Positions 1 through 64,000 of a stretch of 64,000 nucleotides of DNA are shown here, piece by piece; position 1 is the first letter of the stretch; each line of letters starts with the position of its first letter. The position numbers and the translations under genes were made by a program. The stretch is from contig JBFWSA010000005.1 in NCBI GenBank assembly GCA_050248615.1, positions 11,374 to 75,373 of the forward strand, written 5' to 3'. The stretch is from Simkaniaceae bacterium (GTDB lineage: Bacteria > Chlamydiota > Chlamydiia > Chlamydiales > Simkaniaceae). The notes beneath the pieces are model-generated. The model saw nothing but the letters and a program-made list of their open reading frames with translations. It was not told the DNA's origin and did no database searches.

Positions 1-796
1 CGCCCCAGAGACTCTTCGAGCGATTAGCCCCCTTTTCCTTTACGAATCCCCCTATGATCCTACGGACTCCTTCATAGATAAGTGTATTAAAACGGTTGTC
101 GCCTCTTTTAAGCTTTTCTCTTATTTCTTCCAAGAAACGCGTCAACTGATAGCCTTTCTTCCCCTTGTTAAAGAGATCAAACCCGCACTCGAAGCGGAAA
201 TCGAAAACTTGGAAAAAGAAGTTTTTTCCCTTCATAACGAAATGCTAGTGCCTGACCGCAAAAGTCCTTCATGGAATTTTTAGCGTCAAAGTTCCCGGGA
301 TTGAGCTGCCGAAAAGCACGCTGTATTAATGCAATACAGTGTACTTTTCGGCGGTTCAATCGCGGGTCTTTCACGCAAAAATTACTGCAAGGACTTTTGC
401 GGTCAGGCACTAGATACCCTATTTATCATGGAGTATGAGGAAGAAATGTTAAAAGTACTTGGAGGGGAATCCCCCACCCTTTCTAAGGAAGCCCTCTTCG
501 AAAAATTTTTAGCATCCTATAGCGCTACTATGGCTGCCCGCAAATATGTCTACCACCAAGGGGAAAAGAGAGCACTTGATGATCAGGAGACCCAAGCAAA
601 AATACTTGCTAGTTACAGAGAGCACCTTGAAGGGATTTTTGGCCGCCTAGAAGCCCTTCCTAAAGAATCTACGGAAACGGTCCAAAAAAGAATTCTTTTT
701 GCACACGATCATATTGAGCGCTTGATCAAAAGAAAGACCCAACTCACAGAAACCTCTCAAGCAATCGCTGAGTTCCTAGAAAGCCCTTTACACTAA
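1..796 (+). pseudogene. 3' part of a hypothetical gene interrupted by a palindromic element (246..412)
   Basis: Frame 2 is open from base 2 (APETLRAISPLF...EKEVFSLHNEML) and stops at TAG 281-283 inside the element. The same frame continues DTLFIMEYEEE... to 796. Excising the element and one TA joins the two parts in frame. Confidence 0.7.
246..412. mobile_element. TA-bounded palindromic MITE-like element, TAGTG-terminus type (167 bp)
   Basis: Terminal inverted repeat TAGTGCCTGACCGCAAAAGTCCTT / AAGGACTTTTGCGGTCAGGCACTA with inner stems. The reconstructed empty site is CTAG. Confidence 0.85.
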
Positions 797-836
797 ATTC
801 TTGTTACTTTGTGCTCCTTAGATTAGTATTGTAGGC

Positions 837-1775
837 ATGAAAAACCTACTAAAGCTTCTCCTTCTATTTTTAGTATGTTACCTCCCCTTAGAAGCAAAAG
901 AGTCCAAAAAGAAAGTCTGCTTCATTGTTAATCCTATCTCTGGAGTGGGGAAGCAAAAAAAAATTGAAAAGCTCATTAAACGCAATTTAAATCTCTCTGA
1001 GTTTTCTTACGAAGTTCATTATACAAAAAGACCGAAGCATGCTACCGAACTGAGCCATCGGGCCGTTTTAGAGGGGGCTCAGATCATCGTTGCTGTCGGT
1101 GGGGATGGGTCTGTTAATGAAGTTGCTCAAGGGATGATCGGCTCACAAGTTGCCCTTGCGATCATCCCAACGGGATCGGGGAATGGCTTTGCCCGCTACT
1201 TTGATATCCCCACAGATCCGGCTGAAGCCATCCAAGTGATCAATGGAATGCATGACCAGTGGATCGATACCGTGAAGATTAACCAAGAATCCTATATCGG
1301 CGTGGCCGGGATTGGGTTTGATGCAGATGTCAGCCTCGCTTTCTCAACCCTAGAAAAGCGGGGTCCCGCTTCTTACCTCCGGGTCATTCTCAGTGAACTT
1401 CCCAACTACAAACCCCAGAACTATGAGCTCGTTATTGATGGAAAACCTTACAAAGAAAAAGCCTTTTTAATCTGTTTTGCGAACTCTAAGCAATATGGAA
1501 ATAACGCCTTTATCGCCCCCAATGCTCAAATCGATGATGGCTTTTTAGATGTGATCATCTGGAAAGAGTTTCCTCCCCATGCGGCCCCCAAGCTCGTCCA
1601 TGATCTCTTTACAAAACATCTGGGAGATTCAAAATATACCCAATCTTTCCGTTGCCAAGAGGTCATCCTCAAAAAACCGATGCATACCCTCCATATCGAC
1701 GGCGAACCTATGGATTTTGATGAGGATGTCTACATCCGCATCCTCCCCTCCTCTCTCAAAATCATCACCCCTTAA
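837..1775 (+). CDS. Diacylglycerol/lipid kinase family protein (YegS/DAGK-like) with N-terminal signal-like segment
   Basis: Motifs NPISG, GGDGSVNEV, PTGSGNGFAR and HIDGE. Confidence 0.9.
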   Translation: MKNLLKLLLLFLVCYLPLEAKESKKKVCFIVNPISGVGKQKKIEKLIKRNLNLSEFSYEVHYTKRPKHATELSHRAVLEGAQIIVAVGGDGSVNEVAQGMIGSQVALAIIPTGSGNGFARYFDIPTDPAEAIQVINGMHDQWIDTVKINQESYIGVAGIGFDADVSLAFSTLEKRGPASYLRVILSELPNYKPQNYELVIDGKPYKEKAFLICFANSKQYGNNAFIAPNAQIDDGFLDVIIWKEFPPHAAPKLVHDLFTKHLGDSKYTQSFRCQEVILKKPMHTLHIDGEPMDFDEDVYIRILPSSLKIITP

Positions 1776-1897
1776 CCCTGATTTTCGACCCTATTATTGA
1801 CAAAAATACCCTGAAAAACAACCCTGAATGGTGAAAATAACCCCTGATTTTCGACCATATATAGCTAAAGTTGTTTAAATCTCAATAAGAGTTTGGG

Positions 1898-2980
1898 TCA
1901 CTTTTGAAAGCGATCTAGGGTATAAGTAGTCCCCGCAGAGAGCTGCAAAGGCGTCCCTACTTCATAGACACGTCCCCGATCTCGGGGCCCTTTACGCAGG
2001 CGGAACGACTTTAATGGAGATTGAAACTTTAAATAGCAGATCTGATCGGTTTGGGGATGTAGGGAGAGACGCCGAATGAGCTTTTTCGTCCATTCGATAT
2101 CTAGGGTCAAATCCTTGCATTCTACCCCGACAAAACGTCCTGCATGAAGCTCTACCGGAAGACAGGGGAGTAGGGAAAGCTTGTTTTCCTTCTGTTGAAT
2201 AAAAAGCTGGCGGATCAGACGGGCCCCTTCCCCTAATAGCATTAAAGGGGATGCCTCCTGCGGAATTTCATCTTGCTTAGAAAGAAACCCTTGGTAGTCG
2301 GTATCGATAAGTCTCGGGGTAAGTATCCCTTCGAACCCTGCACGAAAAAGACCGATTAAATGGAGTCCTATCTCCTCCCGTTTTTTTTGGAGAGCAAGAG
2401 TCTCGCAGTGTTTTAGAAGGCGCGCTGTCCCCACATCGAGTTTGGGATGGGGAGGGATATTCTTCCCTAGCTCAAACCAAATCGGCAAAATCTCCTCAAG
2501 ATTGAGGCGTCTTTTGACCAGGGTCCAATCTTGCGCTTTGTGACATCCAAAATGGATTTTTTCTTTCAGTATGTTTGGGAAAGAGCAAGAAGCACTCGGC
2601 ATGATGAGCTCTTCTTTTCGCTTAAGAATGCGGGTCTCCCCTTCATAGGTAAAGGGAATCCCTTCTTTGGGGGCCCGTTCTAAAAATAGAATAACTTCAT
2701 GAGCAGAGGCCACTAACCGATAAGAAAAATATCCTTGAGGCCCTTTCCCCAACACACGTACCCATTGCCTTTCCAAATCTTGCATCACCGTAAACTGACT
2801 TAAAGGTCCCTGGATCGCGCAAGTCACTAAAAAATGATCGCGGCTTCCCTCTGAAAGCAAATTTGTAAACTCTATTTGCGTCGGGTAAGCTTTCACTTTC
2901 CAAGAACTTTTCGGCAATAGGCAGCTGGTGCCAACCTCATGCGAAAAGGGTCTGTACTTTTCTGTCAGTTTGATTTTCAT
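1898..2980 (-). CDS. Hypothetical protein (possible glycoside-hydrolase-like C-terminal beta domain)
   Basis: About 360-aa ORF overlapping the mtaB end. LSLLPCLP...GRFVG resembles GH65/GH95 C-termini, but only weakly. Confidence 0.65.
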   Translation of the reverse strand: MKIKLTEKYRPFSHEVGTSCLLPKSSWKVKAYPTQIEFTNLLSEGSRDHFLVTCAIQGPLSQFTVMQDLERQWVRVLGKGPQGYFSYRLVASAHEVILFLERAPKEGIPFTYEGETRILKRKEELIMPSASCSFPNILKEKIHFGCHKAQDWTLVKRRLNLEEILPIWFELGKNIPPHPKLDVGTARLLKHCETLALQKKREEIGLHLIGLFRAGFEGILTPRLIDTDYQGFLSKQDEIPQEASPLMLLGEGARLIRQLFIQQKENKLSLLPCLPVELHAGRFVGVECKDLTLDIEWTKKLIRRLSLHPQTDQICYLKFQSPLKSFRLRKGPRDRGRVYEVGTPLQLSAGTTYTLDRFQK

Positions 2981-4196
2981 CATATCCTACAAGCCCATCT
3001 TTTCGATTTTCTATACATTTTACACGTACCATCTCATTGGGTCTGACCCCTCCTTGTGGAAGATACACCGGTATAAAATGCTCTGTATGTCCCCGATTTT
3101 TTGTTTCTAAAAGGACGGTAAATTCTCTTCCTCGATATTTTTCTCGTAATAGAAACGCCTGCTCTTCAGCAAGCTGAAGGAGGCGGTGTTTGCGCTCTTC
3201 AATGACCTCTCTGGGAACCTTATGGGGCATTCGCGAAGCACGCGTCTTGGGACGGTCACTATAGGGAAATAGATGTACCTTTGCAAACTGCACCTCTTTT
3301 ACAAGATCGAGCGTTTCTTGAAACTCACTTTCTGATTCGCCGGGAAAGCCTACAATGATATCAGTCGTAAAGGTAAAGTCGGATTCCTGTTTGAGGAGAC
3401 GCTGGGTCGCTTCCAGAAAATCTTGCTTTGTATATTTCCGCCGCATGCGCTTCAAAGTGAGATTGGATCCGGATTGCAGGACGATATGCATTGAAGGACA
3501 CGTCTTCTTCCCTTGAATCACTGCTTCAAGAAGGGCCTCATCGACTTCATCGGGATCGATCGAAGAGATCCGAATACGTTCGAGTCCTTCTATTTGATCG
3601 ACCTGACGTACCAAATCTGCCAGACGGACAGGAGGAGACTCATCTCCATCAAAATCCCCAATATTGATCCCGGTTAAAACAACTTCTTTGTAGCCATTTT
3701 CGACAAGTGTTTCTACTTCACGTAAAATATCAAAAACTTTTTTTGAGCGAGAGCGCCCCCGCACAAAGGGGATAACGCAGTAGCTACAATAGGAATTACA
3801 CCCATCTTGGATTTTGACAAAGGCACGGGTATGGGCTTCGAACCGTTCAATCCGGAACTCTGGCCATTCTTCTTCAGGGAAAACGAGAGATAGAAGATTT
3901 TCTTTATTGGGGTTAGTGACCACATGGGTCACTTCGGGAATCCCTTTCAACTTCTCAGCATAACATCCTGTCACAACGAGGGTTTCTGGACGATTTTCCC
4001 GTGCTAGCTTACGGATCTGGTAAAAGGAACGCTTGTCAGCAGAGGCTGTGACTGTACAGGTATTCACAATGCAAAGGTCTGCTTTTTCTCCAGGCAAAGC
4101 CTCCCGATACCCCTTTTTCAGAAGCTGATCGGAAAAGGCTTGCGATTCATACTGATTCGTACGACACCCGAGTGTGACAACTTTATATTTCTTCAT
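2937..4196 (-). CDS. mtaB: tRNA methylthiotransferase MtaB (radical SAM)
   Basis: TLGCRTNQYES, NTCTVT, the CxxxCxxC motif (GCNSYCSYC) and a short TRAM domain. Confidence 0.9.
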   Translation of the reverse strand: MKKYKVVTLGCRTNQYESQAFSDQLLKKGYREALPGEKADLCIVNTCTVTASADKRSFYQIRKLARENRPETLVVTGCYAEKLKGIPEVTHVVTNPNKENLLSLVFPEEEWPEFRIERFEAHTRAFVKIQDGCNSYCSYCVIPFVRGRSRSKKVFDILREVETLVENGYKEVVLTGINIGDFDGDESPPVRLADLVRQVDQIEGLERIRISSIDPDEVDEALLEAVIQGKKTCPSMHIVLQSGSNLTLKRMRRKYTKQDFLEATQRLLKQESDFTFTTDIIVGFPGESESEFQETLDLVKEVQFAKVHLFPYSDRPKTRASRMPHKVPREVIEERKHRLLQLAEEQAFLLREKYRGREFTVLLETKNRGHTEHFIPVYLPQGGVRPNEMVRVKCIENRKDGLVGYDENQTDRKVQTLFA

Positions 4197-4272
4197 GCCC
4201 CTGATATTATAGGAAATCTCTTCGTAAAAATACACCAACTCTTTAAAATAGTTAGATACTTAGGAGATTTTT

Positions 4273-4869
4273 ATGTCAGCTCATCCCGTTTCTATCGGTC
4301 TCTCTTTATTTTTTGTTATTAATGTTTTAGGAAATATCCCCCTTTATATTGCTCTACTTGCCCGTTATCCCATCAAAAAACAACGGATGATCTTAATAAG
4401 AGAATTTTCGATTGCTATGGCCATTCTTCTCCTTTTCAATTATTTTGGAGCTAGTATCTTTAGGGTATTGGGAATTTCAGAAGCGGTTTTAGGGATGGCG
4501 GGAGGAATCCTCCTTCTCCTGATTTCTATCACCATGATCTTCCCTAAACATGAGCAGGAAAAGAGCCCTCAACACGAGCCGATTATCGTTCCTTTAGCTA
4601 CCCCCGTTATTGCAGGACCTGGTTCGATCACGTCCGTCATGCTTTTTGCCTCTAAAATGGGGGATCTCCATCTCATGTCTCTCATCATCATTTGCGCCAT
4701 TCTGGTCTCCCTTTTGATCGCCCTCGCCTCTTCCTTTTTAAAGTATGGTCTGGGGGAAAAAGGACTCGTTGCTTTCGAACGCTTAGGGGGAATGATTGTG
4801 GCTCTGATCGCGGTTCAAATGTTTGCAACAGGGGCGATTAAAATGGTCAAGGAAAGCTTTAGTATTTAG
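4273..4869 (+). CDS. MarC family integral membrane protein
   Basis: VPLATPVIAGPGSI and ERLGG motifs, about 6 TM segments. Confidence 0.9.
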   Translation: MSAHPVSIGLSLFFVINVLGNIPLYIALLARYPIKKQRMILIREFSIAMAILLLFNYFGASIFRVLGISEAVLGMAGGILLLLISITMIFPKHEQEKSPQHEPIIVPLATPVIAGPGSITSVMLFASKMGDLHLMSLIIICAILVSLLIALASSFLKYGLGEKGLVAFERLGGMIVALIAVQMFATGAIKMVKESFSI

Positions 4870-5545
4870 CCCGTTTGATGATCCCTTTCTCCCATAGGGA
4901 AACAGCGGAATGGGCCCCTACAATGATGTGGTCATCAAGAGGGATGCCTAAAAGATTTCCCGCTGTCATTAAGAGTTGGGTAAGATCAATATCTGCTTGA
5001 GAGGGGGTGGGATCTCCACTCGGATGGTTATGGACGATAATCAAACTAAAAGCGCGATGATGTAAGGCTTGATGAAAAACTTCTCGGGGATGGACCATCA
5101 CCTCTGAAAGGGTCCCCATCGCGATGATCTCATGATGAAAAACATGTTTTTTTGCATCCCGCATGAGAAGAGCTAAGACCTCCCGCTTTTCTTTCTGGAT
5201 TTCGGGAGCAATGAGCCTGTAAGCATCTTGAGGAGAGGCAACCAGACATTTCCCTTCCCCTCCGATGCGCTGCACCCGCACCCCTAAGGCAAAAGCCGCT
5301 TTTAGTTGTGTAGCTTTTGCTTTTCCAATTCCTTTGACCTCGGTAAGCGCTTCTACAGAAGCTCTTGTGAGAGAGGTGAGATCTCCAAAGTGACTGAGGA
5401 GGGTTTCTGCTAAAGACAAGACAGATTGTCCTTTGCGCCCACTTCCTAGACAAATCGCCAAAAGTTCTGTCAAAGAAAGGGCTTCAGCTCCTCTTAAAAG
5501 CAAACGTTCTCTTGGCCTTTCTCCCTCAGGAATTTTCCGTAACAT
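4859..5545 (-). CDS. radC: RadC (JAB domain) family protein
   Basis: ERPRERLL, an HhH motif (GIGKAKA), HPREVF, HNHPSGDPTPS..D and LDDHIIVG. Confidence 0.95.
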   Translation of the reverse strand: MLRKIPEGERPRERLLLRGAEALSLTELLAICLGSGRKGQSVLSLAETLLSHFGDLTSLTRASVEALTEVKGIGKAKATQLKAAFALGVRVQRIGGEGKCLVASPQDAYRLIAPEIQKEKREVLALLMRDAKKHVFHHEIIAMGTLSEVMVHPREVFHQALHHRAFSLIIVHNHPSGDPTPSQADIDLTQLLMTAGNLLGIPLDDHIIVGAHSAVSLWEKGIIKRAKY

Positions 5546-6839
5546 CAATAAGATATCCTTTGACTTTATGCTCTAAAGCTGTGGGAATCTCCACCTCTAA
5601 TAGCACATCATTTTCCTCATAATCTTGTGAAATCACCCGTCCTTCTTTCATCAGCTCGCTAATAATGGCGTAATCTTTTTGAGGAATGCAAAGCCTGACA
5701 ATTTTACGTAAGGCTTTAAGGGCATCCATCATCATCTGCATGAGTTCATGAAAACCCTCCCCTGTCAGAGCAGAGATCCCTACTACACGGGGATACTTCA
5801 GCTTATAACGCCCTAAAATGCCCCGTTTCTCCACAAGATCGATTTTATTGAGAACGGTGATAATGGGTTTATCCTTTGCGCTGAGTTCCCGAAGAACTTC
5901 ATAGGTCGATTCGGCATGCTCTTCTGCTAAAGGATGGTTCACATCGATTAAGTGGAGCAAAATATCGGTAAAAACGGCCTCTTCAAGGGTGCTTTTAAAG
6001 GCGGCAACGAGGGTATGGGGAATTTTTCTGATAAACCCTACCGTATCTACAAGTAAAATCTCTTGGTGATTGGGAAGAGAAAACTTACGCGTCGTGGTAT
6101 CGAGGGTTGCAAAGAGCTTATCTTCCACAAGAACATCGGCCTGTGTCAGAGCGTGTAAAAGGGTCGATTTCCCCACATTGGTATACCCTACAATCGCAAA
6201 GGTAGGAATGCCACTTCTCACGCGCGCTTGACGTTGCACCTCCCGCTGATGACGCACCTCTTCTATCTCTTTCTTGAGCTGTGAAATACGATCCCGCACA
6301 ATCCGACGGTCGAGTTCGATCTGACGTTCCCCTTCCCCTTTAAGGAATCCTTTACCACTCGCTACTTGGCGTGAAAGGTGGGTCCAAAGTCTTTTTAAGC
6401 GGGGCAATTGATATTGGCTTTTGGCAAGCTCAATCTGGAGTTTGGCTTCTTTGGTTTGAGCTCTTTGGGAAAAAATCTCTAAAATTAGCTCTGTTCGGTC
6501 TATGACAGGGCGCTTAAAAATTTTCTCTAAATTGCGTTGTTGATTCGGTGACATTTCATCGTCAAAAATCACGATATCTGCACCCAAATCTTCAGCTTTT
6601 TGTGAGAGCTCCTCTACTTTTCCACTTCCAAAAAAAGTTGCAGGATCTATCTTACGGATCGAACAGGCTTCTTTGCCGACAACCTCTAACCCATAGGTTT
6701 GAGAAAGAGCTTCTAGTTCATCTAAATGCTCTTTGCAAAGATTAAGTTCGGCTGTCCGCTGGTAGCCCCCTGCAAGGAGGGCCGTTTTGAGATCGGTAAG
6801 CTCATATTTAATGTCTTCGTAGAGTTTATCTTCTGTCAT
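5526..6839 (-). CDS. hflX: GTPase HflX
   Basis: GYTNVGKST, LFATLD, DTVGFI and NKID motifs, plus the HflX N-terminal domain. Confidence 0.97.
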   Translation of the reverse strand: MTEDKLYEDIKYELTDLKTALLAGGYQRTAELNLCKEHLDELEALSQTYGLEVVGKEACSIRKIDPATFFGSGKVEELSQKAEDLGADIVIFDDEMSPNQQRNLEKIFKRPVIDRTELILEIFSQRAQTKEAKLQIELAKSQYQLPRLKRLWTHLSRQVASGKGFLKGEGERQIELDRRIVRDRISQLKKEIEEVRHQREVQRQARVRSGIPTFAIVGYTNVGKSTLLHALTQADVLVEDKLFATLDTTTRKFSLPNHQEILLVDTVGFIRKIPHTLVAAFKSTLEEAVFTDILLHLIDVNHPLAEEHAESTYEVLRELSAKDKPIITVLNKIDLVEKRGILGRYKLKYPRVVGISALTGEGFHELMQMMMDALKALRKIVRLCIPQKDYAIISELMKEGRVISQDYEENDVLLEVEIPTALEHKVKGYLIDVTENS

Positions 6840-7612
6840 AAAGGAATTTCCAGTCCATCGTAGGCGAGTGCAAATCCACTAGGCAGCTCTTGGGTTGTTG
6901 TTTCATGATGGATTTCATGAGAAATATGAGTGAAATAGGTCTTTTTCGCACCTGTTTTTTTTGAAAAGGCAATAGCTTCTTCAACACTTAAATGGGCCAC
7001 CGATTTTTCCCAACGCCTGGCGCTGATAATGAGGGTTTCAATCCCCTTAAGGGATTCAAAAAGGCTCTCTCCATATTCCATAATATCGGTGACATAGGCT
7101 ACATTCTTAAAACGAAAACCATTCACTTTCATCCCCACTTGAATATAAGAGAAATAACCTACTTTCAATCCTTCAAAAGAGGTCTCTCCTTGATCTCCTT
7201 CCAAAACCTGAAATTTCAGTTTTGTTGCATGAATAGCATCTTTTTCATGCGGAGGAAGAAAATAGTGATACCGAATTTTTAGCTCATCCAAGGTCTCTCT
7301 AGAGAGTAAACAGGGAATGGGTTTCTTTTGCCGAAAGGTGTAAATGCGGAGTTCATCCAGTCCTGCAATATGATCATAATGGGTATGTGTCAAAAGGAGG
7401 GCATCGAGGGAATCAATGTGATGTCTAAGGGCTTGGTGACGAAAATCTGGACCACTATCTACTAAATAACGTTTCCCTCCATGGATCAAAAGGATAGAGG
7501 GTCGGAGACGGTTATCTTTAGGATCATTGGACTTACAAACTTCGCACGAGCAACCGATGATAGGAACCCCCATCGACCCCCCCGATCCTAAAAATAAAAG
7601 ACGATCTTTCAT
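6836..7612 (-). CDS. MBL-fold metallo-hydrolase (PhnP-like)
   Basis: LGSGGSMGVP..GCSCEVC, THTHYDHIAGLD and THISH. Confidence 0.9.
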   Translation of the reverse strand: MKDRLLFLGSGGSMGVPIIGCSCEVCKSNDPKDNRLRPSILLIHGGKRYLVDSGPDFRHQALRHHIDSLDALLLTHTHYDHIAGLDELRIYTFRQKKPIPCLLSRETLDELKIRYHYFLPPHEKDAIHATKLKFQVLEGDQGETSFEGLKVGYFSYIQVGMKVNGFRFKNVAYVTDIMEYGESLFESLKGIETLIISARRWEKSVAHLSVEEAIAFSKKTGAKKTYFTHISHEIHHETTTQELPSGFALAYDGLEIPL

Positions 7613-8598
7613 GAAACTTCCTCTAGTACACGAGCACACATTTGCATCGCTAGGGCTCTTCCCAAATAGCTATGGTAGAGAAGGCCCCGGGATCCCATCG
7701 CTGTGATCACAAATACTCCCGGCTGCACTTCCCCTACAATGGGATGATAGCGCTTGCGATTGACAACACGCATTTCTGCCTTACACCCCAGCACTTCAAA
7801 GGCCCCATAAGAGGAAAGGTAAGCATCGACTTGTTTAAAAATTAAATCGGTAGCAATCCCTAAACAGGGAGTTTCGGTAACATATTCCTGTTCATAGGTG
7901 GAACCTAAATAGCAGATCTCTTCGTTTTCACTCAGCGCTAAATACCCTTTTCCAATTAAGCTACTTTTCAGAGTCCAATAGGAAGGTTTTTTGGTGATTA
8001 AAACGTGCCCTTTGTTGCATTTGATAGGAAGGTCTAGACCAAAACGGCGTATGCCCGCTCCTGCACATAAAACCACCTGATCAAAACCCCCCAAATCTTC
8101 GAGGTCAACGTCTTCTCTTGCAAGTTGCGCCCCTAACCTCTCACATACCTCCCAGAGCCCCTTTAAGTAAAGGGCGGCATGCACAGTCACCCCAGAACGG
8201 ATAAAAATTCCTGGAAAGGCCCGCCCCCCAGGAATGGATGCCAAACACCTCTTTTCATCCCACCATTCGATATCAGCTTCCTTTTCAGCCCTTTCCCTGA
8301 GAGCTTTCTGCTGCTTGTCCGTAAGTGCAAGCTTTAATAACCCCGTTTCCTTGTATACCTCGGGCCCTACCAATCGCAAAAGCTCGAGCGTCGCTGCCAT
8401 TGCTTCACGCCCCTTCCAAGAAAAGCGTGCACTTTCTCCGGGAAAAGGGTGTAAAAGCCCCGACGCAATGCCAGAAGCACCTCCCCCTACCCCTTTTCCA
8501 TCGAAAACGGTGATCTCTTTTTCCCCTTCCTCTTTTAAAAGGTGGTAACAAAGGCCCAGCCCCGAAAAGCCAGCACCCACAATCGCAATTTTTTTCAT
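7609..8598 (-). CDS. FAD-dependent oxidoreductase (DAO family)
   Basis: IAIVGAGFSG Rossmann motif, GGASGIASGLLHP and C-terminal GSRGL. Confidence 0.85.
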   Translation of the reverse strand: MKKIAIVGAGFSGLGLCYHLLKEEGEKEITVFDGKGVGGGASGIASGLLHPFPGESARFSWKGREAMAATLELLRLVGPEVYKETGLLKLALTDKQQKALRERAEKEADIEWWDEKRCLASIPGGRAFPGIFIRSGVTVHAALYLKGLWEVCERLGAQLAREDVDLEDLGGFDQVVLCAGAGIRRFGLDLPIKCNKGHVLITKKPSYWTLKSSLIGKGYLALSENEEICYLGSTYEQEYVTETPCLGIATDLIFKQVDAYLSSYGAFEVLGCKAEMRVVNRKRYHPIVGEVQPGVFVITAMGSRGLLYHSYLGRALAMQMCARVLEEVS

Positions 8599-9416
8599 AC
8601 GTGAGAGTGTTTTTTTTGCATAAGAGCATAACTCTCTACAGCAAAATTAAAAAAGAAAAGAATTCCAGGAGTGAGAATCGCACAGAACGGAATCATGATA
8701 AAAAACCATTGAAGAGCGATGGCCAGCGTTTCCGTTTTCATGAAAAAGTTGACACCTGTAAGGAATGCCGCGAGCGATAAGATCCCCACGATTAAGAGAA
8801 GGGGAACAATCCCTAATAAAAATAGGATGAGATTGGAAAAAAGATTTTGACTAAAGCGGCGGTAAACATCCTCTGCAAGTTTCAGTTTAAGTCGAGAGTT
8901 TAGCGCAATATGAGGGGTCGCAAAAAATAGGATGAATAAATTAAAAAAACTGAGGACTAAAGACCCCAGCACCAATAAAAAGGGGCCAAAAGCTAAAACC
9001 ACCCCTAAAACGTCTCCAAGTGCAGGAATTTCTTTAAGCAAATAGAAAATCCCCATGAGCATCCATAAAAACAAATAGACAAGCATCAAGGGAAACGTCA
9101 AATAGGAAACCCCAATCAAAAGCTCCCAAGATTGACTCAAAATTTTCTTAAAGCTTAGCGGAATCATCTTGACTTCATGGTGATAGACCCGCGCTAAAAC
9201 CACCCCTGCAGATAGTAAAAGTCCTGAAGACAAAAATACCGGCAAAAATGTTAGGCTAAGAACCACCCATTGCCCTGCGCTTACTGCCAAAGCACGACAA
9301 AAAACAAGCATCAACCCGCAGATCACCAAGACAGGAAATAAAAATAGCATCTTCTTCTTCGAAAAAGAAAACTTCAGCGCGCGATTAAAAATATGCTCTA
9401 CATCTTCAAATTTCAT
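8595..9416 (-). CDS. Integral membrane hypothetical protein
   Basis: 273 aa with about 6 hydrophobic segments. First gene of an overlapping minus-strand operon. Confidence 0.8.
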   Translation of the reverse strand: MKFEDVEHIFNRALKFSFSKKKMLFLFPVLVICGLMLVFCRALAVSAGQWVVLSLTFLPVFLSSGLLLSAGVVLARVYHHEVKMIPLSFKKILSQSWELLIGVSYLTFPLMLVYLFLWMLMGIFYLLKEIPALGDVLGVVLAFGPFLLVLGSLVLSFFNLFILFFATPHIALNSRLKLKLAEDVYRRFSQNLFSNLILFLLGIVPLLLIVGILSLAAFLTGVNFFMKTETLAIALQWFFIMIPFCAILTPGILFFFNFAVESYALMQKKHSHV

Positions 9417-9486
9417 GAGCTTATCCTACTCCACCCAAAGAATTATTTCAAACACCCTCTTTTAGACGATTAAAAAACAAGTTGAT

Positions 9487-9650
9487 TATACTCAAACCAA
9501 TTTAAAAGTTGGATTTTCGGCTGCGCCAAAGCACCGTAATTTGCTGATCTTACATGACCTCATATTTCTAATATTATGTCATGTAAGAACGACGAATTCC
9601 GAAAGTTTTCGCGTTGCCCCAAAACCAACTTTTAAATTGGCTTGAGTATA
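9487..9650 (-). mobile_element. Palindromic MITE-like element family A (164 bp, diverged copy, reverse orientation)
   Basis: TATACTCAAACCAATTTAAAAGTTGG...CCAACTTTTAAATTGGCTTGAGTATA. Aligns with the copies at 14662, 16669 and 32120. Confidence 0.9.
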
Positions 9651-9678
9651 TGTACATAAATATATGTATATTGGTAAC

Positions 9679-9869
9679 ATGAAAACAAAGAACTTAAAAA
9701 GAAGCTTAAAAAATACGGGTGGAGATTGCAACGGCATGGTTCAAACCACGATATTTGGACAAACGGTCTAATTTCTGAACCAGTGCCTCGCCACAATGAA
9801 ATCAATGAGCTTCTAGCAAAAAAAACCCTTCAAAAGGCTAAAATAAACCCAGCAGTGAATGAGGGTTAA
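9679..9869 (+). pseudogene. hicA: HicA family toxin, frameshifted just after the start
   Basis: ATG at 9679. The -1 frame reads KELKKKLKKYGWRLQRHGSNHDIWTNGLISEPVPRHNEINELLAKK (HicA G-W..GSNH..VPRH pattern) to TAA 9867-9869, and has no in-frame start. Confidence 0.8.
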
Positions 9870-9870
9870 T

Positions 9871-10308
9871 ATGGAATTAGATGGTATTATTGAAAAAGCT
9901 CCTAAAGGGAAATATTGGGTTATCGAAATTGCAGCTCTAGAACTTATGACTCAAGGAACAAGTAGAAAAAATGCTTTTTCTATGATTCAAGATGCCGTTC
10001 TCGAACTCATAGAATCTTATTTTGGCAAAACGGTTCGAAAAGCTTTAAAACTCTCTATCTATGAACATGGAAATGAAGGTTTTGGGTTAAGTAGCAATAA
10101 TAATAAGATTCTTCTCTCTTTAGCCTTAAAAAGGCAAAGAGAGATTAGTGGATTAACAATTAGAGAAGCAGCTTTGAATTTAGGTTCTAAGTCTCCAAAT
10201 TCCTACTCTCAATATGAAAAAGGAAAAATCAATATCTCTTTAGATAAATATGAACTGCTTCTTTCTGCCGCAAACCCTCAGACTACTTGTAGTCTTCGCC
10301 TAGGTTGA
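9871..10308 (+). CDS. hicB: HicB family antitoxin with C-terminal XRE HTH
   Basis: YWVIEIAALELMTQGTSRKNA is a HicB-like N-terminus, followed by an HTH (REISGLTIREAA...YSQYEKG). Lies directly after hicA. Confidence 0.85.
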   Translation: MELDGIIEKAPKGKYWVIEIAALELMTQGTSRKNAFSMIQDAVLELIESYFGKTVRKALKLSIYEHGNEGFGLSSNNNKILLSLALKRQREISGLTIREAALNLGSKSPNSYSQYEKGKINISLDKYELLLSAANPQTTCSLRLG

Positions 10309-10321
10309 TTCCAGACGGATC

Positions 10322-10356
10322 TATACTCAAACAACTTTTGAAGTTGGTTGAGTATA
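10322..10356. mobile_element. 35-bp collapsed mini-form of family A element
   Basis: TATACTCAAACAACTTTTGAAGTTGGTTGAGTATA, i.e. only the two outer termini fused. Confidence 0.8.
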
Positions 10357-10383
10357 ATGACCCGTCTGGAATCTATGGATCCA

Positions 10384-11003
10384 CTAAAAAGTAACTTGTG
10401 CGGCTAATGAAGTCCTGGCCGACTCCAGTTCACTCTCTACTGTGGATGAGTCATCGGGAGTCTGATCGGCATAGTTGACATTGTTGTAATACCCCATCCC
10501 AAATCCCAAGGATGTATAATAGTCGTTGCAAAAGCCAGACGATTCTCCATTCATGGTATGGATCGCATTTGTTAAGTCGGTATTGGCACTTAAGGCGGGA
10601 TAACTCGCTAAAACACTGTTTAACGCGAATTCGAGAATAGGTCTCTATGAGAAGGTTTAGATTTTTGAAGAGATTTTCAGAAAAATCTGCGAAAGAGATA
10701 GCCAAAGCGCTATCTTCGAGCAGTTTTGCCTGGAAAGATCACAAAAAGATAGACGTTCTCATAGAGATCTAATCCCGAATTTGCGTTGTTTAGCCTATTG
10801 AGTGCCTCTCCGATCACCAGTCCGACATTATTGCTGATCCATTCTGTTTTTTCGTAGGAATGGCCATCTCCTGCATCGATTAAATGATCTCCTAGAGACT
10901 TCCGATTCGCCCAAGCTTGTTTAAAGGCGCTTTCCGCATCAGATAGTTGCCCTTCTGCTGCATAGTATTTCTGTAATACTGGTGGTGGTAGTGGTTGTGA
11001 CAT
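10384..11003 (-). pseudogene. Hypothetical gene (149 aa when rebuilt) interrupted by a palindromic element
   Basis: ATG at 11003 (MSQPLPPP...EALNRL). Removing 10623..10792 gives an in-frame continuation NSVLASYPALSANTDLT...AAQVTF* ending at 10384. Confidence 0.65.
10621..10788 (+). mobile_element. Palindromic MITE-like element family E (TAACGCG termini)
   Basis: TAACGCGAATTCGAGAATAGGTCTCTATGAGAA / TTCTCATAGAGATCTAATCCCGAATTTGCGTT. The core (GAGATAGCCAAAGCGCTATCTTCGAGCAG) is shared with 53190..53357. Confidence 0.88.
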
Positions 11004-11518
11004 GTGAAATCCCCCATACGGTATGTTTCGTTCCAAAAAAAAATGCCAGCTGGATCAAAAGACCCAACTGACACCAAAAAAAGGGAAGGTACAAAGTTCT
11101 TTTCGTGCGCTTTGAGCGCGTACTGGTCGTGGTCGTAGCATCCGTTATTCTACCGTTGTCGCTTTAGTTTGAGTTGCTAACGATTGAGAACTAAATCTGT
11201 GTTGGGAAATAAAGGAAAGAACGTGATGTTGAAACCCCTTAAAACCCCATTAGTTCACAAACGTTAATACTCAAAAAGAGCTTGTTTCTGGTAACTATTC
11301 GCTTTCTGTTATTAACTTGTGATAATCTCTCTTTCTAAATGTAATTATAACAAAATTTAATTTATTTTTAAAATATATTTATAAAATATTTTTTAAACAG
11401 CTTAAAACAAACAATTTAAGTCGATTTACTATTAAAATAAAATCTTAAGACTGCATTAAATAAATGATCTATCTTATTGTTAATGAATAGTTTAAAATAA
11501 GCCCTTAAACTTCAAGAA

Positions 11519-12673
11519 TTAAGAGCTCTTATAAATATAACGTGGGCGAACAATAGGAGTCCCTTTCCCCTCTCTGGCCTCACAACGCTCATAAACGATC
11601 TGAATGGCAATCCCTACAGAGCGAGCCAGGCCAAATAAAACCGTATAATAATCAGAATAGGGAAATCCTGCGGCTGAAAGGAGGGTTCCCGACATGGCAT
11701 CGACATTGGGATAGGGGTTGGAGATCTTTGGGTTCTCTTTGAGAACCTTAGGCCCTTCAGTACGCAAAAGGAGGGCCACTTTGACAAGAGGATCATCAGG
11801 GAAATGCTCAGACGCATAGTCATAAAAGATCGTTGCCCGGGCATCTTCTGCGCGGAGAACAGCATGACCAAAACCATAAACCAGTTGATTCGACTGGAGA
11901 CGCTTCCGAATCAAACTTTCGACTGCTGCAGCCGTAGGATTATCTCCCACTTCTTCTAAAACAGTATGCACAAAAGTGAGGCAATCCTGATTGGCTTTTC
12001 CATGGCGCGGTCCGGCTAGTCCGCACATTGCCGCACAAATGGAGCCATACATCCCCTCGAGTCCAGAAGCAACAGCTTTCCCCACAAATGTCGACAGATT
12101 CCCCCCTCCATGATCGTAATGGAGGATATTAAATAAACGGAAAACTTCTGCCAACTTCTCTTTTTCAATATCTGGAGCTTGCAACATATAAGCAAAATTT
12201 TCCATGTATCCCATCCCTGCATTCGGAGCCGGAGTATCGCCCCATCCTGCGTGGTAATTGATCACAGCAGCGACTAAGTGTGGAAGTTTAGCAATGAGAT
12301 TCAAGCAGTCTTCTTTATAGTCCCCTTGACCTTCAAGCATTCCTAAAATCAAAATTGCAGCGGTAAAAAGCTTCATCGGGTGCCCTTGTCTAGGAAGAGA
12401 CTCGATGTGCTTAATCACAGCTTGAGAGCAGTGAGCCCGTTTCTTGAGTTCTTGACTGAAATGGGTAATATCTTGAGCACTCCCCTCTTTTCCGTAATAA
12501 AGGAGAAAAAGAACGCGTTCGGGTTCCCATAAATAGAGTTCAGAAATCGGCTTACCTCGATAAAACAGTCCCTTAATCGGGTCCACATAGGAGGTGGTGC
12601 AATATCCAACAGGATATCCACGCATTCCAGTTTCTAATTGGTCTTTAGTGACTTGAAATAGTATCTCTTCCAT
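11519..12673 (-). CDS. gltA: Citrate synthase
   Basis: DHGGGNLS, GPRHGKAN, YGFGHAVLR and YPNVD. Confidence 0.93.
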   Translation of the reverse strand: MEEILFQVTKDQLETGMRGYPVGYCTTSYVDPIKGLFYRGKPISELYLWEPERVLFLLYYGKEGSAQDITHFSQELKKRAHCSQAVIKHIESLPRQGHPMKLFTAAILILGMLEGQGDYKEDCLNLIAKLPHLVAAVINYHAGWGDTPAPNAGMGYMENFAYMLQAPDIEKEKLAEVFRLFNILHYDHGGGNLSTFVGKAVASGLEGMYGSICAAMCGLAGPRHGKANQDCLTFVHTVLEEVGDNPTAAAVESLIRKRLQSNQLVYGFGHAVLRAEDARATIFYDYASEHFPDDPLVKVALLLRTEGPKVLKENPKISNPYPNVDAMSGTLLSAAGFPYSDYYTVLFGLARSVGIAIQIVYERCEAREGKGTPIVRPRYIYKSS

Positions 12674-12680
12674 ATGGACC

Positions 12681-13658
12681 TCATTTTAACAAGTGCTTAA
12701 CAGCATCTCTTTCTTCTAAAAGCTCTTTTTCCGTTAGGGCAATTTTCTCTTTCATCAAAGGATCCCACTCAAAATCCTCTACAATTTCTACCTTTCCAGG
12801 ATGCGTCATTTTACAAGGGAAAGAAAAGATCAGTCCCTCTTGAATACCATAAGGATTTCCATCGGAAGGAATGCAGGAAGAAAAAACTTTAGCGCTTTTA
12901 TGATAGAGGGCTCCCACACCATCTAAAATCGCATTGGCTGCAGACCCCGCAGAAGATTTCCCTCGCGCATTGATCACAGCAGCTCCCCTTTTCTGTACGG
13001 TTTCCACGAATTCTTTTTCGAGCCATTTGCGATCGGTAATCACATCTGTTACTTTTTTCCCCTGAATTTTTGCATTGAGAAAATCGGGAACTTGCGTTGC
13101 CGAATGATTTCCCCAAATCACAACATTGTCTACCACATCAACAGAAACGCCCGCTTTCTTTGCAAGTTGAAATTGAGCCCGATTTTGGTCGAGGCGGGTC
13201 ATTGCATGAAACTGACTATTGGGAATATCTGGAGCATTATGCATCGCAATTAAGCAGTTTGTGTTGCAGGGATTCCCCACAACAAAAACAAGAACATCTT
13301 TGGCTGCAGCCTTGTTGAGAGCCTGTCCTTGTCCGACAAAAATTTTTCCATTGTCTGTCAGGAGATCTTTACGCTCCATCCCAGGTCCTCGGGGTTTGGC
13401 TCCTACAAGAATTGCCACATTTACATCGCCAAAAACCTCTTCGGGATCACTCCCCACTTTTACCTCTTTAAGGTGGGGAAACCCACAATCTTCCAATTCC
13501 ATGACAACCCCTTTTAAGCTCTCAATAGCTTGGGGTACTTCAAGAATATGGAGAGCAATAGGCTCACTCTTACCAAAAAGTTCTCCGCTAGCAATACGGA
13601 AAAGGAGGCTATAAGCAATTTGTCCGCCCCCTCCTGTCACTGCGATCCTTCTGACCAT
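12681..13658 (-). CDS. mdh: Malate dehydrogenase
   Basis: [33 protein letters not shown] and WGNHS. Confidence 0.97.
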
Positions 13659-13764
13659 GTAAAAAAACTCCTCTAACTCAATAACCCTATTTAAATCTTT
13701 ATATCGATATACTACAAGGGAAAATTGGTTTTTTTAAACCTCCTATTTTGGTAGGATCAGGAGT

Positions 13765-14619
13765 ATGAAAAAGCAAGATTTTATTCTGAACCTTTCTTGT
13801 CCTGATCGTGTGGGGATTGTTGCCGGTGTTACCAGTGCCTTGGCAGAGATGGGGCTCTTTCTTTTAGAGCTTTCTCAATATAGCGATCCTTCGACAGGAC
13901 AATTTTTTATGCGCATCCATTTTGAAACAACAAAAGCAATCTCTGAAGAGGATATCATAAAAAATTTCGAAAAAGTCGCTACACCCTTTTCAATCACATG
14001 GGAACTCCATGACACCCTCTACCGTCCCCGTGTTCTCATCATGGTTTCGCAGCACAGTCACTGTTTTAACGATCTTTTACACCGTTGGGCTTCTGGCACC
14101 CTCCCCATCGAAATCGTAGGGGTCGTTTCGAATCATGAGGATCTCAAGCATATGGCCACTTGGTATCAAGTTCCCTTCCACCATATGCCCATTACACCCC
14201 AGAATAAGGGAGAACAAGAGGCTAAACTACTCAAACTTATCGAAGAAGAAGCCATCGATCTCGTCATTTTAGCCCGTTATATGCAGATCCTTTCAGACAA
14301 AATATGCAATAGACTCCATGGAAAAGTGATCAATATCCACCACTCCTTTCTCCCTAGCTTTAAAGGAGCTAAGCCTTACCACCAAGCCTTTGAGCGGGGG
14401 GTGAAAATCATTGGGGCCACTGCCCACTACGTTACAGCCGATCTAGATGAAGGGCCTATCATCGATCAAGAGACTATCCGTGTTCGTCATGATCACACCC
14501 CCAAACAACTCGTTCAACTCGGTTGCGACGTTGAATGTCAAGTCCTTGCTAGAGCTGTCAAGTGGCACATTGAGCAGCGCGTGATTATCAATCAACATAA
14601 AACTGTTGTCTTCAACTAA
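13765..14619 (+). CDS. purU: Formyltetrahydrofolate deformylase
   Basis: ACT domain (CPDRVGIV), INIHHSFLPSFKGAKPYHQA and GATAHYVT..LDEGPII. Confidence 0.97.
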   Translation: MKKQDFILNLSCPDRVGIVAGVTSALAEMGLFLLELSQYSDPSTGQFFMRIHFETTKAISEEDIIKNFEKVATPFSITWELHDTLYRPRVLIMVSQHSHCFNDLLHRWASGTLPIEIVGVVSNHEDLKHMATWYQVPFHHMPITPQNKGEQEAKLLKLIEEEAIDLVILARYMQILSDKICNRLHGKVINIHHSFLPSFKGAKPYHQAFERGVKIIGATAHYVTADLDEGPIIDQETIRVRHDHTPKQLVQLGCDVECQVLARAVKWHIEQRVIINQHKTVVFN

Positions 14620-14661
14620 CCTTCCTATTATGGATTAAATTATGAAAGCTTTCGCGTTGCC

Positions 14662-14825
14662 TATACTCAAACAACTTCAAAAGTTGGTTTTGGGCTAGCG
14701 CGAAAGCTTTCGGAATTCGTCGATCTTAAATGACCTAATATTAGAAATATGAGGTCATTTAAGATCGGCAAATTACGGTGCTTTGGCACAGCCGAAAATC
14801 CAACTTTTGAAGTTGTTTGAGTATA
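14662..14825 (+). mobile_element. Palindromic MITE-like element family A (164 bp), nested in an older family A remnant
   Basis: 26-bp perfect terminal inverted repeat TATACTCAAACAACTTCAAAAGTTGG. The flanks GAAAGCTTTCGCGTTGCC and AAACCAACTTTTGAAGT are themselves family A sequence. Confidence 0.93.
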
Positions 14826-14878
14826 AAACCAACTTTTGAAGTTTTTGAATCGTAAATCCTTTAACTCGAGATAGGTTC

Positions 14879-15364
14879 ATGGAAGGGAAAACACCTGCAG
14901 TCACTGCAATTCATGATCATACTTACCGGATCTTTCCCAATGACCTGAACGCGCAAGGGACGGTCTTTGGAGGGCTCATCATGGCAGAAGCCGATCGCTT
15001 AGCCCATATCGTGGCGGAAAGACATAGCAGCCGGATCTGCGTGACGGCTTCGGTCGACTCTATTGTCTTTCATGCCCCAGCAGGGCATGGAGATAATTTA
15101 ATTTTCCAAACCTCCATCAACCGTTCTTGGCATAGCTCGATGGAAGTCGGGGTAAAAGTCACCGCTGAAGAACGCCTGACATTAGAGCGCAAGCATATTG
15201 CCTCAGCCTATCTCACCTTTGTTGCTTTAAATGATCATGGCAAGCCTGTCTCCGTACCACCTGTCCTTCCTGAATCTGAAGAGGAAAAGCGTCGCTTCAA
15301 TGAAGCAGATTTGCGCAGAAAAAACCGGATTTCTCTTAAAAAACAAAAATTAGAACTTAGCTAG
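14879..15364 (+). CDS. Acyl-CoA thioesterase (YciA-like hotdog fold)
   Basis: IFPNDLNAQGTVFGG, SSMEVGVKV and AYLTFVAL. Confidence 0.92.
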   Translation: MEGKTPAVTAIHDHTYRIFPNDLNAQGTVFGGLIMAEADRLAHIVAERHSSRICVTASVDSIVFHAPAGHGDNLIFQTSINRSWHSSMEVGVKVTAEERLTLERKHIASAYLTFVALNDHGKPVSVPPVLPESEEEKRRFNEADLRRKNRISLKKQKLELS

Positions 15365-15365
15365 A

Positions 15366-15520
15366 TAGTGTCGTCATGAGATGGACATTTAAGAAGTGGC
15401 TCCTATGAGGAAATTTCAAGGCGACCGATGGAGAAAGCCTAAATGGGGCTTTTGAAGCAGGTCAACGATGAAATTTTCCATAGGAGCCACTTCTTAAATG
15501 TCCATCTCATGACGACACTA
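15366..15520. mobile_element. Palindromic MITE-like element, TAGTG..CGTCATGA termini (155 bp)
   Basis: 42-bp perfect inverted repeat TAGTGTCGTCATGAGATGGACATTTAAGAAGTGGCTCCTATG, TA-bounded. Confidence 0.88.
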
Positions 15521-15533
15521 TCTAAGACCCCTT

Positions 15534-15697
15534 GAACCTATCCAGTATTTAAGATATTTTTTTATTCCACGCTTTTTGGCATCTTTTCCATTTTCATTTT
15601 GACCTCTTGTCTCATGGACAATGTGATCAAAATGAAAATGGAAAGTCTGTTCAAAAATCGAAGAAATCAAATAAATCCTTAAATACTGGATAGGTTC
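15534..15697. mobile_element. Palindromic element family D (GAACCTATCC termini)
   Basis: GAACCTATCCAGTATTTAAG / CTTAAATACTGGATAGGTTC, flanked TT...TT. The apical core is related to 55019..55181 in the opposite orientation. Confidence 0.8.
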
Positions 15698-17046
15698 TTG
15701 ATAAAAGGCCAACTTTTAGAAAACAGCATCATATCAAAGTAAACCCCGTTATCCCAAAACTGGTGATTTGTTATGCTTGTTTTTAGCTGAGCCATGACGC
15801 TATTTCCATCATCTTCATGGTCTATATAACTCTCCATAATGGCTTGCCCTACTTGGATTAAATGGGCAAGAGTCTCTCCATGCAAGCTCGTAAAGCCAGC
15901 ATTTTCTAACCCTTGCAAAGCGACAAGATAAGCACCTACCGTAGCAAATTGATTCCGATCTCCAAAAATGCTCACTCCATTGTTACCAAACCAGCTTGGA
16001 TTAGGATCATAATGGATGGTAATTGTCCCTGCATTAAAGGCAGCTTCCATAACAGCGTTTAATAAATCTCCTGCATCTTTATAAAAGGAAGACCCTTTGT
16101 GATCTGAATTAGAAAGGAAGTTTCCAAGATACAAGATCGATCGAACAAGGGAAGCATTGTTATCGGGAGTTCCTTGATTTGTAGCTAAATCCTGAGCAGC
16201 ATTCAGTTCATGCGCAATATAGCTCAGGGTTGCTTTTTGAATTTTTTCCCCTTCAAGGGTTTTCCCCTTCTGATTGCAATAGTCAATAATGGTTTGAACT
16301 GCATCAAAATCAACATAATCGTAAAAAACCCCCATCGGATTGTTCCAAACGGTGTCATTAGCCCCCCAGTGATTGCCTGGAGTCCATTCTCCACTTGCGG
16401 TGATATCTCCATTCACAAGTCCTTCAATCCCCTTATCGATAAGAGGTGTTAAAAAATCTGCTAGCGTTTCAAAAACAGAAGCTCCTTGGATCAGAGCACC
16501 TAGTGCCATAATATCTGCGTCCAATGCAGACCCTTTATCAACAATGGAAACTTGACATCCCGATGTTACATTATAGGCCCAAGGAATAAGTCCATCATCA
16601 AGCCCTTGGTTAGCAAGAAAAGCATATCCATTTGCTAAACCCGTAAAAAGTTCTTGATTTAGCGAACTTATACTCAAACAACTTCAAAAGTTGGTTTTGG
16701 GCTAGCGCGAAAGCTTTCGAAATTCGTCGATCTTAAACGACCTAATATTAGAAATATGAGGTCATTTAAGATCGGCAAATTACGGTGCTTTGGCGCAGCC
16801 GAAAATCCAACTTTTGAAGTTGTTTGAGTATACAGCATAACTGAGCATCATCCCCATCGCTTCAGACGTACAGTTACTTTGACCATTTCCCCCAACCGGA
16901 AATATTCCGCTTGTCGTACTTTGACAAAGAGTCGTTTGATTCACAACGATTTCCTCAGCAAAAGGAAAGGGATGATAGTCATAAGAAAACAGAAGTGCTT
17001 GAGTACATAGAAAAAGATAAAAAGATAATTTTTTGTTTCGTAACAT
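15679..17046 (-). pseudogene. Secreted GH8-like glycoside hydrolase, split by a family A element
   Basis: ORFs 16780..17046 and 15679..16677 are in the same frame. The rebuilt junction reads TSEAMGMMLSYAVSSLNQELFTGL, followed by GLIPW and SALDADIMALGALI, matching GH8 catalytic-region patterns. Has a signal peptide. Confidence 0.65.
16669..16832 (+). mobile_element. Palindromic MITE-like element family A (164 bp), intragenic
   Basis: Near-identical to 14662..14825, with the TA duplicated inside a CDS. Confidence 0.95.
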
Positions 17047-17167
17047 GAATAAAGCCTAAGTTTGAATCGAATACATGAGGAAAGCATTTGGATAAAAAGA
17101 ATTGTTGTCAACACTATCAGAAGTTTTGGGGTTCTCAATAACCCTTCAATTTTCTATAATCCTAATC

Positions 17168-17431
17168 ATGTTAGAAATTGCCCAAATTAAAAATGCTATT
17201 TTAGAAATCGTGAGAGATGCGGATGTGAAAATTACCAATCCTCCGCGTGACGGATTGCACTTTGAAGCTATCGTGATCTCTTCTCTATTTGAAGGAAAGA
17301 GTTTAGTCGAGCAACACCAACTGGTGATGAATGCTCTAAAAGACTTATTTAGTACCACCCTCCATGCTCTGAGTCTAAAAACCTATACCCCCAAGGAATG
17401 GAATCGTGAGAGACATTCAACAAGAAATTAA
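17168..17431 (+). CDS. BolA/IbaG family protein
   Basis: HFEAIVISSLFEGKSLVEQHQLV and LHALSLKTYTP. Confidence 0.92.
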   Translation: MLEIAQIKNAILEIVRDADVKITNPPRDGLHFEAIVISSLFEGKSLVEQHQLVMNALKDLFSTTLHALSLKTYTPKEWNRERHSTRN

Positions 17432-17714
17432 AAATGCTATTGCATCCTACCCTGTCATTTTATTCATGAAGGGTTCTAAGCAAATGCCCCTATGTGGTTT
17501 TTCTGCCCGCGTTGTCGACGTTTTATGTCGCTTTGCGATCGATTTTGAAACGCGCGATGTTTTGAAAGATGACCTTTTACGACAAGGCATCAAAGACTAT
17601 TCGAACTGGCCCACACTTCCTCAGCTTTACATTCAAGGAAAGTTTATTGGAGGGTGCGATATTGTGATGGAGCTCTATGCCAATGGCAAGCTCCAAGAAC
17701 TTTTAGGAGGCTAA
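17406..17714 (+). CDS. grxD: Monothiol glutaredoxin (Grx4)
   Basis: CGFS, WPTLPQLY and GGCD motifs, adjacent to bolA. Confidence 0.95.
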   Translation: MRDIQQEIKNAIASYPVILFMKGSKQMPLCGFSARVVDVLCRFAIDFETRDVLKDDLLRQGIKDYSNWPTLPQLYIQGKFIGGCDIVMELYANGKLQELLGG

Positions 17715-17715
17715 C

Positions 17716-17952
17716 ATGGGAAAGTCTATTGAAGGGTATGCCCCCATCGCCCCTCAACCTCAGCGCAATGCCCTTAAACGAACCGATTGTTGTTCTTTGA
17801 GAATGATGCTTCAGTTTGGAACCTATATTCTTAATCAAGGACTCCCCTTTCAAAACGTTAAATCGACTGTCTGTTCTTCTTGTAGAAAGTGGGAAATTAA
17901 AACCTATGGCAACCGCCGACTCAATCATTTGTTCATGGGGGAGCAACCCTAA
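17716..17952 (+). CDS. Small hypothetical protein (Cys-containing)
   Basis: AGGAGG RBS, and it fills the gap between grxD and mscS almost exactly. No family recognised. Confidence 0.5.
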   Translation: MGKSIEGYAPIAPQPQRNALKRTDCCSLRMMLQFGTYILNQGLPFQNVKSTVCSSCRKWEIKTYGNRRLNHLFMGEQP

Positions 17953-17956
17953 GCTT

Positions 17957-19051
17957 ATGGATGATCCGACGAGTGAACTTTCAGATCTTTTTCTTCACCG
18001 AGGATGGGTGATCCCTGTTGTGATCATCTTAAGTCTAACTCTTGTTGTGCACTTTTTGATCAGTCGGTTTTACAATCGCGTCTATTCTCGATTAGAAAAA
18101 ACCCATTTAACTTGGGACTCGGCTCTACTCAAAGCCTTGATTCGTCCTTTAAAAGTGATGGTCTGGATTTTTGGCCTAACTTTTTCGATTCAACTGCTTG
18201 CTTTTCACTTTGAAAAAGATAGTTTAATCGAACTCTTTCGCCCTTTTCGTAACTTCTCGTTTGTGGTAGTCATCCTCTGGTTTTCCCTCCGATTTATCAA
18301 AAATATGGAGGTCGATTGTATACGAGAGCAAAGAGAACAGAAGAAAAAGTATGATAAAACAACGGTTCGCGCCATCTGCCAAATTTCACGCATTGTGGTG
18401 GTTTTAATCGCCACTCTCGTCTACTTACAAACCCGCAATGTCAATATCTCTGCTGTCCTTGCTTTTGGGGGAGCTGGAGGTTTGATTGTGGGTTTAGCCG
18501 CAAAAGATCTCCTCGCCAATTTCTTTGGAGGGCTGATGATCTACCTCGATCGCCCCTTTTCTGTGGGTGATTGGATCCGCTCCCCCGATCGTGAGATCGA
18601 AGGGTATGTCGAAAATATTGGGTGGAGACTCACCCGCATCCGTACCTTTTCTAAGCGCCCTATCTATGTTCCGAATGGGATATTTTCCAATATTTCTGTA
18701 GAAAACCCCTCCCGTATGTCTAATCGACAGATCAAAACTCATGTGGGGATCCGCTACGCAGATGCTTCTAAGATGGGATTGATTCAACGGGAAGTCGAAG
18801 AGATGATTCGCAGCGACCCTGAAATCGATACCGATAAATTTTTAATGGTCCGCTTTGATGAGTTTGGTCCCTCTTCTCTCAATTTCTTGATCTACTGCTT
18901 CACAAAAACGACCAAGTGGGCAGACTACATGCTCGTGCAACAAAATATCTACCTAAAAACTATTGAGATTATCGAAAAACATGGCGCAGAGTGCGCTTTC
19001 CCCACCACCACACTCCACATTCCCGATGGGATCTCCCTCAAGCAACAATGA
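17957..19051 (+). CDS. MscS family mechanosensitive channel
   Basis: GLAAKDLLANFFGG, DRPFSVGDWI and IGWRLTRIRTF. Start taken at ATG 17957. Confidence 0.92.
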   Translation: MDDPTSELSDLFLHRGWVIPVVIILSLTLVVHFLISRFYNRVYSRLEKTHLTWDSALLKALIRPLKVMVWIFGLTFSIQLLAFHFEKDSLIELFRPFRNFSFVVVILWFSLRFIKNMEVDCIREQREQKKKYDKTTVRAICQISRIVVVLIATLVYLQTRNVNISAVLAFGGAGGLIVGLAAKDLLANFFGGLMIYLDRPFSVGDWIRSPDREIEGYVENIGWRLTRIRTFSKRPIYVPNGIFSNISVENPSRMSNRQIKTHVGIRYADASKMGLIQREVEEMIRSDPEIDTDKFLMVRFDEFGPSSLNFLIYCFTKTTKWADYMLVQQNIYLKTIEIIEKHGAECAFPTTTLHIPDGISLKQQ

Positions 19052-19722
19052 ATGAAGTCTACTTTATTTTTCACATTGTTTTGCTTGTTAGCTTCATCTT
19101 CTTAGCTCTTAGGCTTGGGAAGGAGGCTCTCATGAGCTGCTTTGCTATCCAAGTCATATTAGCTAATCTGTTTGTGATTAAGCAGATGGTATGCTTCGGT
19201 CTTCATGTCACATGTGCAGATGTCTATAGCATTGGAGCCCTTTTCTCCCTGAACTTACTTCAGGAATATTATGGAAAAAGATGCGCCAAAAAAACGATTT
19301 GGACGGTCTTTTTTCTCCTTTTTTTCTTCATTATTATGTCCCAAATGCACCTACTGTATCGCCCCTCTGAGTTCGACATAATGCATCGGGCTTATGTGGC
19401 AATTTTAGGATACGCCCCACGCATTATGCTCTCCTCCTTTTTTGTCGCCCTTTTCACCCAAAAACTCGATGTGGAACTCTTTGGATTTCTCAAAAAAAAG
19501 CTCTTAGGAAAAGGGTTACTCTTCCGTTTTGGAGGAGTTTCAATCCTCACACAACTACTCGATACGGTTCTTTTTAGCTTCCTTGCGCTCTATGGGATTG
19601 TACATAGCCTGGGAGATATCATCGTGATGAGCTACCTCATCAAAGTGATTGTGATCCTCTGCATCGCCCCTTTTACAACTTTAGCCAAACGTTTGGTTCG
19701 CCATGACCCCCTTCAAATTTGA
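19048..19722 (+). CDS. yhhQ: Queuosine precursor/queuine transporter (YhhQ, Vut_1)
   Basis: ANLFVIKQ, EYYGK and QLLDTVLFS motifs. Overlaps tgt. Confidence 0.85.
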   Translation: MNEVYFIFHIVLLVSFIFLALRLGKEALMSCFAIQVILANLFVIKQMVCFGLHVTCADVYSIGALFSLNLLQEYYGKRCAKKTIWTVFFLLFFFIIMSQMHLLYRPSEFDIMHRAYVAILGYAPRIMLSSFFVALFTQKLDVELFGFLKKKLLGKGLLFRFGGVSILTQLLDTVLFSFLALYGIVHSLGDIIVMSYLIKVIVILCIAPFTTLAKRLVRHDPLQI

Positions 19723-20833
19723 ACTCCTTCACACCTCAACCCAATCCCGTGCACGAGTGGGACGCATCCATACCCCGCACGGAGTGATTGACACGCCCAA
19801 TTTTGTTGCTGTAGGAACAAACGGAACCCTTAAAGCCCTCGATAATGCAATGGTGTCAAACATTGGTCTCCAGCTCATGTTCTGCAACACCTATCATTTG
19901 CTCTTGCAACCAGGCCCTGAGGTGATTGAAAAAGCAGGGGGAATCCATCGTTTTATCAACCGCAACCTGCCGATTATTACAGACTCTGGAGGCTTCCAGG
20001 TCTTTAGTCTAGCTTATGGATCTGTTGCCGATGAACTCAAAAGTAAAGGGACGAAAAAACATGGGGGATCCGTGATGAAAATCACGGATGAGGGGGTCCT
20101 TTTCCGCTCTTACCGCGATGGACGCTCGATCCTTTTAACTCCTGAATCTTCCATCGCCACACAAAAATCATTCGGTGCAGACATCATCATTCCTTTTGAT
20201 GAACTTCCTCCCTACCACATCGATCCTCAAGCTTTGCAGCTCTCACTAGATCGTACCCATCGTTGGGAAAAACGCTCTTTAGAAGCCCATCTCAAACATC
20301 CTAATGGACAGGCTATGTATGGTGTCATTCATGGAGGGATCGATGATGCTCTCAGGGAAAAAAGTTGCGCCTTCTTAAGTCAACTTCCCTTTGATGGATT
20401 TGCGATTGGTGGAAGCATGGGAAAAACAAAAGGGGAAATGGTTTCGATGCTCACCTCCCTGCTCCCCAAGCTCCCTCCAGAAGCCCCCAACCATCTACTC
20501 GGGATTGCCGATTTAACATCTCTTGCAGCCTGTGTCCCCTTAGGAATCGATACTTTTGATAGCTCGTATCCGACCAAGGCTGCCCGTCATGGAACTCTAC
20601 TCACCCCTTCTGGAGGAATGAAAATCTCCAGAGGAAAACATCGCGATGAATTTATGCCCATCCAGGAAGCGTGCAGCTGCTTCACTTGCCAAAACTATTC
20701 AAGGGCGTATCTCCATCATCTTTTCAAAGCCAAGGAATTGACTGCAATGACCCTTGCATCGATTCATAACCTCCATTTTATGGTGGACCTTATGGCATCT
20801 TATAGACAAAAAATCTTTTTAAATATTATATAA
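19703..20833 (+). CDS. tgt: tRNA-guanine transglycosylase
   Basis: CNTYHL, TDSGGFQVFSL, GIDTFDS and the zinc motif CSCFTC...HNL. Confidence 0.96.
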   Translation: MTPFKFELLHTSTQSRARVGRIHTPHGVIDTPNFVAVGTNGTLKALDNAMVSNIGLQLMFCNTYHLLLQPGPEVIEKAGGIHRFINRNLPIITDSGGFQVFSLAYGSVADELKSKGTKKHGGSVMKITDEGVLFRSYRDGRSILLTPESSIATQKSFGADIIIPFDELPPYHIDPQALQLSLDRTHRWEKRSLEAHLKHPNGQAMYGVIHGGIDDALREKSCAFLSQLPFDGFAIGGSMGKTKGEMVSMLTSLLPKLPPEAPNHLLGIADLTSLAACVPLGIDTFDSSYPTKAARHGTLLTPSGGMKISRGKHRDEFMPIQEACSCFTCQNYSRAYLHHLFKAKELTAMTLASIHNLHFMVDLMASYRQKIFLNII

Positions 20834-20917
20834 ACATTTAATAAACATAATTTTAATAAATATTATTAATTAAATATTATGATACAATAATTAAGCGTCC
20901 GACTAAAAAGAGGTCAT

Positions 20918-22609
20918 ATGGTCACACCTGCTTCTGCCCAGCTCCCTCCTGAGCAGACTCCTCTTCACTCCAAAAAGAGGAGTGATCACCTCTACCCAGA
21001 AGAGAGTTCTAATCCTTTTGATCCCCACGCAGACTACCATGATGAGGGGAGGTGGATGACCCGTATTAAATATAAAGACTATAACCCCCTTCCAGATGTA
21101 AAAGAAAAATTTGATTCTCGCGAAGAGATGGCCGAAGAGATTGTAGCTACGCGAATAGAAAGCCTTCCGCGGGGAGATTATGGATGTTTTGAAGCGGGGC
21201 TCTTTAAGAAACTATGTGGAGCTGCCTACCGATTTTTCTTCGGTGAAACTGCCTATCAGTTAAAGCTACTCGGGAAAAGCTCTAGTTTGCGCCATCCCAA
21301 TTATAGTGTAAAACCCGTAAGGGATTTTGAGGTGCGCATTACCCCCATAAGACAACTCCGTGAGAATTTAGGAATGACTGACCCCCAAGAGGATTACCGG
21401 ATATGGTCTAAATCTACTTGGTCAAAAAATGGTCCAAATGGCCTAGTCTATAAAAATGAAGAGGGAGAAGATGTTCTTGTCCATGATGCCGTCATTTCGA
21501 GTAACGATCGTTCTGCAGACAAGATCGGAATGATGCGTGCTGTCGATGATCATATCTATACGAATGAATCCATTGCTTATACCGGTCGACCCGATACAAA
21601 AGGAAAAGCGATTGAGCAAATTACGTTTATGTTTCAAAGAGAGCTGAACAAAGGAGATGCAGGACAAGGGATTACTGAAAAAGATGGGGTCTACGAATTC
21701 ACCTATGTCGTGAATAACTTAATGAGTCCTATTGAATGCATTGGACTTGTCACATTTGATGAACTCGCCTCTATTGAACGTGAAAGGGATATTCTCCAAG
21801 AGCTTAGCCAAGAGACCTTAACGATCAATGGGCATCAAGTCAGGGTAAAACCCCTCTACTTCAATCAGATGTTCAATCAAGGAACCTACTACGGAGAACT
21901 CGGTGCAGGAAGCTCGCAAGCAACTTTGAATGCTCCCGGTTATGAAACCCTTTTAGAACTAGCTAGAAAGACAACCCTCTCTGGAGAAGAGCAACCTTTG
22001 TTAGAAGCGGCTCTCCGTCATTTAGAAAACCCTTCCGATCTCCTCCCCGAAGAGGAGCTTTTTTACCGCGATTTACTCTCAAAGCTACTCAGAATCCCCA
22101 TCGTTATCCACTGCAAAAGCAGCACAGATCGTACCATCATTGCCTTAGCCATTTCTATGACACTTAAACAATGGAGAAACACCCATCAAGAGTTTCCCCT
22201 TGAGCACCCTCACCTGATCCTCCAGTCGGAGACCTTTAAAGAACTCTTTGCTGCAAACGTCATGAGTGGACACCAAGTCACACGTGTTTCTCGCACAGCA
22301 CAAGGAAAAATCAAAGATCATGCCTTTGAAGAACGCGTTTTAGGATTCCAATGGGAGGGAAATCCCATTGCTTTACGCCTGATGCCTAACCGCTACAAGA
22401 AAACCTCTCAATCCTCTGATCACCCCTGGTTTATTGGGACCCTCAAATCGATCATGAGCCTAGCGAGCATTTTTTTCTCTTGGGCTACGGACTATTTCTC
22501 AAAAAAACTCGCTTATCTAGAGCGGGCCTATCCCAACGAACAATTTGACACTGAGAGCCCTTATGTCAAAGACCGCAGTCTTTTTAAACCCTCCGGGATG
22601 ATTGTTTGA
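20918..22609 (+). CDS. Hypothetical protein with CX5R phosphatase motif (SopB/IpgD-like candidate effector)
   Basis: VIHCKSSTDRT motif, a P/S-rich N-terminus and an AT-rich upstream region. Confidence 0.6.
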   Translation: MVTPASAQLPPEQTPLHSKKRSDHLYPEESSNPFDPHADYHDEGRWMTRIKYKDYNPLPDVKEKFDSREEMAEEIVATRIESLPRGDYGCFEAGLFKKLCGAAYRFFFGETAYQLKLLGKSSSLRHPNYSVKPVRDFEVRITPIRQLRENLGMTDPQEDYRIWSKSTWSKNGPNGLVYKNEEGEDVLVHDAVISSNDRSADKIGMMRAVDDHIYTNESIAYTGRPDTKGKAIEQITFMFQRELNKGDAGQGITEKDGVYEFTYVVNNLMSPIECIGLVTFDELASIERERDILQELSQETLTINGHQVRVKPLYFNQMFNQGTYYGELGAGSSQATLNAPGYETLLELARKTTLSGEEQPLLEAALRHLENPSDLLPEEELFYRDLLSKLLRIPIVIHCKSSTDRTIIALAISMTLKQWRNTHQEFPLEHPHLILQSETFKELFAANVMSGHQVTRVSRTAQGKIKDHAFEERVLGFQWEGNPIALRLMPNRYKKTSQSSDHPWFIGTLKSIMSLASIFFSWATDYFSKKLAYLERAYPNEQFDTESPYVKDRSLFKPSGMIV

Positions 22610-22666
22610 CCTATAGCAACCCCTTCTGTTACCATTTATCTAAAATCGTAAATTCAAAAAAATATT

Positions 22667-23611
22667 ATGGGAATCTTTCTAGTAATTTTTATGTATGCGG
22701 CTTGGTCGAGCATTTTCTCTCTCGGGAAAATGGCCCTCGAAAATAGCCCTCCTCTTTTCCTGACCGGATTCCGGATGGTTTTTGCCGGTATCCTTTTGCT
22801 CTCCTGGATTTTTATTAAAAACCGGAGTAGCCTGAAAATTGGAAAGAAACAGATTCTCCCTCTCCTAGCCCTTGCGGTTTTTAGCATTTATCTAACAAAT
22901 ATTTTAGAATTTTGGGGACTTCAGCATCTTTCTGCCGCCAAAACCTGTTTTATCTATGGCCTCTCCCCCTTCTTCGCAGCAATCTTCTCCTATATTCATT
23001 TCGGCGAGAAGATGAATAGACGAAAGCTTTTAGGGATGCTCATCGGCTTTGCTGGCTTTGTTCCCGTCCTCATGCTCCAAACAGGATCTGAAAATCTCCT
23101 CACCGCTTTTAGCGTTTTTTCTTGGCCCGAACTAGCCATTATGGGGGCAGCTCTTTTCTCCATCTATGGGTGGGTCCTTCTCCGCATTGTTGTAAAAAAT
23201 CAAACCCTTTCTCCTCTGTATGCCAATGGGTATAGCATGTTACTCGGGGGGACATTCGCCTTTGTTCACTCCTTTTTTATCGATAATTGGAATCCAATTC
23301 CCATTGCGGCAGGGAAATTAGCCCCTTTCATTTATGGAATCTCTCTGATGACCCTGATCTCCAATATTCTCTGCTATAACCTCTATGGATTCATGCTGCG
23401 CAAATATACCGCTACCTTCCTCTCCTTCGTCGGACTTTTAAGCCCGATCTTTGCTTCACTTAATAGTTGGATTCTCCTGGGAGAAACGCCCTCATGGGTC
23501 ATCCTCCTTTCTACAGCAGTCGTTTCTCTGGGTCTTTTTATCGTCTATCAAGCCGAGCTCAAACAGGGCTATATTGTCAAAAAAGAAGAACAGCTTGCCA
23601 AAGCCTCTTAG
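22667..23611 (+). CDS. DMT/EamA family transporter
   Basis: About 10 TM segments in two EamA repeats (PPLFLTGFR, HFGEK, LLGE). Confidence 0.9.
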   Translation: MGIFLVIFMYAAWSSIFSLGKMALENSPPLFLTGFRMVFAGILLLSWIFIKNRSSLKIGKKQILPLLALAVFSIYLTNILEFWGLQHLSAAKTCFIYGLSPFFAAIFSYIHFGEKMNRRKLLGMLIGFAGFVPVLMLQTGSENLLTAFSVFSWPELAIMGAALFSIYGWVLLRIVVKNQTLSPLYANGYSMLLGGTFAFVHSFFIDNWNPIPIAAGKLAPFIYGISLMTLISNILCYNLYGFMLRKYTATFLSFVGLLSPIFASLNSWILLGETPSWVILLSTAVVSLGLFIVYQAELKQGYIVKKEEQLAKAS

Positions 23612-24399
23612 CTTTCTATGAGACGTCCGACAAAAATCCTTTTATAGTGTTGGCGCCCCTTTTTCGACCATTGAAGGATATAGCAATTTTCGCTCATATG
23701 AGATAAGTACAGGCGAGAAGTTCCGATCCCACTGTGCTCCGGATAGCGAGAATCTGAAGCCCCATGAGCTTTCCGCGTGCAGTCAATGATGGAAAAGGAA
23801 AAATACCCCTCCTCTTCTTGATAAACATTTTGCACAATCATCACATGCGTCCCTGTCTGCTGGTCAAAACAATCTTCGGAAGAGCTCCTTGGAGAATACT
23901 CTAAGGGCAAATAAACCATCACATCTCCCGGCTTGACTGATTGCATATCATCAATAGGCATCCAGTATTTCAACTTACACCGCTGAAAGGTCATGGCTAT
24001 ATTGTAAGGGCAAGGAATCCCATCAAACGAAGCGGGAATGCCCTCTTTTTTCTCTAATTCTATCATCGTTCTCACCAACTCCTTTTGAGCCGCTGGAGCC
24101 GCTATCTTGAGAAAATGATTCACAAATCCGTAGCAATTAAAGTAGTACTTTTCCTCCATAATCGCATTGACATGGGAGTAGGAAGAAAGACTTCTATTGA
24201 CTGCAACTCTATTAACCATACTTTGCGCTTTAAGTAAAAGCGTTTCGCAGGCAAAAAGGGGCTTAAAAGCAGGAAAAGAGACGGGTAAGATAGGAGCTTT
24301 ACAGGGAACAACAGGCGGGACTTGAGAACTCCCTTCAAAAAGACACCCGACGGTGCGGCAAACAGAGGATACAGGAGAATCAATGACTCCATGTAACAC
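23608..24399 (-). CDS. Hypothetical protein, NlpC/P60-like (papain fold) candidate
   Basis: YFNCYGFV, KPGDV and GTHVMIV give a Cys/His pair. Confidence 0.5.
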   Translation of the reverse strand: MLHGVIDSPVSSVCRTVGCLFEGSSQVPPVVPCKAPILPVSFPAFKPLFACETLLLKAQSMVNRVAVNRSLSSYSHVNAIMEEKYYFNCYGFVNHFLKIAAPAAQKELVRTMIELEKKEGIPASFDGIPCPYNIAMTFQRCKLKYWMPIDDMQSVKPGDVMVYLPLEYSPRSSSEDCFDQQTGTHVMIVQNVYQEEEGYFSFSIIDCTRKAHGASDSRYPEHSGIGTSRLYLSHMSENCYILQWSKKGRQHYKRIFVGRLIES

Positions 24400-24483
24400 T
24401 AAGTCTTTTAAATATCCTGATTCAGAGATAGAAAAACTTGAAATACATTTACTAGCGAATAGGAACCTCCTAGTTTAAATGAT

Positions 24484-24518
24484 TATACTCAAACAACTTC
24501 AAAAGTTGTTTGAGTATA
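24484..24518. mobile_element. 35-bp collapsed mini-form of family A, encoding the GH1 C-terminus
   Basis: TATACTCAAACAACTTCAAAAGTTGTTTGAGTATA. It is the reverse complement of the 10322 copy with one mismatch. Confidence 0.85.
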
Positions 24519-26009
24519 AAAAAGGGGAAGGGACTGTGCACCCTCCCTCAAGTGACCTTCTTGATCACATAATCCGAAATTATGCCCCCATCCTAAATTC
24601 CATTCAAAGTTTTTCATCAAAGACCAGACATAAATGCCTTGAACATCTACCCCTTCCTTCATCGCTTCTGCAATTGCATAAAGGGCCCGGAGCATATACC
24701 GCTGATACTGCTCTTCATCTTCTGTTGAAATGCCTACCTCCGTCACAAACAAAGGTTTCCCCGTTTTTTCATGCATTTCCCTAAGAGCCTCATAGATCGC
24801 AGCAGGATCTTCTCGAAATTCCATTTGGGTCATCGCTTCATGGGGGTAATGGGAAGACTCGAGGATATTCCATCCAAAAACTTGAGCCAGTAAAGGACGT
24901 GCATAGCAATTGACCCCAATAAAATCGTTCAGCTGGGTTATTTCTTTTTCCTCAAAAGAAACATTAGCAAAAAAAGGCATCTGATAATGAAAGATCCCAC
25001 TGGATAAAAACTCCATCACAACACCGTGTGTCATCCGCGTGAGATAGTCAGCTGCAAGGACTTCAAGGGGATTCCATGTGTGATAAGGGACAAAGCGAAG
25101 CGCTTGATGCACAAGACCTATCTGCGCCTCTTCATGAAGAGGTTTAAGGGCACGGTAAGTTTCGCAGTGGGCTTTAAGGAGGTTTTTCAAGACCTCAGCA
25201 GAAAGTCCGCTACCGATTTGATTTGGAGGAAAGTGCCCCATTACGTAACCTGAAAAAGCGACAATCCCGGGTTCATTAATCGTGCACCACAAATGCACAT
25301 AAGAAGAGAGCTTGTTAAAAACGACCTTTGAAAATTCCACAAAAAGGCCAATATTTTCTTCCTTTTCAAATCCCCCTAAATGGGTGAACCAGAGAGGATC
25401 GGTAAAATGGTGGAGGGTAACCATAGGCTCAATACCCGCCTCTTTTAAAAGCTTACAAAAATAGAGATAGTGATTGAGAGCGTCTTCATCAAATACCCCT
25501 TCCTGTGGCTCAATTTTGCTCCACTCAACAGAAAACCGAAAGGTGTTCATCCCAAGATTTTTTAAGATTTGGACAAAAGCTTCGGGACGATTCCATAAGT
25601 CACACGCCACCCCAGACTGCTGCTCCATGGGGAGATTTTCTCTTTCCCACTCTGCCCACTGGTTGTTGGGGCAATTTTCCATCCCCGAGTACTGGTATTC
25701 GCTAGAGGCCGCTCCTCTAAGGGGAGACAGCATGACTTCTTGAATATGGATAGCCTCCCAAAGCTCCGAGCATTGAGCAACAGCGGCAAAACCTTCAGGG
25801 TTTTGCTGAAAGGAGCGAGCAGTAAAACGGGCAAGAGAGGAAATAACTGCACAAGGAAGAAAGAGGGCAAACTGAATGAAACGATAAAATATTTCTGTTA
25901 CATCTTTGACAAAATTTTCTTCTTCACTGAAGAAAGGGGGGAGTAGAGCGGCTTCGAGCCCCTCCCAGATCATGGCGTTAAAACCGCCATCAACAGAATC
26001 AATCGACAC
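24489..26009 (-). CDS. Glycoside hydrolase family 1 (beta-glucosidase-like)
   Basis: FRFSVEWSKIEP, TLHHF, TINEP (acid/base), VTEVG (nucleophile) and WSLMKNFEW. Confidence 0.92.
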   Translation of the reverse strand: MSIDSVDGGFNAMIWEGLEAALLPPFFSEEENFVKDVTEIFYRFIQFALFLPCAVISSLARFTARSFQQNPEGFAAVAQCSELWEAIHIQEVMLSPLRGAASSEYQYSGMENCPNNQWAEWERENLPMEQQSGVACDLWNRPEAFVQILKNLGMNTFRFSVEWSKIEPQEGVFDEDALNHYLYFCKLLKEAGIEPMVTLHHFTDPLWFTHLGGFEKEENIGLFVEFSKVVFNKLSSYVHLWCTINEPGIVAFSGYVMGHFPPNQIGSGLSAEVLKNLLKAHCETYRALKPLHEEAQIGLVHQALRFVPYHTWNPLEVLAADYLTRMTHGVVMEFLSSGIFHYQMPFFANVSFEEKEITQLNDFIGVNCYARPLLAQVFGWNILESSHYPHEAMTQMEFREDPAAIYEALREMHEKTGKPLFVTEVGISTEDEEQYQRYMLRALYAIAEAMKEGVDVQGIYVWSLMKNFEWNLGWGHNFGLCDQEGHLREGAQSLPLFYTQTTFEVV

Positions 26010-26025
26010 AAATCCCCCAAGAAAA

Positions 26026-26102
26026 TGGTGCGGTTACCAAGACTTGAACTTGGGACCTCGACATTATCAGTGTCGCGCTCTAACCAACTGAGCTATAACC
26101 GC
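26026..26102 (-). tRNA. tRNA-Ile (GAU), CCA encoded
   Basis: Reverse complement GCGGTTATAGCTCAGTTGGTTAGAGCG CGACA CT GAT AA TGTCG AGGTCCCAAGTTCAAGTCTTGGTAACCGCACCA. Confidence 0.95.
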
Positions 26103-26118
26103 TAAGCGTTGTGGAAAA

Positions 26119-26191
26119 TGGAGGCTAGGAGAGTCGAACTCCTGACCTTCTGAATGCAAATCAGACGCTCTACCAACTGAGCTAAGCCCCC
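26119..26191 (-). tRNA. tRNA-Ala (UGC)
   Basis: Reverse complement GGGGGCTTAGCTCAGTTGGTAGAGCG TCTGA TT TGC AT TCAGA AGGTCAGGAGTTCGACTCTCCTAGCCTCCA, with the G3:U70 pair. Confidence 0.95.
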
Positions 26192-26475
26192 ACATTATTC
26201 ACGTGGGATGGATCCCATTAAACCTAAAACGATACAAGAAAAGTTCTATTTCCTGCAAGAATGGATCCATTTTGAAAAAAATTTTTCTTTTTTCTTCACA
26301 AAATCTCCCTAAATTGAGAGAATATTCCCATATTGAGGAGTTCTTTCATGGCACCTTCCACGCACTAGCTTAATTAGCTATTTCAAACCTTTATTGGTCA
26401 CCACGCTCAATTTTCGAGCGCATGCTTTTTATTTATATATTTTTTTTTATTTTCTTTGTTGTATTAGGTGCATTT

Positions 26476-27888
26476 ATGAATACAAATGAAATCCAAGAGG
26501 GATCTCTCAGGCAACTGTGGAAAGTGTCTGCATCCCTAATGATCTCCTTTCTCTCCATGGTCTCCATGATGTTTGTGGACCGCCTGTTTCTTTCTTACTA
26601 CTCAACAGATGCACTGAATGCTGCTGCAAGTGCGGGTACTCTCTTTTGGGCAGGTAACTTCATGTGGGTAACCTTAGCAGCTATGTCTGAGGTGTTTGTC
26701 GCTCAATATAATGGGGCTAAACGTTACGATAAATTGGGAGAACCCGTCTGGCAAATGATCTATCTCTCGGGACTATCCTGTATCTTTTTCTTCCTTGTTG
26801 CCCACTTTGGAAGCGCCTTCATGCTAAAAAGTGGATTCATGAATCAAAATGAAGCCGAATATTTCCGTTGGAATAGCTACTTTTCTCCGTGCTGGACTCT
26901 GTTGACTGCTTTGGGATCCTTTTACATTGGACAAGGCAAGACAAGTATTATTAAATGGATGGGAATCCTAGGAAACACCGTAAATGTGATCTTAGACCCC
27001 CTCTTCATATTTGGAGTGGAAGGGTGGATCCCCGCCATGGGAATCAAAGGGGCAGCCATTGCAACAGGAATCGGCATTGTTGTACAAATTGTCATTTTAG
27101 GTTGCCTATTCTTGCACCCTAAAAATCAATCCACTTTTGGAACGGGAAAATATCAATTTCGCCCTCAAGCTTTTTATAAATGCCTAAAGGTGGGCATTTC
27201 CCCTGCGATCTTCGTCCTCTTCGAGTTACTCGGCTGGGCGGCCTTCTATATGATGATGGAGCGGATCAGTGGAAAACATATTTTGGTTGCCAGTGTCACC
27301 CAAAGTATCTTGATCCTTTTCATCTTCTTTGGAATGGCCCTAGAAAAGGGGGCTGCAGCTGTCTCTGGAAACTTAATCGGAGGAAAAAGGCTGGGCGAAG
27401 TCACCCGTGTTTTTAAGTCAGGACTTAAACTTACCCTCTTTTTCGGGTTGTTTTTAGGAGCCATCCTAGGAGGCTTTTCTGACTATTTAATGGACTGGTT
27501 TTTTAAAAACCCAGAAGCTCTCAGCACCTCCGCCTTGGGGATTTCCCCTGAGATGCTTGCTGAGGTTAAAATAGCCTTGCGCACAGCAATGGTTGCCATT
27601 GTGATCTACCTCACTCTAGAAAATGTTCGCTGGCTTCTCAGTGGAATTTTAACTTCTGCAGGAGATACCTTCTTCTTAATGGTAGCAGGAGCCTCTTCGA
27701 TTTGGCTTTTCATGCTCTTACCCACCTATTTTTTCGTGATGCGCCCCAAAGCCAATATCGAAGTCGCCTTCTACATCTGGATTTTCTATAGCGTTATGGC
27801 ATCCTGTCTCCTCACATGGCGTTTTTTGCATGGAAAATGGAAAGAAAAGCACTTAATTGAAGAAGAGCCCGTCTTAGTCGCTGACTAA
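26476..27888 (+). CDS. MATE family efflux transporter
   Basis: VDRLFL, VAQYNGAK, NVILDPLFIFG and MGIKGAAIAT, about 12 TM segments. Confidence 0.92.
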   Translation: MNTNEIQEGSLRQLWKVSASLMISFLSMVSMMFVDRLFLSYYSTDALNAAASAGTLFWAGNFMWVTLAAMSEVFVAQYNGAKRYDKLGEPVWQMIYLSGLSCIFFFLVAHFGSAFMLKSGFMNQNEAEYFRWNSYFSPCWTLLTALGSFYIGQGKTSIIKWMGILGNTVNVILDPLFIFGVEGWIPAMGIKGAAIATGIGIVVQIVILGCLFLHPKNQSTFGTGKYQFRPQAFYKCLKVGISPAIFVLFELLGWAAFYMMMERISGKHILVASVTQSILILFIFFGMALEKGAAAVSGNLIGGKRLGEVTRVFKSGLKLTLFFGLFLGAILGGFSDYLMDWFFKNPEALSTSALGISPEMLAEVKIALRTAMVAIVIYLTLENVRWLLSGILTSAGDTFFLMVAGASSIWLFMLLPTYFFVMRPKANIEVAFYIWIFYSVMASCLLTWRFLHGKWKEKHLIEEEPVLVAD

Positions 27889-29250
27889 AGAATGGCCTGT
27901 CGCCTGCCAAGCATGGACACCTCCAGGGATATGGGAAATCGCCTCATATCCCCTACGTTTAGCAAGACTTGCTGCTAAAATAGAGCGGTACCCTCCGGCA
28001 CAGACAAAAACCAATGGGCTTTTAGGAAGCTCATTAATCCGCTGAGGGAGATCTAAACACGGAAGATGCTTTGCACCCACAATATGCCCCATCATCCATT
28101 CCTCCATCGAGCGGACATCGATCACCTGGCATTCAGACCTTTTCTTCTCTACTTCATGGGGAGACATCTCGCCGATTTTTTGTAGGGGCAATTGAGCCTG
28201 CTTCCAGGATTCCATGCCCCCTTTGAGATACCCTTGGACTTGGGAAAGCCCTACCCGCGCTAGAGCATTTACCGCTTCTTGAATATGGGTAGGATCATCG
28301 GTCACCAGGAGCAAGGGGGTGTCATAAGGAACAACCCAAGAGGCCCAAAAACCCACCTTAGCCCCAGCCCCAATACAAATCGCTCCAGGAATATGTCCAC
28401 CGCTAAAAGACTTTTGATCTCTGAGGTCAATAATCACATGCCCTCTCACCATGCATTTTTGATATTCCCCTACATCCATCGGATGAGGAAAAGAAACTTT
28501 ATTCCTCTCACCAGAGACATTGTATGCTTTCATGCGAAAAAAGTAATCGGGACAAGGAATAGGGTGTAACAAAGCACATTCAACGCACTCTTTCTCACTC
28601 ATATTTGGCCTTAAATAGGGGTTCGTCAGACGTTCTTGCCCTAAAGTAGAAAAGCTCTGATCTCTCACCCCCGCTGCACAAAAAGAACCCGCCCCATGAG
28701 CAGGATAAATCTGGATAGCATTCGGAAGGGGATAAAGCTTCGTTTTGATGGATTGATAGAGTTTCTTTGCTAAGGGACGCGCAGTCTCTTCCCCCAAAAG
28801 ATCGGGGCGACCAAAGGAGCCATAAATCAAAAAATCCCCTGAAAAAAGGGCTTTAGGCTCCCCCTTTTCATAAGCAAGAAAAGAGATGTGTTCAGGTGTG
28901 TGCCCAGGGGTATGTAATACCTCTAATAGAATAGAGCCTAGTTTAATCCGGTCTCCATCTAAACACTCTTTATGGGGAAATTGCACTTCATATTTTTCTC
29001 CCTTGTCATATCCTGAAAGCATTAATGTTGCGCGCGCGCGCATCGCTAAATAGCGCGCACCTGAAGCATAATCTGCATGAATATGGGTCTCAAAAACATG
29101 GGAAATCACAAGCCCATTTTTCTCAGCATATTCTAAGTAGATCTCGACATCAAACCGGGGGTCAATGATCGCAATCTGCCCCTTTTCTCTGCATCCTACT
29201 GCATAGGAATAATGAGAAAGTCCCCTTTCTTCAAATCTCTCAACTAGCAT
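27874..29250 (-). CDS. MBL-fold hydrolase/persulfide dioxygenase fused to two rhodanese domains
   Basis: ETHIHADYASG, TPGHTPEH, PAHGAGSFC and a rhodanese CAGGYRS motif. Confidence 0.9.
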   Translation of the reverse strand: MLVERFEERGLSHYSYAVGCREKGQIAIIDPRFDVEIYLEYAEKNGLVISHVFETHIHADYASGARYLAMRARATLMLSGYDKGEKYEVQFPHKECLDGDRIKLGSILLEVLHTPGHTPEHISFLAYEKGEPKALFSGDFLIYGSFGRPDLLGEETARPLAKKLYQSIKTKLYPLPNAIQIYPAHGAGSFCAAGVRDQSFSTLGQERLTNPYLRPNMSEKECVECALLHPIPCPDYFFRMKAYNVSGERNKVSFPHPMDVGEYQKCMVRGHVIIDLRDQKSFSGGHIPGAICIGAGAKVGFWASWVVPYDTPLLLVTDDPTHIQEAVNALARVGLSQVQGYLKGGMESWKQAQLPLQKIGEMSPHEVEKKRSECQVIDVRSMEEWMMGHIVGAKHLPCLDLPQRINELPKSPLVFVCAGGYRSILAASLAKRRGYEAISHIPGGVHAWQATGHSLVSD

Positions 29251-30049
29251 CTCTCCACCCTAAATTAAGTGCCCATGAATCATCCTTTTCATACCCCCAA
29301 TCGATCAAAATATCTCCTAATTCTTCGACAAACCGCTCGACATGCTGGGGCTTAAAGTGCTCTTTCCAAGAACCGACTTGCCCTTTTCGAAAGGTCCAAG
29401 AAGTCCCATAAAGATTATCGACAACATAACGGATTTTTTCTTCAGTCAGAGGAATTTCTAAAAAAGCTGCAATTTGAATAATGGCTTCTCGCTGCGCTTC
29501 AGCACTTCCTCCCCCTTTTTCCCCTACAAGATCTTCAAAGCGGATAAGGCAAAAGTTGCTTCGATGAGAAAAAATCTTGAGCTTATCATATTCCCATCGA
29601 AAACCTGAAAAAATAAGAGGCCAAGAAGGATCCATAGAGATCAGGAGTTTTTCGTCATAGGTGGACCCATTCCAATAGTCAACCATCCCTTGAGTCACCC
29701 CTTTTCTTCCCGTCCAAACAAACATTTCCTGATCTACTTCAGCTCCCGATTTTCCCTCAAAGTAGGTCTCTGTAATCCTCAGCAAAGAAACAACTACATC
29801 TCTAGGGTCTCTCATAATAGAGATAATCTTTAACCCTTTATGGAAGTACAAGTAATCTACATTTGGAGAAGAAAAATGGAGGTAGTAGGGATAGGGTTTC
29901 CCGAGGAGTTCGATGCAACGATTGAGCAAATTACTCCCCCCTTTTCGAATGGTGAGGACTAAAAAACCTTGAGCATAGGCTTCTTCATATCCTCCAAACA
30001 CTCCGATAGTCAGCAATAACAAACACCCTATTTTTCGAAACATCGACAC
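29240..30049 (-). CDS. Sulfotransferase domain protein with signal-like N-terminus
   Basis: TIRKGGSNLL (5'-PSB-like), RDPRDVVVS (3'-PB), RFEDL and FRKGQVGSWK. Confidence 0.82.
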   Translation of the reverse strand: MSMFRKIGCLLLLTIGVFGGYEEAYAQGFLVLTIRKGGSNLLNRCIELLGKPYPYYLHFSSPNVDYLYFHKGLKIISIMRDPRDVVVSLLRITETYFEGKSGAEVDQEMFVWTGRKGVTQGMVDYWNGSTYDEKLLISMDPSWPLIFSGFRWEYDKLKIFSHRSNFCLIRFEDLVGEKGGGSAEAQREAIIQIAAFLEIPLTEEKIRYVVDNLYGTSWTFRKGQVGSWKEHFKPQHVERFVEELGDILIDWGYEKDDSWALNLGWRDAS

Positions 30050-30101
30050 GATCCTTATTTTTCAGATAGGAACTTTAAAGCTTCAAGAATTAGTGCGCAA
30101 G

Positions 30102-30244
30102 TAGTGCCCCGTCATGAAAATTCTTAATGTTTGGGCTGACGTGAAAGTTCCCGTGATTTGTCGAATACAGCTAACCTTAAGATCGACAAAGCTCGGGATT
30201 TTGATGCAGCCGAAACATCAATCATTTTCGTGACGGGGGCACTA
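30102..30244. mobile_element. Palindromic MITE-like element, TAGTGCCCCGTCATGA termini (143 bp)
   Basis: TAGTGCCCCGTCATGAAAAT / ATTTTCGTGACGGGGGCACTA. Its terminal bases form the typA TAG stop. Confidence 0.85.
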
Positions 30245-32047
30245 GACTCTCTTCGATTTACGCTCGCTCTCTTTTAACCGCTTTTTGCGGAGGCGGATAT
30301 TGCGAGGAGTCACTTCAACAAATTCATCATCTTGAATGAAGTCGATGGCTTGTTCGAGAGTCAAAACGGTGGGTGGGGTAAGAATTAAACTCTCATCAGC
30401 TCCTGAAGCGCGGATATTGGTCAGCTGCTTTTCTTTGGTAATGTTGACTGTGAGATCATTATCGCGACTATTTTCTCCAATCACCATCCCTTCATAAACA
30501 TCCTGTCCAGGCTTGATAAACAAAGAACCTCGATTTTGCAAGTTAAAGCAGGCATAAGCTGTGACTCTCCCTTGAGTCATCGAGATCAGAGCTCCATTTT
30601 TTCGTCCTGGAATCTCTCCTCGATACGGTCCGTAAGAATCAAAAATCGAGGTGAGGATCCCGAGTCCTCTTGTCACAGTAAGAAACTCATTGCGATACCC
30701 AATTAAGCCGCGCGTAGGCAGTAAAAACTCAATGGTCGTAATGTTATGTTCATTGGTATGAAAGTTCTGCATTTCTCCTTTGCGACGATTGAGCTCTTCA
30801 ATGACTGTCCCTGAAAAGGTTTCGGGAACTTCAATATGGACACGCTCGATAGGTTCTTCTTTATTTTCCTTGAGAATGACTTTGGGTTTAGAAACTAAAA
30901 ATTCATAGCCTTCTCGCCGCATCGCTTCAATGAGAATCGAGAGGTGAAGCTCTCCTCGACCCGCTACGCGAATGGCATCTTCACGTCCCGCAATCTCTTC
31001 GACGTGCAAAGAGACATTAGATCTTTTTTCATGAAGAAGACGGTCACGTATTTTGTTCATGGTAACATGCTTTCCGTCTCGCCCCACAAAAGGACCTGAG
31101 TTGACTGAAATTTCCACAGAAAGGGTTGGTTCTCCCAGTTCGATAGGAGGCAGTTGTTGCACATGATTCGGATGACATAGGGTATCTCCAATCATCACTT
31201 CAGGAGCTCCTGAAATACTCACAATATCCCCCACCCCTGCTTCATCCATTTCGACTTTTTTTAGCCCTAAGTAGCCGTCAATGCGAGTCACTTTATGATT
31301 GGTGGGATGTCCACTCCGATCGATGGCAGTAAAACTCTCCCCTTTCTTTATTTTTCCTTCTAAAATACGTCCCGTTGCTTGTCTTCCCAAAAAGTCGCTG
31401 TGAGAAAGGGTGCTCACTTGCATGAGAAAAGGAAGGTCCATATTTCCGGGAGGATGGGGAACTTTTGCAATAACAAGTTCGAAAAGAGGGCGCATATTTT
31501 CTCTGGAATCTCCCTCTTTTAAAAAAGCATATCCTCCAATGGCCGATGTATAACAATAGGCAAAATCGAGTTGTTCATCTGTTGCACCTAGCTCGACAAA
31601 GAGATCAAACGTTTTGTTGAGAGCATTTTCTGGGTCGGCATGAGGCTTATCGATTTTATTTAAGACAACAATCGGTCTCAGTCCCATTTTGAGCGCTTGA
31701 GAAAGAACAAAGCGGGTTTGAGGCATAGGCCCCTCCCCAGCATCTACAATGAGTAAAACAGAATTCACCATCCCTAAAACACGTTCTACTTCTCCCGAGA
31801 AATCGGCATGTCCAGGGGTATCGATAATATTGATCTTATAGTCGTCCACATAAAGGCTTGTATGTTTTGCAAAGATAGTAATCCCCCGCTCTTTCTCAAG
31901 TTCATACGAGTCCATCGCCCTCTCAGGAATCGCTTCATTTTCTCGAAAAATAGCCGCTTGCTGAAGTAAGCAGTCTAGAAGGGTGGTTTTCCCATGATCA
32001 ATATGGGCAATGATGGCAATATTACGAATTTTTTCTGGTGAGTACAT
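30242..32047 (-). CDS. typA: Translational GTPase TypA/BipA
   Basis: [30 protein letters not shown] and EVTP..IRLRK. Confidence 0.97.
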
Positions 32048-32119
32048 GTTTTTTGAACCTATAATAAAAAGCCCAACGTTTATTGGGCTTCAATACCTAA
32101 GATACCTGAAACTTTCATT

Positions 32120-32283
32120 TATACTCAAACAACTTCAAAAGCTGGTTTTGGGCAAGCGCGAAAGCTTTCGGAATTTGTTGATCTTAAGTGACCTAATATT
32201 AGAAATATGAGGTCAATTAAGATCGGTAAATTACGGTGTTTTGGCGCAGTCGAAAATCCAACTTTTGAAGTTGTTTGGGTATA
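32120..32283 (+). mobile_element. Palindromic MITE-like element family A (164 bp) in the typA/trkH divergent gap
   Basis: Full-length alignment to 14662..14825 with several substitutions. Confidence 0.92.
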
Positions 32284-32319
32284 TTGACAGCAAGAAAAAA
32301 AAGGAATAGTTTTTTGTGT

Positions 32320-33870
32320 ATGCAACATTTTAGGCAAAAAATTCATTGGCAAGCGATCCTCGGGCAGATGGGGCTCCTACTCCATGTCCCCGGATGCATG
32401 GCTTGGATAACAGTGGGGATTTGCTCTCTTTTCCAAGAATGGGATGCCATCCTCCCTTTTGGTGTGACAGGAGCCCTAGGGATAGGTCTAGGCCAAATTT
32501 TGTACCGCGGAAGCCTAAAAGCCCAAGAGGCTCACCTTTGGGATGCCATGGTCATTGCAGCCTTGGGATGGATTTTTTGCTCTTTCCTTGCAGCCATCCC
32601 TCTTTATTGGGTTTGCCATATACAATTGGCTCAAGGGGTAGAATCCGAAGTGATGCGCGTCTTTTCCCACCCCATCAACGCCCTATTCGAAGGTTTTTCA
32701 GGTTATACCAGTACAGGCCTTACGATGATGCAACGGGAAGGTCCCTTTCCCCATTGCCTTGAGTGGTGGCGCTCCTTCTTACAATGGACTGGAGGATTAG
32801 GTCTCGTTGTTTTTGTCCTCGCCCTTACCCACCTGAATAAGGAGGGATACCAACTTTATTATGCCGAAGCACATTCGGAACAAATGTCACGCAATATTAG
32901 ACAAACAGCTCACCGGATATGGGCGATTTATCTCTGTTACACTTTTGTGGCCTTTCTCCTTTTTTTCAGTGCAGGGATGCCCCTTTGGGAAGCGATTAAC
33001 CACGCCATGACAGCCATCTCTACGGGAGGATTTACCGTGACCTCCACGAACTTTCAGGGCTATTCTGCCGGCATTCAAATCATTGCCCTACTTATCATGG
33101 TGATCGGATCTATTAGCTTTGCAGTGCATTTTCAAGTGATCCACGATCGCAACTTGAAAATACTGTGGAAAAGCCTCCAACACCGCCTTCTCTATCTCTT
33201 CGTGATAGGGGGAGGAATTCTCACCCTTCTCCTCAACTTGTGGAATGGAAGTCAAGGGCACTACATGGGCTCAATTTTTGAGTGGGTCTCAGCCCTCACA
33301 ACTTGCGGTTATAACGCTGTTTCTCTCTCTTTTTTTAGCCCCATGGTCAAACTTTTGCTCATCATCGGTATGTTTATGGGAGGAGCTACAGGTTCTACGG
33401 CTGGAGGATTAAAAATCCGCCGCCTCCTTTACCTTGTCAAAGGCATTTACCTTCGCCTCTCTTCCCTAACACAAAAAAACGAAAAAGAAATTTTAGAAGA
33501 ATATAATCCCGCAAAATCTCCCTCTCAAGAAGAACCGCCCGGAACCCTCCTGTTACGCAAAACGCAAAGTGAGCGGTTAATCACGGCAGAAGTTCTTTTC
33601 TCACTCTGGGCTGCAACCATTTTTTTAGGATGGTTTCTGATTTTAAAGTGGACTCCTAAGGGAGGAGCTCTAGATGCCCTTTTTGAGGTGACCAGTGCTA
33701 TGAGCAATGTAGGGCTCAGTAGTGGCATTGTTAGCCCCGATTTCTCTACAGCAGGAAAGATTATTTTTATGTTGTTGATGTGGGTGGGAAGGCTAGAAAT
33801 AATTCCCGCACTCGTGTTACTTTTAACTTTACCAATGACGCTTAGAAATAATACCATTTCTGAAAAATAA
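32320..33870 (+). CDS. trkH: TrkH family potassium uptake membrane protein
   Basis: SGYTSTG, AISTGGF, GGATGSTAGGLK, SNVGLS and GRLEI. Confidence 0.92.
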   Translation: MQHFRQKIHWQAILGQMGLLLHVPGCMAWITVGICSLFQEWDAILPFGVTGALGIGLGQILYRGSLKAQEAHLWDAMVIAALGWIFCSFLAAIPLYWVCHIQLAQGVESEVMRVFSHPINALFEGFSGYTSTGLTMMQREGPFPHCLEWWRSFLQWTGGLGLVVFVLALTHLNKEGYQLYYAEAHSEQMSRNIRQTAHRIWAIYLCYTFVAFLLFFSAGMPLWEAINHAMTAISTGGFTVTSTNFQGYSAGIQIIALLIMVIGSISFAVHFQVIHDRNLKILWKSLQHRLLYLFVIGGGILTLLLNLWNGSQGHYMGSIFEWVSALTTCGYNAVSLSFFSPMVKLLLIIGMFMGGATGSTAGGLKIRRLLYLVKGIYLRLSSLTQKNEKEILEEYNPAKSPSQEEPPGTLLLRKTQSERLITAEVLFSLWAATIFLGWFLILKWTPKGGALDALFEVTSAMSNVGLSSGIVSPDFSTAGKIIFMLLMWVGRLEIIPALVLLLTLPMTLRNNTISEK

Positions 33871-33995
33871 AATCGCATTTGGCAAGGAGGCAGCACAAAT
33901 TTTTGTATCTGGAGCGAGCGACCATTGCCCAGCGGCAAGGCGCGAGTGAAGACTAAAAATTTGTTGCTAAGTCGACATAGTCAAATGCGACTTTA
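33868..33995. mobile_element. TA-bounded palindromic element (128 bp), distinct type
   Basis: TAAAATCGCATTTGGC / GTCAAATGCGACTTTA, with inner stem CAAATTTTT/AAAAATTTG. It starts at the trkH TAA. Confidence 0.75.
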
Positions 33996-34019
33996 TTTTT
34001 GATAAATGGTATAACTCCC

Positions 34020-34232
34020 ATGGAAAGAAGTCCTAAGAACTATATCCTCTCTCTCTTGCTCTGTTTTTTTCTCGGCACCCTCGGCATCCACCGCTTCTAT
34101 GTCGGAAAAATCGGCACAGGAATCCTCATGATCCTCACCCTGGGGGGGCTCTACATCTGGCAACTCATCGATCTCATCCTCATCATCGTGGGGCAGTTCC
34201 GCGACAAACAAGGACGCTTCATCAAGCCTTAA
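34020..34232 (+). CDS. TM2 domain protein
   Basis: LLCFFLGTLGIHRFYVGKIGTG...TLGGLYIWQLIDL. Confidence 0.93.
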   Translation: MERSPKNYILSLLLCFFLGTLGIHRFYVGKIGTGILMILTLGGLYIWQLIDLILIIVGQFRDKQGRFIKP

Positions 34233-35382
34233 GCTTCTGTTTAATCATTTGGGCAAGATTTATTACAAAATCCTCACTCATGAGGGCATTATGGCTTTCT
34301 GGAACAAGAATCAATTGCTTCTTATCTTTTGAGCACTCTGTATCTTCAAAAACTTCTTTTGCAAGGGACACTACTCCTGGAATGACATCATCTGTTTCTT
34401 TTAGGTCTGTAGCAGAGCGCATGAAATCATCTGACGGGTTTTTCCCTTGCTGAATAATAATCTCAGGATGCTCAATTTTTTTAGAAGAGGTCGTCGAGTC
34501 ATACTCCCAATTAAGGAAATGAATCAGAAATCCCGTTTTATAGGCAATTTCATCTGCAACTCTAGAGAGTTTCCCAAAGGTCATATGTTTTACAAAAACA
34601 TATTTCACTTCAGGAGAAAGTTCGAGATCATGGAGGTTTTGTCCCTGAACGCCTCCCCCAATCGAGTGGCCAAAATCGATCATCTCCTTGGCTCCGAGCT
34701 CTGCACGTGCAAAGGCATGCATAGCCGCATGAGAGGCTAGTTCCGCTTCGTGATCGGGCAAAAATCCACTACTGGCTCCCACAGCTGCATAGTTATAAAA
34801 AAGGATATTGGCTTGAAGCGCTTTAGCTAGGGCAATATAGTCCTCTCTCCCTTCTTCATAAAACTCTCCATTCCCTTGAGAAAAGATAATCCACCGTCCA
34901 TTCGCTAATTGATTTTTATCTCCTATCATCACCGCATCGATCAAGGAGCCATTGGCTTGGATCGGACACCGTTTAACCACACATTCCGGAATAGCAGCTA
35001 ATTTTTCCCTTTCGACATCAAGATCTAATTCACGGATATCACTCAGTAAAGGGATCGTAGCTAGATGGACAAGATACCCTGTAACAATGTAGAGATCGTT
35101 GTATAGGGCTAAGGGGAGGGTGAGCCCAACAACAGCTTTGGGAAGGGAAGGAAGCTGCATGTAATTTCTAGAAATCGTTCGGATGCAAAAGGCTGCTATG
35201 GTATAGGCTAAAGCTAATGAGGAACCATTAAAAAGGACACTTTTGGAAAGACGGACCCAACTAGAGCCGTTTTCAAAAACAAAAACAGGTTCTCCCGATG
35301 GGGTAGGGGCACAGAGTTCTGCTTTTGTTATCTGGAGATAATCGGGGTTATTAAAAAATGCGTTTGGACCGACTAATTCCAT
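34222..35382 (-). CDS. Alpha/beta hydrolase, chlamydial CHLPS (DUF818)-like
   Basis: GRWIIFSQGNGEFYE, ANILFYNY..VGASSG and a GHSIGGG nucleophile elbow. Confidence 0.75.
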   Translation of the reverse strand: MELVGPNAFFNNPDYLQITKAELCAPTPSGEPVFVFENGSSWVRLSKSVLFNGSSLALAYTIAAFCIRTISRNYMQLPSLPKAVVGLTLPLALYNDLYIVTGYLVHLATIPLLSDIRELDLDVEREKLAAIPECVVKRCPIQANGSLIDAVMIGDKNQLANGRWIIFSQGNGEFYEEGREDYIALAKALQANILFYNYAAVGASSGFLPDHEAELASHAAMHAFARAELGAKEMIDFGHSIGGGVQGQNLHDLELSPEVKYVFVKHMTFGKLSRVADEIAYKTGFLIHFLNWEYDSTTSSKKIEHPEIIIQQGKNPSDDFMRSATDLKETDDVIPGVVSLAKEVFEDTECSKDKKQLILVPESHNALMSEDFVINLAQMIKQKLKA

Positions 35383-35418
35383 AATAATCCTTTTTTTGGC
35401 AAAAATTATACAGAAACG

Positions 35419-36306
35419 ATGGATAAAGTCTTACTTAAAAATATTTCTTCCAAGGGGGTCCCTTTAGAGGCCACCTTTCTTCCTGACGGGGGGATGAATC
35501 TGATTAGCTACCGCCTTGGAGAGATCGAAGTGATCGATCAAAACACCCGTCCTCTTTATAAGGAGAGAATGGCGGGACTAGGGGCTCTCATTGGCCCCCA
35601 CTTCCACCATCGTCAAAAAATTTCTAAAGGATTTGATCCCTCCCTCTTTCCCCATATTGCCCGCGTAAAAGCTCAAGGGAAGGAGGAACCTTTTTCTCAC
35701 GGAATCGCCCGCTATGTTCCTTGGAAATATGTCAGTAGTGAAACACAAATCAAAGCTCATCTTCACGGAAGTGATCTCTATAAGGGGGTCCCCCTCTCTG
35801 TTTTTGAAGGGCAAGATTTTAAGATGAGTTATGAAGCGCGCCTTCTAGAGAGTGGGCTTTTCATCGAATACAAAGTGGAAAGTGAGCACCCTTCTGTTGT
35901 CGGATTGCACTATTACTATGCCCTTCCAGGAAAAGGGGTTGTTCAAGGAGAAGTGGAACCTACCTATCGGGATCAAAAAGAATGGAAACCCCTTCCTCAA
36001 GAGTGGACAAAAGAGAAACCCACCCATTTGCACTTTACCCTCCCCCAAGAGGCAGACTTCGGATTCATCCCAGCCAAAAAAACACCTAACGATCACGACT
36101 ATAAATGGATTCTCGATACAGATACCTATTCTCTCCATTTCGATTTCAACACAGCATCGAATCGGGAGATCTCCTGGCAGCTTTTTCATCCCAAAAACAC
36201 CACCTATGTCTGCATTGAACCTCTCTCTGCGCACTTCCCCCCTGAGCCGCAACTCTCTCGCAGCACTTTAGAAGTCAAGATCGAGATCTTTTCTCCCCTT
36301 CACTAA
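35419..36306 (+). CDS. Galactose mutarotase/aldose 1-epimerase-like protein
   Basis: HGIARYVPW, GLHYYY and YVCIEP. Confidence 0.75.
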   Translation: MDKVLLKNISSKGVPLEATFLPDGGMNLISYRLGEIEVIDQNTRPLYKERMAGLGALIGPHFHHRQKISKGFDPSLFPHIARVKAQGKEEPFSHGIARYVPWKYVSSETQIKAHLHGSDLYKGVPLSVFEGQDFKMSYEARLLESGLFIEYKVESEHPSVVGLHYYYALPGKGVVQGEVEPTYRDQKEWKPLPQEWTKEKPTHLHFTLPQEADFGFIPAKKTPNDHDYKWILDTDTYSLHFDFNTASNREISWQLFHPKNTTYVCIEPLSAHFPPEPQLSRSTLEVKIEIFSPLH

Positions 36307-36342
36307 TATTAGTGAAAGCTTTACAAGAAGGAAAAGTGAGGT

Positions 36343-37959
36343 ATGTGGATGGCAGATAAAAAGCGCATTGTGATTTTAGGAGCGGGATTTGGGGGAGCCT
36401 ATACGGCTATGTATTTAGAAAAACACCTAAAAAAACATAAGGATGTCTTTGAAATCTACCTTGTGAACAGAGAGAATTACTTTGTCTTCCAACCGATGCT
36501 CGCTGAGGTTGTCGGAGGCTCTCTAGACCTACTCGACACGATTAACCCCTTAAGAAAACTCCTCCCCAAAACACACCTCTATGTTCGAGAAGTCGATGCA
36601 ATTGATCTTGAAAGAAAACAGATTATTCTCTCCCCTAAATACTCTCATACGCCCACTGAAGTGAGCTATGATCACCTCGTTTTAGCTCTGGGAAATGTTA
36701 CCGATTTCAGAGGGACTGCGGGGCTCCATGAACATGCCCTCCCCTTCAAAAACCTAGCCGATAGCATCGTCATCCGCAATCAGGTGATCGATGTCCTAGA
36801 GTCAGCAGCTTGTGAAGAGGACCCAGCCCTGAAACAAAAACTTTTAACGTTTGTTGTAGGAGGAGGAGGATTTTCTGGAACAGAGGTTGTCGCCGAGGTC
36901 AATGACTTGGTCCATAAGCTTTCTAAACAATACCCTTCGATTCACCACGAAGATATCCGTGTGGTCCTCGTGCATAGCAAAGAGAGGCTCATGGAACGGG
37001 AACTCAGTGAAAGTTTAAGTCGCTATGCAGAAAAACTCCTGAAAAAACGAGGGGTGGAAATCCGCTTTGGTGCCCATTTGTCCTCTGCAACCCCCGAAGA
37101 GGCCATTCTAGATACCGGAGAAAGGATCTGCGCTAAAACCATCATCTCTACTGTCCCTTCTTCTCCTAATCCTCTCATTGAAACCCTTCCCCTCCCTTTA
37201 GAAAAAGGAAAGATCGTCACAGATGCAGGAATGCAGGTGAAGGAACATCCAGAGATTTGGGCGATTGGAGATTGCGCTGCCATTCCGAACTTAGAAGGAA
37301 AAGGGATCTGCCCTCCAACGGCTCAATTTGCGATTCGGGAAGCAAAAGTCTTAGCCCATAATATCGCAGCAAGTCTTCTGGGCAGAAAGAAAAAAGAATT
37401 TCGCTTTAAAGCGCTTGGGATGATGGGAGCCTTAGGGCACCACTCCGCTGTTGCAGAACTCTTTGGCAAATTTAAGTTTTCGGGAATCTGTGCTTGGATC
37501 CTCTGGCGGATGATTTACTGGATGAAATTACCAGGCTTTGACCGTAAACTCAAAGTGGCCCTTTCGTGGATTCTCGATACGATGATCCCCATCGAAGCCG
37601 TTCAGATTAAAACCACTCCGAGTCAAGGCATTGCCCAACTTCACTTTGAAACCGGAGAGATCATTTTCCATCAGGATGATGTCGGCGATTATCTTTATAT
37701 CATCGTGAGTGGAGAAGTCGAAGTCTACGTGACAAAAGAAGGAAAAGATCGGGTGATTGCCAAGCTGGGTAAAGGAGAATACTTTGGGGAGATGGCCCTT
37801 TTAAACCAACGCTCCCGCTTAGCGACCGTCCGCTGTCTCACTCCAGTTGATGTCTTGGCTTTAAGAAAAAGCGATTTTGGTATTTTGATTTCAAATTTCC
37901 AAGAGCTTAGAAAAGATTTTGAGGAAACAGAAAAAACTCGTAGAAGAGAAATTGGATAA
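36343..37959 (+). CDS. Type II NADH dehydrogenase (NDH-2) with C-terminal cyclic-nucleotide-binding domain
   Basis: Two Rossmann motifs (ILGAGFGG, VVGGGGFSGTE), WAIGD and PPTAQFA. The C-terminus reads GEIIFHQ..GDYLYIIVSGEV..GEYFGEMALL..RSRLATV. Confidence 0.9.
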   Translation: MWMADKKRIVILGAGFGGAYTAMYLEKHLKKHKDVFEIYLVNRENYFVFQPMLAEVVGGSLDLLDTINPLRKLLPKTHLYVREVDAIDLERKQIILSPKYSHTPTEVSYDHLVLALGNVTDFRGTAGLHEHALPFKNLADSIVIRNQVIDVLESAACEEDPALKQKLLTFVVGGGGFSGTEVVAEVNDLVHKLSKQYPSIHHEDIRVVLVHSKERLMERELSESLSRYAEKLLKKRGVEIRFGAHLSSATPEEAILDTGERICAKTIISTVPSSPNPLIETLPLPLEKGKIVTDAGMQVKEHPEIWAIGDCAAIPNLEGKGICPPTAQFAIREAKVLAHNIAASLLGRKKKEFRFKALGMMGALGHHSAVAELFGKFKFSGICAWILWRMIYWMKLPGFDRKLKVALSWILDTMIPIEAVQIKTTPSQGIAQLHFETGEIIFHQDDVGDYLYIIVSGEVEVYVTKEGKDRVIAKLGKGEYFGEMALLNQRSRLATVRCLTPVDVLALRKSDFGILISNFQELRKDFEETEKTRRREIG

Positions 37960-37977
37960 CTTTTAAAATCTGCGATC

Positions 37978-38628
37978 ATGGAAATTTGGTTAGATACTAC
38001 AGACATCAAAACGATTCAGTTAGGGCGGAAGCTCGGTGTTTTGTCCGGAGTGACAACAAACCCTTCCCTGATCTCGGAATCGGGGCATAACTTAGAAGAA
38101 GTCTTAAAAGAAATTCTGAAGGCGCAAAGTAAGCCTGTCACTGTTCAAGTCACCGCTCCCGATCATCAAACCATTGTTGAACAAGCCGAAACACTCCGCG
38201 ACTACTCTGAACGTATCATTGTAAAAATTCCCGTGACTCAAGAGGGACTCAAAGCCATGACAGCCCTCTCCCATCTCCAATTCCCCATCATGGCCACAGC
38301 CATCTTTTCCGCAAATCAAGCCCTCTTTGCCTGTCGTGCAGGAGCCAAATATCTTGCTCCCTACTATTCCCGTATGAACATGCCTTTAGAAACACTTGAA
38401 GGAATCAATTTCATCCTCGATCGCTACAACTTTGATGCCAAAATGGTTGTCGCCTCTCTCAAATCTCTAGAAGATATCCAAGATTGCTTAGATTTTGGAG
38501 TCGATGCCGTAACGTTGAAAAAAGAGCTCTTTGAAGAATTTATTGCCGATCATCCCAAAACCTTTGAAAGTTTAGACCGCTTTTCTCGAGACTGGAAAAA
38601 AGCCAAGCCTTCAAAGCTTTTGTCATGA
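37978..38628 (+). CDS. Transaldolase/fructose-6-phosphate aldolase family
   Basis: LDT, GVTTNPSL, VKIPVT.EG and GAKYLAPY. Confidence 0.9.
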   Translation: MEIWLDTTDIKTIQLGRKLGVLSGVTTNPSLISESGHNLEEVLKEILKAQSKPVTVQVTAPDHQTIVEQAETLRDYSERIIVKIPVTQEGLKAMTALSHLQFPIMATAIFSANQALFACRAGAKYLAPYYSRMNMPLETLEGINFILDRYNFDAKMVVASLKSLEDIQDCLDFGVDAVTLKKELFEEFIADHPKTFESLDRFSRDWKKAKPSKLLS

Positions 38629-39238
38629 GAAAAGAAAGCACGCCCCTTGCCGTTACCTTCCCCTAACAGACGCCGTCCTTCTGACCTATACGCGCCCTCT
38701 TTTCATCCCCATCGTTGTCTATCTTTGGTTCCGCACACCCTGGACTAAAAATACTTGGACAGGAGTAATTGTTGGTTTTTTAGGCGTCTTACTCATTTTA
38801 AGACCCGATGAGAAGATTTTTGATATTGCCTCTCTTGTAAGACTGGGAGCAGGGATGTTCGGAGCTGTCGCCTTTACCACCATCCGCCGTTTAACCAAAA
38901 CAGAACCCTCGGAAAGAATCACCTTTTATTATATGGCCCTTTCCATCCCTTTAGCGGCATTTCCCTTAGCAAGCAACTGGCAAATGCCCACCCTAATTGA
39001 ATGGGGATTACTCCTCTTAATCGGAGGGGTCGCCATCATTTATCAGATGTTTCTTTCCCGCGCTTATCGCCATGCAAAAGCAGTGAAAGTCGGAACGCTT
39101 CTCTATTCCAGTGTTGCCTTTGCCTATCTTTTTGATTATATTCTTGGAAACACAGTCCTTCCTTATACGGCTCTTATTGGAATAGCACTGATTGTGGTCG
39201 GATCCATTGTTGCCCTTAGAGATCGGAAACAAACATGA
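38625..39238 (+). pseudogene. EamA/DMT transporter with 5' internal deletion and frameshift
   Basis: ATG 38625 (coupled to the upstream TGA) reads MRKESTPLAVTFP*. Another frame from about 38651 reads RYLPLTDAVLLTYTRPLF...VGFLGVLLILRP and runs to 39238. Confidence 0.7.
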
Positions 39239-39921
39239 AAATCATTGCCCATAGAGGGGCCTCCCAAGAAGCCCCCGAAAATACCCTTTCCGCCTTTGAA
39301 AGAGCTCTCGAATTAGGAGCAGATTGGATTGAGCTGGATGTCCACATGACTCATGACGGCATTCCTGTTGTGATCCATGATTCCACCATTGCTTGGGAAG
39401 AGGACCCTTCAGAACGTTATGCCATCCAAAGTCTGACTTTAGAAGAACTCCAAGAATTTGATTTGGAAAATGGCGAAATCGTCCCCACTTTAGAAAGTGT
39501 CTTAGAGTTAAACATCCCTGCGATGATCGAAATCAAATGGATGGGCGAGCCCTACATCCCCTACATAGAGTCTATTCTCCCTTATCTTAAAGGAAAAGAT
39601 TGTGTGGTTGGATCCCTAAATCCTAAAATCGTTGCCTATTTAAAAACGCATCATTCCCGCACCGTTGGGATTGTTAAGACCCCCTCAGATTTAGAGCCCT
39701 TCATCCAATTGCAGCCCCCTATCTTAGCCCTCCATCACTCTCTCATTAACAAAAACCTCATTCAAAAACTCCATACCCTCAACATCGAAGTCTGGGGCTG
39801 GACCATCGACGATCTCATGCAAGCTCGTGCTTTTGAAGCGATGGGACTGGATGGAGTCATCACTAATCATGTCCGAGAGTTCCTTCAAATCAGCAAAGAT
39901 AAGCCTAAAAAAAATAATTGA
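39235..39921 (+). CDS. Glycerophosphodiester phosphodiesterase
   Basis: IIAHRGAS..APENTL, ELDV, HD, WTID and DGVITN. Confidence 0.93.
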   Translation: MKIIAHRGASQEAPENTLSAFERALELGADWIELDVHMTHDGIPVVIHDSTIAWEEDPSERYAIQSLTLEELQEFDLENGEIVPTLESVLELNIPAMIEIKWMGEPYIPYIESILPYLKGKDCVVGSLNPKIVAYLKTHHSRTVGIVKTPSDLEPFIQLQPPILALHHSLINKNLIQKLHTLNIEVWGWTIDDLMQARAFEAMGLDGVITNHVREFLQISKDKPKKNN

Positions 39922-39982
39922 AAATTATTCGAAAATAACGTCCAATGAGCATTTAACATGATTTAATAGGCCTGGAGGCTGT

Positions 39983-41026
39983 ATGAAAGCTCGACATTTT
40001 TTACCCCTGTGCGCATCTATCTTTGCAACTGCGTTTGCACAAGATTCTCCTCCTTCTTATCAAGAAAATTGCTCGATTACTCCTCTTGCTCAACCCAATA
40101 AATCAAATAGAGTCGTCGATTTTTTCTTCGATGCCGCTTTTATCTATTGGACAGCAAGGCAAGATGGCCTTGCTTACGCCATTGAAGGGGCTGATTTTAA
40201 TTTAGTAAACTTTGACACTCAAAGGGGGCCTATTCATGAACCCGATTGGGCCTTTGAACCAGGCTTTAAGGTCGGAGCAGGATTAAAAATGGAGCATGAT
40301 GGGTGGGATGTCTATGCAAACTACACCTGGCTTCATAGCTCAGCAAGTGATTCCCTAACAGATCCCGGAAATTTCCTTCCAACACTCCAAAACGGTGCTT
40401 TTATCCTTTTCAACATCATCCCTAATCCTCCAGCAGGAGGAGGTTTTCAATCTGCAAGTGAAACCTGGAAACACCACTTTAATGTGATTGATTTAGAACT
40501 GGGGCGTGACTATTACATTAGCCAGTATCTCACCCTGCGTCCCCATTTTGGTTTCAAAGGGACCTGGCAAGAACAAGATGTCCGTGTACGGTATTCTTTT
40601 GTCGATACCAATCAGTTTAGAGCCCATCAACATCAAGATTCCTGGGGAATTGGAATTCGTACAGGTCTAAACGCCTGTTGGTTTTTTATCCCTTCCTTTG
40701 GCCTCTATGGAGATTTTGCCATCAGTGGTCTCTGGAGTGGATTTAACAATTCCCGAAAAGACGACCGGATTTTTCCTGATCAATCGACGCTAAACATCTT
40801 AGATACCCATGAGGTGACCCACTCTGTAAAACCCGTGATTGAGTTTGGTTTAGGATTACGCTACCAACTCCTCTACAATGACGATGACTACCGTTTTCTG
40901 ATCCAGGCGGGTTGGGAAGAGCAAATTTGGATGGATAACAATCATTTAATCGATTTCGCGCAATATGGAGAAAAGGGGACGCTCTCCCTCCAAGGATTCA
41001 CTTTGAAGGTGCGGTTTGACTTCTAA
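39983..41026 (+). CDS. MOMP-like outer membrane beta-barrel (Lpg1974-like)
   Basis: Signal peptide, PGFKVGAG, DLELGR, GWEEQIW and terminal VRFDF. Confidence 0.85.
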   Translation: MKARHFLPLCASIFATAFAQDSPPSYQENCSITPLAQPNKSNRVVDFFFDAAFIYWTARQDGLAYAIEGADFNLVNFDTQRGPIHEPDWAFEPGFKVGAGLKMEHDGWDVYANYTWLHSSASDSLTDPGNFLPTLQNGAFILFNIIPNPPAGGGFQSASETWKHHFNVIDLELGRDYYISQYLTLRPHFGFKGTWQEQDVRVRYSFVDTNQFRAHQHQDSWGIGIRTGLNACWFFIPSFGLYGDFAISGLWSGFNNSRKDDRIFPDQSTLNILDTHEVTHSVKPVIEFGLGLRYQLLYNDDDYRFLIQAGWEEQIWMDNNHLIDFAQYGEKGTLSLQGFTLKVRFDF

Positions 41027-41050
41027 CAATAAAACAATATCGGAGGCTTT

Positions 41051-42136
41051 ATGAAAGCACACAAACTCCTCTCACTTGCTGTGGGAATGGCTGCATGCTG
41101 CAGTACCACACTCGTTCAAGCTGACGGGCAAAGTCAGCGCGGGATGTATAATCCGCCCCCTTCACAAGGAGCAGAGCCCCTTCCCATTACCCCAAACGCT
41201 GGACCCAAGACCGTTTGGGCAGCAGATCCTTTCTTTACAGTAGACTTTATCTACTGGACACCTAGACAAGAGGGTCTAGCCTACGCCATTGAAGGGATCG
41301 ACTTTGGTGCTGTACCAATAGATACTAATAAAGGCCCTATTCATGAGCCTGACTTTGGTTTTGATCCCGGCTTTAAGGTAGGAGCAGGTGTCACCATGCA
41401 ACACGATGGATGGGATGTCTATGCAAACTACACCTGGATCCATAGCACCGCAACAGACAGTGTGACCGATGTCAATGGTTTCCTCCCCACACTACCAAAC
41501 TTTCTGTTCATTTTCTTTAACCTTACCAACCCTCAGCCTCCCATTACAGGAGATCTGTTTAAAGGAAAAACATCTTGGACGCTCCACTATAATACCATCG
41601 ATCTCGAGCTAGGAAGAAACTACTACATCAGCCGCTTCCTAACCTTGCGTCCCCATATCGGACTTAAAGGGACCTGGCAAGATCAAGATCTCCGTACTAG
41701 CTACCACATCACAGATGGCAATGTGATCTCCATTCATAACCATCAGGATTATTATGGAGTGGGTGTACGAGCCGGGTTAAATACCTGCTGGTATTTTATT
41801 AAATCGTTTGGCCTTTATGGAGATTTTGCCCTTACCGGAATGTGGAGTGGTTCGACGAATTTTAGGAATGACAAACGTCATGCTCCTGATGATACCGTTC
41901 AAGCCTTTTTAGAAACGCACCAAGTGAGCCACTCTGTGAAGCCTGTCTTTGAGTTTGGTATTGGCCTCCGCTATGAATACCTCTACAACGATGATGACTT
42001 CCGCTTCCTCATTCAAGCTGGATGGGAAGAGCAAATCTGGGTGGGAAATAACCAGTTTATCGACATTGCGGAATATGGAGATAAAGGGAATCTCACTCTC
42101 CAAGGTCTTACTCTAAAAGTCCGTTTTGACTTTTAA
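41051..42136 (+). CDS. MOMP-like outer membrane beta-barrel, tandem paralogue
   Basis: Long identical blocks shared with the preceding gene (DGWDVYANYTW, LTLRPH, FLIQAGWEEQIW, LKVRFDF). Confidence 0.85.
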   Translation: MKAHKLLSLAVGMAACCSTTLVQADGQSQRGMYNPPPSQGAEPLPITPNAGPKTVWAADPFFTVDFIYWTPRQEGLAYAIEGIDFGAVPIDTNKGPIHEPDFGFDPGFKVGAGVTMQHDGWDVYANYTWIHSTATDSVTDVNGFLPTLPNFLFIFFNLTNPQPPITGDLFKGKTSWTLHYNTIDLELGRNYYISRFLTLRPHIGLKGTWQDQDLRTSYHITDGNVISIHNHQDYYGVGVRAGLNTCWYFIKSFGLYGDFALTGMWSGSTNFRNDKRHAPDDTVQAFLETHQVSHSVKPVFEFGIGLRYEYLYNDDDFRFLIQAGWEEQIWVGNNQFIDIAEYGDKGNLTLQGLTLKVRFDF

Positions 42137-42166
42137 ATTTTTTCCTAAACAAGAAATGATATGAGG

Positions 42167-42194
42167 GCCCAGCCATTCGGCTGGGCTTTTTTTT
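42167..42194 (+). terminator. Rho-independent terminator after the MOMP-like pair
   Basis: GCCCAGCC-ATTC-GGCTGGGC followed by T8. Confidence 0.9.
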
Positions 42195-42271
42195 AATTTT
42201 TTTTATTAATAATAAAAAAAACAGAAAATGTTATAATTGTATTACTGAACCATAAAATACTGGAGGGTACT

Positions 42272-42601
42272 ATGGCTTTTGGAATACACCCCTATTCTCA
42301 GGGGAGTTCATCTCATTTATATTCAACTTTTAATGCAAAGAAAGAAACCCCATCCGAAAATTCTATTTTTTCAAATGCAATAAAAAATATTTCAGATTTC
42401 TTCTCTGGATCGCCAGTCGAACTATCAAGTAGATTTTTAAAAACAGGTGGACTCATGATTGGGGGATCTCTTGTAACCTCTTTTTTCCTCCCTGTTCTCC
42501 CTGCACTAGCCCCCTTTGTTGGATTTTCCCTAGGGATGGGCTCTAGTTTCGTGGGAGTTGGAACTAGTTATGGGATCCTGCATCTTTTAGAAGGTAAGTA
42601 A
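42272..42601 (+). CDS. Small protein with long bilobed hydrophobic segment (Inc-like)
   Basis: GGAGG RBS, a Ser-rich hydrophilic N-terminus, then an uncharged segment of about 45 aa with a central Pro kink. Confidence 0.6.
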   Translation: MAFGIHPYSQGSSSHLYSTFNAKKETPSENSIFSNAIKNISDFFSGSPVELSSRFLKTGGLMIGGSLVTSFFLPVLPALAPFVGFSLGMGSSFVGVGTSYGILHLLEGK

Positions 42602-42607
42602 CGCACA

Positions 42608-44029
42608 CTATCCTTTAAGAACCATAGAGGGGCGAAGCCGCGCTACGCGACTAGCGAGCTTTGTCTCTTCTACTGCTTCCACAACGGTATCAACATCTTT
42701 ATAGGCATCAGGCATCTCTTCTGCAATTGTCCGTCCCGAAGAGGCACGCACTAAGACATTTTGCTTCTCCATATGCTTCACGAGATCTTTTCCCTGCCAC
42801 GCTTTCAGAGACTGAACGCGGCTGCGTGCTCTACCGGCTCCATGACAAGAACTGCAAAAAGTGAGGGGATTCCCTAGACCAACCAAGAGATAGCTGGCGC
42901 GCCCCATATCCCCCGGAACTAGGACAGGTTGCCCCGTCTTTTTAAAAAGGGGCATGAGCTCTTCGGCACCAGGTCCATAGGCTCGCGTAGCACCTTTGCG
43001 GTGGACGCACAACCGTTTCCCCTGATGCGTTTCAAACTTTGCAATATTGTGACAGACATCATAGAGAAGTTTCACCTCCTCTTTAGGAATCGAGCATACT
43101 TCCTGAAAAGCCTGGCGCACAGCATGCAAAATTTGCTGACGGTTATTAAACGCAAAGTTAGCGGCAGCAGCCATCGCAGAAAAGTAATGTTGCCCCTCTT
43201 GACTTTGAATGGGCGCAGCTACCAATTGCCGGTCTGGAAGCCCTTCATGATACCCCTTTTTTATAAAGGCATTCAGGGTATCCTGACAGATCTGATGCCC
43301 AAACCCCCGCGATCCCGAGTGAATCAAGACATAGGTGAGTCCCTCTTCTACCCCCCAATCTTTTGCAATATCCCCTAAAAAGATCTTCTGAATCTCCCCG
43401 ATTTCTACAAAGTGATTCCCCGAACCAATGGTCCCCAGTTGATTAGCTCCCCTTTCCTTTGCATGGGAAGAAACGGTCTCTAAATCGGCATCTTCAATAC
43501 ATCCATGACTCTCCATGTGTTGCAAATCTTGTGCAAATCCAAATCCCTTTTCAATAGACCACCTCGCTCCTTGCTGAATGAGTGCGCGATAATCGGTATC
43601 ATTGAGTTTCTTTTTCCCTCGTTGCCCATGCCCGACCCCTGAGGGGACAAGAGCATAAATACGATCAATGAGATCTTGTTTCATGGACTGGGTAAAATCC
43701 TTAGATGGAAGGGGAACAAGGGCCATACGCACACCGCAATTGATGTCATAACCCACCCCTCCTGGACTGATCACTCCCTTCTTAACATCCATGGCGGCTA
43801 CCCCCCCAATGGGAAATCCATATCCCCAATGGATATCTGGCATCGCCACACTGTGCCCGACAATTCCAGGTAAATAAGCCACATTGCGGACTTGTTCGAG
43901 AGGTTTTTCGATCTCCATGTCTTGAAGGAGACTATCCGTGGCAATGAGAAGACCCGGAACACGCATCCCTCCAACTTTGGGAACGCGATAGGTTGCAGGT
44001 CCTATTTTTTCTAAATCAGACATCGACAA
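42608..44029 (-). CDS. rtcB: RtcB RNA ligase (archaeal/eukaryote-like type)
   Basis: MPDIHWGYGFPIGG, GYDINCG, GSGNHF, HSGSRG, HNIAK, HRKGAT and SCHGAGR. Confidence 0.96.
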   Translation of the reverse strand: MSMSDLEKIGPATYRVPKVGGMRVPGLLIATDSLLQDMEIEKPLEQVRNVAYLPGIVGHSVAMPDIHWGYGFPIGGVAAMDVKKGVISPGGVGYDINCGVRMALVPLPSKDFTQSMKQDLIDRIYALVPSGVGHGQRGKKKLNDTDYRALIQQGARWSIEKGFGFAQDLQHMESHGCIEDADLETVSSHAKERGANQLGTIGSGNHFVEIGEIQKIFLGDIAKDWGVEEGLTYVLIHSGSRGFGHQICQDTLNAFIKKGYHEGLPDRQLVAAPIQSQEGQHYFSAMAAAANFAFNNRQQILHAVRQAFQEVCSIPKEEVKLLYDVCHNIAKFETHQGKRLCVHRKGATRAYGPGAEELMPLFKKTGQPVLVPGDMGRASYLLVGLGNPLTFCSSCHGAGRARSRVQSLKAWQGKDLVKHMEKQNVLVRASSGRTIAEEMPDAYKDVDTVVEAVEETKLASRVARLRPSMVLKG

Positions 44030-44825
44030 TCATCTCCCAAGTCAAAATGCCACCCTCTTTTTTTATTGTCCCATGAAAACTTACCGCTTTAAAGGGAGTT
44101 CCGATCTGATGGTCTGCTCGAGAGACGATCTCATTTAGGCGCATAATCATCTCTTCTAAACTCTTTACATGAAGTGCGGAATCATAAAAAGGGAGGATTT
44201 CGGGACATTCAAAAGCTAGGGCTATTTGTGCATTTAAATAGAGCTGCTCCAAACTTTCCCCATAAATGCGAAAAGCGATATCGGCAATATGCTCGATCTC
44301 CTCAAAGGGAGGGAGGAGATCGTGGGTCCAGATGGGTTCATAACGAAGCCCACTGTGACTTTCGTAAAGATGGAGATTTTGAAAATAGATCGGTAAAGGT
44401 TTAAAGGCTTTTTTCCATTGACTGGGCAAAAAAGGACTCCGCCCGAGTGTCACATGCTTGAGAAATTCCCGATGTTCAAAGTGGTATCCTTGCGCTTCTA
44501 AAAAGGTGCTCAACGTTTCCTGATAATCTGCTAAGAGATCATGATCCCCTAAGGAATCTACATGCCATGTTACCACTTTAGGATCCCGTCGGGGTAAAAA
44601 CAAACACGAATCACACAAGCCCACTGGGGCAACTCGAAAGGGCGGGCGCGGAACCTTTGGAATGAGCGCTTTAATTTTCCCATACGAAGAGTCTCCCAGA
44701 AAAGCAAGGGTGATATGGCGGTGTTTGGCTCTCAAGGTACGGGCATCAGGAAGCGCTTCGGGCCAAGGAGCATGGGCCTCCATCCCGAAAAAAAGACGCT
44801 TCTGATCCAGATTATTTTCTGTCAT
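44016..44825 (-). CDS. 2H phosphoesterase (ThpR/LigT) - archease fusion protein
   Basis: N-terminal RLFFG, HITLAFLG, HVTLGR and LYES. C-terminal FEEIEHIADIAFRIYGESLEQL...KAVSFH...IVDV is the archease pattern. Confidence 0.88.
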   Translation of the reverse strand: MTENNLDQKRLFFGMEAHAPWPEALPDARTLRAKHRHITLAFLGDSSYGKIKALIPKVPRPPFRVAPVGLCDSCLFLPRRDPKVVTWHVDSLGDHDLLADYQETLSTFLEAQGYHFEHREFLKHVTLGRSPFLPSQWKKAFKPLPIYFQNLHLYESHSGLRYEPIWTHDLLPPFEEIEHIADIAFRIYGESLEQLYLNAQIALAFECPEILPFYDSALHVKSLEEMIMRLNEIVSRADHQIGTPFKAVSFHGTIKKEGGILTWEMIVDV

Positions 44826-45318
44826 CTTGTTTAGGACCTTTTAGAAGTCTTTTGAATATAGCATAAAAGAATCCTACTAAAATACCAAAAACAAGATGGC
44901 TAATGATCGAATTTACCACTTCCCCGATGGCGGCATCACTCCAACGGTAATTGGGGGAAATAGAGAAGAAAAGAGGCATCAGATAAAACGGAGTAATCAG
45001 CCACCAAACCATTCCAAAGACTGCCCCCAACCAAACGCCTCTCCATAGATTTTTCACAAGTTTCTGAAAAATCAGGGAAAAAAGAATTCCCAAAACAGTT
45101 GCAGTAAAAAAATGCCCGATATAAATGATCACATTTTCACTCACCCCATAAGCCTGCCCTACCAATTCATAGACCTTCATTTGGTCTAAAACAACCATAA
45201 GGAGCATCGGAGGAATGATCTGCGTATGCATCCAAAGGAGCATTACAATCATACCGGTTAGGAGCCCTGCAATCGCCCCCAATAACACATTTAATAAAAT
45301 AGAAGCCTTCTTCGTCAT
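44812..45318 (-). CDS. Four-TM membrane protein with two intramembrane His
   Basis: GAIAGLLT, IGHFF, GAVFGMVWW and SHLVFG. Overlaps the thpR-archease start by 14 nt. Confidence 0.75.
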   Translation of the reverse strand: MTKKASILLNVLLGAIAGLLTGMIVMLLWMHTQIIPPMLLMVVLDQMKVYELVGQAYGVSENVIIYIGHFFTATVLGILFSLIFQKLVKNLWRGVWLGAVFGMVWWLITPFYLMPLFFSISPNYRWSDAAIGEVVNSIISHLVFGILVGFFYAIFKRLLKGPKQDDRK

Positions 45319-45375
45319 AATTTATACATAACACCTCTTTGAAAAAAAAAAGAACTCTAGCTATCTAATAAAGTT

Positions 45376-46773
45376 ATGAACCCCTCTGTATTTCATCACG
45401 TTCTTTCTGCTTTTATCTCCGAAAGATATCCCTATACAAAATCCCATCCCATTGAAAACCCAGACCTTTTAAAGTCTTGGGGTCTTGATCCTAAAATCTA
45501 CCGTCCCCTTCCGCGTCAAACCTTTCACGAGGAACTAGGAATTGCAGAAATAAAAGGCCCTTTTCAAGATCTTCAACTGCTAAAAAAACATCTGATTGAT
45601 TCTGCAGTCCTCTCTCTTTACACTCACGCTCCCCCCCGAAGATCGATTATCCTCTTCACGTGGGTCTATTGGGATGGATGGGGAGATTATTATGCACAAC
45701 TCGATTGTGCGAAACTCTTAAGAGAGCGCTTGGGAGACCACGAGATCACTTTAGTCACCTGTTTGAGAAAAACCCAGCCCCCCACGGAAACGCTCCCGAA
45801 TCAACATTTTGTCTTCTTTGAAAAAGGGAGTAAACCGCAGTTCCCCCCCTTCCTTCTAAAAAAAATGCAAGCGAGCCATCTTCTTTTTCAATTTCCTACC
45901 TACTACCCCCATACTGATGCCCTGATGGAGGAGCTGGGGCCTCAGCTCAAATATGAATTTTTAGGAGAGAGTGGATTCATTGACACTCCCGATTATCACC
46001 CTCAATGTGGGCGACGTTGTATGGGGCTACATTTTCTCGAAAAAGGAGTACTGATCAAGTCGGTTCCTCCTAAAAAAAAGGGCCCTCCTTACTATTTTGC
46101 TTATACCCGGAGTGCAGAGGGGCTCTACCACTACATCCAAGCCTTAATTTCTTGGAAGCAAACCGATCTTTCTCTCTGTGTTTTTAAAATAGAGCACGTT
46201 CTTAATGTCGTGAAACAGGGGATTCCAGGAGTCAAACAAGCAGAAATCTTCATCGATCATACCGTGACAACCGTTCCTCTAGCAGAAACAGGAATCCTTT
46301 TACGTTTTGATGTGAAACAAAAGGTTTCCCATCGTGTGTTTTTGACTTTGCTCAATGAAAGTGAAGATTTTGTAGCTTGTACAGGAGATGGCTCCCTTTT
46401 TGAAGCGATCTCTTGTGGGAAAATCTTTTATTACGACACCCCTCAGCACAAAAAAAACTTTCTGGAAGATCTTGTAGCCCTTGCAACGACGCGTACCCCT
46501 CAGGCTCTCCCTTTTTTTAAAAATCCTGCAGCTGTTCAAGACATTGCGGTGAGAAAAGCTCTTTTTGAACTCACAGCAATCATTCAAAGAGAGCATGCGG
46601 TGAATGAGACCCTTTGTCAAATCATCCGACGCGCTCTTTGCCACCAAGCTGTTCCCGAGCTGGAACAACATGAACAAAGGATCCTCACCTCCTTTTCGAA
46701 AGGAGAGATTGATGCTCCTGAAGCCCTTAATGCTATCCATAAAACCCTGAACCTGCTAATTCCTAAAGCATGA
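45376..46773 (+). CDS. Hypothetical protein, GT-B glycosyltransferase-like (EarP-like motifs)
   Basis: DGWGDYY near the N-terminus and DFVACTGDGSLFEAISCGKIF near the C-terminus. Confidence 0.45.
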   Translation: MNPSVFHHVLSAFISERYPYTKSHPIENPDLLKSWGLDPKIYRPLPRQTFHEELGIAEIKGPFQDLQLLKKHLIDSAVLSLYTHAPPRRSIILFTWVYWDGWGDYYAQLDCAKLLRERLGDHEITLVTCLRKTQPPTETLPNQHFVFFEKGSKPQFPPFLLKKMQASHLLFQFPTYYPHTDALMEELGPQLKYEFLGESGFIDTPDYHPQCGRRCMGLHFLEKGVLIKSVPPKKKGPPYYFAYTRSAEGLYHYIQALISWKQTDLSLCVFKIEHVLNVVKQGIPGVKQAEIFIDHTVTTVPLAETGILLRFDVKQKVSHRVFLTLLNESEDFVACTGDGSLFEAISCGKIFYYDTPQHKKNFLEDLVALATTRTPQALPFFKNPAAVQDIAVRKALFELTAIIQREHAVNETLCQIIRRALCHQAVPELEQHEQRILTSFSKGEIDAPEALNAIHKTLNLLIPKA

Positions 46774-48044
46774 AGAAACATTTAAATATGCGTCGCTGGA
46801 TCATTTGGGGACTAGCTGTCGCTTTTTACTTTTACGAGTATTTCCTCCGTGTTGCCCCCAGTGTGATGGTCCAAGATCTCTTCGAATCTTTCCAAATCGG
46901 TGCCGCAACACTCGGCGTCATTTCTGCTGCTTATCTCTATGCTTATGCCCCCATGCAACTTCCGGTGGGGATGTTAATGGATCGTTTTGGAGCGCGTAAA
47001 CTCTTGACTTTGGCAGCCCTTGTCTGCGGAATTGCCTCCATCCTATTTGGCATGGCCCTGAAGGTTCCGATCACGATCGTAGCACGCCTCCTCATGGGAG
47101 CGGGTTCAGCCTTTGCTTTTATCGGCATGGTATACATCTGCTCTCACTGGTTTCACGGAAAAATTTTAGCTCTACTTGTGGGCGTGGGAAACTCGATCGG
47201 AATGCTCGGAGCCGTTTTTGGAGAAGGTCCCTTAGCGGAATTAGTCGACCGCTTTTCCTGGCGCCCCACTTCCATCGCATTGGGGATTGCAGGGCTTGCC
47301 CTAGGACTCATTATTTACTTAGCCGTACGCAATGAGCCTGCAGGCATGAAGCACCATGATCCTCAACCTAAAAACTCCTTTGGAAAAAATTTTAAGAGCG
47401 TTTGTAAAAACCCCCAAACCTGGATTAACGGGGTTGTGTGCATGATGTTTTACACAGCAACAGTAGGATATGGAGGACTTTGGGCTATCCCTTTTTTGAA
47501 AAACGTCCATCATATGTCGAATGAAGAGGCAAGTTTTGCCGCTTCCATGGTCTATGTCGGGTGGATCGTGGCTGGACCGATTATTGGCTATGTCTCTGAT
47601 AGACTCTGCAATCGCAAAATCATGCTCTATATCTTTACGCTCCTCAGTCTTATCTTTTTTTCCATTATTACCTATGGCAATATCTCTTCCGATCTATGCA
47701 TTTTTATTCTCATTTTTCTCCTCGGCATGTCTCTTTCAGCGCAACTTTTAAACTATAGCCTTGCCATCGAGCTCAACTCTCCAGAGACCAAAGGGACCGC
47801 CTTAGCCATTACCAACTGCCTTGTTTTCATAGCAGGCTCTGCAATCCAAACACTCGTTGGATCCCTTCTGGATCATAATTGGACAGGCGAATGGGTCGAT
47901 CATGTCCGTGTTTATTCCCCCCATAACTACCGAATAGCTCTCACCGCTTTCCCCATTACCCTAGTGCTTGCCTTTGTCTTTACTTTTTTCATTAAAGAGA
48001 AAAACAAACCCTGGTGCAAGACCTACTCAACCTCTTCATCCTAA
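46770..48044 (+). CDS. MFS transporter
   Basis: GMLMDRFGARK (motif A), ARLLMGAG, about 12 TM segments. Confidence 0.93.
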   Translation: MKKHLNMRRWIIWGLAVAFYFYEYFLRVAPSVMVQDLFESFQIGAATLGVISAAYLYAYAPMQLPVGMLMDRFGARKLLTLAALVCGIASILFGMALKVPITIVARLLMGAGSAFAFIGMVYICSHWFHGKILALLVGVGNSIGMLGAVFGEGPLAELVDRFSWRPTSIALGIAGLALGLIIYLAVRNEPAGMKHHDPQPKNSFGKNFKSVCKNPQTWINGVVCMMFYTATVGYGGLWAIPFLKNVHHMSNEEASFAASMVYVGWIVAGPIIGYVSDRLCNRKIMLYIFTLLSLIFFSIITYGNISSDLCIFILIFLLGMSLSAQLLNYSLAIELNSPETKGTALAITNCLVFIAGSAIQTLVGSLLDHNWTGEWVDHVRVYSPHNYRIALTAFPITLVLAFVFTFFIKEKNKPWCKTYSTSSS

Positions 48045-48111
48045 AAAAAATATTGATTAATAATCCCTAAATCTTACAGACTTGCAGCCTTTCAAAAAAT
48101 AAGGACCACTT

Positions 48112-48993
48112 ATGGCTGTAGCAATTGCTTATCCTGTAAAAATTAATGATGTACCAGAGTTCCCCCCTCCCTCAAAAAAAATGGATCCTCTGCCAAAAAT
48201 AGAGGAACGTCTTCCGCAAGCAACAACGATTAAATGGGGAGACAAGATTTACATCCTGCATGACCAATCGGTTTCCTATTTACATAATGGTCAAGCCGCA
48301 CAGCTCCTCATGCGAAAAACAAGAATGGCCGCTCCGACGACAATGGAACTTTCTCTAAATGGCTTTGTATTGGGATTGCCGAATGGAAAAGTAGAGGTTT
48401 GGGATATCCATGGGAGTCGCACTTCCCTACATGCTTTTGAGGCTGAAGCCTCTCAGGTTAATTCTATTGATACGCTGGGGCACTCGATTTTGTGTGGAAC
48501 CAATCAGCTTTCTTTAGTCGATACCCGTCAAGCTGACGCTCCTTGGACGATTTGGGACCATCATAGGTCTCCAGTCCAATCTGTTTCTTTTGTTTCCGAG
48601 ACAATTTTTACCTCAGGGAGTGAAGACACACTGAAATTGTGGGATAGTAGAACACGTAGACCTCTTGTAACCATCGAGAGAAATATCACAGCCCTCGATT
48701 GGTTTGGACCCCGCATGATTTCTGCAGGGAGTGATAACGTTGTCCGCCTTTGGGAACTTACATCCACCTCTTTTGCGGAAAGAGAAACCTATGAACTCCC
48801 TTGCTCTACAGTCTATCTTACGCGCACTTGTGCGGTTGCCTTAAGTACAAATCATGTCTATATCCGTTCGGGTGAGGAAGTGAAACTGCAAAAATTGCAA
48901 AATCCCTATCCCCCTTCTGCCTTAAGTCCTAATCGCGACTACTTAGTGACACAAGATGCCTCTGGCTACATAACCTTTTTTAAGCTTGCTTGA
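48112..48993 (+). CDS. WD40-repeat protein
   Basis: VEVWD, HRSPVQSVSF...SGSEDTLKLWD and SAGSDNVVRLWE. Confidence 0.85.
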   Translation: MAVAIAYPVKINDVPEFPPPSKKMDPLPKIEERLPQATTIKWGDKIYILHDQSVSYLHNGQAAQLLMRKTRMAAPTTMELSLNGFVLGLPNGKVEVWDIHGSRTSLHAFEAEASQVNSIDTLGHSILCGTNQLSLVDTRQADAPWTIWDHHRSPVQSVSFVSETIFTSGSEDTLKLWDSRTRRPLVTIERNITALDWFGPRMISAGSDNVVRLWELTSTSFAERETYELPCSTVYLTRTCAVALSTNHVYIRSGEEVKLQKLQNPYPPSALSPNRDYLVTQDASGYITFFKLA

Positions 48994-49022
48994 GAATTAT
49001 CCTCCCGCTATGAAAATAATTG

Positions 49023-49931
49023 ATGCTGCGAAAGTACTTGTTGCCCACTTTTGCTTTCATGGGGCTACTCCTAGCCCTTTTTATGGTTTTTTACGGAGCG
49101 AGAAAACCACCCACTCCCCCCATCCTTTTTCCCCCTCCTGTTCCTCCCTATAAACATTACGTTGCTGGAGCAGGGATTGTTGAAGCCGCTTCTGAAGATA
49201 TCAGCATTGGAACCCCTTTCAATGAACTCGCAACAGATGTCTATGCAAAAGTAGGGGATCAAGTGACCAAAGGAACCCCTCTTTTTAAACTTGATACGCG
49301 TACCCTTGTTGCCGAATACGAAGAGGCCCAGCAAAAACGGGATGTTGCTTACACAAATTTCCAAGATCAAGCTACGCAGCTTTCTCTCTATCAAAACCTC
49401 AAAGATAAGCGCGCGGTGAGTGAAAATGCCTTTAATCAGCGCTACTATGCTGCAGAACTCGCACAAAAAGAGCTAAAAGAAGCGGAAGCGGCGCTAGAGG
49501 TGATCGCCTCAAAAATTGAACGCTCGACCATCCGTGCCCCCTTAGATGGGGAAATCTTGCAAGTCAATGTGCGTGTTGGTCAGTCGGTAGATGTCAACCC
49601 TTTCGATAACAAACCCCATATGCTTTTTGGGGTAACAAATCCTCTTCATATCCGTGTTGAAGTAGATGAAGCCGACTCCTGGCGCGTGCAAAAAGGGGCC
49701 CCTGCTGTTGCCTATGTTCGAGGGAATAGTTCGATCAAGGTAGACTTAAATTTTCTCTATATCGAACCCTATATCATTCCTAAAACAGCTCTCACAGGGG
49801 ATAATCAAGAACGTGTAGATACACGGGTCCTTCAAGTGATTTATGAATTTGACCGAGAAAATCTCCCGATTTATACAGGACAACTCATGGACGTATATAT
49901 TAAAGGGCTTCCCTCCAATGAAAAGTTTTAA
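49023..49931 (+). CDS. Efflux periplasmic adaptor (HlyD/DevB-like)
   Basis: Biotinyl-like VGDQVTKG, IRAPLDG and ERVDTRV. Confidence 0.9.
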   Translation: MLRKYLLPTFAFMGLLLALFMVFYGARKPPTPPILFPPPVPPYKHYVAGAGIVEAASEDISIGTPFNELATDVYAKVGDQVTKGTPLFKLDTRTLVAEYEEAQQKRDVAYTNFQDQATQLSLYQNLKDKRAVSENAFNQRYYAAELAQKELKEAEAALEVIASKIERSTIRAPLDGEILQVNVRVGQSVDVNPFDNKPHMLFGVTNPLHIRVEVDEADSWRVQKGAPAVAYVRGNSSIKVDLNFLYIEPYIIPKTALTGDNQERVDTRVLQVIYEFDRENLPIYTGQLMDVYIKGLPSNEKF

Positions 49932-51306
49932 ATGGATTCCCTTACTCTTCCTCACAGGATGTGCTGTCGGCCCTGATTATCAAACGCCCCAAGTGACCCT
50001 CCCCTCCCATTATGATACTACAGAAGATACAGGAGAACTAGATGCAGGAGAGCTGCAGCATTGGTGGACTGCTTTTAATGATCCTCTACTCGATGTCCTC
50101 ATCCATGAAGCTCTTTCGCAAAACTTCGATCTTCGTATCGCTGTTGAAAAAATCCATGAAGTGCGCGCCCTTTACCAAATCCAAGCGGCTGAGCTTTGGC
50201 CCAAAGTCGATCTGAATGGTGAAGTGACACGTGAAAGAGTGAGCCAAAGCCTTTTTGACTCCCCCTTTCTAGGGCCTCCTGTCCAAAGTCTCTATCGCGT
50301 CGGTTTTGATGCGAGTTGGGAGGTTGATATTTTTGGAAAACGGCGCCGCGAAAAAGAGGCCGCTTACTATGAATATGAAGCCGAAGTTGAAAATGCGCGG
50401 GGTGTTTATATCACTCTTCTCAGCGAAGTTGCTGCAAACTATATCGAGATTCGGGCCTTTCAACAAAAAATTTCCCTATCTGAGCGGGATATCTACATTC
50501 GTAAAGAGCTTCTGACACTCTCAGAGTCTCTTTTTCGTGCAGGACTCTCCAGCGAAATTGACGTGGAGCTTTTGCGCATTGGCTTAGAAGAAGCCCGCGC
50601 AGCTCTTCCGACACTCCAAACGGGTTACCGTCAAACGCTCAACCGCTTAGCCGTATTACTCGGAAAACCCCCAGAAAGTCTCCATGAAGAATTCACGGAG
50701 CGTCGCCCTATTCCTAGCAACCCTAACGCCATTCCCGTCGGTCTCCCCTCTGATCTTCTCAGAAGGCGTCCCGATATCCGACAAGCTGAGCGCACCCTTG
50801 CTGCTGCAACGGCAAATTTAGGTTCGGCAATAGCTGATCTTTTTCCCCGTTTTTCCCTCCTCGGGGCTTTTGGCTTTGATGGAGACCATGTGAACAATTG
50901 GATCCAAGCGCAAAGCCGCACCTGGACCTTAGGACCCACAATGCAATGGCCCATCCTCTATTTTGGACGTATCCGCTCTAATATTCGCGCTCAAAATTCT
51001 GTCCAAAAGCAAGCCCTATTAAGCTATGAGCAAACCCTTTTAACCTCCCTAGAAGATGTAGAAAACGCCCTGATTGCTTACTACAAAGAAGAGGAGCGAA
51101 AAAAGTATTTTGAAAAGCAAGTCGAGGCAGCAAAACGTCAGTATGCACTCAGCCGTGACCTTTACCTTTCAGGACTCTCCGATTTTTCAACATTTTTAGA
51201 AGCTGATCAAACCCTTGTAGAAGCAGAAACAAATCTCGTTAATAGTGAAGAAGGGTTTAGCACAAAATGCGTCGCCCTTTACAAAGCGTTAGGAGGAGAA
51301 TGGTAA
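49918..51306 (+). CDS. Outer membrane efflux lipoprotein (NodT/TolC family)
   Basis: Lipobox LFLTGC, WWTAFNDPLL, LLRRRPDIRQAE and LYKALGGEW. Confidence 0.93.
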   Translation: MKSFKWIPLLFLTGCAVGPDYQTPQVTLPSHYDTTEDTGELDAGELQHWWTAFNDPLLDVLIHEALSQNFDLRIAVEKIHEVRALYQIQAAELWPKVDLNGEVTRERVSQSLFDSPFLGPPVQSLYRVGFDASWEVDIFGKRRREKEAAYYEYEAEVENARGVYITLLSEVAANYIEIRAFQQKISLSERDIYIRKELLTLSESLFRAGLSSEIDVELLRIGLEEARAALPTLQTGYRQTLNRLAVLLGKPPESLHEEFTERRPIPSNPNAIPVGLPSDLLRRRPDIRQAERTLAAATANLGSAIADLFPRFSLLGAFGFDGDHVNNWIQAQSRTWTLGPTMQWPILYFGRIRSNIRAQNSVQKQALLSYEQTLLTSLEDVENALIAYYKEEERKKYFEKQVEAAKRQYALSRDLYLSGLSDFSTFLEADQTLVEAETNLVNSEEGFSTKCVALYKALGGEW

Positions 51307-51307
51307 C

Positions 51308-52468
51308 ATGCTTTTCTTATCGTTAAAGATTTTGATCGGAGATAAAGCCAAATTTATTGGGATCATCTTAGGCCTTAGCTTTTCGGCTTTGATCATCACC
51401 CAACAAGCGGCCATCTTTGTAGGGCTCATGACCCGCACCTTTGGATTTATCACTGACACGTCTCAGCCTAACATTTGGGTGATGGATGAAAAAGTGCGTT
51501 ACATCGATGACATGAAACCGCTCAGAGACACGCAGCTTTATCAAGTGAGAGGGATAGAAGGGGTCGAGTGGGCCGTTCCTTTTTATAAAGGTCTTCTGAA
51601 GGCGCGCCTGCGCAATGGAAATTTCCAAATGTGTAATGTGATTGGCATTGATGATGCGACACTCATTGGAGGTCCCCCTCGGATGCTTGAGGGAGAATTG
51701 ACCGACCTTAGACTCACTGATGCCATCATTGTGAATAAGGAAGGGGCCAATGACAAACTCGCTATCGATGCAGGAAGAAATGGAAGGAATCTCATTCCCC
51801 TCCAAGTGGGAGAAACCCTTGAAGTCAACGACCACCGCGCAAAAGTGGTGGGTATTTGTGAAACAACCCGCACCTTCCAGTCTCAGCCCGTGATCTATAC
51901 GACCTATTCACGTGCCACGACCTTTGCCCCTTTCGAGCGGAAGCTGCTCTCCTATGTTTTGGTAAAATCTAAACCAGGAGTCGACCCTCAAGTTCTCTGT
52001 CAAAGGATCGGTCAGTACACGGGACTCAAAGCCTATACCAGCCCAGCATTCAAAAAATTAACCGTTGAATACTATATGTGGCAAACCGGAATCCTCTTAA
52101 ATTTCGGGGTGGCAGTCTTTTTAGGGTTTGTCATTGGGGTCGCCATTTCAGGCCAAACCTTCTATAACTTTATTCTGGATAATTTGCGCTTCCTCGCCAC
52201 CTTTAAAGCCATGGGAGCGAATAACCGCCTCCTGACAAAAATGGTGCTTCTCCAAGCCGCTTGGGTGGGATTTATCGGATGGGGATTAGGCATTGGAATC
52301 GCTGCCCTTTTCGGTATTCTTTCGCGCAATAGCCCCTTATCCTTCTTGCTCCCTTGGGAACTTTATGCGCTGAGTTGCGTGGTGATGTTTTTGATTACCG
52401 GTCTTGCAGCCTGGATTGGGCTCTACCGGGTGTATCGGGTCGACCCTGCCATCGTGTTTAAGAGTTAA
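51308..52468 (+). CDS. ABC transporter permease (FtsX/DevC-like)
   Basis: Periplasmic domain, ATFKAMGA and terminal DPAIVF. Confidence 0.9.
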   Translation: MLFLSLKILIGDKAKFIGIILGLSFSALIITQQAAIFVGLMTRTFGFITDTSQPNIWVMDEKVRYIDDMKPLRDTQLYQVRGIEGVEWAVPFYKGLLKARLRNGNFQMCNVIGIDDATLIGGPPRMLEGELTDLRLTDAIIVNKEGANDKLAIDAGRNGRNLIPLQVGETLEVNDHRAKVVGICETTRTFQSQPVIYTTYSRATTFAPFERKLLSYVLVKSKPGVDPQVLCQRIGQYTGLKAYTSPAFKKLTVEYYMWQTGILLNFGVAVFLGFVIGVAISGQTFYNFILDNLRFLATFKAMGANNRLLTKMVLLQAAWVGFIGWGLGIGIAALFGILSRNSPLSFLLPWELYALSCVVMFLITGLAAWIGLYRVYRVDPAIVFKS

Positions 52469-52471
52469 TCT

Positions 52472-53170
52472 ATGGATAATGTCGCCGTAAAATGTGAAAA
52501 AATTCATAAATCCTTCGGAGAAGGAGCCCTCCGTTTTGAAGTCCTCCATGGGGTCAACCTAGAGGTAAAACGGGGAGAGCTGCTCATGTTAGTGGGCCCT
52601 TCAGGTTCGGGGAAAACGACATTGATCTCTATTATCGCGGGCATTCTTGGCTACGACGCAGGAGAGTGCACGATTTTTGGCCACAATCTCAATACCCTAT
52701 CCGACGCAGAAAAAACCATCTTTCGGGGAAAAAATCTGGGGTATGTTTTCCAAGCATTCAATCTTATTCCCATGCTTTCCAATGCCGAAAACGTTTCTAT
52801 TCCTCTTCTCTTAAATGGAGTCGAGCGCCTAGAAGCTCTCAGGCAAGCCAAAGAGCGCTTAGAACAATTTGGTTTGGGGGATAAAACCAACACCTATCCT
52901 AACGAGTTATCAGGAGGGCAGCAACAGAGAGTTGCCATCGCACGCGCTGTGATTCATAACCCTGATCTCATCGTCTGTGACGAACCTACCAGCGCTTTAG
53001 ACCACGAAAATGGAACCCTTGTGCTCAAACATTTGCGTGAAATTGTCACTAAAGAAAACCGCGCCCTGATCGTCGTCACCCATGACTCCCGCATTTTTGA
53101 ATTTGCCGACCGTATCGTTCACATGGAAGATGGGGTCATCACAGAAACCAAAGAAAATCACAACCACTAA
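52472..53170 (+). CDS. ABC transporter ATP-binding protein (DevA/LolD-like)
   Basis: GPSGSGKTT, LSGGQQQRVAIARA, DEPT and VTHD. Confidence 0.95.
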   Translation: MDNVAVKCEKIHKSFGEGALRFEVLHGVNLEVKRGELLMLVGPSGSGKTTLISIIAGILGYDAGECTIFGHNLNTLSDAEKTIFRGKNLGYVFQAFNLIPMLSNAENVSIPLLLNGVERLEALRQAKERLEQFGLGDKTNTYPNELSGGQQQRVAIARAVIHNPDLIVCDEPTSALDHENGTLVLKHLREIVTKENRALIVVTHDSRIFEFADRIVHMEDGVITETKENHNH

Positions 53171-53189
53171 CGCACAATGCGGGTTATTT

Positions 53190-53357
53190 TAACGCGTATT
53201 CTGACTTAAATCTTTATCAAAAGGATTAGATTTTTGATGAGATTTTCAGAAAAATCTGCGAAGGAGATAGCCAAAGCGCTATCTTCGAGCAGTTTTTCCT
53301 GAAAAGATCGCAAAAAGATAGCCCTTTTCATAAAGATTTAAGCCAGAATACGCGTTA
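53190..53357 (+). mobile_element. Palindromic MITE-like element family E (168 bp)
   Basis: TAACGCGTATTCTGACTTAAATCTT / AAGATTTAAGCCAGAATACGCGTTA. Homologous to 10621..10788, and its end overlaps the phytase TAA. Confidence 0.9.
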
Positions 53358-54398
53358 CTTGAGCCCGGTGCAAGTAAACCAGTCAAAAATGGCGTAATTA
53401 TTATCTCCATCATTGTGGGCAGCGAAAACTCCTGTGGGATAATGAGGAGGGATGGGAAGAGCGGTGGAGGCAATGCCATCACTGCGCCACACATCATGGA
53501 GGGCAAAGGATTTGATAAATTTATTCTTTCCTTCCCGGTTATACACCTTAAAGGTGGAGTCTCCTTGACTAGAGACAACGATATATCCTTTACGATTGGG
53601 TTTGCGGTAGATAGATAACCCTTCCCGGTCTCCACGAATATTATCTTGGACTCCAAACATTTGGATGAAAGGATCTTTCCCAACGGAAGGATCGGCAAAG
53701 TATTTCAAAATGGCATGTCTTTCATCGGAACAGTAAAAATACCCCCATTCATCATCCGCTACCATCCCTTCAACAAAACTCTTTTGATCTTTCTTCCCAA
53801 ACTTGCGAACAATGGTCCCTTTAAACTTTCCCGTTCCATCATCTTCAAGCATAATCTGATGAATATTGTCTGTCTCTTTCCGTGAAAGAAAAGCAAAAAG
53901 CTGTCCATCAGATAGACGTTTGTACAAGCAAATCCCGTAGGTTCTGTCGGGAAATCCAGAAGAGATTCCACCAAGCGTTGTAATATCAATGAGTTTGCGC
54001 GTCTCTTTATCCATCTTGAAAATTTTCATCTCATTGGTGCTCCGTATCCCACACGCCACCACATCGATCACCTCCCCTCCAAGATTGACATCATAACGGA
54101 CACTGACCCCTACAGGACGATTGAGGCGCTCGGAACGACTTACCTGCTTACCACTCATATCAAACACATAGAGAGCTCCCATAGGAGCTTTATCATTGCA
54201 AATAAGAACACTATTGATCGGGTTATCACGATCTGCCCAAATAGCCACTTCATCTGCCCTTCCAGGAAGAGAGCGGGTCTTGGCTCGAGAACGGGCCCCT
54301 TCTCTTGTGGCACGATGCCGAAAATCTGCGCACCCCACAAAAAAAAGGGGAAGAAGGAGTATCCAAAAAGGAATTAAAGACGTTTTCTTGCGATCCAT
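53355..54398 (-). CDS. Beta-propeller 3-phytase (probable lipoprotein)
   Basis: ADEVAIW, YGICLY, VEGMVADDE, DREGLSIY, VSSQGDSTF and SDGI, with lipobox-like FFVGC. Confidence 0.88.
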   Translation of the reverse strand: MDRKKTSLIPFWILLLPLFFVGCADFRHRATREGARSRAKTRSLPGRADEVAIWADRDNPINSVLICNDKAPMGALYVFDMSGKQVSRSERLNRPVGVSVRYDVNLGGEVIDVVACGIRSTNEMKIFKMDKETRKLIDITTLGGISSGFPDRTYGICLYKRLSDGQLFAFLSRKETDNIHQIMLEDDGTGKFKGTIVRKFGKKDQKSFVEGMVADDEWGYFYCSDERHAILKYFADPSVGKDPFIQMFGVQDNIRGDREGLSIYRKPNRKGYIVVSSQGDSTFKVYNREGKNKFIKSFALHDVWRSDGIASTALPIPPHYPTGVFAAHNDGDNNYAIFDWFTCTGLK

Positions 54399-54907
54399 AT
54401 AAGCAGTATGGCAACTCCTATGGTAATGGGCAACATGATGGTATAAAGATATTCCGCCATAACGGCTGCTGCTAAAGCAAAGAGACCTAAAACAATTCCA
54501 ATGATGAAAAAAGTCGCTTCAACATAGATCCCCGTGATAAAAATATTGAGTGAAAGGAGTGTTAACACAACGAGTCCCGCTTCAAAACGCCCCATGAGCC
54601 CAATCTTTACAAAAACAGAGATCAAATAAACACTCAAAGCTAATCCAAACCACTGCACCAATTCATGCCAAATAGTCGTAGGAGAAATCAGACGCTGTTT
54701 ATGTCTTAAATACCAAGAAAGAAAAAGGCACAGCACTGCAAAAAGGGGGACCATCACACGCCAATAATTCCAGGCCCCATTTTGGCGAATATCTGAAACA
54801 ATGAGCCCTACAAATGACAACCCTAACATAATGAGGCCAATCATGAGCCGCATCTTCCAGTGGTGGTGATGCTTTTTAATGACAATCTCTTTGTCTTGAT
54901 ACGCCAA
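54374..54907 (-). CDS. Membrane hypothetical protein
   Basis: 177 aa with about 6 TM segments, overlapping the phytase start. Confidence 0.75.
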   Translation of the reverse strand: MAYQDKEIVIKKHHHHWKMRLMIGLIMLGLSFVGLIVSDIRQNGAWNYWRVMVPLFAVLCLFLSWYLRHKQRLISPTTIWHELVQWFGLALSVYLISVFVKIGLMGRFEAGLVVLTLLSLNIFITGIYVEATFFIIGIVLGLFALAAAVMAEYLYTIMLPITIGVAILLIWIARKRL

Positions 54908-55018
54908 AATTTCGCTCCACTATTGAGGTAAAGTTTTAACGTAATGAATCAAAATGAAAAAGTCAATTGACATCAACAGGAATCTTTTTGAAAATTCTCC
55001 CCTTTAAGTGTTATAGAA

Positions 55019-55181
55019 GAGCCTATTCCTCTCATCCATTTGCGGAGATTTTTTAGATTTTTCTTGAAGATTTTTTTCATTCATTTTGAGGACATTGTCC
55101 AAGAGAAAAGGCCTCAAAACGAATGAAAAAAATCGGCAGAAAAGGCAAAAAATACCGGAAATGGATGAGTGGGATAGATTC
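55019..55181. mobile_element. Palindromic element family D (diverged copy)
   Basis: GAGCCTATTCCTCTCATCCATTT / AAATGGATGAGTGGGATAGATTC, with inner stem TTTTTTCATTCATTTTGAGG / CCTCAAAACGAATGAAAAAA. Flanked AA...AA and ends just before the prlC RBS. Confidence 0.75.
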
Positions 55182-55192
55182 AAGGAGCAAGA

Positions 55193-57310
55193 ATGGATGC
55201 GGATGCGCCGAGTTACTATGAATACTCCCTAATCTGTGAAGAAAGGGAGAACCCTCTCCTTAAAGAAGCAGGGTTGATTCTTTTTGATCAAATTCAGCCT
55301 TGCCATTTCATGCCTGCTTTTGAAGCTGTTATTGAAGAAGTCGAACCCAAACTCCAGGAGCTCGAAAAAACCCTCACCCCTTCTTGGGAAACCCTTGTAG
55401 ACCCTCTAGAACAGATCGAAGAAAAAATTTTTCGTGTGATTGGACCGATGATGCATCTTCTTTTGGTCACTGATTCCACTGAAATCCGTGTAGCGTGGAG
55501 CCATGTAGAACCTCTCATTACCCAATTTCAATTACGCATCAAACAGAGCCAGGCCCTTTATGATGCCTTCGAAACACTCAAAGAGAGTGCAGATTGGGAA
55601 AACTTTTCCAGTGCACAAAAAAGGATCATCAATCAACGCCTTTTGGATGCCAAACTTAAAGGAATTGAACTCGAGGGAGAGGAACTCGAAACATTCAATG
55701 CTCTCATCTGCAGATTAAGCGAACTGCAAACCACTTATGTATCCAACATGCGGGATGCAGCAAAAAACTACTCTCTCATTGTGAAAGATCCTCAAAAGAT
55801 TGAAGGAGTCCCTTATGCAATCTTAAAGCTCACTTCTGAATCCTATAACATCGTGCGGGAAGAAGAGGACCCCCTTTCGACTCCCACTCAAGGCCCCTGG
55901 AAACTCTCTTTGGCCCGCCCCATTTACTCTGCCATCATCCGCCATTGTCATAACAGACAACTCCGTGAAACGCTTTATCGAGCTCAAATTCAAAAAGCCT
56001 CTCTTGGAGCTTTGGATAATACAGAAAACTTACGAAAACAGTTGGAAATTCGTAAAAGACTCGCCGAACTTTTAGGTTTTAATTCCTATGCAGATCTTAG
56101 TCTTGCAACCAAAATGGCACCCGATGTAGAGGCTGTCCAAAATTTCTTGGAAGAGCTGCGCGATGCCTCCTGGATAGCAGGACGTCAAGACCTTCTAGAC
56201 GTACAACTTTTTGCCGCCCGTACGGGATTTCGAGAACCCTTCATGCCCTGGGACTTCCCTTATTGGTCTGAGCGCCTCAAAGAAGATCGGTTTCACCTTT
56301 CAGAAAAAGAACTGAAACCTTACTTCCAGCTTCCCAAAGTTCTGGAGGGCTTATTTGATCTTTGTCACAAACTTTTTGGGATTGAAGTGGTTCCTGCAGA
56401 TTTCAAAGCTCCGGTATGGCATCAAGATGTCAGCTATTACACCATCAAAGATGATGCGGGCAATCAGGTGGGATCCTTTTATTTAGATCCCTATGCACGT
56501 GACTCCAAACGGGGAGGTGCTTGGACCGAAACCTGCCAAAATCGTGTCTGGATCGATGGAAATCTCCAGCTTCCGATTGCTTATATTGTCTGTAATGCAA
56601 CGCCTCCAACCCAAAATGTTCCCGCCCTTCTTGCTTTCCAAGAAGTGGTCACTCTCTTTCATGAATTTGGTCACGCTTTGCAACATGTCCTCACAAGTGT
56701 TGACTATGCAAGTGTTTCTGGAACCAATGGCATGGAGTGGGATGCTGTAGAGATCGCGAGCAAATTTATGGAAAACTGGTGCTACCACAAACCCACACTG
56801 AGACAAATCACAGCCCACTACCAAACAGGAGAACCCCTCCCCGAAGTCCTTTTGGATAAAATCCTAGTCTCCCGCACCTTTAATGCCGCTTCGGATATGC
56901 TTGCCCAACTAAAATATAGCCTCTGCGACCTAGCTTTACATGATGACTTCGATCCCCTAAGCCCCCTTTCTCCTTTTGATATCTGGTATGAAATCTGCCT
57001 CACGACCTCTCACCTCCCCTGCATGCAAGAGGACCGCTTTCTCTGTTCATTCCATCATATTTTTGGAGGAGATGACTATGCGGCTGCTTACTACAGTTAC
57101 AAGTGGGCCGAAGTACTCAGCGCCGATGCTTTTCAACTTTTTGAAGAGGCTGCTGGTGAGGATTGGTCTCTTTTGAGAGAGGTGGGTGAAAATTTTAAAA
57201 CAACTTTTTTAGAATTAGGAGGCAGCATGCATCCCATGGAGGTCTTTGAACTCTTCCGAGGACGCCCCCCTTCTATCGATGCACTCCTGAAGCAAAATGG
57301 ATTCCACTAA
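55193..57310 (+). CDS. prlC: Oligopeptidase A (M3A)
   Basis: KRGGAW, FHEFGHALQH, WDAVE..SKFMENW and YYSYKWAEVL. Confidence 0.93.
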   Translation: MDADAPSYYEYSLICEERENPLLKEAGLILFDQIQPCHFMPAFEAVIEEVEPKLQELEKTLTPSWETLVDPLEQIEEKIFRVIGPMMHLLLVTDSTEIRVAWSHVEPLITQFQLRIKQSQALYDAFETLKESADWENFSSAQKRIINQRLLDAKLKGIELEGEELETFNALICRLSELQTTYVSNMRDAAKNYSLIVKDPQKIEGVPYAILKLTSESYNIVREEEDPLSTPTQGPWKLSLARPIYSAIIRHCHNRQLRETLYRAQIQKASLGALDNTENLRKQLEIRKRLAELLGFNSYADLSLATKMAPDVEAVQNFLEELRDASWIAGRQDLLDVQLFAARTGFREPFMPWDFPYWSERLKEDRFHLSEKELKPYFQLPKVLEGLFDLCHKLFGIEVVPADFKAPVWHQDVSYYTIKDDAGNQVGSFYLDPYARDSKRGGAWTETCQNRVWIDGNLQLPIAYIVCNATPPTQNVPALLAFQEVVTLFHEFGHALQHVLTSVDYASVSGTNGMEWDAVEIASKFMENWCYHKPTLRQITAHYQTGEPLPEVLLDKILVSRTFNAASDMLAQLKYSLCDLALHDDFDPLSPLSPFDIWYEICLTTSHLPCMQEDRFLCSFHHIFGGDDYAAAYYSYKWAEVLSADAFQLFEEAAGEDWSLLREVGENFKTTFLELGGSMHPMEVFELFRGRPPSIDALLKQNGFH

Positions 57311-58004
57311 GATTGATCATCCTGAAATCCAGCTTATTAAAGCTTGCATAAAAGTAAAATATTTAGTAAAAGCTTTGCAAATTTCAGGAGAACTTATGAG
57401 TTGTGGATTAGAAGCTTTAAAAAAAGCCCCACAAGTAGAGACTTACTATGATCATTTTGAAGTTCTGGGGATGGTGGGAGATCTGCCTATCACCATCACG
57501 AGAGATAACGTTCAAACCTATGCGCCTCAGTTGACAGCGCTCCATTTAGCTAATAAAAATCTCACCACTATTCCCCCTATCGTTTTTCAACTCACCTCTC
57601 TTAAACGTCTCGATTTGTCAGGAAACAGCATCTCCTCCGTACCAGAGGGGATGACGCGGTTAGAAAACCTTGAAGTCCTCGATTTAAGCAAGAACCACCT
57701 CACGCACTTCCCGCCTATTCCCCGACAACTTCAAAAGCTCTTCTTAGCAGAAAATCGCATTGAATCGATTCCCGATCTCTCAGAGACAGCCCTTAGCATT
57801 CTTGATTTAGAGTCGAATGGTGTGCAGTTTTCGATTCAATGGCGTTTCCCTCTAGGGATTGTAAGAGCACAGCTCTCGCATAATCTGATTGTATCCCTGC
57901 CAGATTTAAGCCCCTATTCTCAGCTTCGCATTTTAGAGCTCAGGGGTAATCCTTTAGACGAAGAATGTTTAAAGGGACTCACGATTGAGAAAATCGAAAT
58001 TTAA
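57297..58004 (+). CDS. Leucine-rich repeat protein
   Basis: Repeated LxxLxLxxNxL/I units. Confidence 0.88.
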   Translation: MDSTKIDHPEIQLIKACIKVKYLVKALQISGELMSCGLEALKKAPQVETYYDHFEVLGMVGDLPITITRDNVQTYAPQLTALHLANKNLTTIPPIVFQLTSLKRLDLSGNSISSVPEGMTRLENLEVLDLSKNHLTHFPPIPRQLQKLFLAENRIESIPDLSETALSILDLESNGVQFSIQWRFPLGIVRAQLSHNLIVSLPDLSPYSQLRILELRGNPLDEECLKGLTIEKIEI

Positions 58005-59620
58005 TCTCCAAAATGCAGTCTCGGAAGTTGCCTAACAGGTCTTTTCTGAGGATGGGCCCTTCTGTATTTTCTTAACAGATCCTCTTCATACACGAAAGGA
58101 AAAGTAAAGTCGGGAAGCAGTGTTCCTTCGGTCACACGAGAGTGGGCATACTCTCTAAAAGGTCTCTCTCTTTTGGAGTCTACAACTGTTGTTTTATCCG
58201 AAAGAAGAGACTGAAGATTTGTAACCATATTATCGTAATGATCATAATCTTTGAAGCGTACCCATTCAGCAATATTGGTGATATAAACAACATCAAAAAC
58301 TCTTTTTTCGTTCTGAACCTCTTGAGAAATTTCCGCTATACGTCCTCCATCTCGCGCAAGATTGAGATTTAAATGCACAATCCTATTGTCAAGATAAAGG
58401 TTACGTACCCGAGCATAAGAGGCATCCTCTTTTAACCAGCTATACGCATAAGTTCTGTAATGATTAAAGACATCTTTCAAATAACCTACTAGATTTTTAT
58501 CACTAAATTCATCTGAATCGGGAAAATACCTTTCTTTATTCACAAATAACTCTTCATGAAACTTTTCAATAAAGGCTTCTCGAGACTCGGTTGCAACCAC
58601 CCCTTCTTTTACCCATGCATAAAGGGCTATCATTGACGGGTGGATATCACAGATGTAAGCCCTTTCAAAGGGGCGCCTTGCTAAGATGTGATAATTGAAC
58701 TCAAAAGCAAAACCAAAGTAAACGCCCCCCTCGATTTGCGGCTTTTGAGAAAGCGCTTCAAAAACTGCGGGGTGCCCCGTTTCTGTTGTTAAAAGAAAGG
58801 GATGCCCATGAAAATCACTCCTAAGATAAGAGAAGGACCTAGAAGAGAGAGCATGAAAAAGGGCTAAACGGGGAGAAACCAAGGGTTGGGAGATCTTCAA
58901 GCTGAATCCAAGAAAAGAATCAGCAGACTGCACTAAGAGGGTATTAGGTGCATAGAGTATCTTAACTTTCTCTAAATCTGTAGGATCCATTTCCTCTGTA
59001 CCATAGAGTGAAATGACATCAAAAACCTGTCCATTTTTTCTAGCTTCCTGATCTAAATCTAAAAGTGCTGCACTCTCTTTCAAACTCATATCTGCATGAA
59101 CAACGCCCCCTTTTCTATAGATATCACGAACTTTTTCATAGAGCCCATCGTTATAAAGCCAGCTATAGTGGGGATTGCTGAGTTGCTCAATAAATTCTCT
59201 TGCTGAGCTGGTTGCACCCAAATAATAAGCACTCTCTTTAGAAAGCTCTTCTGTAAATGCAGCTAAAAAATCTATACGAGAGGGGTGGAGTTGCACATGG
59301 GTACTAATCCAGTCATAAAGAGCTAGTTCTCTTGGATTACTCGAACATAGGTAGGCTTTTTCTACCCTCCGATGGGCTATGAGATTTAAGTTCATTGCAA
59401 AATCAAACCCCACATAAATCCCATTCATAGATTCAGGGTACGAGCAGATCGCATCTAAAGCCTCTTTTAGATCTGGTACATCCGTCTTTAGGGCAAGAGG
59501 CTCCCCTCTAGTTGCAAGGGAAACATTTTGAGAACTTGGATAGGGTCTTTTATTCTCGGGAGCAAGAGGGGTTTGATCTGTATTATCACGAACCCTTTTT
59601 AAACTTAATGCACTAGACAT
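58001..59620 (-). CDS. Hypothetical protein with internal tandem domain duplication (SAM-methyltransferase-like candidate)
   Basis: Two homologous halves (G.Y.GF, AY.C, ALY.W, YSWL, VR..Y, FDV). Confidence 0.7.
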   Translation of the reverse strand: MSSALSLKRVRDNTDQTPLAPENKRPYPSSQNVSLATRGEPLALKTDVPDLKEALDAICSYPESMNGIYVGFDFAMNLNLIAHRRVEKAYLCSSNPRELALYDWISTHVQLHPSRIDFLAAFTEELSKESAYYLGATSSAREFIEQLSNPHYSWLYNDGLYEKVRDIYRKGGVVHADMSLKESAALLDLDQEARKNGQVFDVISLYGTEEMDPTDLEKVKILYAPNTLLVQSADSFLGFSLKISQPLVSPRLALFHALSSRSFSYLRSDFHGHPFLLTTETGHPAVFEALSQKPQIEGGVYFGFAFEFNYHILARRPFERAYICDIHPSMIALYAWVKEGVVATESREAFIEKFHEELFVNKERYFPDSDEFSDKNLVGYLKDVFNHYRTYAYSWLKEDASYARVRNLYLDNRIVHLNLNLARDGGRIAEISQEVQNEKRVFDVVYITNIAEWVRFKDYDHYDNMVTNLQSLLSDKTTVVDSKRERPFREYAHSRVTEGTLLPDFTFPFVYEEDLLRKYRRAHPQKRPVRQLPRLHFGD

Positions 59621-59757
59621 GGGATCCTTTGGGATTAATTTCACCCAAAAATGATACTAGTGTTATTTTTTAAATTAAACGAATAAAATATTTTAATTAA
59701 TTAAAACTATTTTTTTCGAAAAATTAAATTTTTAAATCTAAATGTCCTGTATCAAGT

Positions 59758-61089
59758 CTAAAAGGTAACACTCACTTGCGTACCAATGACAAGAGCATTG
59801 GGGATGGTTCCAAATCCTTTGGGATTGATAACGTATTGAACATCGGGAACAATAATAAACCAGGGATTGACTTGGAACCAGTGGTTGAGTTCCACAATAG
59901 ATTCAAAGTTTTGAGGTTGGTTCCCAAAAGGACCGAGTAGCTTCATCTTTTGCGCGAGCCTTTGAGCTGCGCGCTGGTCTGTACTATACTTCCCATAGAG
60001 ATAACCTAAATTAGTAAAGTCCTGCGGGCGGGAGGGAAAAAGCCCTTTATAAACCAGCCCCGAAGCAATATAAAACGGGAGAGGATTACTGTCTTTAGGA
60101 GCAAAAAGAATAGCAACAAAGGGGGTTAACCCACGATCTGACTCGGGCCCGCCTTGACGGTAAACCATTTGATCGATGAGGAAATAGTACCCATAGTTCC
60201 CATGAAAATGCCCCCCGAGATACTTTTCTCCACTCATATCTGTATAGTAAAAGTATCCCGCACGGTAATTACCAGGGTAACCTTTATCTTCTTCCAAACG
60301 ATTGACACGCCAGGACCACTCTGTGATGAGTTGTGTCCCATCACTTCCATTAAAAGACCAATTGAACCCATGATAACTATTCTTACTCACATCGGGATTG
60401 GCAACAAAGGCAGCCACTTTGATTAAAAGACGTTTATAAGGGTAAAACTGTACAAGTGCTCCCCATGTTGCATTGGGATAAGCGGTAAAAGGGCCATTAA
60501 AGAAGACTGAAATGGGGTTTCCATCAAACCCATTGTTCACAAATTTATAGTAGAGTTCAGATTGCAAAAAGTAGTTTCCTGCATTGAGCCGACCAGCCTG
60601 AATCACTAAATTTTTATTCCACAAAGCCTGTTTGAGATACAGTTCATTCAGACGTATATTTTGACCTCCATAGACCTGAGCCACAGGAAATTGGTTCCCA
60701 ATTTTATCAGCACTCAAATTCGTTCCTGTCCGCCCCACCATAGAAACATAAAACGTTAATCCCTTTAAAGCTGTGTGCCTCCCGATATCGACTGTCAGAT
60801 CAAGACCAAAGGACCCAGCAAAAGCAATCCCACGCGCCTCCCCCCCAATGGGATTTCCTAAGATATCTGCCACGTAGGAGGAACCTACCGTCACTCCATC
60901 ATCAGCAAGCTTTTTACGTCCCCCTTTCCAATCACCTGTTAAATATTTCCGATCCCACCAGGAAACTTCAGGGGGGTTTTGATAATGCTCAATCATGTCT
61001 TCATGACGCTGCTCTGCTGTCCCTGAAAAACCATGATCTCCAGCGTATGCGTAGGAAAAACAAACGATTAATAAACACCACTGTCTCAT
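59758..61089 (-). CDS. OprB family carbohydrate-selective porin
   Basis: YLTGDWKGGR..L.D.G, AYPNATWG, PDVQYVINP and a terminal Phe. Confidence 0.88.
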   Translation of the reverse strand: MRQWCLLIVCFSYAYAGDHGFSGTAEQRHEDMIEHYQNPPEVSWWDRKYLTGDWKGGRKKLADDGVTVGSSYVADILGNPIGGEARGIAFAGSFGLDLTVDIGRHTALKGLTFYVSMVGRTGTNLSADKIGNQFPVAQVYGGQNIRLNELYLKQALWNKNLVIQAGRLNAGNYFLQSELYYKFVNNGFDGNPISVFFNGPFTAYPNATWGALVQFYPYKRLLIKVAAFVANPDVSKNSYHGFNWSFNGSDGTQLITEWSWRVNRLEEDKGYPGNYRAGYFYYTDMSGEKYLGGHFHGNYGYYFLIDQMVYRQGGPESDRGLTPFVAILFAPKDSNPLPFYIASGLVYKGLFPSRPQDFTNLGYLYGKYSTDQRAAQRLAQKMKLLGPFGNQPQNFESIVELNHWFQVNPWFIIVPDVQYVINPKGFGTIPNALVIGTQVSVTF

Positions 61090-62553
61090 TTACTCCCTCA
61101 AATCAATGGAACGATCATGAGAAATAAAATACCGCTGCAGAATTTTTGGATTTCTTTCTAAAACCTTTTCCCGGTCAAGAATGATCTCCGTATTATTCTT
61201 TGTCGTAATGATAAAATAAGGATCTTGGCACATTTCAAACGCTTCAATCAAATCGTGCATATTTTGAACTCGATGCCCATTTACCTCTGTCACAATCTCA
61301 TTTTCAATATCTTGATACCCTGTATTCACCATATCACCCAAAACACGAGAGAGAACGATGATCTCATCACGCCCCTCTTTTACTTTCCCATGTAAAAAAT
61401 AGTAAAGAAAATCCACAAAGAGAAAGTTGTCATCGAAATCACGACCGCAATCAAAAATATTACCCACCAATGGCTGAAATATCATGCCTCCGAGAATAAA
61501 ATAAGTGGGAGGTTTATCATATTCAACAGACTCTACAAGCGCCTCACCCCTTTTGGAAAAGTCTACTTGAGCACTTAAGGTAAGTCTTTCCCCTTCACGC
61601 AATACCTCAAGATCCATCTGATCTCCAAAGTATTTCATAATGATCAGATATTCAAAAGGGAGGCTAAAATTAAAAGCTTCATAATCAATATAGCCATAGC
61701 GATCGATTGGGTGTCCATCGACTCCTAAAAGAACATCTCCAGGTTTAATAATATCATAAAGAAAATAGTTCTCGGGGATAAAGGTCACTAAAAGTCCCCC
61801 TACATTCTCTTCTAACCCATAATATTCGCGCATAGCGGGATTGCGAATGATTTGCGTCTTCAAAGGAAGTACGGGGAATCCCTGATACTTTCCTTCATTA
61901 ATTTCCTTTAAAAAGTGTTGGATGATCGGAACAGGGATCATGTACCCAATATTTTGACCAATCATAAATCCCTGATGGGCAATCCCCACAACTTCTCCAC
62001 CCGCAATAACAGGCCCCCCACTATTACCGGGATTGATGGGAGCATCGATCTGAGACACTAAAAGAAAAGCGTCGGAATGGGCATAGAAATCCATTTCAAT
62101 ACGCGAAACAATTCCTTTGGTAATCGATAGCCCTGTTCCCCCCATGGGAAAACCGTAAACTTGAACCTCTTCTTTTTGACTCGCGATATGGTTACTGATG
62201 GGTAAAGGACTCTTCCCCTCAAAAAAAGAAGCATCTTCTACTTCTAAAACAGCTAAATCACAATCATGACCGATAAATTTCACAAAAGCTTCATATTTTT
62301 CATTCGAACTAGCCGACTGGACTTCAATGAACGAAGCATCCGCCACAACATGCGCGTTTGTTAAAATAAGATTCCCCTCAATGACAAAACCCGAACCTGA
62401 ATAACGTTCTGTTGTTGGAGGAGACCAAGGTGTCTTATAACTATATTCCCGTGCGGTAGAGTAAACTTTAACGATTGAATCTTTAATGGACTCCGCTGTC
62501 GAACCAAAAAGAGAAAGGGTAGAAAAAACACATCCTATGATCCACAGTTTCAT
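61090..62553 (-). CDS. HtrA/DegP-family serine protease (plant Deg2-like architecture)
   Basis: GSGF, ILTNAHVV, DCDLA, INPGNSGGP and PDZ domains. Confidence 0.92.
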   Translation of the reverse strand: MKLWIIGCVFSTLSLFGSTAESIKDSIVKVYSTAREYSYKTPWSPPTTERYSGSGFVIEGNLILTNAHVVADASFIEVQSASSNEKYEAFVKFIGHDCDLAVLEVEDASFFEGKSPLPISNHIASQKEEVQVYGFPMGGTGLSITKGIVSRIEMDFYAHSDAFLLVSQIDAPINPGNSGGPVIAGGEVVGIAHQGFMIGQNIGYMIPVPIIQHFLKEINEGKYQGFPVLPLKTQIIRNPAMREYYGLEENVGGLLVTFIPENYFLYDIIKPGDVLLGVDGHPIDRYGYIDYEAFNFSLPFEYLIIMKYFGDQMDLEVLREGERLTLSAQVDFSKRGEALVESVEYDKPPTYFILGGMIFQPLVGNIFDCGRDFDDNFLFVDFLYYFLHGKVKEGRDEIIVLSRVLGDMVNTGYQDIENEIVTEVNGHRVQNMHDLIEAFEMCQDPYFIITTKNNTEIILDREKVLERNPKILQRYFISHDRSIDLRE

Positions 62554-62631
62554 TGTAACACTCCTTTTTATGAGCTAAATTTCTGAAGGAGCGTAAATTA
62601 CAAAAGGGTTTTATTCAATAATCTTTTTCAG

Positions 62632-62710
62632 TACACTCGAGCCACTTCAAAAGTTAGTTTTGGGCTAGCGCGAAAGCGCCGAAAATCCAACTTTTGAAAT
62701 TGTTTGAGTA
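62632..62710 (+). mobile_element. Internally deleted family A element
   Basis: The left arm (to GCGCGAAAGC) is joined directly to the right arm (GCCGAAAATCCAACTTTTG...GAGTA). Confidence 0.85.
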
Positions 62711-62875
62711 TGAAGCTATCCTAATAAATCATTTCTAATCTTTTTTGTGTTTTCAGCATCTTTAGAACCTTCATTTTTCGGTCTTATCATCCGATAATGC
62801 CCTCAAATGCAGTTCCTAAATCTCCAAGAAAACATATAAAAATCCCCAGAATTGATTTGTTAGGATAGCTTCATA
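62709..62875. mobile_element. TA-bounded palindromic element (167 bp), TATGAAGCTATCC termini
   Basis: TATGAAGCTATCCTAATAAATCA / TGATTTGTTAGGATAGCTTCATA. Confidence 0.8.
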
Positions 62876-63016
62876 AAATCAAACACATTTCGATTGATCC
62901 ATTATTATTGAAATAAAACCTAACTCTTGATTATGCAAAAGATGAGCCTATCTCACTAATCCATTTACGGGGATTTGTGGGATAGGTTCATAACAAAGAG
63001 AAATAGGTGATTCCTC

Positions 63017-63490
63017 ATGTACCCATTTTTTGCAAAATTTGGATATAAAAAAAGACAGTGTGAATGGCTACCCATTCTTATCGTTCGCATAGCACTAGGC
63101 GTTTTTTTTATTATTTCGGGATTTTTTAAGGTTTTTGATAGTAAACAGCATGCCTTATTACTCACCACCTTAAAACATGCCAGCATTCCCCTTCCCGAAT
63201 TTACCGCTTACCTTGTACCCATTATTGAGCTCTTAGCCGGTTGCTGCATTCTCATTGGGGTACTGACATCAGTCGCTGCATTCATTATGTTCATTTTGAT
63301 GATTGTCGCTCTCATTACCGACCGCATGGCCTCTCTTGCCATACATGGAGGCATCCAAACGCTCGAAAACTTTCTCTATCTTCCAGAAGTCCTTTATGCC
63401 TTGATGTTTCTTTGGCTTTTCTTCTCTGGACCCGGAAAAGTGAGTGTGGATTTCTCTTATGGAAAAAAGAAACGGCTAGCGAGTTATTAA
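63017..63490 (+). CDS. DoxX family membrane protein
   Basis: VRIALGVFFIISGFFK, ELLAG..ILIG and GPGKVSVD. Confidence 0.9.
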   Translation: MYPFFAKFGYKKRQCEWLPILIVRIALGVFFIISGFFKVFDSKQHALLLTTLKHASIPLPEFTAYLVPIIELLAGCCILIGVLTSVAAFIMFILMIVALITDRMASLAIHGGIQTLENFLYLPEVLYALMFLWLFFSGPGKVSVDFSYGKKKRLASY

Positions 63491-63637
63491 CACACCTTCC
63501 ATAAAAAGCGCAAGTTACCCCATGAGTCTTTTGATCTTCAGTTGGACTAAAAATACTCGCAATATTTGATTCAATATTGCTGCGTTTTTTAGCCAAACTA
63601 AAAAAACAAAATCTCTCATGGCTCAAGCTTCCTCTTT

Positions 63638-64000
63638 TTAAGGAAGGGGTGTTATTAACACAAAACTCAAAAAGCTTAATATATCCGTATTCTCTTCGAT
63701 CGCTTGTTCAAGAGAGCGTCCTCTTCCATGTCCTGTATCAGGATAAACACGCAAAAGAATAGGATCTGGTCCCCCTTGCGCCTCTTGAAGAGCTGCCGCG
63801 AACTTGTAACTATGGAGAGGGACAACGCGATCATCATGATCTGCGGTAGTGATGAGCGTCGGAGGGTAATGCACCCCCTCTTGGATATTGTGATAAGGAG
63901 AGTAGGCATAAAGATAGGGAAAATCTTCAGGATCGTCTGGGTTTCCATAATCACTCGTCCAAGACCATCCAATAGTGAAGTGGTTAAATTTGAGCATATC
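63638..64000 (-). CDS. Prolyl oligopeptidase (S9A), C-terminal part (5' end outside the window)
   Basis: DYGNPD, YSPYHN, TADHDDRVVPLHSYKF and GHG. Confidence 0.92.
   Translation of the reverse strand, partial: DMLKFNHFTIGWSWTSDYGNPDDPEDFPYLYAYSPYHNIQEGVHYPPTLITTADHDDRVVPLHSYKFAAALQEAQGGPDPILLRVYPDTGHGRGRSLEQAIEENTDILSFLSFVLITPLP

Follow-up and report, generated by a model that had tools for sequence, protein, structure and literature searches.

Three overlapping genes lie on the minus strand of the window, the whole 64,000-nucleotide stretch of DNA analysed here, with open reading frames placed as a first-pass annotation had described them: a 168-aa helical membrane protein (44812-45318) with weak DUF1440/YqhR similarity (Pfam matches below cut-off), a 269-aa protein joining a ThpR-type 2H phosphodiesterase to a shortened archease (P0001, 44016-44825; PF02834 and PF01951), and a 471-aa RtcB RNA ligase of the Thermus/archaeal type (P0002, 42608-44023; PF01139) with its stop at 42608. 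That annotation had given both junctions a 14-nt overlap, which holds between the membrane gene and the fusion. At the other junction the rtcB ATG (44023) is embedded in the Asp268-Val269 codons of the archease, the fusion stop then following, so that the overlap is 8 nt (ATGTCTGA, 44016-44023, minus strand) and not 14. A start at TTG 44029, corresponding to the 14-nt overlap, was ruled out, since ATG 44023 is carried by 92 of 93 distinct rtcB-linked fusions. GAT encodes the terminal Asp in 92/93 of these fusions, versus 74% GAT at Asp codons elsewhere in these genes. Promoter and terminator scans of the locus gave results at or below chance level, and a non-coding RNA there was rejected, the lone Rfam match lying far below its gathering score, as a chance match would. 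ARAGORN made four tRNA intron calls. RNA contigs from one metatranscriptome covered all three genes in pieces; since DNA carry-over is possible in this dataset, we do not claim expression of the three genes.

The 2H-archease fusion is genuine and coupled to RtcB. HITL, HVTL, EHIAD, KAVSFH and the terminal DV, all previously noted, stand within the single stop-free frame of the 269-aa ORF. A frameshift or assembly artefact, against which the annotation had itself proposed a check, was rejected by 518 homologues of 147-471 aa (query coverage 92-100% among the 120 listed), by matches throughout the phylum, and by an activated-sludge contig from an independent run that covers 43122-44528 gap-free, a span that includes the junction of the two domains as well as that with rtcB. 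The AlphaFold2 model of the fusion had a mean pLDDT of 94.2. No description of a ThpR-archease fusion was found in the literature searched; the Burroughs and Aravind survey of RNA repair systems (NAR, 2016), outside that literature, or its supplement may list the architecture. Named homologues and an Atlas cluster point to Chlamydiota as the host range. A search for shorter relatives returned only family fragments, 2H-less forms and weak generic archeases, and thus identified no donor of either half.

The 2H domain (residues about 8-170; 44316-44804, minus strand) passed the Pfam LigT_PEase cut-off (PF02834, 29.7 bits versus 23.3), aligned by profile to E. coli LigT (E 2.4e-8), and superposed on P. 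horikoshii 1vdx (VIA-align Z 16.9, rmsd 2.6, 160 aligned) and E. coli LigT 5ldi (Z 15.6, rmsd 2.9, 160 aligned), so that its fold and two HxT motifs place it among the ThpR/LigT 2H phosphodiesterases. Both extended ThpR motifs, HxTxxF and HxTxxR (defined in PMC4201822), are present as H37-I-T39-L-A-F42 and H124-V-T126-L-G-R129, and R10 and F12 are the counterparts of E. coli ThpR Arg6 and Phe8. Among 254 full-length homologues, H37 was retained in 250, T39 in 253, H124 in 253, R129 in 242 and F42 in 239. The domain missed the TIGR02258 equivalog cut-off (44.1 versus 65.7 bits), which G395 alone exceeded among the fusion matches listed (67.7 bits), and is therefore named ThpR-type and not ThpR proper. 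It was the sole ThpR-like gene found in the source genome; about ten other fusion-bearing genomes also have a stand-alone canonical ThpR over the cut-off and still keep the fused copy. Judging by its motifs, from which the regiochemistry is read, the domain likely opens RNA 2',3'-cyclic phosphates to 2'-phosphates, a product that, as the annotation had noted, is chemically mismatched to RtcB: the 2'-phosphate left by E. coli ThpR is not sealed by it (PMC4201822).

The remaining residues (171-269; 44019-44315, minus strand) form a shortened variant of the Archease family. They passed the Pfam Archease cut-off, as the annotation had asked (PF01951, 33.6 bits versus 25), over residues 174-204 only, and scored far below that of NCBIfam NF001617 (20.4 versus 126). 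The fold match was partial with T. maritima archease (1j5u; Z 9.2, rmsd 2.8, 83 aligned) and similar with human archease in 8odo (Z 8.6, rmsd 3.3, 93 aligned). Domain length among 205 proteins was 92-102 aa (median 97), with a gap of about 36 residues against nine full-length archeases, and the full two-module fold of about 140 aa is thus not present. The metal-binding tip is: E178, H179, D182, K246, D268 and V269 followed by the stop correspond to PhArchease E8/H9/D12/K117/D141/I142, mutation of which impairs activation (PMC3973293), as well as to D51/K156/D178/I179-carboxylate of human archease (bioRxiv 2023.03.30.534986). H179, D182, K246 and a terminal D-[VIL] were kept in 205 of the 254 full-length homologues. 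By analogy with these proteins, the archease half likely recharges RtcB.

RtcB itself matched PF01139 (537.7 bits, over the cut-off), its closest solved structures being those of T. thermophilus (2epg, 506.6 bits) and P. horikoshii (470.6). Consistently with the catalytic motifs reported earlier, its metal and nucleophile residues D93, C96, H204, H235, H325 and H394 were invariant across 23 sequences; from a reading of the motifs they would correspond to human D119/C122/H227/H259/H353/H428. Complex modelling of the fusion with RtcB, suggested by the annotation, lends weak support: it gave 0.51 versus 0.00 for the best control, at least 88% of contacts were shared between runs, and partner pLDDT was at least 87. 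Of 157 solved complexes, 116 reached the mark used, as did 2 of 215 mismatches; at scores of 0.60 or less, only 18 of the 157 did so, but both mismatches. A like complex is already solved (8odo/8odp), and the prediction may therefore be reproducing it.

In genomes carrying both genes among the matches listed, rtcB lay immediately 3' of the fusion in 132/133, and the same was true of 66/67 metagenome loci with room, the two being adjacent and co-oriented as in archease-rtcB operons. The RtcB2-PrfH module is not represented (TIGR03073, 149.6 versus 271.8 bits; adjacent ORFs without a release-factor match), and nor is rtcR-rtcBA: no rtcA stands beside rtcB, both flanking ORFs (109 and 465 aa) lack a Pfam or NCBIfam match, and RtcA (PF01137) was not found in the 96%-complete source genome, in keeping with the earlier report that no rtcA or rtcR adjoins. 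With Trl1-type ligases the locus shares the 2H domain alone, its ligase being RtcB, and Pfam detected no kinase family in its three genes. A mobile or defence system was rejected, as plasmid, viral contig and PADLOC searches gave no match to the module.

No third gene recurs, the commonest neighbour family occurring in 18 of 140 loci. The membrane protein, originally counted as a member of the module, is not conserved with it: its gene was present in 9 of the 200 genomes scored (one further genome was unscored), and of 62 metagenome loci with room, a single one had it upstream of the fusion. Its model had no fold match at E≤0.001, and both aligned histidines are lost in locus L011. We rejected it as a functional partner, for it persists beside decayed copies lacking rtcB and is missing beside a same-genus relative, and regard it as a local passenger.

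Fusion matches were present in 181 of 401 Chlamydiota genomes: 161 paired a fusion match with a close RtcB, 20 had a fusion match only, 2 RtcB only and 218 neither. The intact fusion, at 36-50% identity, spans 14 families or more. Fifteen of the 20 fusion-only genomes, from five families, had a decayed or truncated archease; the same figure of 15 with decayed archease motifs holds among the 17 genomes examined that had a recognisable fusion without cognate rtcB. Both HxT motifs and R129 were retained in 13 of the 15 decayed-archease genomes, two of these 13 copies (G034, G054) being interrupted by a stop or frameshift. Within the 254-protein set, 49 had lost the archease residues, at 29 separate places on a tree of the 2H domain alone, and 47 of the 49 retained H37, T39 and H124; the set is biased to full-length matches, and 2H loss is therefore under-counted. 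The reverse case, in which archease and rtcB are intact but 2H is missing or damaged, was seen in G044, G132, G345 and L003, and an intact archease without rtcB in G127, G095 and L130. In recently uncoupled pairs, the 2H domain was under purifying selection (dN 0.008, dS 0.23 for G045/G032). The former archease evolved faster in recently uncoupled pairs (dN ratio 1.4-6.1, 6 pairs) than in rtcB-linked ones (0.47-1.21, 7 pairs); in an older rtcB-less clade, two members of which lost His37, it was conserved like the 2H half (0.60-0.98, 5 pairs). These natural losses suggest that the archease half alone serves RtcB. Most genomes without cognate rtcB lack the entire fusion, and loss of rtcB thus usually goes together with loss of the 2H half.

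The fusion itself, the catalytic residues in each half, the 8-nt overlap that couples it to rtcB and the way in which natural losses part the two halves are all observed. Starting from these, we lean, with somewhat better than even confidence, towards a module of two chlamydial genes acting on RNA ends, in which the fusion combines an archease that recharges RtcB with a 2H enzyme that acts independently of it. We predict that the mini-archease docks into RtcB, reloading the ligase with GMP. As in characterised homologues, D182, D268 and the free V269 carboxylate would complete a third metal site and K246 would bind the leaving phosphate, turning RtcB into a multiple-turnover ligase. A free C-terminus would be required for this, which would explain the N-terminal position of the 2H domain. 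The fusion would depart from RtcB before RNA binds and, because it must leave ahead of RNA, its 2H domain would not pass ends to the ligase; it would convert 2',3'-cyclic phosphate ends to 2'-phosphate with no requirement for RtcB. Least certainly, one transcript might supply a repair arm and a discard arm, RtcB sealing breaks whose ends are held together and the 2H domain disarming 2',3'-cyclic nucleotides and loose fragments that end in cyclic phosphate, which, if left alone, would be mis-ligated or use up charged RtcB to no purpose. Among the functions first proposed for the fusion, a switch between repair and blocking comes closest to this module. Against it, co-expressing RtcB with an enzyme that destroys its substrate is odd, enzymes that could rescue 2'-phosphates were mostly not found (RtcA in only 4/301 Chlamydiota genomes; Tpt1 absent from the source-genome search), and the joint loss of the 2H half and rtcB points to more dependence than it allows. 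The intact archeases without rtcB, the older rtcB-less clade with its conserved former archease and lost His37, the two interrupted 2H copies and the TIGR02258 score below cut-off also count against it.

A channelled heal-and-seal complex, also proposed at first, is unlikely, because archease sits over the surface where human RTCB binds RNA, so that binding of one precludes binding of the other (bioRxiv 2023.03.30.534986), and because the E. coli ThpR product is not sealed; the transient interaction of the P. horikoshii pair (PMC4604427) and the purifying selection on 2H after rtcB loss count against it too. Nor is there a sequence sign of altered 2H specificity, given that the extended motifs and the Arg6/Phe8 equivalents are all kept. 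It thus seems quite improbable that the domain has switched to making 3'-phosphate ends that feed RtcB: the fused 2H has diverged from canonical ThpR, and a yeast 2H enzyme, Usb1, can leave a 3'-phosphate (PMC5591277), but the ThpR active-site residues are conserved among the 254 proteins, RtcB itself converts cyclic ends to 3'-phosphate, and RTCB does not bind archease and RNA at once.

Two further readings remain unlikely. The fusion may be a historical one, thpR and archease having been joined by a deletion in an ancestral chlamydial operon and kept only for compactness, with the 2H half functionally unlinked to RtcB; separability in both directions (15 archease decays, and 2H loss or damage in the four cases above), the shortening of both domains and the lack of another ThpR-like gene in the source genome agree with this, but the retention of the intact fusion across its many diverged families, its persistence in genomes with a canonical stand-alone ThpR and the absence of the 2H gene from most rtcB-less genomes do not. 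Rather unlikely too is linkage proofreading, in which 2H would cut 2'-5' RNA linkages and RtcB reseal them as 3'-5'. Such cleavage leaves a 2',3'-cyclic phosphate and a 5'-OH, the substrates of RtcB, so that fusion and RtcB together would make a 2'-5' to 3'-5' isomerase. E. coli LigT/ThpR transesterifies 2'-5' and not 3'-5' linkages, with an equilibrium favouring cleavage (reviewed in PMC4201822); this is the only known ThpR reaction with products usable by RtcB, would make RtcA and Tpt1 unnecessary, and is consistent with the usual joint loss of both genes. However, no E. coli RNA with 2'-5' linkages is known and hydrolysis dominates on single-stranded RNA>p (PMC4201822), no in vivo substrate has been identified, and 2H is under selection in rtcB-less lineages, where this ligase could not reseal.

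Fusion and rtcB together are a variant of the archease-rtcB operon, built from three families already known. As in the "tRNA splicing operon" of P. horikoshii, T. thermophilus and other prokaryotes (PMC3973293, PMC4604427), an archease with the conserved metal-binding tip adjoins rtcB, and the RtcB is nearest, among solved structures, to the archease-dependent T. thermophilus enzyme; in contrast, the chlamydial archease has about 97 and not about 140 aa, with a gap of about 36 residues following helix 2, has a 2H enzyme at its N-terminus, holds the rtcB start inside its final two codons and belongs to Chlamydiota. With E. coli ThpR/LigT (PMC4201822, PMC5283653) the 2H half shares fold, HxTxxF and HxTxxR motifs and Arg6/Phe8 equivalents, but it is archease-fused and not stand-alone, is shortened by about 10 residues towards its N-terminus and does not reach the TIGR02258 cut-off. 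In the human RTCB-Archease complex (8odo/8odp; bioRxiv 2023.03.30.534986), where archease is unfused, the residues of the third Mn site and the phosphate contact are all matched, by D182, D268, the V269 carboxylate and K246. In mammals a separate 2H enzyme, CNP, competes with RTCB (PMC13247085); in chlamydiae such a competitor would sit on the activator itself. E. coli rtcR-rtcBA (PMC3854526) likewise co-encodes RtcB with an RNA 3'-end enzyme, but RtcA creates the cyclic ends that RtcB seals and a ThpR-type enzyme removes them. Fungal and plant Trl1-type ligases also join a 2H cyclic phosphodiesterase physically to RNA repair machinery; their ligase requires a 2'-phosphate and a 5' kinase, whereas 2'-phosphates are not sealed by RtcB, and the chlamydial module lacks a kinase.

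Since all parts belong to known families, the advance is moderate unless proofreading holds, in which case the long-unexplained 2'-5' nuclease/ligase activity of LigT would gain a biological purpose. What bacterial ThpR/LigT does in the cell has yet to be settled (PMC4201822, PMC5283653), and its phylum-wide fusion to the activator of RtcB sets it in an RNA-repair context. The two-protein system suits direct assay of end-opening versus sealing, as competition or cooperation. The family also provides a natural minimal archease, and the repeated, independent decay of this half once rtcB was lost argues, on evolutionary grounds, that archease in these bacteria has RtcB as its essential partner.

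The positions that the first-pass annotation gave for three minus-strand ORFs were correct, and the middle one (44016..44825, −) encodes 269 aa without a stop and passed the Pfam cut-offs for both LigT_PEase (residues 27-80) and Archease (residues 174-204); the ORF that follows it (42608..44023, −) matched RtcB with 537.7 bits. In an AlphaFold2 model of the fusion (36 sequences, mean pLDDT 94.2), residues 6-172 superposed on the 2H enzyme 1vdx (Z 16.9, rmsd 2.6, 160 aligned) and on E. coli LigT (Z 15.6, rmsd 2.9, 160 aligned), and residues 172-269 on the archeases 1j5u (Z 9.2, rmsd 2.8, 83 aligned) and 8odo (Z 8.6, rmsd 3.3, 93 aligned). An artefact was ruled out by 518 homologues, retained from 865 candidates, together with an independent contig that covers window positions 43122-44528 without gaps. 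The fusion is thus real and conserved, and the module is a variant form of the archease-rtcB operon.

Named homologues came from Chlamydiia, Simkania, Simkaniaceae and Parachlamydiales, and Chlamydiota were commonest in the 254-member Atlas cluster of the fusion. In a sample of 401 Chlamydiota genomes, the fusion was matched in 181 and RtcB in 183, 163 of the latter at E < 1e-100, the cut that we set for a close RtcB; one family of 30 small genomes (1.0-1.2 Mb), to judge by size probably the Chlamydiaceae, lacked both (0/30). Plasmids, viral contigs and PADLOC gave no match. Full-text literature searches, which reached main texts only and a minority of subscription papers, found no description of a 2H-archease fusion, and the words "fused", "fusion" and "ThpR" were absent from the accessible part of a 2026 review.

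Coupling of the fusion to rtcB was close. Among 133 genomes common to the best 150 fusion and the best 150 RtcB matches, rtcB lay directly downstream on the same strand in 132, the sole exception being a fusion at a contig end, and it was present in 66 of the 67 metagenome loci with downstream room (best 80 of 176 loci). The overlap between the two genes, initially put at 14 nt, is 8 nt, with the rtcB ATG inside the GAT-GTN codons of the last two archease residues. The codon of the penultimate Asp was GAT in 92 of 93 distinct rtcB-linked fusions, compared with a GAT share of 74% among the remaining Asp codons in these genes; the binomial P of 3e-11 for this excess is too strong, since kin are not independent. 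A possible ribosome-binding site, GGGAG, was seen 10 nt before the rtcB ATG (window 44029-44038, −), formed by the codons TGG GAG of Trp263-Glu264 within the last archease strand; Trp263 may be structural, because rtcB-less copies keep it too. Two genomes (G061, loci L042 and L043; G149, loci L041 and L012) carried two fusion copies, one with a decayed archease in the same setting as in the window, between an MFS and a transaldolase gene, and one intact with rtcB elsewhere, beside an unrelated large gene, which suggests that the module was re-acquired.

Residues E178, H179, D182, K246, D268 and V269 of the fusion correspond to E8, H9, D12, K117, D141 and I142 of P. horikoshii archease, whose mutation, E8 excepted, is reported to reduce GTP-dependent activation severely (PMC3973293). 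The human complex is described as having a third Mn ion bound by D51, D178 and the carboxylate of I179, and a phosphate bound by K156 (bioRxiv 2023.03.30.534986). A carboxylate that has to stay free at the C-terminus would account for the 2H-then-archease order. The archease domain measured 92-102 aa in 205 proteins and, in the fusion, is ~36 residues short in the stretch from helix 2 to KAVSFH. The closest solved structure to the window RtcB is that of T. thermophilus, an enzyme reported to reach multiple turnover only with archease (PMC4604427). Complex prediction weakly supported the pairing of fusion and RtcB (0.51, vs 0.00 for the best control; contact agreement at least 88%, partner pLDDT at least 87). 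Of 157 solved complexes 116 passed the same mark, as did 2 of 215 mismatches, but passes no higher than 0.60 came from just 18 of those solved complexes and from both mismatches; the predictor may also have been reproducing a like complex that is already solved. We hold with good confidence that the C-terminal half recharges RtcB.

The N-terminal half carries both extended ThpR motifs, HxTxxF and HxTxxR (described in PMC4201822), keeps the residues aligned to LigT Phe8 and Arg6 (for the role of Arg6, see PMC5283653), and scored below the TIGR02258 cut-off. That cut-off was passed in 13 of 401 genomes, in 12 of them by stand-alone genes, the majority of which shared their genome with a fusion; the fused 2H half was the only ThpR-like gene found in its own genome. 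Of 301 genomes, 4 had RtcA, for which an operon rationale has been put forward (PMC3854526), and searches of the fusion's own genome found neither RtcA nor Tpt1. With moderate confidence, the N-terminal half is probably a 2'-phosphate-forming cyclic phosphodiesterase that does not require RtcB.

Natural losses separated the fates of the two halves. Of 20 genomes with a fusion match and no close RtcB, we set aside one remnant and two matches that are most likely stand-alone ThpR, one of them judged from its 183-aa frame. In 15 of the remaining 17, from families f1, f6, f8, f12 and f24, the archease was decayed or truncated; both HxT motifs and R129 were retained in 13 of these 15, His37 was gone in two genomes (G293, G339), and a stop or frameshift lay within the fusion of two (G034, G054). 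Two genomes (G127, G095) and locus L130, which still holds an rtcB start remnant, had an intact archease despite absent rtcB, and we read them as recent rtcB losses, though assembly gaps are possible. Weak RtcB matches, checked in five of the 20 genomes, were distant RtcBs (34-40% identity) lying elsewhere in genomes that had lost the cognate rtcB (loci L034-L040), possibly as archease-independent replacements. Locus L092 held a decayed-archease fusion without adjacent rtcB in a genome with an RtcB match (E 1.5e-120) elsewhere. Two further genomes (G067, G296) had close RtcB matches and no fusion match, and rtcB was absent from the 1.5-kb flanks of the stand-alone ThpR of G067 (L064); their RtcBs may be archease-independent or separately acquired.

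Among proteins of 240-300 aa (254 of 267 fetched, duplicates dropped), 49 had lost the archease residue set and 47 of these retained H37, T39 and H124, while only two of the 205 proteins whose archease was intact had lost a 2H histidine. The FastTree tree of the 2H part required 29 state changes, which we take as many independent losses and not as a count, because this tree is short and poorly resolved. The ratio of dN in the archease half to that in the 2H half was 0.47-1.21 in seven rtcB-linked pairs, 1.4-6.1 in six recently uncoupled pairs and 0.60-0.98 in five pairs of an older uncoupled clade, in which the dead archease domain is still conserved, perhaps for a structural reason. Conversely, three genomes (G044, G132, G345) and one locus (L003) had an intact archease and rtcB but a 2H half that was damaged or gone, and one fusion (G233) was frameshifted; such cases are under-counted, since the search for them covered only 10 genomes with weak scores and the loci examined earlier.

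The channelled heal-and-seal complex first proposed for this operon is unlikely as a standing arrangement, because archease reportedly covers the RNA-binding surface of RTCB (bioRxiv 2023.03.30.534986) and binds RtcB only transiently (PMC4604427). Overall, the best account of the pairing, which we modestly favour, is that one transcript would supply two arms, RtcB sealing breaks that are held together and the 2H half disarming loose cyclic-phosphate ends. The main result against this division of labour is that the 2H gene was also absent in most rtcB-less genomes. A fusion that is historical and neutral is rather improbable. Proofreading of 2'-5' linkages, which E. coli ThpR is reported to cleave reversibly (PMC4201822), is unlikely, and an altered-specificity 2H half feeding 3'-phosphate ends to RtcB is doubtful indeed; the E. 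coli ThpR product is described as a 2'-phosphate that RtcB leaves unsealed (PMC4201822).

The membrane gene upstream of the fusion (168 aa, 44812..45318, −), previously counted as a module member, is better seen as a local passenger: it was present in 9 of 200 genomes, lay upstream of the fusion in 1 of 62 metagenome loci, and still adjoined several rtcB-less copies. Its product has weak similarity to DUF1440/YqhR (Pfam), its H69 and H141 vary among seven relatives, and the locus of a same-genus relative lacks it. Two independent contigs were one T short in a non-coding T run upstream of this gene (window 45342). Divergent from the operon, a 465-aa ORF (window 45376-46773) had no Pfam or NCBIfam match, and a homologue (31% identity) lay near the fusion in loci L049 and L051. 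The neighbourhood also holds a tandem pair of porin-like genes of ~350 aa (window 39983-42136), the second matching Legionella_OMP (PF05150), and a 538-aa ORF (window 36343-37959) that reads as type II NADH dehydrogenase-like with a C-terminal cyclic-nucleotide-binding domain.
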